From IMG/VR virus record IMGVR_UViG_2636415959_000004: 11,870 nucleotides of DNA; one strand, written 5' to 3'. The notes under the pieces were generated by a model, which was not told the DNA's origin, searched no databases, and saw nothing but the letters and a program-made list of their open reading frames with translations. The position numbers and the translations under genes are program-made. Below are positions 1 to 11,870 of the stretch, one piece after another. Numbering within the stretch: position 1 is the first letter of the stretch; each line of letters starts with the position of its first letter. Source of the stretch: a virus (taxonomy: Duplodnaviria; Heunggongvirae; Uroviricota; Caudoviricetes).

Positions 1-258
1 ATGCAAACCGTTATTTTTGGTCGTTCGGGTTGCCCTTACTGTGTGCGTGCAAAAGATCTGGCTGAGAAATTGAGCAATGAACGCGATGATTTTCAGTATC
101 AGTATGTAGATATTCGTGCGGAAGGGATCACTAAAGAAGATCTACAACAAAAGGCAGGTAAACCCGTAGAAACCGTGCCGCAGATTTTTGTCGATCAGCA
201 ACATATCGGCGGCTATACCGATTTTGCTGCATGGGTGAAAGAAAATCTGGACGCCTGA
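1..258 (+). CDS. grxA: Glutaredoxin 1
   Basis: 85-aa ORF starting at base 1 with ATG; CPYC active-site motif (GCPYCVRAK) and overall sequence as I remember E. coli GrxA; convergent with the next gene as in the grxA-ybjM neighbourhood. Confidence 0.93.
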   Translation: MQTVIFGRSGCPYCVRAKDLAEKLSNERDDFQYQYVDIRAEGITKEDLQQKAGKPVETVPQIFVDQQHIGGYTDFAAWVKENLDA

Positions 259-267
259 TCGTCTGAC

Positions 268-300
268 AAGCCCTCGCGTTGAGGGCTTTACTGATTTTTT
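268..300. terminator. Hairpin between convergent grxA and ybjM, likely shared transcription terminator
   Basis: Inverted repeat AAGCCCTC (268-275) / GAGGGCTT (281-288) with 5-nt loop, followed on the plus strand by TACTGATTTTTT; overlaps the ybjM stop codon (288-290). Confidence 0.5.
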
Positions 301-665
301 CTGTGCTGTGGTTTAAACAAACTACTGATAAATAAGAAACACAGTGCCCCCAGCGCACACCAGAACACCGCGCTTAGTAACCATGCCAGCTCTTGCCAGA
401 ATGAGCGCGTCGGTGAAAAAAACAGCCGCATAATGAGCATCGAACAGGGTGCCGCCAGCATTGCGCCAAACAGAGGTTTCAGGACTTCTCTACGCTGTGA
501 AAAGAAGCTGGCGACTGCTCCAGGAAGAATGAAAAATAGCAAGCCGATTTCAGGATGCCCGGCAGCCCGAAAAGCGCCTTTCATGTGCGTCGCCAGAAAA
601 AGGCACACCACAATGAAGAGGACAAAACAGCAGATTGCCCCCGCCCAACGTTGTTTATGTTTCAC
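288..665 (-). CDS. ybjM: Small inner-membrane protein YbjM (125 aa)
   Basis: 125-aa hydrophobic ORF with GTG start at 665 preceded by a strong AGGAGGA Shine-Dalgarno about 5 nt upstream; size and position (between grxA and ybjL) match E. coli ybjM from memory. Confidence 0.8.
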   Translation of the reverse strand: MKHKQRWAGAICCFVLFIVVCLFLATHMKGAFRAAGHPEIGLLFFILPGAVASFFSQRREVLKPLFGAMLAAPCSMLIMRLFFSPTRSFWQELAWLLSAVFWCALGALCFLFISSLFKPQHRKNQ

Positions 666-934
666 TCGTTCCTCCTGACACTGCGTCTATCGAACACATT
701 TTTCGCCAGTGTGGCGTTCAGTAAGATAAAGCCGCTTCGCATTCCATGCTAATATAGGCCAACGCAATTCATATAGCCGTTGATACCTAATGTGATTACA
801 CTAGTAAAATATATTGTTACTTTACTATCGTTTAGGTGCGCTGAATGAATCTGCGCCCTGAATTCTGGTAAAAAACATTATCGTAAATTACCATTTCTTT
901 CAACAGCTTACTAGTAAACAAGAAGTTAGCCTCC

Positions 935-2620
935 GTGAATATAAACGTCGCCGAATTGTTAAATGGGAATTACATTCTGTTATTATTTGTGGTCCTCGCG
1001 CTTGGGCTATGTCTCGGAAAGTTACGACTTGGTTCGATCCAACTGGGTAATTCCATTGGCGTTTTAGTCGTATCGCTGTTATTAGGCCAACAACATTTCA
1101 GCATTAACACCGATGCGCTTAATCTTGGCTTTATGCTGTTTATTTTCTGCGTCGGGGTCGAAGCCGGACCGAACTTTTTTTCCATTTTTTTTCGCGATGG
1201 GAAAAATTACCTAATGTTAGCACTGGTGATGGTTGGCAGTGCGCTGGTGATCGCCTTAGGGTTAGGTAAGCTGTTTGGCTGGGATATTGGCCTGACGGCC
1301 GGTATGTTAGCAGGCTCTATGACGTCGACACCGGTTCTGGTCGGTGCTGGCGATACACTGCGTCATTCCGGCATGGAAAGCAGGCAGCTCTCACTGGCAC
1401 TGGATAATCTGAGCCTCGGGTATGCCTTAACCTATTTAATCGGTCTGGTGAGTTTGATTGTTGGTGCGCGTTACTTGCCGAAATTGCAGCATCAGGACTT
1501 ACAGACCAGCGCCCAGCAAATCGCCCGCGAACGTGGCCTGGACACTGATGCCAACCGTAAGGTTTATTTACCGGTGATCCGCGCCTATCGCGTCGGCCCG
1601 GAGCTGGTGGCCTGGACCGACGGCAAAAATCTGCGTGAACTGGGTATTTATCGACAAACCGGCTGCTACATTGAACGTATTCGACGTAACGGGATTCTGG
1701 CAAATCCAGACGGTGATGCCGTGCTACAAATGGGCGATGAAATAGCGTTGGTAGGCTATCCCGACGCCCATGCCCGACTCGATCCCAGCTTCCGTAACGG
1801 TAAAGAAGTTTTCGATCGTGACCTTCTCGACATGCGTATCGTCACTGAAGAAGTGGTCGTTAAAAACCATAACGCTGTAGGTAAACGTCTCGCACAACTG
1901 AAGTTGACCGATCACGGTTGCTTCCTTAACCGCGTCATTCGTAGCCAGATTGAGATGCCGATAGATGACAACGTCGTGCTTAACAAAGGTGACGTTTTAC
2001 AAGTCAGCGGTGATGCCCGTCGCGTAAAAACCATCGCCGATCGCATCGGCTTTATCTCGATTCACAGCCAGGTCACTGACCTGCTGGCATTTTGCGCCTT
2101 CTTTGTTATTGGGCTGATGATCGGGATGATCACCTTCCAGTTCAGCACATTCAGTTTCGGCATGGGGAACGCTGCCGGGTTGTTATTCGCCGGAATTATG
2201 CTGGGCTTTATGCGTGCTAACCACCCGACCTTCGGTTACATTCCGCAAGGTGCATTAAGCATGGTGAAAGAGTTCGGCTTGATGGTGTTTATGGCAGGCG
2301 TTGGTCTGAGCGCCGGTAGCGGTATTAATAACGGCCTGGGCGCGATTGGCGGTCAGATGTTGATTGCCGGATTAATTGTCAGTCTTGTGCCCGTGGTTAT
2401 CTGTTTCTTGTTCGGTGCTTATGTATTGCGAATGAACCGCGCACTGTTGTTCGGCGCAATGATGGGCGCACGCACCTGCGCGCCGGCAATGGAGATCATC
2501 AGTGATACAGCTCGCAGTAACATCCCTGCGCTGGGCTATGCGGGCACCTACGCAATCGCCAACGTCCTGCTGACGCTGGCAGGGACAATCATCGTCATGG
2601 TATGGCCAGGATTAGGATAA
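935..2620 (+). CDS. ybjL: Putative AAE-family transporter YbjL (561 aa) with two central RCK_C/TrkA-C-like domains
   Basis: 561-aa ORF with GTG start at 935; hydrophobic N- and C-terminal membrane domains flank a soluble middle region; length and N-terminus [17 protein letters not shown] match YbjL as I recall it; no obvious SD before the GTG. Confidence 0.9.
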
Positions 2621-2732
2621 AACTGAAGTTGCCCTGAAAATGAAATTTTTTTGCACAACCGCAGAACTTTTCCGCAGGGCATCAGTCTTAATTAGTGCCA
2701 CTGCTTTTCTTTGATGTCCCCATTTTGTGGAG

Positions 2733-2775
2733 CCCATCAACCCCGCCATTTCGGTTCAAGGTTGATGGGTTTTTT
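2733..2775 (+). terminator. Rho-independent terminator downstream of ybjL
   Basis: Stem CCCATCAACC (2733-2742) / GGTTGATGGG (2760-2769) followed by TTTTTT (2770-2775); the T-run is present only on the plus strand, so it terminates ybjL rather than ogr. Confidence 0.55.
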
Positions 2776-2855
2776 GTTGCCTGAAATTTATGCCGTTTAA
2801 AATCATGACGTTAGAAGCACTGTTTTTTAACGATGGCGACAAAATGGCGGCAGCG

Positions 2856-3074
2856 TCAAAGAGAGAGCGCCACCTGTCCTGATTTCATTGGATGCGGCTG
2901 AACCGGATTTGACTCTTTTGGCGTTGCAATCGAACGAACAAAAGTTTCATGGGTTACAAAAGTATGGCTGCAGTTAATATTCTGGCACTGGTTGTAACGC
3001 TCTTTGGTCAATGAAGATACCTGAAAACTGCTGCGAGTATGGGCGGCACTTCCACACAGTGGGCAAATCATCAT
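2856..3074 (-). CDS. ogr: Ogr/Delta-family zinc-finger late-gene transcription activator (72 aa)
   Basis: CPLC...CQNINC four-cysteine zinc-finger pattern and overall resemblance to P2 Ogr / 186 B; ATG at 3074 is preceded by GGGGAGA at the right spacing, and the tracked start at 3107 would place that SD inside the coding sequence. Confidence 0.85.
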   Translation of the reverse strand: MMICPLCGSAAHTRSSFQVSSLTKERYNQCQNINCSHTFVTHETFVRSIATPKESNPVQPHPMKSGQVALSL

Positions 3075-3104
3075 TTTTCGAGTTCTCCCCATTTTTGCTA
3101 AATT

Positions 3105-3140
3105 CACAATAATGATACCGCATTATTCCATTTTGCAAAC
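3105..3140 (-). promoter_or_regulatory. Candidate sigma70 promoter for ogr
   Basis: On the minus strand TTGCAA (3138-3133) and TATCAT (3117-3112) with a 15-nt spacer (alternative -10 TCATTA at 18 nt), upstream of the ogr SD, in the D-ogr intergenic region. Spacing is suboptimal; motif match only. Confidence 0.3.
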
Positions 3141-3164
3141 TTAAAAGTTCTCCATTGCGAAGAA

Positions 3165-4265
3165 TCATTCCATTTCGAAATCATCAATCCTCACTTCAAG
3201 CTCCAGACTGGTCGTAAAACCGTTATCCGAGCTGACGGTATGTGTCAGAGTCGTAATGGTCCATTCCGCATCATCTATCGGCTGTTTAAAACCACTGACC
3301 TTCACAGGCATTTCCGTGTAGAGATCTGCCCGCCCTTCTGCCAGTTGTAGCGAGAATGACGCAACGCCGCGTTGCAGGCGTTCCCACTGCATTTTCGCCG
3401 CTCGTTCGGCGTTGCTCCGGTTGGCATAAGTGCGATTAAGTACCAGCACGTTTTCATCCGTACCCACCAGGTAATCGCCCTGCTTCGCTTCCGGCTCTTT
3501 CTTCTGCTTCTTAGTTCTGCGCTTACGCTTCACCGTGGTGCTTTCTTTCTTCGCAGGTTCGCGGGTATGCAACCAGCTGGCAATTACGCCCGTGTAAGCT
3601 CCGCGATCTGCCAGGGTAAATCGGTGACTGTCGCCGTCCTTGCGTGTGATAGTGATCACTGGCAGTGGTTTACCAGTGGCGCTTTTGCCCTGTCCCTGCC
3701 GAATGAATAACAGATTGCCATTTTTCACCGACGCAATAGCACCGTACTGGCGCGCCAGCCGCATCAGAAAACTGCCGTCACTCTCATTAGTCTGGTCTAT
3801 ATGTTCCACGGGCTTATCCGACAGGTCTTTACCCAGTGCCATCTTCAGCTTGTGACGCGCGGCTATTTCCTTCACCACTTCCCCAACTGTGGTCTTGTGC
3901 CACGATTTTTCACGGCGGGTATTCAGCGTTTCCCGAAAATCAGCACTTCGCGCCCGGATAGTCAGGCGGTCCGGTGCGCCAGTGTGTTCAATCTCGTCCA
4001 CTGTGAATGCCCCTTTCGGGAAAAGCGGCTGCCCCTTCCAGCCTAGCGCCAGCGTAATGACCGCACCACGGCGCGGCAGCGCTATTTTTCCATCGGCGTC
4101 ATCCAGCTCCAGATCAAGCTGGTCCGCTTCAAAGCCCCGGTTATCCGTCAGCGTCAGACTCATCAGGCGGTTATCCAGCACAGTGGTGATATCCCTGCCC
4201 TCAATACTGATACTGAATGCCGGAGTTTTGTTGCCTTTGTTAAGCAGCTCAGAGCTGAAATTCAC
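3165..4265 (-). CDS. D: Phage tail protein D (late control gene D family), 366 aa
   Basis: Resembles P2 gpD as I recall it and sits in the conserved T-U-D-ogr order; GTG start at 4265 overlaps the U stop (GTGA), suggesting translational coupling. Confidence 0.88.
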   Translation of the reverse strand: MNFSSELLNKGNKTPAFSISIEGRDITTVLDNRLMSLTLTDNRGFEADQLDLELDDADGKIALPRRGAVITLALGWKGQPLFPKGAFTVDEIEHTGAPDRLTIRARSADFRETLNTRREKSWHKTTVGEVVKEIAARHKLKMALGKDLSDKPVEHIDQTNESDGSFLMRLARQYGAIASVKNGNLLFIRQGQGKSATGKPLPVITITRKDGDSHRFTLADRGAYTGVIASWLHTREPAKKESTTVKRKRRTKKQKKEPEAKQGDYLVGTDENVLVLNRTYANRSNAERAAKMQWERLQRGVASFSLQLAEGRADLYTEMPVKVSGFKQPIDDAEWTITTLTHTVSSDNGFTTSLELEVRIDDFEME

Positions 4266-4747
4266 GACAGCAGCCCTCCCACCGTTTTACTGATATCGCT
4301 TAAGGCAGATGTTGCCGTTTCCTGCAGATTATTCAGTTGCGCACTGAGATCACCGAACATATCGGACAGGGATTCATCCACCCGTTTGAGCGACAGGGTG
4401 AACTCAATCCGGCGCGGCATACCGTCGCGGAAAAACTCCGTTTTAGTCTGATTCAGTCCCTCAATCACATACATGCCGTAAATCGTGCCGCTACCTTCAA
4501 TCAGGGGCCATGCTTTCCCCTGTTCTGCCATCTGCTCCAGAGCCAGCAACGACAGCCTGCCGCCTGTTATCTCCGGCATAAGAACACCGGAAAGCGTCAG
4601 CATGTCGTTGTCCGGTCCCAGAAACTGCGTGGACGGACGACGGTTTACCCGACTGTTTGCCGCATGTCGCCAGCTACGTTGATACTGCAGTTCCTGATAC
4701 GGCACGGTGCGCAGCATAAACACATACAATCCCAGTACCATCATCAT
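4262..4747 (-). CDS. U: Phage tail protein U (161 aa)
   Basis: N-terminus MMMVLGLYVFMLRTVPYQ and length match P2 gpU from memory; ATG start overlaps the T stop (ATGA). Confidence 0.88.
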   Translation of the reverse strand: MMMVLGLYVFMLRTVPYQELQYQRSWRHAANSRVNRRPSTQFLGPDNDMLTLSGVLMPEITGGRLSLLALEQMAEQGKAWPLIEGSGTIYGMYVIEGLNQTKTEFFRDGMPRRIEFTLSLKRVDESLSDMFGDLSAQLNNLQETATSALSDISKTVGGLLS

Positions 4748-7626
4748 GCGTCGTATCCCCCCTGATCGCTGTAGTTACTCCTGGCCTTTGCCTTCATCCT
4801 GCGTTCACGTTCATCAAGCTGGCGTGCCACCTCCCGCGCAATATCCTGCGCACTTTGTCCTGGCTGCGTCTGAATGATGATCTGCGTCGGTGCCTCAATC
4901 CGGTGAACGGGCGGCACAGTGGCTGCACGACTCATCATCGCTTCGCCGCCTTTCGCGGGAAGTGCCAAAGGATGCAACGGTGGAAGCTCTGCAGGCGCGG
5001 CAGCAACGCCCATCATTCCGGCAACAACGGCAGCCAGTGCAGCTGTATTTCTCCGGCTGGTCACATTTACCGGGCCGTTAACAATTTCCGGCCCGTTTTC
5101 ACCGACGATGCCAAACTGCCCGCGCGGGATATAGCCGCCGCTGTCATACATCCCCGCAAAGCCATATCCCCATGACGGAAAACCACCCGATGGCATCATC
5201 ACTTTACCGTCTGCATTCACCGTCGCAGGTTGCTGACGCGTCACTCTTTCCGGCAGTTTCGCCTTTGCAGCCTCTTTACTGACAATGCCGAGTTTCTCCA
5301 GCAACCAGGAAACGCCGGATTTCAGGGAGTCCAGCGGATGCATGACCATATTCAGCCCTTCCGCCAGTGCCTCCCCGAATCGTCGCCCCATTGCCGCTGC
5401 GCTCTGCAGTTCGGCAGAGGTCGACTTAACGGGCGTCAGCAGATCAGTAAACCAGCCCCACAGCGCCTGTACTTTGTCGCCAATCCACTGGAACACTGGC
5501 TTAAGCGGTTCGAATGCTGCACTGACGGGACCTGCCGCCGCTTTGAATCCTTCCACCACGCCACCAAGAAATGCGGTGATGGGTTGCCAGTATTTCCAGA
5601 CAACCAGCGCCACGCCCGCCAGTGCAGTAACCACAAGACCTATCGGACTGAGCAGAGCACCTAACAGACCAGATACGGCATACAGGGCAACGCGCAGCAT
5701 CGCCAGTGGACCAGATGCCAGTATTCGCAGCACCGTGCCTGCGGAGGCCAGTCCACCGCGCAGTACCGCCAGAGGATTCATAAACATCACAGCAACAGCA
5801 CGTAAACCGGATAATCCAGACCGCAAAAGTGCAACCGGCGCACCTGCTACAGTTTTCAGGACATTTCCCGTCAGTGATGCCGTGCGGCGCAAAGACGACA
5901 ACGGCGCAGTAAGTAAACCTGCGGCGTTGCCCGATGAAGCAAGCCCGCGTCGCAGCAGTGCAAGTGGTGCGCCAGCCAACCAGGACAACGCGCTGCTGGT
6001 TCGCGTTACTGCTGCCGTAACGGAAGGTAACGTTTTGATACCCAGCACAGAGAATCCCAGACGGATGACTGCCAGCGGCCCCAGCACAGCAGCCAACACC
6101 ACAGCCAGGGTGCCGAGGCCCACAGTAACAGCAGCCACAACCGCTGCTACTTTCATCAGTGTGCCCGTCAGTTCAGGGTTAGCTTCCACCCAGCAACGCA
6201 ACGCCCCCGTGATGCTTTTCACCGTGTACAGAATATCCATCAGCGGCTGGCGCAGCGTTTCGCCCAGGCTGCTGAAGGTGTTCTGCGCTCCGGTTTTGAC
6301 CAGCAACCACTGCGCAGAAAGTGAGTCCTTGTTAATGTCGGATTCTTTCTGCATCGAACCGAGCGCATCATTGCCCGCTGTCAGTTTTAGCTGGCGCTGC
6401 AGTTCCGGCAGGTTGTTTGCCAGTTTCGCCGCATCATCGCCAAACTCTTTACCAAACAACATGGTCATGGCAGACAGGCGCTTATCCTGCGGCAGTGCAT
6501 TCACCTTCTCCAGTACGCGCTGGATAGTTCCCATCGCATCCTTCGTCATCTGCTTTTCAATCACTTCAGGATTGAGTTTCAGCAGATTCATTCCTTCAAA
6601 GAAACTCTTGCTTTGCATGGTCGCAATGGACAATTCACGCACCATCGCGTTGGCAGCACTGGCAGCGACCTCCGGCGCAGCACCCAGTGTCAGGAAGGTG
6701 GAACCCAGCGCCGCCGCTTTACGATAATCCAGACGATCAGCCACACCGCCCAGGCGTTGCATGACATCAATGATGTCTGCCCCTTTCGACATAGCGTTAT
6801 CATCCAGATAGTTCAGCGCATCACCGAGCTGTTCAATATTGCGGGTTGGTATTTTGTAGAGCTGGGCGATTTTCCCCAGACTTTCTGACAGTTCATCCGC
6901 TGGCAGCTCAAAGGCTGTTGCCGCCTTTGCTGCCGTACTGGCGAAGGCCAGCAGGTCACGTTTCTGGTCCTCCCAGCTGTCGTCAGGGTTTGCCACATTC
7001 ATGCGCGCACCACCTTCAACCAGTGCGGCGAAGTCCACAGCACCGTTTTCCATTGGCAGCTGTTCACTGGCAGCTTTGATGGCATCCTGCATTTCGTAAA
7101 AACGCGCAGTGCGGTTGCCATTATCGTCACGCAGACCATTGACCTGCTTTGCCACACCTTTCATGGCATCTTCCATGCTGGTATAGCTTTTTACCGCCGC
7201 CATCACTGGCGCGCCCATTGCCAGCCCTGCAGCCGTGGTGGTGGCTCCGGCTCCTGCGATGCGATCGCGCACTTCAAGCCGTCTTGAGTATTGTTCTCTG
7301 GCAGCGTTCATCCGTGCCTGTTGTTCACCCAGACGTTTAAGTGCTTTTTGCTGGCCCTCCAGTGCCTGACGAGTTTCTTCGGCATTTTTCTTAAGTTCTC
7401 GCTGGGCACTACTGAGTTGTCTGGTATCAATCCCTGATTCTTTAAGTGCCTGACGTTGTCTCTGGACCGCCCCCAACAAGCCGTTATAGGTCTGCTGAAG
7501 TTCCTGTACCCGGCTGATGGCCCAGCGGGCGTCACGCCACAAATCACCGCTGGCTTCTGCCAGTTCCTCGCCTCGCTTCACACCGGATGCCGTGGCGTCA
7601 TAGTCCTGGTATCGTTCGTTGAGCAT
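4744..7626 (-). CDS. T: Phage tail tape measure protein (about 960 aa from ATG 7626; the tracked ORF uses TTG at 7671)
   Basis: Very long ORF directly upstream of U with coiled-coil-like N-terminal half, a hydrophobic glycine/alanine-rich central region with degenerate tandem repeats (GAPxALLRxGL-like) and a C-terminal GYIPRGQFGIVGENGPEIV motif typical of tape measure proteins. The 5' end is uncertain because an in-frame stop lies 2 codons upstream of the TTG and the region abuts a rearrangement junction. Confidence 0.85.
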   Translation of the reverse strand: MLNERYQDYDATASGVKRGEELAEASGDLWRDARWAISRVQELQQTYNGLLGAVQRQRQALKESGIDTRQLSSAQRELKKNAEETRQALEGQQKALKRLGEQQARMNAAREQYSRRLEVRDRIAGAGATTTAAGLAMGAPVMAAVKSYTSMEDAMKGVAKQVNGLRDDNGNRTARFYEMQDAIKAASEQLPMENGAVDFAALVEGGARMNVANPDDSWEDQKRDLLAFASTAAKAATAFELPADELSESLGKIAQLYKIPTRNIEQLGDALNYLDDNAMSKGADIIDVMQRLGGVADRLDYRKAAALGSTFLTLGAAPEVAASAANAMVRELSIATMQSKSFFEGMNLLKLNPEVIEKQMTKDAMGTIQRVLEKVNALPQDKRLSAMTMLFGKEFGDDAAKLANNLPELQRQLKLTAGNDALGSMQKESDINKDSLSAQWLLVKTGAQNTFSSLGETLRQPLMDILYTVKSITGALRCWVEANPELTGTLMKVAAVVAAVTVGLGTLAVVLAAVLGPLAVIRLGFSVLGIKTLPSVTAAVTRTSSALSWLAGAPLALLRRGLASSGNAAGLLTAPLSSLRRTASLTGNVLKTVAGAPVALLRSGLSGLRAVAVMFMNPLAVLRGGLASAGTVLRILASGPLAMLRVALYAVSGLLGALLSPIGLVVTALAGVALVVWKYWQPITAFLGGVVEGFKAAAGPVSAAFEPLKPVFQWIGDKVQALWGWFTDLLTPVKSTSAELQSAAAMGRRFGEALAEGLNMVMHPLDSLKSGVSWLLEKLGIVSKEAAKAKLPERVTRQQPATVNADGKVMMPSGGFPSWGYGFAGMYDSGGYIPRGQFGIVGENGPEIVNGPVNVTSRRNTAALAAVVAGMMGVAAAPAELPPLHPLALPAKGGEAMMSRAATVPPVHRIEAPTQIIIQTQPGQSAQDIAREVARQLDERERRMKAKARSNYSDQGGYDA

Positions 7627-7772
7627 GGCGCGTGCCCAGCAGTAAACCGCCTTTAACGAACTGGTGGACAAGCTGAGTCATGAAGACAGCCGCCAGGACT
7701 ACCGCCAGCGTGCAACAGGCGGTAACGCCCCCGCTGACACTCTGACCAATTGCTGATGGAGCACAAAACCCG

Positions 7773-8128
7773 ATGAAGAAGAATACCCGCTTTGCTTTTA
7801 ACGCTTACCTGCAGCAGCTGGCGCGTCTGAACGGTGTGGCAGTTGAAGAACTGTCCAGCAAGTTCACCGTGGAGCCGTCTGTGCAGCAGACGCTGGAAGA
7901 CCAGATCCAGCAATCCGCCGCATTCCTGACGCTGATTAACGTCACGCCAGTGACTGAGCAGTCCGGTCAGTTGCTGGGGCTGGGTGTTGGCAGCACCATT
8001 GCCGGAACCACTGATACCACCGCAAAAGAGCGTGAGCCTGTCGATCCGACGCTGATGGTCGATGTGGAATATAAATGTGAGCAGACCAACTTTGACACGG
8101 TGCTGACCTACGCGAAGCTGGACCTGTG
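7773..8128 (+). pseudogene. Truncated 5' fragment of a P2-type major capsid gene (gpN family), about 118 codons
   Basis: First ~118 residues (MKKNTRFAFNAYL...FTVEPSV...YKCEQTNFD...LDL) align with the P2 gpN N-terminus as I remember it; similarity stops near 8128 and the frame then runs antisense to a minus-strand ORF. Orientation is opposite to the tail genes, so the fragment is inverted. GGAG lies 11 nt upstream of the ATG. Confidence 0.72.
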
Positions 8129-8151
8129 TACGAGATCCATTGCATCAGCCA

Positions 8152-8391
8152 TCAGTGGATCTCCTGCGCTTCGTTCTGGATTGCTTCAGCAGTCACACGC
8201 AGCAGTTCTGCCGCTTCGACGTGGTTTAGCTGGCGGGAGGTGATATGACACGCCAGGCTATCGAGGCGAGCAGCCATTGCTTCAGCCCTTGCCCGGCGTT
8301 CTTCCAGACGAGCCTCTGTCAGTAAAAGATTAAGACCTGCATCATCCGGTCCGGTTTTGGTCGTGAGGGTTTCAATATTACGCATAAGCAA
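8152..8391 (-). CDS. Hypothetical small early-region protein (79 aa)
   Basis: ATG at 8391 preceded by AGGAG about 7 nt upstream; charged, probably helical protein; no family recognised; its stop lies about 25 bp from the capsid-fragment junction. Confidence 0.45.
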   Translation of the reverse strand: MLMRNIETLTTKTGPDDAGLNLLLTEARLEERRARAEAMAARLDSLACHITSRQLNHVEAAELLRVTAEAIQNEAQEIH

Positions 8392-8452
8392 TTCTCCTGA
8401 ATTTAGATAAAGGGATGCCCGGCGGGTTTACGCCATTAATTTCATTAGTTGG

Positions 8453-8794
8453 TTAATTCGGCATGGTTAGCCGTCTGGGAAATAAGCTCACCACTGCACG
8501 AAAATGATTCATTGCTTTAATCAACTCCCGCTTTTCGTCAGTGGTCAGCTCATTAATGCTGATGCTATGACGTTCAGCTGGAATTTTTGCCATAAAGAAT
8601 ATGGCAGCCAGTGCCCGTTTATTTTGTTCATTATTGATATCCCGAGGATCACGCATATCTTTAATAAACCGCTCAAGCTCTGACTCAATATTCAAACCAA
8701 AAACTTTCGCCCTTAACTCCGCAATATGATTAAGTCCATTCAGGCGTTCACCGGGTCTTAATGGAACAGTCGCCGCAGCGCCTTCAATAGCCAT
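8453..8794 (-). CDS. Hypothetical early-region protein (113 aa)
   Basis: ATG at 8794 preceded by GGGGGA; its start overlaps the upstream small ORF by 37 nt, a phage-like arrangement; no family recognised; occupies the post-cII position where 186 carries host-takeover genes such as fil and dhr (positional analogy only). Confidence 0.5.
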   Translation of the reverse strand: MAIEGAAATVPLRPGERLNGLNHIAELRAKVFGLNIESELERFIKDMRDPRDINNEQNKRALAAIFFMAKIPAERHSISINELTTDEKRELIKAMNHFRAVVSLFPRRLTMPN

Positions 8795-8958
8795 TTGTTC
8801 CCCCGTTTTTTCGTAGATAGTTCTGCCAGCAATTCATCTTGTGAACGGCACGGATGCCAGCGTTTACCATCCTCACCCATGATCCAGCCGTGACCGTAGT
8901 GCATTGCCGGACTTTGTTTTACTAGCAGCGATGCAAATGATGGTTCTTTCGTCAGCAT
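8758..8958 (-). CDS. Hypothetical small early-region protein (66 aa from ATG 8958; tracked GTG start at 8988 gives 76 aa)
   Basis: ATG at 8958 lies immediately after the cII stop with GGTG 4 nt upstream; basic C-terminus; no family recognised. The start is uncertain. Confidence 0.4.
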   Translation of the reverse strand: MLTKEPSFASLLVKQSPAMHYGHGWIMGEDGKRWHPCRSQDELLAELSTKKRGNKWLLKALRRLFH

Positions 8959-8965
8959 AAGCACC

Positions 8966-9475
8966 TCACAGCAAACCGAATGAAGCACCGAGGCCAGTCA
9001 CGGTATCAACTGCACTCGCCATCGCAGGATTAGCCTGTAAACGGGCCTGCAATGAAACAGCAGCCAGCGCCATCAGTCGTGTAACAGAGTTAATGCTGCT
9101 GATCGCATCACGACGGCCTGCACTGGTTTTTACATCGCCAGAAACCGCACCTGCCGCGACACGCCCTATCTCTGCAGTTGCACTCATGACGTAATGCGGC
9201 AGTTTCTCTTTTGCCACCTCATTAATCGGTACACATGGCAGGCAGTGAATCTGTGCCAGAAAGCCATCTACCAGCGTTGAATCTTCAGTCAGATCGGTAA
9301 GCAACCAGATTTCTGGTGCGGTTAATAAATGAGGTTGAGCTGGGTTCAGCTTGTTCCGCAGAATCTGCACATTCATGCCTGCACGTTCTGCCAGTTGCAC
9401 TAGGTTGTGGCGCAATGCGAATGCACGACAGGCTTCATCAAAATGTGGATGTTTGGAAACTTGGTAATCAAACAT
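8966..9475 (-). CDS. cII: Phage 186-type CII transcriptional activator (169 aa)
   Basis: From ATG 9475 the product starts [20 protein letters not shown]... and is 169 aa, matching the 186 CII (CP76) family in length and in sequence as I recall it; GAGG lies about 9 nt upstream; position right after the apl-like gene is as in 186. The tracked TTG start at 9481 adds two residues. Confidence 0.82.
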
Positions 9476-9507
9476 GGTCAATGCCTCTGATGTATTTCAG
9501 AATCGAA

Positions 9508-9729
9508 CTAATTAAGGTTTAGATTGCATTCTGAAAGCGCATCAACGGTCATGGCTGCTATGTTGATCATCACTTTTTCACGTTTTTTATCTTTGCGCAG
9601 ACGGTGACGGATAAGGCGTCCGTCAGCCAACATGTCATTGATGGTATCGATGGACAGCCCTGTCAGCTCGCTATAGCGTTCAATAGTCACATGAGGCGTG
9701 GTAAGAGTGATTGAAATGTTAGGTCTCAT
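9508..9729 (-). CDS. Putative Apl/Cox-type excisionase and switch regulator (73 aa, helix-turn-helix)
   Basis: Small ORF that is the first gene of the leftward operon, divergent from cI and upstream of cII (the position of 186 apl / P2 cox); HTH-like segment [25 protein letters not shown]; AGGAA about 9 nt upstream of the ATG. The assignment is mainly positional. Confidence 0.55.
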
Positions 9730-9854
9730 GATGCAACATTCCTCGTTTAATGATGATTAATCAGGACGAATACGGATCGTTTGTATTTTGTGAACACCAT
9801 AAACATACGATCGTACAGTGAAATCGTCAAGATAAAAGTTCACTTGGAGTGACC
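9730..9854. promoter_or_regulatory. Immunity switch region between the divergent apl-like and cI genes (expected lytic/lysogenic promoters and operators)
   Basis: 125-bp AT-rich intergenic region between divergent regulators; contains imperfect dyad symmetry around 9770-9815 (GATCG...GTATTTT...AAACATAC...CGATC) that could be repressor operators. No promoter hexamers assigned with confidence. Confidence 0.4.
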
Positions 9855-10424
9855 ATGAATTTGGAGAAAGGCGGACGAGGCGCTATAGAGCGCATGGTAG
9901 AAGCTTATGGATTCAAAACTCGACAGGCGTTGTGCGATCATTTAGGAATCTCTAAAAGTACACTCGCCACACGCTACATGCGTGACTCATTCCCAGCAGA
10001 ATGGGTAATCCAGTGCGCCCTTGAAACGGGCACCTCGCTTAATTGGCTCACAACCGGACATGGTTCAAAGCAAACTTCAGGTAATACAAATACTATGGAA
10101 GTTGCTAAATATGTATTATCTGATGGTGCCTTGCGTGAAGACGGTTTTTATATTTTTGATAAGGGATTTCTACCCTCTACGTTTAAAAAACCTTTTGTCA
10201 TCACAGATAACAATTCTGAATTTATTTGTGATAAAGAATTTGATGATATACGTGACGGTAAATGGGTAATAAGTATTGATGGCGAAATAACAATCCGCGA
10301 CATTACTCGTTTACCCGGTGGAAGAATCTTCGTTGAAGGTGGAAACAGAGCCTTCGAGTGCAAGATAGAAGATGTTGAAATAATTGGGAAAATTATAAGT
10401 TTAACAATTAAGTACGTTAGGTAA
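9855..10424 (+). CDS. cI: Phage 186-type CI repressor (189 aa from ATG 9855; tracked GTG at 9849)
   Basis: N-terminal domain (EAYGFKTRQALCDHLGISKSTLATRYMRDSFPAEW...CALETGTSLNWLTTG) matches the phage CI-repressor HTH family; length matches 186 CI (about 192 aa); GGAG 5 nt upstream of ATG 9855; divergent from apl/cII and upstream of int on the same strand. Confidence 0.82.
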   Translation: MNLEKGGRGAIERMVEAYGFKTRQALCDHLGISKSTLATRYMRDSFPAEWVIQCALETGTSLNWLTTGHGSKQTSGNTNTMEVAKYVLSDGALREDGFYIFDKGFLPSTFKKPFVITDNNSEFICDKEFDDIRDGKWVISIDGEITIRDITRLPGGRIFVEGGNRAFECKIEDVEIIGKIISLTIKYVR

Positions 10425-10439
10425 TACCGGGAGGAAACT

Positions 10440-10631
10440 ATGCTTGGTAAGGTATTTTTTGTGGTTTTATCATGCTCTTTGTTATTAAACCCACTAACTA
10501 CCTATGCTAAAAATTATCCTTGTTCTGGGAAAAAGGGAGGTGTCTCTCACTGTACCTCCGATGGAAAGTTCGTTTGCAATGATGGAACTATTAGTAAATC
10601 AAAAAAAATCTGTACTAAAAACTCGCGATAA
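10440..10631 (+). CDS. Small secreted cysteine-rich protein (63 aa; predicted signal peptide plus ~40-aa mature domain with 4 Cys), possible lysogenic-conversion cargo
   Basis: Strong SD GGGAGG (10429-10434) 5 nt before the ATG; hydrophobic N-terminus with a likely signal-peptidase site after TTYA; mature part is Lys/Gly/Ser-rich with 4 Cys; AT-rich; inserted between cI and int on the same strand. Confidence 0.5.
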
Positions 10632-10764
10632 ATTTTGCTTTTATATCTGCGCCTAATATAACAATGAGCCGCAGGCTAACCGCAAAAGTCACATACTCAC
10701 ATAGCAAAAAATAGCCAACTTCATTATGGCTTCAGTGAGATGTATGGTCGCAGGATTTCATACA

Positions 10765-10793
10765 TTGACACTGGTTATATATACAGTAAAAAT
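10765..10793 (+). promoter_or_regulatory. Candidate promoter upstream of int
   Basis: Perfect -35 TTGACA (10765-10770) followed at 16-17 nt by a weak A/T-rich -10 (TAAAAA / AAAAAT). Motif match only. Confidence 0.25.
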
Positions 10794-10817
10794 GCTCTCT
10801 ATTGGAGGGCATTTTTT

Positions 10818-11870
10818 ATGGCAGTACGAAAACTCACCACAGGAAAATGGCTTTGCGAATGTTACCCCGCCGGACGTAGTGGGCGTCGTGTGCGTAAACA
10901 ATTCGCCACCAAAGGCGAAGCTCTGGCTTTTGAGCGCCATACGATGGAAGAAACCGAAGCAAAGCCCTGGCTGGGAGAATCAGTGGATCGTCGAACACTG
11001 AAAGACGTGGTTGAGCTATGGTTCAAACTACATGGTAAATCTCTAACCGCTGGGCAGCATGTCTATGATAAATTGCTGTTGATGGTTGACGCTCTGGGCA
11101 ATCCCCTTGCAACCGATCTCACCTCTAAAATGTTTGCCCACTATCGAGATAAACGCCTGACAGGTGAGATCTACTTCAGCGAGAAATGGAAGAAAGGAGC
11201 AAGCCCGGTCACCATTAACCTGGAGCAAAGCTATCTAAGTAGTGTTTTTAGCGAACTATCCCGCCTGGGCGAATGGTCGTATCCAAACCCACTGGAGAAC
11301 ATGCGAAAATTCACCATCGCAGAAAAAGAGATGGCATGGCTTACCCATGAGCAGATTGTTGAACTGCTGGCTGATTGCAAACGTCAGGACCCAATTCTGG
11401 CACTGGTAGTCAAGATATGCTTAAGCACAGGCGCACGCTGGCGAGAAGCAATAAACCTTACCCGATCACAGGTGACTAAATACCGAATTACCTTTGTAAG
11501 AACGAAGGGGAAGAAAAACAGAAGCATCCCTATCAGTAAAGAGCTTTATGAAGAGATCATGGCGCTTGATGGGTTCAATTTCTTCACAGACTGCTATTTT
11601 CAATTTTTATCCGTGATGGAAAAAACGTCAATCGTGCTCCCTCGCGGTCAACTGACACACGTTCTGCGCCATACGTTTGCGGCGCATTTCATGATGTCGG
11701 GTGGAAATATCCTTGCTTTGCAAAAAATCCTCGGACATCACGATATAAAAATGACTATGCGTTACGCTCATCTGGCACCGGATCATCTGGAAACGGCGCT
11801 CCGTTTCAATCCTCTGGCAACGCTGCCAAGTGGCGACAAAGTGGCGGCAGCGGTTGGCATTACCCCGTAA
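10818..11870 (+). CDS. int: Tyrosine recombinase, P2/186-type phage integrase (350 aa from ATG 10818)
   Basis: Resembles P2 Int as I recall it; catalytic signatures HxxR (LRHTFAAHF) and C-terminal tyrosine (MTMRYAHLAP); GGAGGG about 8 nt upstream of ATG 10818, so the tracked start at 10740 is a spurious 5' extension; the stop codon is the last 3 bases of the window. Confidence 0.9.
   Translation: MAVRKLTTGKWLCECYPAGRSGRRVRKQFATKGEALAFERHTMEETEAKPWLGESVDRRTLKDVVELWFKLHGKSLTAGQHVYDKLLLMVDALGNPLATDLTSKMFAHYRDKRLTGEIYFSEKWKKGASPVTINLEQSYLSSVFSELSRLGEWSYPNPLENMRKFTIAEKEMAWLTHEQIVELLADCKRQDPILALVVKICLSTGARWREAINLTRSQVTKYRITFVRTKGKKNRSIPISKELYEEIMALDGFNFFTDCYFQFLSVMEKTSIVLPRGQLTHVLRHTFAAHFMMSGGNILALQKILGHHDIKMTMRYAHLAPDHLETALRFNPLATLPSGDKVAAAVGITP

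Follow-up and report, generated by a model that had tools for sequence, protein, structure and literature searches.

Defective P2-like prophages residing in the small RNA gene rybB are an ordinary kind of element that is already represented in the literature. P2-like elements at this gene, some of them defective, include Rybb*W, Rybb*B, and Rybb*Cr of E. coli (Archer et al. 2011, PMC3032704); Felsduovirus prophages at rybB constitute 'hotspot #29' (Hochhauser et al. 2023, PMC10121019); and Kpn38RybB is a rybB-integrated P2-like element of Klebsiella (Hudson et al. 2014, PMC4048246). At cyaR, K-12 carries an ogr-D' remnant (PMC3032704, Table 2) in which decay has reached the same end state and ogr likewise survives. 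Here, we analyzed an 11,870-nt stretch of DNA (the window), of which positions 2779–11870 are, with high confidence, a defective P2/186-family prophage that decayed after insertion in rybB; nothing we found contradicts this identification. The target gene and the phage family are those of the published elements. In contrast to them, however, the present lineage has breakpoints of its own and a junction region that occurs in no complete RefSeq genome, and it carries none of the cargo of Rybb*B (retron Ec86) or of defence-carrying members, with no defence protein detected by PADLOC among the retained proteins.

The bacterial attachment target is rybB, which adjoins ybjL. From ybjL through position 2778 the window is identical to K-12, and K-12 homology ends at 2779; the insertion thus took place at the rybB 3′ end and reconstituted the sRNA gene, as the full-length Rfam match and the identity to K-12 attest. 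RybB is the only RNA gene in the whole window at the Rfam gathering threshold, and ARAGORN found no tRNA. K-12 itself represents the empty site (ybjL–rybB–rcdA, one core copy, no prophage), in agreement with the preliminary description, which had expected no prophage downstream of ybjL in this strain. That description, while missing both rybB as the target and the three-junction interior (see below), had also placed the att core within 2776–2855. Only 3 nt fall inside this interval: the core consists of the last 14 nt of rybB, that is, the 3′ half of its terminator stem plus the U-tract.

The opposite attachment site, attL, lies outside the window, 75–88 bp past its end, and was read from a public contig of 1.24 Mb (L008) that is 100% identical to the whole window. 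There, a second copy of the core follows 75 bp past the int stop codon (11945–11958 in window-equivalent coordinates), the sequence beyond it matches the right flank in K-12, and rcdA begins ~100 bp from int. The core is the sole exact repeat of at least 12 nt common to both prophage ends in this contig. Moreover, joining the left half of attL, the core, and the right half of attR recreates the int–ogr junction of a phage record (OM835953, KP12_3; 275/281 positions, no gaps). The element thereby shows the attachment arrangement of the P2 family, with int at one end, ogr at the other, and a duplicated core flanking both. The direct repeat that the preliminary description proposed to seek beyond int is therefore present, and phage genes do not continue for tens of kilobases past it.

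A further direct repeat of 22 nt (2834–2855, matching 11831–11852) is probably a pair of Int arm-type sites and not the att core, judging by how it fits YAYCGCCAYTY, the consensus given for Int arm sites in the phage 186 annotation. In strains that carry cargo after int, the last 44 bp of this int persist as a separate non-coding block beside attL, which fits a cis-acting role of these putative sites. In the window, the int stop codon is the final codon; the integrase is 99.4% identical at the amino acid level to that of the prophage in E. coli S56 and 54% identical to 186 Int.

Core to core, the element measures 9,180 bp, whereas the complete prophage that S56 carries at this site spans 34,433 bp, so that ~25 kb are missing; the earlier estimate (about 9 kb against 30–34 kb) was accurate. 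The features are listed in Table 1. On the late side, ogr, D, U, a 5′-truncated T, and scraps of L, O, and N are kept; the early and immunity side retains DUF2732, DUF5347, fil, cII, apl, cI, a ydcA-like gene, and int. Genes for replication, packaging, head, lysis, baseplate, fibre, sheath, and tube are gone.

Table 1 Features of the rybB-inserted prophage remnant in the window.
Feature	Position	Strand	Evidence
rybB, small RNA gene, intact	2700–2778	+	Rfam RF00110, 105.3 bits vs gathering score 40, model 1–79 of 79
attR core ATGGGTTTTTTGTT, 14 bp, rybB 3′ end	2765–2778	+	
Two tandem probable Int arm-type sites TGTCGCCATCG, TGCCGCCATTT, ogr-side arm	2831–2852	-	Motif scan
ogr (phage 186 B), zinc-finger late-gene activator, intact, 72 aa	2856–3074	-	Pfam Ogr_Delta 5e-22
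D, tail gene, intact, 366 aa	3165–4265	-	Pfam Phage_GPD 1.3e-27
U, tail gene, intact, 161 aa	4262–4747	-	Pfam Phage_P2_GpU 1.9e-44
T, tape-measure gene, first 309 nt (103 codons) missing	4744–7512	-	blastn, Pfam PhageMin_Tail
L, head-completion gene fragment, 155 bp, in-frame fusion to T'	7502–7656	-	blastn S56 21797–21643, 94.8%
Inverted 489-bp O/N block	7640–8128	+	blastn S56 19423–19911
TraR/DksA-like zinc-finger gene, first 26 nt, early-region side of J3	8127–8152	-	blastn vs S56
DUF2732 early gene, intact	8152–8385	-	Pfam DUF2732 4.1e-29; phrog_128
DUF5347 early gene, intact	8453–8794	-	Pfam DUF5347 8.7e-33; phrog_602
fil, cell-division inhibitor, 186 type	8758–8958	-	Pfam Phage_186_Fil 2.5e-24
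cII, lysogeny-establishment activator, 186 type	8966–9475	-	Pfam Phage_CP76 3.4e-42
apl, Cox-like excisionase and repressor	9508–9729	-	phrog_575 6.1e-31; apl position as in phage 186
Putative apl–cI switch region	9730–9854	.	Gene layout matches 186 annotation
cI, immunity repressor, 186 type, intact, 189 aa	9855–10424	+	Pfam Phage_CI_repr 2.8e-33, Phage_CI_C 2e-28
ydcA-like small ORF, 63 aa, between cI and int	10440–10631	+	phrog_6000 4.6e-34
int, tyrosine integrase, intact, 350 aa	10818–11870	+	Pfam Int_N 3e-32, Phage_integrase 7.2e-22
Two tandem probable Int arm-type sites TGTCGCCACTT, TGCCGCCACTT, within int 3′ end	11828–11849	-	Motif scan

Pfam and PHROGs searches recovered all genes named in the preliminary description, in the orientation it gave, bearing out its reading of a compact cryptic P2/186-family prophage with both ends kept. 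Its gene list requires amendment in that T is 5′-truncated and fused to L, and its 'few small ORFs' can now be assigned as DUF2732, DUF5347, fil, and the ydcA-like gene. The late genes form the set of Pfam families expected of P2 relatives (Ogr_Delta, Phage_GPD, Phage_P2_GpU, PhageMin_Tail, Phage_cap_P2, Phage_GPL), and T–U–D–ogr ends at the attachment site in the order and orientation seen in P2, 186, Cartapus, and S56. Ogr is 100% identical to the S56 copy and 54–55% to 186 B and P2 Ogr; D is 98% identical to the S56 and Cartapus copies. The E/E', FII, and FI genes are gone, and the late promoter pF/pJ, to judge by its map position in P2 and 186, is predicted to be lost together with them.

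This P2-type late-gene order is combined with a CI/Apl/CII switch of the phage 186 type: CI has both domains and is encoded divergently from apl–cII–fil, the operator and promoter function of the region in between being predicted. A sigma-70-like candidate pR lies at 9830–9802 on the minus strand, in a promoter and terminator scan whose counts, being at shuffled expectation (9 vs 9.2 and 9 vs 9.3), were given no weight here. blastn aligned the sequence on either side of positions 9744–9881 to S56 but not these positions themselves. The ydcA-like gene also occurs in S56, HL15, and other strains, and its identical counterpart in the related sequences L005–L009 is annotated with PF27300 (YdcA).

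The interior was not lost in one simple deletion; it contains three junctions (J1–J3), each with 2–8 bp of microhomology (an imperfect 8 bp at J1, ~5 bp at J2, 2 bp at J3), which link T' to the L fragment, the L fragment to the inverted O/N fragment, and the latter to the early region. Window positions 1–7512 align by blastn to S56 42852–35341, where T starts at 35032, and position 8127 corresponds to S56 9509, within a TraR/DksA-like gene spanning 9484–9711. Absent from the window by blastn are S56 9510–19422, 19912–21642, and 21798–35340, i.e., blocks of 9.9, 1.7, and 13.5 kb. The fused T'–L frame runs from 4744 to 7671, and Phage_GPL positions 79–134 match residues 6–61 of this 975-aa ORF. 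The O/N block—last 117 nt of the scaffold gene O, 16-nt O–N spacer, first 356 nt of the capsid gene N—is oriented opposite to every other phage segment. What had been noted as a 'capsid fragment' is indeed a P2-type capsid N-terminus (7773–8128, plus strand; Phage_cap_P2 positions 1–111 of 327), yet it belongs to this inverted block, and its N' frame continues to a stop at 8243. Public records annotate two junction chimeras, which are not genes, as 'tail tape measure protein' (960 aa) and 'major capsid protein' (156 aa).

Such an architecture might reflect misassembly of several related P2-like prophages, given that E. coli genomes often carry more than one (median, 3 matching places per genome having any) and that a metagenome scaffold (L007) shows patchy divergence. 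However, the chimeric N' ORF spans the junction in independent NCBI, ENA, and Logan assemblies, on 233 contigs altogether, some being megabases long (1.24 Mb for the contig with attL; 4.66 Mb for the longest), and a derived form keeps the same junctions. We consider an artefact practically negligible in probability and rejected it; the recurrence of the ORF on so many contigs argues for genuine junctions that are passed on by inheritance. The metagenome scaffold and the window differ at 113 positions, which cluster in D, T', and DUF5347–cII, with none elsewhere; we dropped them as a signal of age or selection, since clustering fits recombination among P2-like prophages or a chimeric consensus.

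No ORF in the window corresponds to A, P, Q, M, holin, lysozyme, V, W, J, I, H, FI, or FII. Without the full replication, packaging, head, lysis, and tail set, the element is a defective remnant, not a viable member of its family. Its small size and intact int, apl, and att sites would also suit a functional satellite- or PICI-like mini-element that is excised and packaged by a helper P2-like phage. We regard this as very improbable: the cos region, located between the portal gene and the replication/cargo region in 186 and P2 (S56 has the same gene order around this stretch), falls inside the 9.9-kb deletion; the ORFs include no replication, primase, capsid-size, or helper-exploitation gene; and the interior is made up of partial genes and chimeric frames that are 92–99% identical in nucleotide sequence to an ordinary prophage. 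A P4-like or PICI-like satellite was rejected on the lack of replication/primase genes, helper-exploitation genes, and cos/pac, and an R-type, P2-tail-derived tailocin was likewise rejected, with only D, U, and a truncated T left of the tail genes.

P2-like elements are not rare at this site. A search of 5426 complete E. coli genomes located the rybB–ogr junction in 1109 of them, so that ~20% carry a P2-like element there. Among the same genomes, none spans any junction of the 7350–8350 region and no intermediate was found; the rybB remnants of strains W, B, and Crooks, if within this set, lack this region too. At least five other remnants at rybB have different breakpoints. In a further-decayed derivative (L005/L009), most of D, U, and an additional part of T are gone, while the same junctions are kept. 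This lineage shows the 'deletion–short retained island–deletion' pattern two times, one of them involving an inverted fragment.

From what was observed (which genes are present, where the element begins and ends, the unoccupied site in K-12, junctions J1–J3, and the occurrence in many assemblies), we propose that a P2-family temperate phage integrated into rybB and subsequently decayed. Int recombination would have joined attP, located between int and ogr, to the 14-bp core at the 3′ end of rybB; as the phage copy of the core restores the terminator exactly, rybB stays intact. Later, illegitimate recombination at microhomology level most probably removed the ~25 kb as the three blocks described above, leaving behind the 155-bp L island and the inverted O/N fragment. 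The 9.2-kb remnant, without replication genes, cos, terminase, or portal, can neither form particles nor kill its cell, and it is inherited vertically within an E. coli lineage, one branch of which later decayed further at D, U, and T. The ancestor is approximated here by S56, which is 92–99% identical at the nucleotide level to every retained segment, the cargo genes of such phages being variable. By analogy with 186, we infer that CI still represses pR, conferring immunity to homoimmune phages, and it probably represses the ogr promoter too. With Int, Apl, and both att sites present, the remnant could still be capable of excision, and T'–U–D would be silent because the late promoter is gone.

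Selection may have acted on top of this decay—an addition to, and not a replacement for, the decay reading—with CI-mediated superinfection immunity, cross-talk of Ogr with P2-like prophages or P4-type satellites, or the ydcA-like gene as candidate benefits. In line with such domestication, full-length open frames are kept for all retained genes other than T and the scraps (ogr, D, U, DUF2732, DUF5347, fil, cII, apl, cI, the ydcA-like gene, and int), each of six independent rybB remnants with different internal breakpoints still has ogr, apl, cI, the ydcA-like gene, and int, and the remnant occurs on at least 233 contigs. Yet any internal deletion retains the ends by construction, and loss of cI with lytic genes present would be lethal, so that survivorship alone predicts the pattern; the derived branch is in the course of losing D, U, and T', and no defence-system model matches any retained protein. 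Retention by selection therefore appears doubtful. Less likely still is the conjunction of an active immunity and excision cassette that shields the lineage and occupies the site with a recurrent template-switching mode of decay. Were its first half true, CI, Apl, Int, and both att sites would shield against rybB-targeting 186-type phages and occupy their landing site; were the second true, the odd architecture would represent a recurrent decay mode, the alternative being a series of independent deletions.

The locus is best annotated as a rybB-inserted defective prophage of the 186 type; beyond correct annotation, its significance is small. The rybB site does, in addition, display how the P2 family decays: at least six independent remnants keep the immunity/integration end and the ogr end and lose everything lethal or costly.

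Among characterized phages, coliphage 186 (Eganvirus; NC_001317) has a like switch, with apl–cII–fil running one way and cI–int the other; as here, its attP lies between int and ogr/B and its Int arm motif is of the YAYCGCCAYTY type. CII (69%), Fil (82%), Int (54%), and B/Ogr (54%) are related at the amino acid level, while CI is only 32% identical and the structural proteins ~50–55%. Unlike the remnant, 186 integrates in a tRNA gene, ileY. Its dhr has no tblastn match in the remnant, and a counterpart of tum, whose antirepressor product mediates SOS induction, would, if ever present, lie in the region beyond gene A that is deleted here. Coliphage P2 (Peduovirus; NC_001895) shares the T–U–D–ogr order beside att, and its tail, capsid, and Ogr proteins are 48–55% identical to those of the remnant. 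Its switch, however, is C/Cox, without cII, fil, or a 186-type CI, its attachment site is different, and among the early genes of the remnant only int matches P2 (35%).

Closer relatives are collinear with the remnant except in its rearranged middle, as a comparison with Cartapus, KP12_3, and S56 revealed. Escherichia phage Cartapus (Elveevirus), a complete genome that carries genes lost from the remnant, is 96% identical at the nucleotide level over the tail and early genes, with D, U, T, cII, and fil 98–99% identical in amino acid sequence; int (54%) and cI (41%) differ, and Cartapus has cargo between int and ogr. The Klebsiella phage record KP12_3 has the same int and the same attP as the remnant and, while a partial record, still contains the replication genes that the remnant has lost.

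The left 2.7 kb of the window is ordinary chromosomal E. coli DNA, and from 2779 to the window end all sizeable ORFs are phage-like (see table), with identities that bear out the gene content and orientations of the preliminary description. That description contained no RybB gene, which we found with Rfam immediately upstream of the phage sequence. It encodes a sigma-E-dependent sRNA, separates ybjL from the prophage and is the true target of attachment. As the preliminary description had stated, K-12 carries no prophage here: the order in MG1655 is ybjL, rybB, rcdA. The window equals K-12 from ybjL to 2778 and diverges at 2779.

Features of the window and their counterparts in locus L003, the rybB locus of E. 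coli S56
Feature	Window	Strand	L003	Remark
grxA	1-258	+
ybjM	288-665	-
ybjL	935-2620	+
RybB small RNA, full-length	2700-2778	+		Rfam, 105.3 bits (gathering score 40)
ogr	2856-3074	-
D	3165-4265	-
U	4262-4747	-
Tape-measure ('T') ORF, 975 aa	4744-7671	-
P2-type capsid N-terminus	7773-8128	+
DUF2732	8152-8385	-
DUF5347	8453-8794	-
fil	8758-8958	-
cII	8966-9475	-
Cox/Apl-like excisionase	9508-9729	-
186-type CI	9855-10424	+
63-aa ydcA-like ORF	10440-10631	+		phrog_6000, PF27300
Tyrosine integrase	10818-11870	+
Motif pairs, putative Int arm-type sites	2831-2852 and 11828-11849			One orientation; fit to 186 consensus
Chromosome, ogr, D, U, T minus first 309 nt	1-7512		42852-35341
155 bp of head-completion gene L	7502-7656		21797-21643	Oriented as T
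O end, O-N spacer, N first 356 nt	7640-8128		19423-19911	Inverted
First 26 nt of TraR/DksA-like gene, DUF2732, DUF5347, fil, cII, apl	8127-9743		9509-7879
cI, ydcA-like gene, int	9882-11870		7720-5730

Since the window stops at the int stop codon, the int-side end (attL) is absent from it. Public contigs were retrieved by searching for exact copies of the protein encoded by the chimeric capsid ORF described below. A contig 100% identical to the window over all 11,870 bases (GCA_000768425.1, JPKI01000003.1) contains the 14-mer core ATGGGTTTTTTGTT at window 2765-2778 and again 75 bp past the int stop (window-equivalent 11945-11958), giving the remnant a length of 9,180 bp from core to core. The direct repeat anticipated beyond int thus exists, and phage genes do not continue there: past the second core the sequence is that of the right flank in K-12, save for one mismatch in the stretch inspected, and rcdA lies ~100 bp from int. 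The core had been placed within 2776-2855; it falls mostly outside that interval, with 3 nt inside. K-12 has a single copy of the core and each element examined at rybB is bounded by exactly two. The attP predicted by assembling the left half of attL, the core and the right half of the ogr-side end (attR) aligns without gaps to the int-ogr junction of KP12_3 (phage record OM835953), 275 of 281 positions being identical. The core comprises the U-tract of the rybB terminator together with the 3′ half of its stem, and the phage side of attL has its own hairpin, AACCCGTTTACATAAATGGGTT, built with the same 3′ half; integration therefore leaves rybB unchanged, and the window's rybB is identical to that of K-12 because the phage core substitutes exactly for its last 14 nt.

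What does lie inside 2776-2855 is one copy of a 22-nt direct repeat (2834-2855 versus 11831-11852; 21/22 identical). It is made of four TG[C/T]CGCCA[C/T][C/T][T/G] motifs; each arm holds two, all four point the same way, and they agree with YAYCGCCAYTY, which the phage 186 record annotates as the Int arm-type consensus. In strains whose int and attL are separated by additional genes, the final 44 bp of int, containing these motifs, are kept as a detached non-coding block—a survival that fits a cis-acting role for the putative arm sites. Such extra genes occur in some rybB elements (L002, 18881-19150; L012, 9239-9508; L014, 9708-10936), comprising a 270-nt hypothetical ORF in two strains and, in BE2-5, a Panacea-domain protein with a partner gene. 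The int-attL interval is a small slot for cargo, which the window's element leaves unoccupied.

To locate the interior losses, breakpoints were taken from blastn of the window on L003. The S56 prophage at this locus is intact, sits between rcdA and ybjL and measures 34,433 bp from core to core. Relative to it, 13,543, 1,731 and 9,913 bp (25,187 bp in all) are lost; with these blocks went E/E′, FII, FI, M, P, Q, A and dam, the greater part of N and O, the genes for fibre, baseplate and lysis, cos, and cargo genes. Only short microhomology is found at the junctions of truncated T with the L fragment (J1; imperfect 8-mer TCCTG[T/C]AC), of L with the inverted O/N block (J2; ~5 bp, ACCGC) and of that block with the early region (J3; 2 bp, TG), and no IS element is involved at any of the three. 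The L fragment is in frame with truncated T, so that the 'T' ORF is an L′-′T chimera, of which residues 6-61 match Pfam Phage_GPL. Likewise, the frame of truncated N (7773-8243, +) reads into antisense DUF2732 sequence up to a stop at 8243. Public records have entered both as real proteins, the former as a 960-aa 'tail tape measure protein' and the latter, of 156 aa, as 'major capsid protein' or 'hypothetical protein'.

An assembly artefact might have produced J1-J3. We rejected this since the 156-aa chimera is recorded on 233 contigs in NCBI, ENA and Logan (one being E. coli KTE108); the remnant is therefore inherited in a lineage. Among 5426 complete RefSeq E. coli genomes, none spans any of J1-J3 and 1109 contain the rybB-ogr junction. 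A derived form, found in L005, L009 and 19 similar places, has additionally lost window 3280-4567 and 4647-5229, and with them the bulk of both D and U and a further part of T; it keeps a 79-bp U island, and its junctions share 2-4 bp of homology. In the places read, it is apparently more frequent than the form in the window. One metagenome scaffold sharing J1-J3 differs from the window at 113 positions, clustered within 3501-7600 and 8501-9500 (D, truncated T, DUF5347-fil-cII); the flanking chromosome and the cI-int end show zero differences. The pattern resembles the outcome of recombination with another P2-like prophage, or of a chimeric consensus in the assembly. Other strains harbor independent remnants at rybB with different breakpoints, measuring, core to core, 9,691 bp (HL15), 10,506 bp (WCHEC050613, with IS1 at the deletion joint), 6,064 bp (LR-27), 7,489 bp (L9) and 7,486 bp (BE2-5). 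All five retain ogr, apl, cI, the ydcA-like gene and int.

The S56 prophage yields no blastn hit to the apl-cI intergenic region with operator and promoter (9744-9881), while the flanks on both sides match at 92-93%; CI is 88% identical in amino acids to the S56 copy, and the window's version also occurs in HL15. This probably represents a different immunity specificity inside the rybB phage group. The ydcA-like ORF is conserved between cI and int; its local G+C is 37-40%, versus 53-59% in the tail genes, and its hydrophobic N-terminus suggests an exported protein.

Full-length frames remain open for ogr, D, U, the early genes, cI and int; genes for replication, packaging, head, lysis, sheath, tube, baseplate or fibre are missing from the remnant, and the window encodes neither a defence-system protein nor a tRNA. 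Judging from the annotations of 186 and P2, CI would repress pR (candidate at 9830-9802, minus strand) and probably also the ogr promoter, which would confer immunity to homoimmune phages. The remnant may still be able to excise by means of Int, Apl and its two att sites, and the excised element would be lost because it cannot replicate. T′-U-D would have lost the pF/pJ late promoter and are probably silent.

Taken together, the observation is confirmed and its interpretation as a defective prophage supported, with four corrections, concerning the rybB target, where the core lies, T (truncated and chimeric) and the O/N fragment (inverted). The element is an ordinary, well-documented kind of object whose exact sequence is already in public assemblies. 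Only two features are mildly unusual: the 'deletion-island-deletion' architecture, of which the lineage shows two instances, and the fact that remnants at rybB repeatedly keep the same two ends. Survivorship accounts for the latter without selection.

As to its relatives, amino-acid identity of the tail, capsid and Ogr proteins to their counterparts in both P2 and 186 is 48-55%; among early genes, 186 matches in cII (69%), fil (82%), int (54%) and cI (32%) and P2 only in int (35%), and thus this was a P2-family phage with a 186-type switch. The nearest sequenced relatives, Cartapus and KP12_3, share ~95-96% nucleotide identity over common parts. rybB is a published integration site of this group: Archer et al. 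2011 (PMC3032704) placed the P2-type Rybb*W, Rybb*B (carrying retron Ec86) and Rybb*Cr at the 'rybB ncRNA', Hochhauser et al. 2023 (PMC10121019) listed a rybB hotspot occupied only by Felsduovirus prophages in 109 genomes, and Hudson et al. 2014 (PMC4048246) described Kpn38RybB in Klebsiella.

Follow-up and report, generated by a model that had tools for sequence, protein, structure and literature searches.

The locus analysed here raises the question of how a 5' fragment of a P2-type major capsid gene came to stand in inverted orientation beside the tail genes, and what such an arrangement represents. The original prediction, made from the sequence alone, treated it as a scrambled junction. 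Our analysis of the window, i.e. the whole stretch of 11,870 nt, leads to the interpretation, which we hold with a probability of roughly 80%, that rearrangement left an inert scar here, within a defective prophage of the P2/186-like type (Peduoviridae) that sits between ybjL and rcdA in an E. coli lineage.

The element possesses the characteristic genes, the gene order and the known attachment site (ybjL-rcdA) of a P2/186-like prophage. Its ogr-D-U-T and DUF2732-DUF5347-fil-cII-apl-cI-int segments are collinear with an intact prophage at ybjL-rcdA; in particular, positions 1-7512 of the window form a collinear block with the intact prophage of E. coli NCTC9008 at 98.5% identity, and the gene calls in the early module agree with those of identical loci elsewhere. 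The features are as follows (J1-J3 denote the novel junctions):

2856..3107, minus strand: ogr/delta-like late activator (PF04606, E=6.7e-22), at the attR-proximal end next to ybjL, the same position as in the intact NCTC9008 prophage
3165-4265, minus strand: tail gene D, intact (D and U match PF05954 and PF06995)
4262-4747, minus strand: tail gene U, intact
4744..7509, minus strand: T', the 5'-truncated tape measure gene, T nt ~313 to the end (PF10145)
7502..7509: J3, T nt ~313 joined in frame to L nt ~434 (window aligned three ways with intact T and L)
7502..7656, minus strand: L', a 155-bp internal piece of head-completion gene L, in the same orientation as T
7640..7656: J2, the junction made by the inversion, with L nt ~280 against O nt ~718 in reverse complement (three-way alignment)
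7640..7756, plus strand: O', the final 117 nt of capsid-scaffold gene O with its stop codon; inverted with respect to D, U and T'
7773..8128, plus strand: N', the opening 356 nt (118 codons) of the P2-type gene for the major capsid protein, N (PF05125)
8127..8128: J1, where N nt 356 meets, in inverted orientation, nt 24 of a TraR/DksA-like gene at a 2-bp TG microhomology
8129..8152, minus strand: traR', the opening 24 nt of the TraR/DksA-like early gene (from aligning the window with early regions of intact relatives)
8152..11870: surviving 186-type module for early functions, immunity and integration (Pfam matches; 97.2%, collinear with the intact prophage), made up of the genes below
8152-8391, minus strand: DUF2732
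8453-8794, minus strand: DUF5347
8758-8988, minus strand: fil-like
8966-9481, minus strand: cII
9508-9729, minus strand: apl-like
9849-10424, plus strand: cI
10440-10631, plus strand: YdcA-like
ending at 11870, plus strand: int

The product of the plus-strand ORF at 7773-8243 matches Pfam family PF05125 with E=7.5e-39 and a score of 134 bits, where the cut-off is 27; the match takes in residues 8-118 and, of the 327 profile positions, 1-111. Homology to N ends at nt 356 of 1059, well short of the full-length capsid domain (~327 profile positions, ~352 aa): N' is a gene fragment and no capsid gene. Together with the end of O it belongs to a single 489-bp block (7640-8128), 98% identical at the nucleotide level to intact P2-like phages and annotated N genes, which spans O nt 718-834, a 16-bp spacer and N nt 1-356. 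The frame ending at 7756 translates to TAFNELVDKLSHEDSRQDYRQRATGGNAPADTLTNC followed by the stop codon, i.e. the native C-terminus of O. On the other side N homology ends at 8128 and the early region begins at 8129, with the ATG of traR' overlapping the stop codon of DUF2732 at 8152; the N' ORF continues mechanically to 8243 through antisense traR'/DUF2732, yielding a 156-aa chimeric product annotated in GenBank as EOW22405.1 from E. coli KTE108. Thus the original prediction was right in recognizing an N-like 5' fragment inverted with respect to the tail genes, as confirmed by alignment against intact collinear P2-like relatives, in suspecting the end of O upstream of it, and in placing the early region directly on its right.

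It erred in taking the ORF start at 7671, ~100 bp from N', for the start of the tape measure gene. This is the start of a chimera, of which residues 8-57 correspond to residues 96-145 of gpL (PF05926 and BLASTP). The underlying L' fragment comprises nt 280-434 of the 465 nt of L (codons ~94-144), with BLASTN identity of 95.5% to L of phage 500465-1 and 94.8% to L of the NCTC9008 prophage, and covers profile positions 79-134 of 139 in PF05926 (E=3.7e-14), a fragment of gpL rather than its full length. DNA homology to intact T stops at 7509-7512, and residues 51-975 of the chimeric ORF align to T residues 101-1025; T' has lost about its first 104 codons, and with them the native N-terminus of gpT, and carries instead L' sequence fused in frame, which produces a 960-975-aa L'::T' ORF. 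As L' lies between and T starts only at ~7509 (T nt 313), N' is therefore head-to-head with L'::truncated T. The specific inferences of the rearrangement reading all stood, including the loss of the native 5' end of T and a left junction within 7626-7680 (found at 7640-7656); what it overlooked is the 155-bp L' between O'N' and T, which makes three junctions and not two.

At the base level, J3 shows the common sequence TCCTG[T/C]AC (2 bp perfect, 7/8 imperfect), whereas J2 lies in AGCAG[T/C]AAACCGC, a 12/13-nt inverted repeat with the crossover within the perfect AAACCGC; the L' and O' homology blocks overlap by 17 nt there. Microhomology of 2-13 nt without filler is common to J1-J3, and all bases across them are phage sequence: neither IS elements, IS or transposon ends, nor transposase ORFs or clear recombinase sites are present there. 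Such joins are of the short-homology type, presumably RecA-independent.

Both intact phage 500465-1 and the NCTC9008 prophage have the canonical collinear order, which disposes of a natural gene order; since the intact relatives are collinear, the arrangement in the window is truly rearranged, as had been proposed. Read in the phage sense (the minus strand of the window), four blocks are left: int to traR' nt 24, reverse-complemented O nt 718 to N nt 356, L nt 280-434, and T nt 313 to ogr. Compared with the NCTC9008 prophage, 11.7, 1.7 and 10.2 kb are missing. An ancestral prophage of ~33 kb would thus have lost ~23.7 kb in three stretches: one comprising cos and the genes for replication, portal and terminase, together with most of O; one comprising M and its flanks, i.e. 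the end of N (3') and the beginning of L (5'); and one that starts at the 3' tip of L, takes in the genes for lysis, baseplate, fibre, sheath and tube, and ends at T codon 104. Of the gene set of a viable phage, A, cos, Q, P, M and the lysis, baseplate, fibre, sheath and tube genes are gone, and O, N, L and T are all truncated.

The shortest path to this structure would be one inversion plus two deletions, the minimum that the original prediction had called for, and this number suffices to explain all three junctions; both the order and the number of events are deduced from the sequence. In the first step, a 2.2-kb inversion between the 12/13-nt inverted repeat in O and L would have created J2. 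An illegitimate deletion from traR nt 24 to the inverted N nt 356 would then have formed J1 and removed the reciprocal inversion junction, and another, removing everything between L nt 434 and T nt 313, would have formed J3. Afterwards the remnant would have been inherited vertically, with decay ongoing. The single metagenome match is a further-deleted derivative, which lacks D and U and exhibits two additional microhomology deletions (TATC and TT) flanking a 79-bp island; with these two extra deletions, decay is evidently continuing. Because no intermediate with J2 alone or with any other subset of the junctions was found in the collections searched, the stepwise order is tentative. From random deletions that arose independently one would not quite expect islands of 155 bp and 489 bp (and, in the derivative, of 79 bp) to be left; a single replicative template-switching event fits them at least equally well.

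Such a single event (serial template switching, FoSTeS/MMBIR-like) may have generated J1, J2 and J3 together, with the nascent strand copying T, jumping to L 434-280, switching strand to O718-N356 and then reaching traR, although we consider this rather unlikely. It agrees with the filler-free microhomology at each junction, with the short templated segments between them, one of which (489 bp) is inverted, and with the derivative, where the pattern is repeated with 4- and 2-nt microhomologies around its island. The missing partial intermediates point the same way, but they carry little weight, since few complete genomes represent this lineage. Moreover, stepwise events account for the same junctions, and the sequence cannot separate one event from three.

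The scar as a whole has the fate of an ordinary decaying prophage, and its sole unusual element is the recurrence of breakpoints in N. J1 sits in a 4-nt cluster (N nt 354-357) that is the endpoint of at least seven independent rearrangements, in unrelated prophages and with differing partners; a second cluster, at N nt 197, is the endpoint of at least eight. The endpoint at nt 197 falls directly after AGTCCGGTCA, and that at nt 354-357 directly after GGACCTGTGG; in both cases the 5' side of N is kept and joined by 1-3 nt of microhomology to many partners. The position of J1 on a recurrent breakpoint hints at a non-random initiating lesion, which random illegitimate deletion leaves unexplained. 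It may be, though we rate this as less likely than not, that N of P2-like prophages contains two nucleotide-precise, previously unrecognized recurrent endpoints, of which J1 would be one instance; these would imply a site-specific strand break or replication stall on the N sense strand. Other lineages exhibit independent, simpler deletions at the same ybjL-rcdA site with both prophage ends kept: cII' joined to sheath' in HL15, a cII::T fusion in LR-27, and N' joined to D' in ETEC 504239. H26 and H30, considered as similar remnants, proved to contain tandem or adjacent prophages with a different arrangement.

It is improbable, in our estimate, that J1 itself was begun by such a strand break or replication stall, with the rolling-circle initiator gpA (at an origin-like sequence) or Cascade-Cas3 as the candidate agent and the 3' end at N nt ~356 priming at a microhomology elsewhere. 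Apart from the two clusters themselves, gpA is suggested by likeness to replication origins. Using the P2 ori core from NC_001895 (GCGCCTCG^GAGTCCTGTCAA, nick annotated at P2 nt 29892) and an equivalent derived for the 186 type, we found that the former is matched best, over N nt 1-420, by the nt-197 site (10/13) and the latter by the nt-347-359 site (9/13). However, the late region contains 17-27 sites matching either core at 9/13 or better, the breakpoints lie 6-11 nt 3' of the nick-equivalent position, and prophages deleted at nt 197 have a 186-type A/ori rather than the P2 type. An out-of-sample prediction also failed, as truncation endpoints do not cluster at the strongest ori-like site in O (residues ~153-157), and a gpA pseudo-origin was rejected on these grounds. 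For CRISPR type I-E targeting the PAM distance is right (both sites are 9-12 nt downstream of a PAM), but a search of 5,426 complete E. coli genomes found no spacer against either site, and Cas3, given its polarity, would be expected to remove the opposite side. A pseudo-cos was dismissed as well, the cos of a relative, GGCGTGGCGGGGATACGA, having only GGCG in common with the N hotspot, as was a hairpin at N nt ~356 (fold z-score -0.8). With invertase quasi-sites included, none of the five explanations for the clusters was supported. The motif GWCCKGTSRGC, built from both hotspots, shows a 2.4-fold enrichment across the prophage with the two seed sites counted, which is not decisive.

That the phage's own invertase for tail-fibre DNA, a serine recombinase of the Hin/Gin/Cin type, made the inversion at J2 by using quasi-sites in O and L appears very improbable. 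Intact relatives encode this enzyme, and both J2 sites have AAACC followed by an identical GC dinucleotide, with the crossover in AAACCGC, a layout compatible with a 2-bp staggered exchange. Nevertheless, when the O and L sites were compared by hand with genuine inversion sites from a relative (TTCTCACATACC-TT-GGTTTGGGAGAA and TTCTCCCAAACC-AA-CGTTTAAGAAAA), only ~10/24 and 9/24 half-site positions matched, against ~6/24 by chance; recombination between two quasi-sites would be very rare, and the 12/13 inverted repeat suffices for the join. With similarity this weak, we do not favour this candidate.

It is scarcely credible that the arrangement is an artefact of assembly, or that it is natural and serves a function, for example as a domesticated tail-like particle or as a decoy made from a capsid fragment. 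Intact U, D, ogr, cI and int and an N' ORF unchanged across many assemblies might be quoted in favour of these ideas. Against an artefact, isolates and metagenomes that are independent of one another, and were processed with different assemblers, share the junctions. Against a function, the sheath, tube, baseplate and fibre genes are absent and therefore no tail can be built, T has no N-terminus, D and U are deleted in the derivative, and N' covers 111 of 327 profile positions. As for misassembly, GCA_000768425.1 is 100% identical over 11,870 nt, GCA_005384525.1 differs by one SNP with the same junctions, and these recur in ENA/JGI metagenomes; 446 blocks of the public collection index the chimeric ORF, which is also annotated in E. 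coli KTE108. Searches of complete RefSeq E. coli, GTDB representative genomes and IMG/VR did not reveal the same arrangement.

We infer that the chimeric ORFs (the 156-aa N'-antisense product and L'::T') are by-products of the rearrangement. The native late promoters have been deleted, therefore these ORFs are probably not expressed on their own, and in 7300-8500 we detected no promoter-like or terminator-like signal above chance.

As a scar in a dead prophage, the region is of little functional importance. It does provide a base-resolution record of P2/186-type prophage reduction in which the immunity (cI) and integration genes were kept, and it cautions that annotation pipelines name the chimeric pseudogenes "phage major capsid protein" or "tape measure protein". 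If the N breakpoints recur through a specific lesion or enzyme, E. coli prophage inactivation would be partly directed and not random, the decay of P2-like prophages would be channelled, and the N sites would offer a handle for finding the activity responsible.

Cryptic or defective P2-like remnants are known in E. coli, e.g. ogrK-yegZ of K-12, and prophage decay by internal deletion is an established pattern. The remnant belongs to the same phage family and resembles them in its kind of decay: it has lost genes for lysis, replication and morphogenesis, while the ends next to the attachment sites and some pseudogene fragments persist. It differs in its fully retained immunity and integration module, and in having three junctions, an inverted 489-bp piece and a 155-bp island in place of one deletion. 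With the intact NCTC9008 prophage and phage 500465-1 (Wadgaonvirus) it shares retained blocks of about 95-98.5% nucleotide identity, and with the former also the integration site and orientation, whereas these relatives have the complete gene set in collinear order over ~33 kb and the remnant lacks 23.7 kb and has O'N' inverted. FoSTeS/MMBIR and short-homology illegitimate recombination in E. coli have been defined mainly in eukaryotic copy-number variants, plasmid or lambda-bio systems. The remnant is like their products in that its junctions have 2-13 nt of microhomology and that the deletions are separated by short templated segments, of which one is inverted; a single event is only a possible origin here. 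Finally, deletions anchored at the nick site of a rolling-circle origin are said to occur in M13 and pC194. The N hotspots are similar in combining one fixed endpoint with many variable partners, but their fixed endpoints lie in the capsid gene and not at the real origin in gene A, and their likeness to an origin is unsupported.

The left part of the window is E. coli chromosome, after which a P2/186-like prophage begins and continues to the right edge. The main features (Pfam annotation for the prophage genes) are as follows.

1-258: grxA, chromosomal
288-665: ybjM, chromosomal
935-2620: ybjL, chromosomal, followed by the start of the prophage
2856-3107, minus strand: ogr
3165-4265, minus strand: D
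4262-4747, minus strand: U
4744-7671, minus strand: 975-aa ORF with a tape-measure domain
right edge: DUF2732, DUF5347, cII, CI repressor and integrase

The same 11,870 bases are found with 100% identity in GCA_000768425.1 (L008) and with a single SNP in GCA_005384525.1 (L006), with rcdA next after the integrase in both, hence the element sits between ybjL and rcdA. The intact ~33-kb prophage of E. coli NCTC9008 occupies the same site in the same orientation; its int and rcdA are separated by an additional ~720 bp with a gene for a hypothetical protein (11462-12217 of L004, a NCTC9008 locus, vs 11821-11870 of the window), which the lineage of the window lacks. Between cI and int there is a 63-aa ORF (10440-10631, plus strand), conserved in intact relatives, with a signal-peptide-like N-terminus; its counterpart in GCA_000768425.1 is listed under the YdcA family (PF27300), and it is probably a cargo gene expressed in lysogeny.

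At the scar, the original prediction of a 5' fragment of a capsid gene N placed in inverted arrangement is confirmed. The product of 7773-8243 (plus strand) matches PF05125, the P2-family capsid, with its residues 8-118 (profile positions 1-111 of 327, E=7.5e-39), and a megablast search against phage genomes revealed that 7640-8128 is a single 489-bp block, 95-98% identical to ~58 P2-like phages, in which it runs from the last part of the scaffold gene into the beginning of the capsid gene. BLAST against the intact phage 500465-1 resolves this block into O nt 718-834 and N nt 1-356. Translation of 7640-7756 reproduces the native C-terminus of gpO, so the short upstream frame is the 3' end of O, as had been suspected, and the left junction also lies where it had been placed. 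The earlier interpretation is supported but was incomplete, since it missed a fragment of L inside the "tape measure" ORF: residues 6-61 of that ORF match PF05926, the head completion protein gpL (positions 79-134 of 139, E=3.7e-14), and at the DNA level 7502-7656 (minus strand) corresponds to L nt 280-434. Homology to intact T ends at 7509-7512, i.e. at T nt 313, thus ~104 codons of T have been lost; a piece of L, 51 codons long, is now fused in frame to the remaining T', and the mechanical start of the ORF at 7671 falls in antisense O' sequence. On the other side of the scar only 24 nt are left of a TraR/DksA-like gene (traR'), whose ATG overlaps the DUF2732 stop codon.

Alignment of the window against NCTC9008 resolves into four blocks.

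Blocks of the window and their identity to the NCTC9008 prophage
1-7512: host and ogr-D-U-T', 98.5%
7502-7656: L', 94.8%
7638-8128: O'N' in reverse orientation, 96.1%
8127-11821: traR' through int, 97.2%

Relative to NCTC9008, three segments are missing: ~11.7 kb from the 5' end of T through the 3' tip of L, 1.7 kb with the 5' part of L, M and the 3' part of N, and 10.2 kb with the 5' part of O, P, Q, cos, cargo genes, A, dam and the 3' part of traR. Among intact or less decayed relatives the defence-type cargo beside the portal gene varies, comprising TIR-domain genes, retron St85, AAA/SMC-like genes, reverse transcriptase and GmrSD (L003 from NCTC9008, 42726-44074; L013, 227-2332; L015, 1-1610 and 4421-5644; L022, 4404-6161; L024, 4585-6168), and the late region of L015 contains a SIR2 gene. 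The window has lost the variable cargo region beside the portal gene completely.

Base-level alignments of the three junctions revealed no IS element, filler or recombinase site at any of them. At the T/L' junction (J3), the parents T ...TTCCTGTAC/TCG and L ...TCCTGCAC/CCGG gave TTCCTGTAC/CCGG, with a perfect microhomology of 2 bp and an imperfect one of 7/8. At the junction of L' with inverted O' (J2), the parents are L ...GTGCCCAGCAGTAAACCGC/GTTG and reverse-complemented O ...GGAGCAGCAAACCGC/CTTTAACG; the window has the L variant (T) followed by the O continuation, so that the exchange maps to AAACCGC, a perfectly matching part of a 12/13-nt inverted repeat. This repeat, AGCAGYAAACCGC, is present in O and L of intact phages of this family, 2.2 kb apart (36811-36823 and 39016-39028 of L003 in NCTC9008), and is the probable substrate of the J2 inversion; the alternative of invertase quasi-sites is unsupported, with only ~9-10 of 24 positions matching real inversion sites. 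At the N'/traR' junction (J1), N ...GGACCTGTG/GGCG and the early strand ...GCTGCTG/TACAAGATCC gave GGACCTGTG/TACGAGATCC, with a 2-bp TG microhomology.

With the breakpoints denoted in phage order as a (traR 24), b (O 718), c (N 356), d (L 280), e (L 434) and f (T 313), the remnant reads [..a] rc[b..c] [d..e] [f..]. We infer that one inversion and two deletions are enough to produce it: J2 would result from an inversion between b and d via the 12/13-nt repeat, J1 from a deletion that starts at a, ends at c inside the inverted segment and takes out the reciprocal junction, and J3 from the loss of everything between e and f. The count of events given in the original prediction therefore stands, but not the events as they were pictured there. 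A single serial template-switching event could lead to the same end product. No intermediates with regard to J1-J3 were found in 5,426 complete E. coli genomes, among GTDB species representatives, in IMG/VR, or in JGI metagenomes, where the sole match (L025) already has all three junctions.

The scar is not a product of misassembly: besides the two nearly identical genomes, it is present in further isolates and metagenomes. In the assembly collection, 446 indexed blocks contain the 156-aa chimeric ORF of N', with NCBI isolates (including E. coli KTE108), Logan assemblies and ENA metagenomes as sources and always the same gene context, and an artefact was therefore rejected. The ENA metagenome contig LEEK22-1 (L007) shares all three junctions and differs from the window by 113 substitutions, all in the prophage part (3501-9500) with none in the chromosomal flanks and only one in 7501-8500, a pattern suggestive of homologous recombination, in patches and with related phages, once the scar was in place. 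Three other copies (L005, L009, L025) carry two extra deletions, equivalent to 3280-4567 and 4647-5229 of the window, with TATC and TT microhomologies, which take away the bulk of both D and U together with the 3' end of T and leave a 79-bp island (4568-4646). The lineage of this remnant is still decaying.

At the ybjL-rcdA site, prophages of the same family have decayed independently many times. HL15 (L011) has a single deletion from cII' to sheath'; those known from annotation or gene-call tables only are LR-27 (L012), whose cII and T are fused in frame into a 420-aa product with the annotation "CII family protein", ETEC 504239 (L014), with P-O-N' fused to D'-ogr and an IS66 element close by, and L022 and L024 with N'/T deletions. 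All of these retain both prophage ends, with the exception of ETEC 504239. Another scrambled remnant, in Logan assembly SRR18923731 (L020, 894-4297), has ogr-D' facing an N'(1-197)/H' fusion head-to-head, with an O gene further on, on the opposite strand; here, too, the N' piece is inverted, as in the window.

In FDAARGOS_433, where N' is joined to L by a deletion in another prophage, and in ETEC 504239 (N'/D'), N is broken at nt 356/357, the same place as in J1 but with different partners. We queried a collection of 5.8 billion proteins with the chimeric ORF and mapped the end of N homology in each match, a survey that sees only chimeras keeping the 5' end of N. We set aside 24 proteins with frameshifts, 14 without the N-terminus, 9 that were partial or had short tails and 4 with internal N deletions; of the rearrangement-type proteins that remained, 43 are at least 85% identical to N, and 30 of these 43 end at or before residue 125. 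Eight of these 30 end at residues 65-66, all with different tails (S, H, sheath, T in three places, D or M), and 3-5 at residues 118-119. The nt 197 breakpoint (...AGTCCGGTCA/) is exact in all three DNA-level cases, with CA or TCA microhomology, and at least eight distinct partners are joined there. At the second site the DNA-level endpoints are nt 354 (L015), nt 356 (window and L013) and nt 357 (L014, L016, L017), so that at least seven independent events, J1 of the window included, fall in a 4-nt cluster at nt 354-357 (...GGACCTGTGG/). All recurrent joins (L013-L020, L022, L024 and the window) exhibit 1-3 nt of microhomology. These breakpoints are statistically real in the sample examined, in which the two complete-genome cases surfaced through sharing the breakpoint of the query. 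In the NCTC9008 prophage, L nt 74-86 holds TGGACCTGTCGGA, nearly identical to the hotspot sequence at N nt 347-359.

Five attempts to find a cause, for the recurrence or for J2 (cos, hairpin, gpA origin, CRISPR I-E, invertase), all ended without support. In favor of a gpA pseudo-origin, the nt-197 site is the best match in N nt 1-420 (10/13) to the P2 core (GCGCCTCG^GAGTCCTGTCAATAAC, annotated nick at nt 29892), and nt 347-359 the best (9/13) to the core of the 186-type A of relatives (CCCTTG^GACTCGTGGCAATAAC). However, the breakpoints are displaced by 6-11 nt in the 3' direction from the position equivalent to the nick, the prophages deleted at nt 197 have 186-type A, the late region has many matches of at least 9/13 to either core, and an out-of-sample prediction failed, as no truncated gpO ends at residues 149-164, the best ori-like site. 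Targeting by CRISPR I-E, to which GAG and AAG PAMs 9-12 nt upstream of the breaks might point, is unsupported as well: 5,426 genomes contain no repeat-spacer-repeat match, and Cas3 polarity would degrade the side that the remnants retain. Nor is a pseudo-cos supported, the real cos of a relative having only GGCG in common with the hotspot, or a hairpin, with a fold z-score of -0.8.

The scar itself is probably inert. The late promoters of the O-N-M-L and tail operons are deleted, a consensus scan of 7300-8500 gave no signal above chance, and no particle can form, since the genes for sheath, tube, baseplate and fibres have been lost; the retained cI/apl/cII/int module may still confer immunity. 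The intrinsic importance of the scar is low, and the recurrent breakpoints in N are its only element that might repay further work. The element is a fresh example of a well-known kind, a P2-like prophage that is cryptic and bears a complex scar with microhomology.

Follow-up and report, generated by a model that had tools for sequence, protein, structure and literature searches.

The rybB gene is listed as an insertion site of P2-like prophages in Escherichia coli strains W, B, and Crooks (Archer et al., 2011; PMC3032704), and the K-12 ogr-D' remnant at cyaR is a listed example of a cryptic or defective prophage (PMC3032704). PhiECO1, PhiECO2, and PhiSEN1 have been proposed to form a separate immunity class, whose members have CI repressors more than 96% identical to each other and a 125-nt cI-apl spacer that is 98-100% identical (Nilsson et al., 2011; PMC3448106). 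The DNA analyzed here (11,870 nucleotides, called the window) contains a P2/186-like E. coli prophage of a well-known type, seated at the rybB small-RNA gene, and its biology is ordinary and already known. Positions 8127-11870 most likely represent the early/lysogeny control region, free of mutation, of a 186-type prophage of the Fels-2 group and the PhiECO1/PhiECO2 class, inserted at the rybB 3' end, from which about 25 of about 34 kb were removed by multi-step deletion and inversion and from which no phage can be produced.

The insertion lies between ybjL and rcdA, at the 3' end of rybB, where the terminator end of the small RNA gene is the phage attachment target and was rebuilt intact (Table 1). 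A single att core, the ogr-proximal one, falls within the window; its int-proximal partner lies outside, some 75-100 bp beyond position 11870, in a 100%-identical contig of the source genome (L009). The cores match perfectly over 14 bp and at 24 of 27 positions across the extended core. Mapping against a full-length prophage bore out the earlier note's description of a defective prophage. The replication, SOS operon, packaging, head, lysis, baseplate, fibre, sheath, and tube gene sets are gone, and three rearrangement junctions join what is left into a scrambled remnant of roughly 9 kb. The head-completion gene fragment overlaps its neighbors by 11 bp (7502-7512) and 17 bp (7640-7656), the tape-measure gene T begins at 15358 in the full-length prophage L003, and the inverted O/N fragment gives rise to a chimeric 156-aa ORF at 7773-8243. 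Deletion and scrambling are the ordinary route of prophage decay. The three junctions were found in none of the 5426 complete E. coli genomes searched and are common in draft and metagenome assemblies, where the chimeric ORF of this remnant lineage is present in 446 collection blocks. The lineage has also survived a second deletion (D-U-T') that left the lysogeny module undamaged.

Table 1. Features of the prophage remnant and its host junction, with positions in the window.
Feature	Position	Strand	Evidence and details
rybB small RNA gene (host)	2700-2778	+	Rfam RF00110, 105.3 bits, full length; K-12 copy scores equal
ogr-proximal att core	2764-2790	.	ATGGGTTTTTTGTT (14 bp perfect) and GCCTGAAATTTAT (phage-type extension); compared with the int-proximal junction in L001/L009 and the empty K-12 site
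Tandem Int arm-type-like sites	2831-2852	-	TGTCGCCATCG / TGCCGCCATTT; match the 186-record arm consensus YAYCGCCAYTY at 8/11 and 10/11
ogr/B-type late activator, intact, 72 aa	2856-3074	-	PF04606; 54% identical to 186 B
Tail genes D (3165-4265), U (4262-4747), and tape-measure T without about the first 103 codons	3165-7512	-	Collinear with L003 23178-15667
Head-completion gene L fragment, 155 bp	7502-7656	-	blastn vs. L003 3704-3550
Inverted fragment: scaffold O 3' end and first ~118 codons of capsid N	7640-8128	+	blastn vs. L003 1330-1818, opposite orientation; PF05125 positions 1-111 of 327
Distal early genes	8152-8958	-	DUF2732 8152-8385 (PF10809), DUF5347 8453-8794 (PF17282), fil 8758-8958 (PF10893)
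cII, lysogeny-establishment activator, 169 aa	8966-9475	-	PF06892 E=3e-42; 69% identical to 186 CII, aligned 1-169
Predicted CII-binding half-sites (pE activator site)	9449-9475	-	ATGTTTG-N13-CAAACAT at cII 5' end; half-sites and spacing as in the annotated 186 CII site
Cox/Apl-like gene, 73 aa, first of lytic operon	9508-9729	-	phrog_575 E=6e-31; predicted excision directionality factor and switch repressor
Candidate lysogenic promoter pL	9711-9739	+	-35 TTGAAA 9711-9716, 17-nt spacer, -10 CAACAT 9734-9739
cI-apl switch spacer, 125 nt	9730-9854	.	38-bp imperfect palindrome 9775-9812; 186 A-type-like site TTCACTTGGAGTGAC 9839-9853; lineage-private T at 9814
Candidate lytic promoter pR	9802-9830	-	-35 TTGACG 9830-9825, 17-nt spacer, -10 TATGTT 9807-9802; promoter scan 9/12
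cI immunity repressor, 189 aa, 186 type	9855-10424	+	PF07022 E=3e-33; PF16452 E=2e-28; PDB 2FJR E=3e-31
Inverted pair of 12-mer TGTATTWYSTGA, candidate CI sites (FL-like)	10077-10123		10077-10088 (-) and 10112-10123 (+); inside cI, ~300 bp from pR
63-aa secreted YdcA-family ORF in cI-int interval (cargo gene)	10440-10631	+	phrog_6000 E=5e-34; PF27300; RefSeq name 'YdcA family protein'
int, tyrosine integrase, 350 aa	10818-11870	+	PF24624 and PF00589; 56% identical to 186 Int; window ends at stop codon
Second tandem pair of Int arm-type-like sites	11828-11849	-	TGTCGCCACTT / TGCCGCCACTT; in int 3' end

The block at 8127-11870 contains genes for DUF2732, DUF5347, fil (a cell-division inhibitor gene), cII, a Cox/Apl-like protein, cI, a small YdcA-like protein, and int, and all eight are uninterrupted. 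Each of the eight proteins is identical to its counterpart in the full-length prophage of E. coli 95-3322, from which the DNA differs over 3744 bp by two SNPs, one synonymous and one intergenic (99.95% identity). ORF lengths agree across five independent assemblies. The description of cII, cI, and int as full length thus holds against both the intact prophage and the five assemblies, and the HTH and catalytic motifs read from the sequence are also there. CI contains the HTH domain PF07022, and Int retains the catalytic residues R207, the Lys within TKGKK (229-233), H281, R284, H307, and Y316, within a PF00589 domain (E=1e-21) that accompanies an N-terminal arm-binding domain (PF24624, E=3e-32). 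Of the ATG codons in the ORF, the one at 10818, not the initial one at 10740, was taken as the int start; residue 1 then aligns with residue 1 of 186 Int. Judged by proteins identical to those of intact relatives, the remnant is young, and the lysogeny module is probably intact because decay is recent.

The switch was earlier called divergent. This is correct for the genes, but the best promoter candidates point toward each other, with a transcript overlap that we estimate at roughly 50 bp, so the promoters are most likely face-to-face as are pR and pL of 186. The pL candidate stands where the mapped pL of 186 does in relation to the apl start, and its block is invariant in heteroimmune relatives; a consensus promoter scan did not list it, and its -10 matches 3 of 6 positions. 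The inverted TGTATTWYSTGA pair within cI parallels the 186 FL site in location, and a third exact copy is present at 9782-9793 (+). Besides these three exact copies of the 12-mer, a motif derived post hoc, the window contains no copy with fewer than two mismatches. A possible FR-like site at 9491 (TCTGATGTATTTCAGA) was ambiguous, being unlike the 12-mer and overlapping the likely pE -10, and was not retained. Searches for 186 A-type operators gave counts not above chance, with the exception of one site (9839-9853, one mismatch), and 186 B-type pR operators were absent. Among k-mers that the switch spacer has in common with other parts of the prophage, none was a convincing operator upstream of ogr, where 186 CI binds.

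The predicted CII protein belongs to the PF06892 family, and inverted half-sites two helical turns apart lie at the 5' end of its own gene, features that point to an activator of the 186 CII (CP76) type. The half-sites are invariant in two heteroimmune relatives. The 73-aa product of the first lytic-operon gene is a putative Cox/Apl family member, a small HTH protein assigned by its position and by phrog_575, which 186 Apl also matches (E=3e-9). The protein is 37% identical to HP2 Cox (E=7e-4), and had no Pfam match and no BLAST match to 186 Apl. A PDB sequence search with it returned only a designed repeat protein, and a single-sequence AlphaFold model (mean pLDDT 51.7) was too poor for a fold search. 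Excisionase-repressors of the Cox/Apl type have binding-site arrays both in the interval separating the switch promoters and beside the att core. In L009 the stretch from the int stop to the att core contains two direct repeats, TAACTTATTGTTTT, and the switch spacer contains no clear array that matches them.

Neither a Tum homologue (tblastn) nor a CTGT-N8-ACAG LexA box was detected in the window, consistent with the earlier failure to see a tum-like antirepressor there. In full-length relatives, the replication gene is followed by a LexA box, a 62-aa ORF, and a DinI/Tum-like ORF, all within the segment deleted here; in the relative L002 the LexA box is at 9317 and the DinI/Tum-like ORF at 9376-9808. 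The deletion thus took the LexA-box/Tum-like operon with it, and SOS control of the switch was probably lost as a result, as had been suspected; DNA damage would then be unable to induce the remnant. The suggestion that int and the apl/cox-like gene could still excise the remnant stands in part. The recombination hardware appears complete, comprising int, the tandem arm-type-like pair that recurs on both arms (2831-2852 and 11828-11849), and, in the source genome, both att cores, but excision needs the Cox/Apl-like protein, whose expression would depend on the lytic promoter, which is repressed. As no SOS trigger is left, excision would be expected only rarely unless the genes are artificially expressed.

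The CI repressor has the domain organization of 186 CI. Residues 11-74 match positions 1-64 of the 65-position HTH profile PF07022 (E=2.8e-33), the C-terminal part matches the oligomerization domain of the 186 CI fold (PF16452, E=2e-28), and residues 10-183 match the 186 CI structure 2FJR (E=3e-31; 2FKD, E=3e-14). Repressors of the 186 type are inactivated by a Tum antirepressor and not by RecA-stimulated self-cleavage; the Peptidase_S24 score of the present CI (16.7 bits) was under the 23.3-bit cutoff. CI is 97-100% identical to the repressors of E. coli strains C (96.8%), HL15, LR-27, and 95-3322, with those of LR-27 and 95-3322 identical to it, and the strain 'C' genome stands beside ATCC 8739 among the matches. 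The spacer at 9730-9854 is 125 nt long and has 1-3 differences from those of four E. coli relatives (97.6-99.2% identity). Compared by the published criteria with these E. coli relatives, the predicted repressor and spacer fit the PhiECO1/PhiECO2/PhiSEN1 immunity class. The immunity region was found in 502 of 5426 complete E. coli genomes (about 9%).

By analogy with 186, CI made from pL would bind operators over the facing pR and probably also the distal pair inside cI, which would silence the apl/cox-like gene, cII, fil, and downstream genes and also relieve interference on pL. Incoming phages with matching operators would be repressed by this CI too, giving class-specific superinfection immunity. 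With the Tum-like operon in the deleted segment, DNA damage would no longer flip the switch. Int, the arm sites, and both att cores appear intact, and with the excision factor available only from a repressed pR, the remnant would be effectively locked unless the factor was supplied. Deletions of cI that leave harmful CI-repressed genes in place should be counter-selected.

The earlier note had proposed that a repressor kept in functional form could protect the host against incoming 186-like phages, a homoimmunity that, read broadly, would extend to 186 itself. The repressor fold and domain organization do match those of 186 CI, the recognition-helix regions are similar, and one 186 A-type-like site (TTCAC-N5-GTGAC) adjoins pR. 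That site is at chance level, however, there is no counterpart of the 186 pR B-type operators, and PhiECO1, PhiECO2, and PhiSEN1 were given their own proposed immunity class by Nilsson et al. (2011). CI is only 32% identical to 186 CI (54% to that of the best isolated phage), so any immunity would cover the PhiECO1-type class and not 186. Neither the near-identical CI nor the shared pR operators of the phage 186 immunity class were found, and 186 itself should be heteroimmune. Homoimmunity as broad as first proposed is thus very unlikely, and a candidate class-specific immunity remains of it. The module could also merely look intact, with a C-to-T substitution at 9814, in the pR spacer and private to the remnant lineage, altering promoter or operator function. 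C is present there in each of the five relatives examined, none of 5426 complete genomes matches the surrounding 61 bp exactly (494 are one position off), and the T creates a perfect palindrome, TACGATCGTA, that contains GATC. Position 9814 lies within the 17-nt spacer and outside both hexamers of the pR candidate, however, and one fixed neutral SNP is expected in a clonal lineage. Positions 9815, 9818, and 9827 also vary among relatives, suggesting weak constraint, and because adjacent spacer positions vary we rejected a functional switch mutation as the main reading and regard it as improbable.

A young, unmutated control region in a decaying prophage, the reading preferred here, can be set beside the proposal that selection has kept the module as a domesticated immunity cassette, as an addiction-like constraint in which loss of CI derepresses the pR operon including Fil and cI-null variants are purged, or as both. 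In its favor, four independently derived remnants at the locus (three besides the present one) all keep apl-cI-orf63-int, the remnant lineage is common in assemblies, as the spread of its chimeric ORF indicates, and its second deletion spared the module. Also, fil is kept downstream of pR, and the frequency of the immunity region among complete genomes implies that related phages are common challengers. Against it, two SNPs relative to an intact prophage leave too little time for decay to reveal selection, and internal deletions retain both prophage ends for purely geometric reasons. Moreover, cII is truncated or fused in two other remnants, so that the module is only partly kept consistently. 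Selection is a tentative explanation toward which we do not lean. The fuller version, in which the remnant is not neutral debris but a domesticated, SOS-blind immunity cassette whose CI, along with Int and att, was selected in a widespread E. coli lineage to exclude the very common PhiECO1-class phages and to hold back toxic early genes (fil), and in which T9814 might tune the locked switch, is unlikely.

The significance of the recent decay of an ordinary prophage beyond annotation is small. The remnant is a clean case of P2/186-like decay with repressor, integrase, and att sites intact, its three unique junctions and T9814 are usable as a lineage marker, and related phages that enter the cell can recombine with it. 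Expression of CI, if it occurs, would make the host resistant to one common class of temperate phages.

Gene order and orientation are those of the coliphage 186 switch (NC_001317). CI shares both Pfam domains with its 186 counterpart, CII, Int, and Fil are 69, 56, and 82% identical to theirs (Fil over 50 aa), the CII half-sites and their spacing are identical, and the pL candidate is equally placed. Sites resembling the 186 Int arm-type consensus occur on both arms here too, and full-length relatives likewise have a LexA-controlled Tum/DinI-like operon after the replication gene. In contrast to 186, the operator sequences differ along with CI, as would be expected of heteroimmune phages, and the Apl counterpart is of the HP1/HP2-Cox type, without BLAST similarity to 186 Apl. 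The attB is the rybB sRNA 3' end, whereas 186 uses a tRNA-Ile gene, the YdcA-like ORF separates cI from int, whereas the genes there overlap in 186, and DUF5347 occupies the place of dhr. Of the 186 plan, the remnant has lost the Tum operon, the genes for replication, and most of the late genes by deletion. The rybB site and the 125-nt cI-apl spacer are held in common with PhiECO1, PhiECO2 (ATCC 8739, 'Rybb*Cr'), PhiSEN1, Rybb*W, and Rybb*B (PMC3448106, PMC3032704). Full-length copies in RefSeq genomes have a module 99.95% identical to this one, which differs from them in being part of a scrambled remnant with the private SNP at 9814. Like other cryptic prophages that keep repressor and integrase, the remnant has internal deletions that leave the ends, and its regulatory and recombination genes have outlasted those for structure and replication; nothing sets it apart from cryptic prophages generally except its youth, as seen in proteins identical to those of intact relatives.

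The lysogeny module in the right-hand part of the window is uninterrupted, and its products match the expected families strongly (see table). CI residues 10-183 match the sequence of the coliphage 186 CI crystal structure (2FJR; E=3e-31), and the integrase contains R207, the lysine in TKGKK (229-233), H281, R284, H307 and Y316. Int aligns with 186 Int from residue 1, so the true start is ATG 10818 and not the first ATG of the open reading frame (10740). On sequence grounds, the best evidence for intactness is the comparison with relatives. The block 8127-11870 differs from the same block of the full-length prophage of Escherichia coli 95-3322 at 2 of 3744 positions, one synonymous in fil (8923) and one intergenic (9814), and all eight module proteins are identical to their counterparts. 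The same open reading frames were found in five independent assemblies, which, with this near-identity, answers the concern about frameshifts. The intact module described in the earlier note was thus confirmed as an observation; its interpretation was supported in part, the breadth of immunity and the arrangement of the promoters requiring correction. The slot between cI and int carries variable cargo, the YdcA-family ORF here and a 558-aa "chromosome segregation ATPase" in phage vB_EcoM-813R9 (L012, 4793-6469). A strong promoter-like site (TTGACA, 17-nt spacer, AAAAAT; 10/12 matches) lies at 10765-10793 directly 5' of the int start, and int may be transcribed from it as well as by read-through from cI.

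Features of the prophage remnant and its insertion site (window coordinates)
Feature	Position	Strand or direction	Details
Collinear block	1-7512		host genes, ogr, D, U, tape-measure gene T minus ~103 N-terminal codons
rybB small-RNA gene	2700-2778		Rfam RF00110, 105 bits, full length
Tandem arm-type-like sites	2831-2852; 11828-11849 (int 3' end)	same orientation	TGTCGCCAYYK/TGCCGCCAYTT
Piece of head-completion gene L	7502-7656		155 bp
Inverted piece	7640-8128		scaffold 3' end and first ~118 capsid codons
Early region	8127 onward		starts at DUF2732
cII	8966-9475	-	169 aa; PF06892, E=3e-42
CII half-sites	start of cII		ATGTTTG-N13-CAAACAT, identical to half-sites annotated in 186
Cox/Apl-like gene	9508-9729	-	73 aa; phrog_575, E=6e-31
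Candidate pL	9711-9739	rightward	-35 TTGAAA 9711-9716, 17-nt spacer, -10 CAACAT 9734-9739
Candidate operator	9775-9812		38-bp imperfect palindrome spanning pR -10/+1
Candidate pR analogue	9830-9802	leftward	adjoins cI; -35 TTGACG 9830-9825, -10 TATGTT 9807-9802; consensus scan
Candidate operator			186 A-type-like site TTCACTTGGAGTGAC, abuts pR -35
cI	9855-10424	+	189 aa; PF07022, E=3e-33; PF16452, E=2e-28
YdcA-family ORF	10440-10631	+	63 aa; signal peptide
int	10818-11870	+	350 aa; PF24624 and PF00589

The window begins in the E. coli chromosome (grxA, ybjM, ybjL), and several E. coli genomes match this host part at 100% identity. The K-12 arrangement is ybjL-rybB-rcdA with nothing else in between; here a P2/186-like prophage follows rybB, and the last base of the window is that of the int stop codon. 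Contig JPKI01000003.1 (L009) is 100% identical across the whole window and extends into rcdA. The prophage attB is the 3' terminator end of rybB (within 2700-2790), the att core overlapping the terminator tail. ATGGGTTTTTTGTT is a perfect repeat at 2764-2777 and ~75-100 bp past the window end in L009; the extended core copies match at 24 of 27 positions and differ at three in the source genome. The Rfam match shows that rybB is reconstituted intact after insertion. In 95-3322 the phage-type extension sits on the int-proximal core copy, suggesting that crossover or repair had more than one outcome. Among relatives at the rybB site, some encode a shorter integrase of 338-343 aa and carry one more small hypothetical ORF, placed between int and rcdA (strain "C" genome L011, 18160-18492; L014, 8739-9008; L016, 13181-13450), so that neither the C-terminus of int nor the att arm is constant from one prophage here to the next.

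Mapping against the ~34-kb prophage of 95-3322 bore out the view that the prophage is defective. The gene L piece and the inverted scaffold/capsid piece, joined with overlaps of 11, 17 and 2 bp, sit between what is left of tape-measure gene T and DUF2732, giving a chimeric 156-aa capsid ORF (7773-8243). By this mapping, the remnant is the product of more than one event and is more complex than a single deletion. The genes lost include TraR, dam, the replication endonuclease, the SOS operon and a defence-gene hotspot as well as portal, terminase, most head genes, lysis, baseplate, fibres, sheath and tube. That hotspot, flanked by the Tum/DinI operon and portal, holds defence-type genes that differ among full-length and other relatives, such as an AIPR protein in 95-3322 (L002, 9922-12617) and a retron St85 system in strain "C" (L011, 7243-9291). 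The remnant junctions were found in 0 of 5426 complete E. coli genomes; the assembly collection has 446 blocks with the chimeric capsid ORF. Some members of the lineage (L006 and L010) have a further deletion (equivalent to 3280-5229) that takes the whole of U together with most of D and some of T, and their lysogeny module is still 100% identical. A metagenome copy (L008) has 113 SNPs, grouped in DUF5347-fil-cII (equivalent to 8630-9233) and in the tail genes (3500-7500), and none in cI-int, as would be expected from patchy recombination between this remnant and a related phage.

Recency is the simplest reason for the intact module, because it is just two substitutions away from an intact prophage. 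At the rybB site, three further remnants of independent origin (LR-27, HL15 and WCHEC050613, the last IS1-mediated) also keep apl-cI-orf63-int, and cII is damaged in two of them. Such retention fits the geometry of internal deletions; it fits equally well selection against deletions that take out the repressor and leave behind harmful genes under CI control, here at least fil.

Neither a Tum homologue nor a LexA box was found in the window, which bears out the suspected loss of the SOS trigger. Immediately beyond its replication gene, the full-length relative has a canonical LexA box (CTGTAAATATAAACAG), after which come a 62-aa ORF and a DinI-like ORF; the DinI-like product is 41% identical to Tum of 186 over the C-terminal half of Tum. 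This region lies entirely within the segment deleted here. The proposal that the remnant could still excise holds in principle. The tandem sites match the arm consensus annotated for 186 Int at 8-10 of 11 positions, and the excision hardware is complete in the source genome, with just one att core within the window. The excision factor would be expressed from pR, so with the trigger lost excision should also be rare.

The switch had been described as divergent, which fits the genes but probably not the promoters. The leftward promoter beside cI is a candidate pR analogue, and candidate pL is placed exactly as the mapped 186 pL, with the -35 in the first apl codons and the -10 just upstream of the apl ATG; its block is invariant in two heteroimmune relatives. 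The two are probably face-to-face with ~50 bp of overlap, as in 186. The 12-mer TGTATTWYSTGA occurs exactly three times in the window, at 9782 (at pR), 10077-10088 and 10112-10123. The latter two form an inverted pair inside cI, ~300 bp from pR, recalling the 186 FL site; as a candidate operator the 12-mer is a lead and not proof, since it was from these three copies that the motif was derived. T9814 is private to the remnant lineage (0 of 502 complete genomes with the switch; C in every relative examined), and the base differs from that of the window in 494 complete genomes. It falls in the spacer of candidate pR beside other polymorphic positions and for that reason is most likely neutral. 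The perfect palindrome TACGATCGTA, which T9814 creates, includes one GATC site; another is at 9775-9778, and full-length relatives carry their own Dam methylase gene.

Protein comparisons indicate that the phage is of the 186 type and not the P2 type, with identities to 186 of 69% for CII, 56% for Int, 82% for Fil (over 50 aa), 54% for the ogr/B activator and 46% for DUF2732. The Cox/Apl-like protein had no BLAST match to 186 Apl, shares family phrog_575 with it and has HP1/HP2-type Cox proteins as its nearest characterised relatives. Both prophage type and insertion site are already documented, "rybB ncRNA" being listed as the locus where the P2-like prophages of E. coli W, B and Crooks are inserted (Archer et al., PMC3032704), and RefSeq routinely annotates entries identical to the module proteins. 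Among 5426 complete E. coli genomes, 502 carry the switch sequence; for the isolated phages in the collection, by contrast, CI identity to the window protein does not exceed 54%. PhiECO1 (HS), PhiECO2 (ATCC 8739), PhiECO3 (CFT073) and PhiSEN1 were grouped by their common integration site, and PhiECO1, PhiECO2 and PhiSEN1 were proposed as a single CI immunity class whose cI-apl spacer is 125 nt long (Nilsson et al., PMC3448106). The spacer here (9730-9854) is also 125 nt, and four E. coli relatives have CI proteins with 96.8-100% identity to the one here, against just 32% for 186 CI. The homoimmunity against 186-like phages proposed in the earlier note should therefore, if present, be specific to this class and not extend to 186 itself.

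Follow-up and report, generated by a model that had tools for sequence, protein, structure and literature searches.

The short gene that lies between the cI repressor gene and the integrase gene of this prophage almost certainly encodes a member of the YdcA family, a paralogue of ydcA of Escherichia coli K-12, and its open reading frame (ORF) is under strong purifying selection and is more than a chance ORF. The arrangement of genes in this prophage and in its relatives supports the view that ydcA is accessory cargo (a 'moron') carried in a variable slot between cI and a conserved int leader. The YdcA family is already catalogued, and a role in exclusion is put forward here as a hypothesis. 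Throughout the text, the window means the whole stretch of 11,870 nucleotides that was analysed.

The lysogeny module and the ydcA reading frame

The ORF stands in a lysogeny module whose repressor gene, cI (positions 9855 to 10424, plus strand), is of the 186 type (Pfam Phage_CI_repr, 2.8e-33; Phage_CI_C, 2e-28). Its start at 9855 is the one given in RefSeq, with an in-frame GTG at 9849, and its counterpart in a complete prophage is annotated as phage repressor protein CI. Divergent from cI is the gene for an Apl/Cox-like excisionase-repressor (9508 to 9729, minus strand; phrog_575, 6e-31), and the same strand carries the gene for the CII (CP76) activator of lysogeny establishment (8966 to 9481; Pfam Phage_CP76, 3.4e-42). 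On the plus strand, int (10818 to 11870) encodes a tyrosine integrase of the P2/186 family (Int_N, 3e-32; Phage_integrase, 7e-22) and shows 97% DNA identity to int of Klebsiella phage 4LV2017.

A first-pass annotation, made from the letters of the window, had pointed out a 63-aa ORF between cI and int, preceded by a near-ideal ribosome-binding site and encoding a signal peptide and a mature domain of about 40 residues with four cysteines, and all these features were borne out. The ORF occupies positions 10440 to 10631 on the plus strand, with the 186-type cI immediately ahead of it and int behind. It opens with ATG and, the cI stop codon being at 10422 to 10424, starts 15 nt past cI. The Shine-Dalgarno sequence GGGAGG, as read off the window, lies at 10429 to 10434 (plus strand) and is separated from the ATG by the 5-nt spacer AAACT. 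The signal peptide was called by a heuristic check of its n-region, core and c-region, and each showed the features looked for, namely MLGK as n-region, a hydrophobic core with a Kyte-Doolittle maximum of 2.77 over 11 residues, and NPLTTYA as c-region with Ala at position -1. The predicted Sec signal peptide is thus of 23 residues (10440 to 10508, plus strand) and would be cut by signal peptidase I after TYA; Ala23, at -1, is invariant across 28 aligned homologues and is shared by 74 of 80 diverse representatives. We also considered a lipoprotein as a family feature and rejected it: VVLSC of the window allele satisfies the loose PROSITE lipobox but fails the strict one, and homologues do not conserve the Cys. 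The signal peptide contains a fifth, non-conserved Cys, C21.

The mature part (10509 to 10628, plus strand), supported by conservation, an AF2 model and a remote match to a lobe of Legionella Dis2, is a basic YdcA domain of 40 residues and 4.27 kDa with a pI of 9.6, in which nine Lys and Arg residues stand against two Asp and Glu. In alignments of 28 and of 80 sequences no member departs from Cys at C28, C38 or C46, and at least 90% of members keep C58; His37, beside C38, is nearly invariant in the alignment of 28 and replaced in some members of the family. The family motif PCSGxKGG(V/I)SHC ... F(V/I)CxDG(S/T)xSxSKKxC is present in the window protein at all its positions, the four Cys included, and the AF2 model has a pLDDT of 87-92 over the YdcA core. 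When the 29 core codons were compared with those of eight homologues, pS was found to be 0.81-0.93 (saturated) and pN 0.03-0.15. The part of the ORF that encodes the signal peptide is fast-evolving (pN 0.42).

The AT-richness of the region had also been taken in the first pass as a sign of horizontal acquisition. The region is indeed much poorer in GC than the tail genes (0.34-0.37 over 10200 to 10800, as against 0.54-0.58), but the low-GC tract sets in already within cI, near 10050, and since it covers half of cI, composition alone is no mark of a foreign ORF.

Family membership and distribution

The first-pass annotation did not recognise the family of the protein, and in this it has to be amended. 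The window protein scored 116.1 bits with NCBIfam NF007463 (PRK10040), the cut-off of which is 93, and matched phrog_6000 at 4.6e-34 (function unknown in PHROG), while Pfam PF27300 'YdcA' is precomputed on the 97%-identical representative of its cluster. A Pfam-A release older than PF27300 gave just a sub-threshold GULLO2-like match (E = 0.068). RefSeq has the exact sequence as WP_001321204.1, under the name 'YdcA family protein' in some records and 'hypothetical protein' in others; it occurs on at least 1000 contigs, and its 90% cluster has 355 member sequences. The protein is 57% identical to YdcA of E. coli K-12 (b1419, 57 aa). The module from 10425 to 10760 was found in 631 of the 5426 complete E. 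coli genomes (about 12%), and with the gene standing in RefSeq as well, it is therefore no discovery of a new element. E. coli ATCC 8739 has an identical copy of the module. A cow's-milk isolate that bears the name 'E. coli C' has the module too, but is not taken here as evidence on the P2/186 sensitivity of the laboratory strain. Two further profile matches may be recorded, a weak one to lpg1681_fam (E = 0.11) and one to PBCV_basic_adap (E = 0.006), the latter on the C-terminal extension of homologues of 105-150 aa. No PADLOC model matched the window protein, its homologue in Haemophilus phage HP2 or K-12 YdcA at E <= 1.

Literature searches on ydcA and b1419 returned no functional study and indirect phenotypes only: E. 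coli W with ydcA deleted is sensitive to 3-hydroxypropionate, and acid is reported to induce ydcA through YdcI (PMC7642389). Across Alpha-, Beta- and Gammaproteobacteria the identity of the mature domain is 45-80%. When 1.84 billion representatives were searched with a profile, 465 family clusters came back, mostly of 55-110 aa, with some tandem repeats and several fusions. Siphophages of Moraxella and Acinetobacter carry homologues as tail-module morons, and homologues were also met with in 58 plasmid records, in which no link to conjugation genes was apparent at the level of the hit list. 'Conjugal transfer protein' occurs as a UniRef label. Among 150 flanking ORFs from 76 species-representative loci there was no single conserved partner gene, the commonest neighbours (3-5 of the 150 ORFs each) being cytochrome b561, TssE-like proteins, CI and integrase. 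A few homologues have the copper-associated neighbours DUF2946 and PepSY_TM.

The ORF is very short and the prophage of the window is a rearranged remnant, which might suggest a chance ORF or a decaying passenger without function. The conservation pattern effectively rules this out: the low pN with saturated pS, the number of family clusters, the presence of the module in so many complete E. coli genomes and the matches to curated HMMs (NF007463 and phrog_6000) all speak against it and leave it a negligible probability.

A variable slot between cI and int

In phage 186 cI abuts int, with no gene between them. We therefore looked at what relatives of the window prophage hold at this position. 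We examined 80 viral contigs with close relatives of the window CI, 71 of which reach int in the stored DNA (or carry the cargo). In 62 of the 71, cI is followed by ydcA and this by int, the gap being about 396 nt; nine viral contigs are without ydcA and have 1.2-2.7 kb of other genes, and in five further ones ydcA is followed by a gene for a KAP NTPase of 443-446 aa. Prophages with 93-100% identical integrase have other genes in the cI-int slot. Phages with 95-97% identical int, Klebsiella phage 4LV2017 and Escherichia phage vB_EcoM-813R9 included, are without ydcA and have other genes after cI, and these two named phages have only int and about 60 nt upstream of it in common with the window. 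The other cargo in the slot matches PD-Lambda-1, KAP NTPase/PDC-S20, PDC-M11A and a HEPN-like gene, which are known or candidate defence systems. The 'moron' reading of the first pass is thus supported, as phage 186 is without the gene and sister prophages with nearly the same or the same integrase hold other cargo. Defence hotspots of P2-like prophages have already been described, the cI-int hotspot of K139-like Vibrio phages among them (PMC9122126, PMC13586616).

About 78 nt before int (about 10740 to 10817) are common to all cargo variants, and this int leader is therefore the right edge of the slot. Between it and ydcA lies a 3' spacer (10632 to 10739, plus strand), which travels with the ydcA cargo and is absent from the other cargo variants in the alignment of int-upstream sequences. 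Of the interval 10425 to 10817, which the first-pass annotation had given, the ORF and the spacer are cargo, but the last 78 nt or so belong to the conserved leader.

A gene at the cI-int position in related prophages was one of the checks proposed in the first pass, and conservation of the ORF and its four cysteines one of the points on which the proposal was staked; the gene was found both in the viral contigs above and in distant P2-like prophages, and the cysteines are conserved in the family alignments. In prophages of Yersinia, Buttiauxella, Haemophilus (HP2 and S2) and other Pasteurellaceae, cI is followed by ydcA and then by int or by further genes before int, and their CI is just 31-38% and their Int 41-49% identical to those of the window. 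In Haemophilus HP2 and S2 ydcA is unannotated; it is an ORF of 60 codons (2407-2589 in HP2 coordinates) whose ATG overlaps the cI stop codon. Its neighbour in HP2, orf1(S), encodes a secreted protein with a match to a tRNA_anti-like OB fold (2.8e-13). Two alleles are found in E. coli, the window type and the P0010 type, which differ at nearly every core synonymous site and yet in only one of 29 residues, and therefore the association of ydcA with cI is either old or has been re-established under selection. Part of the interest of the gene is that, in Enterobacterales and Pasteurellaceae alike, it stays beside the repressor gene of P2-like prophages while the slot around it churns through defence genes.

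Operon layout and the int leader

A promoter scan found no convincing promoter upstream of the ydcA ORF. In the int leader the scan returned a promoter-like site, TTGACA-17-AAAAAT (10765 to 10793, plus strand; 10 of 12 matches), which is overlapped by a LexA-box-like palindrome, CACTGGTTATATATACAGTA, at 10769-10788. The palindrome agrees with the consensus at 17 of 20 positions (3 mismatches), and none was expected from 200 shuffles. The promoter-like and LexA-box-like site is conserved across the cargo variants and in Yersinia prophages. It is followed by a terminator-like hairpin with a T-run that ends at the int ATG (10794 to 10817, plus strand; hairpin 10794-10811; RNA fold z = -3.1), and the Shine-Dalgarno sequence of int lies inside the 3' arm of this hairpin. 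The fold is the same in every variant and is kept by compensatory stems (GCUCUC/GGAGGGC, GCCCUC/GAGGGC, GUCCUC/GAGGAC and the Yersinia forms). The hairpin begins 162 nt past the ydcA stop (10632-10793 lying between) and belongs to the common int leader, not to the ydcA cargo.

The lack of a recognisable promoter of its own, the 15-nt gap, the strong ribosome-binding site and the conserved hairpin with its U-run make a bicistronic cI-ydcA transcript the most likely arrangement, and from this anatomy the lysogenic transcript would probably end, for the most part, before int. YdcA protein would then be made continuously in the lysogen. That ydcA is transcribed from pL we infer from its position alone. 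The int gene would have a separate start, possibly under SOS control.

Apparent relatives in secretion systems

[quoted passage not shown] The mature part alone was aligned to Dis2 by hhalign with 93% probability, Dis2 was the top match in Foldseek (probability 0.80), and one Dis2 homologue bears PF27300; a Foldseek search against BFVD gave nothing significant. YdcA thus appears to be related to Dis2. Published descriptions of Dis2 found no obvious homologues outside Legionellales. Dis2 is an outer-membrane-cap subunit, situated near the outer membrane; its two similar lobes are held by five disulfides, as the cryo-EM map shows, and it has been described as without structural relatives (PMC8486379). 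Dis2 lobes are included in structure 7MUD. Its deletion leaves the structure and function of the T4SS intact (PMC12716638). It is from the density for Dis2 in that map that we infer, by analogy, the disulfides of YdcA and its place in the envelope.

The same density bears on the possibility that YdcA is a periplasmic metal-binding peptide, in which the four Cys and His37 would coordinate Zn or Cu and form no disulfides. The four conserved Cys, the nearly invariant His beside C38 and the few homologues that stand beside DUF2946 and PepSY_TM would agree with such a peptide, but His37 is replaced in some members, the Cys spacing is unlike that of a known zinc knuckle, and the periplasm of E. coli is oxidising. 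The apparently related lobes of Dis2 show disulfides with strong density (PMC8486379), and we consider metal binding very improbable.

Furthermore, a YdcA paralogue was found inside type VI secretion (T6SS) clusters of many Enterobacterales, in the order tssB, tssC, tssE, a 156-aa ORF, the ydcA-like gene, tssA and VasL. The window contains no T4SS genes, and genes of neither secretion system lie close to its ydcA ORF.

Nuclease fusions and a proposed mode of action

Three unrelated secreted nuclease families were also found to begin with the signal peptide and the YdcA domain, all four Cys included, and the parts that follow matched Pfam Endonuclease_NS (8e-33), SNase (5e-24) and the PLD-type PLDc_2 (5e-19). 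PF27300 and PF01223 occurred together in all of the best 120 of 744 relatives of the Endonuclease_NS fusion, and therefore this fusion is no artefact; the carriers of both domains are largely Methylococcales and metagenomes. The nuclease-fused YdcA domains are much less basic than the free-standing ones, hence charge is not a family constant.

Taking everything together, the explanation that we prefer, and hold tentatively, is that ydcA encodes a periplasmic polyanion-binding module, coexpressed with the repressor, which acts on DNA entering the cell. The precursor would be exported by Sec and cleaved after Ala23, as judged from its sequence, and the 40-residue peptide would then fold in the periplasm into a small beta-hairpin domain with two disulfides, a picture drawn from the sequence, the family and the Dis2 structure. 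The domain may bind a phosphate-rich polyanion, most likely nucleic acid, because the module is fused to three unrelated secreted nuclease families, because the free-standing phage and chromosomal YdcA proteins are strongly basic, because the invariant residues form a Gly/Lys-rich loop, and because the HP2 neighbour gene encodes a secreted OB-fold-like protein. In the lysogen YdcA would act in the envelope on incoming DNA, be it from phage, transformation or conjugation, and would thereby protect the resident prophage; the location in a defence hotspot and the precedent of Glo of phage K139 argue for this step. The finding that periplasmic DNases borne on mobile genetic elements block transformation (PMC12378983) is counted in support of such an interception of DNA.

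That the binding of a polyanion or of DNA would lead on to exclusion is, in our view, conceivable but doubtful. The DNA of tailed phages travels in a tail-derived channel, and a free periplasmic DNA binder may never meet the injected DNA, which counts against this step. Dis2 and the T6SS paralogues also count against DNA binding, as they suggest that the domain contacts other proteins or works close to the outer membrane, and the nuclease fusions could equally reflect envelope anchoring. On this alternative YdcA would be an adaptor of the envelope, a disulfide-stapled protein-protein or membrane-proximal module near the outer membrane as in Dis2. The prophage copy would then bind no nucleic acid but alter properties of the envelope, namely its stress tolerance or how secretion machines or phage tails assemble or penetrate, and in the nuclease fusions the domain would merely keep the enzyme at the envelope. 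We regard such an adaptor as possible, and almost as likely as polyanion binding. It is favoured by the fact that Dis2, the only apparent relative with a solved structure, is a subunit of the Dot/Icm outer-membrane cap, by the paralogues inside T6SS clusters, and by the sensitivity of the E. coli W ydcA deletion to organic acid together with the acid induction of ydcA. However, Dis2, being dispensable for the T4SS (PMC12716638), says little about an activity, it is two-lobed and not basic, and T4SS and T6SS genes are absent near the window ORF. The repeated fusion to three nuclease folds is also more simply explained by a common substrate.

The first pass had named superinfection exclusion, receptor masking and host interaction as candidate roles. 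The cI-int location also invites a comparison with classical superinfection exclusion by protein contact, in which the peptide would block genome entry by binding a tail-tip lysozyme or tape measure protein of the incoming phage or its entry partner in the inner membrane. It would in this resemble K139 Glo or T4 Spackle. In favour, ydcA is part of the lysogeny module and occupies a slot in which other prophages have defence genes, Glo is described as periplasmic and its gene has the same position, and the known defence hotspots are in the matching region of P2-like phages (PMC9122126, PMC13586616). But an identity of 45-80% across proteobacterial classes, together with the occurrence of the domain on chromosomes, in nucleases and in secretion clusters, does not fit a single phage target, and the protein shows neither homology to Glo nor a PADLOC match, so that we think this mode of exclusion unlikely.

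The polyanion-binding reading may be extended to the family at large. YdcA miniproteins would in that case be a widespread and unrecognised class of periplasmic nucleic-acid-binding modules, which intercept DNA entering the envelope by phage, transformation or conjugation, although we give this little credence. Nor do we rate highly the corresponding proposal that temperate phages (186-like, HP2-like and the Moraxella/Acinetobacter siphophages) would express such modules from the repressor operon or as tail-module morons. If true, this reading would assign a function both to E. coli YdcA and to Dis2, an orphan subunit of the T4SS. The links to phage cargo, to secreted nucleases and to Dis2 make the functionally unassigned YdcA family directly testable, and a peptide of 40 residues is amenable to synthesis, so that work on one peptide would be informative for the phage copies and at the same time for Dis2 and YdcA of E. 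coli.

Comparison with known systems

Among the closest known systems, K-12 ydcA (b1419) is similar to the window gene in domain, size, signal peptide and Cys/Gly/Lys motif; it is, however, chromosomal, between rydC and hokB and beside cybB, whereas the window copy is prophage cargo behind cI. The nuclease fusions have the same N-terminal module, but the window protein is without a catalytic domain. Dis2 is likewise secreted and Cys-rich, and each of its lobes has the motif CS-K-GG-I--C...VCN-G--S. It differs in having two lobes and five disulfides, in not being basic and in being a stoichiometric part of the T4SS, whereas the window protein consists of one basic lobe that stands free and has four Cys.

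Glo of Vibrio cholerae phage K139 is, by its annotation and as cited, a soluble periplasmic protein involved in phage exclusion. Its gene belongs to the lysogenic operon of a P2-related phage, where it stands between cI and int, and ydcA of the window matches it by position only. Glo is of 137 aa and, unlike the window protein, has no four-Cys motif, and in a BLASTP comparison of the two we detected no homology (E = 0.11; 7 of 30 identities). We regard Glo as the closest analogue in position, and possibly in function as well, a likeness of place and not of family. With respect to the defence hotspots of P2-like phages, the same slot in sister prophages holds PD-Lambda-1, KAP NTPase (PDC-S20) and PDC-M11A. 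YdcA, in contrast to such cargo, is no recognised defence protein, having no PADLOC match, and its linkage to cI is kept across distant hosts.

Sequence elements preceding int

The integrase gene int is preceded by a LexA-box-like palindrome, CACTGGTTATATATACAGTA (window 10769-10788), which agrees with the consensus at 17 of its 20 positions, with 0 such matches expected by chance. Just upstream of int we also noticed a promoter-like site, TTGACA-17-AAAAAT (window 10765-10793), which overlaps the palindrome, and this layout is kept before int across all the cargo variants, the related prophages which differ in the genes between cI and int, as well as in Yersinia prophages. The conservation of a LexA-box-like palindrome overlapping a promoter-like site at int suggests, as judged from sequence, that expression of the integrase may be under SOS control. 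The overlapping sites are followed by a conserved hairpin with a T-run that reaches the ATG of int (window 10794-10817), and the ribosome-binding site of int lies inside its 3' arm. The stems of this hairpin differ between prophage lineages and do so with compensatory changes. The hairpin probably terminates transcription coming from cI and the cargo, and probably also occludes translation of int.

In one viral contig (L115, 4216-5622) the 5' half of ydcA has been removed by an IS element, which carries an rve-family transposase on the opposite strand, and only the last 29 codons of the gene are left. One of the cargo variants (L158, 4121-5044) has a second CI-like gene between cI and int; its 307-aa product contains two stretches that match Phage_CI_repr, and a KAP NTPase gene lies between it and int.

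Insertion site and state of the prophage

An Rfam match of 105 bits places the RybB sRNA gene at window 2700-2778. The prophage is flanked by rybB/ybjL on one side and, in complete versions, by rcdA (ybjK) on the other; therefore, the rybB region appears to be its attachment site. What is left of the prophage is incomplete and has been rearranged, as seen at 4744-8243 of the window. Its 'tape measure' ORF of 975 aa starts with a C-terminal piece of gpL, the head-completion protein. An N-terminal piece of the P2-type capsid gene is found in inverted orientation at 7773-8243, and the prophage in the window lacks the lysis genes as well as most of the tail genes. The rearrangement junction gave no single-piece match among 5426 complete E. 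coli genomes.

YdcA domains in other proteins and loci

Among the homologues, YdcA is found as the N-terminal domain of secreted nucleases (P0193, P0121, P0214) of three unrelated folds, Endonuclease_NS, SNase and PLD-type, and the best 120 of the 744 relatives of the Endonuclease_NS fusion likewise have it. In P0080-P0084 the domain is repeated in tandem, two- or three-fold. Longer homologues of 100-160 aa from Betaproteobacteria (P0056, P0126, P0228) have an extra C-terminal Cys-rich second motif, CxCxxxxxCxGPRGGxFC...GxKSY, whose weak likeness to the PBCV basic adaptor domain (E = 0.006) falls below threshold.

YdcA paralogues also lie within type VI secretion clusters in Kluyvera (L039, 1092-7152) and Pectobacterium (L055, 2935-5719), in the order tssB, tssC, tssE, a 156-aa ORF, the ydcA-like gene, a T5orf172/MUG113 protein gene, tssA and VasL, and about 10 further Enterobacterales loci show similar spacing. 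Among phages, Haemophilus phage HP2 has an unannotated YdcA-family gene of 60 codons at 2407-2589 of its record (L001, 2920-3102), which starts at the cI stop codon and is followed by orf1(S), whose secreted product matches a tRNA_anti-like OB fold (2.8e-13); phage S2 also has an unannotated gene of this family.
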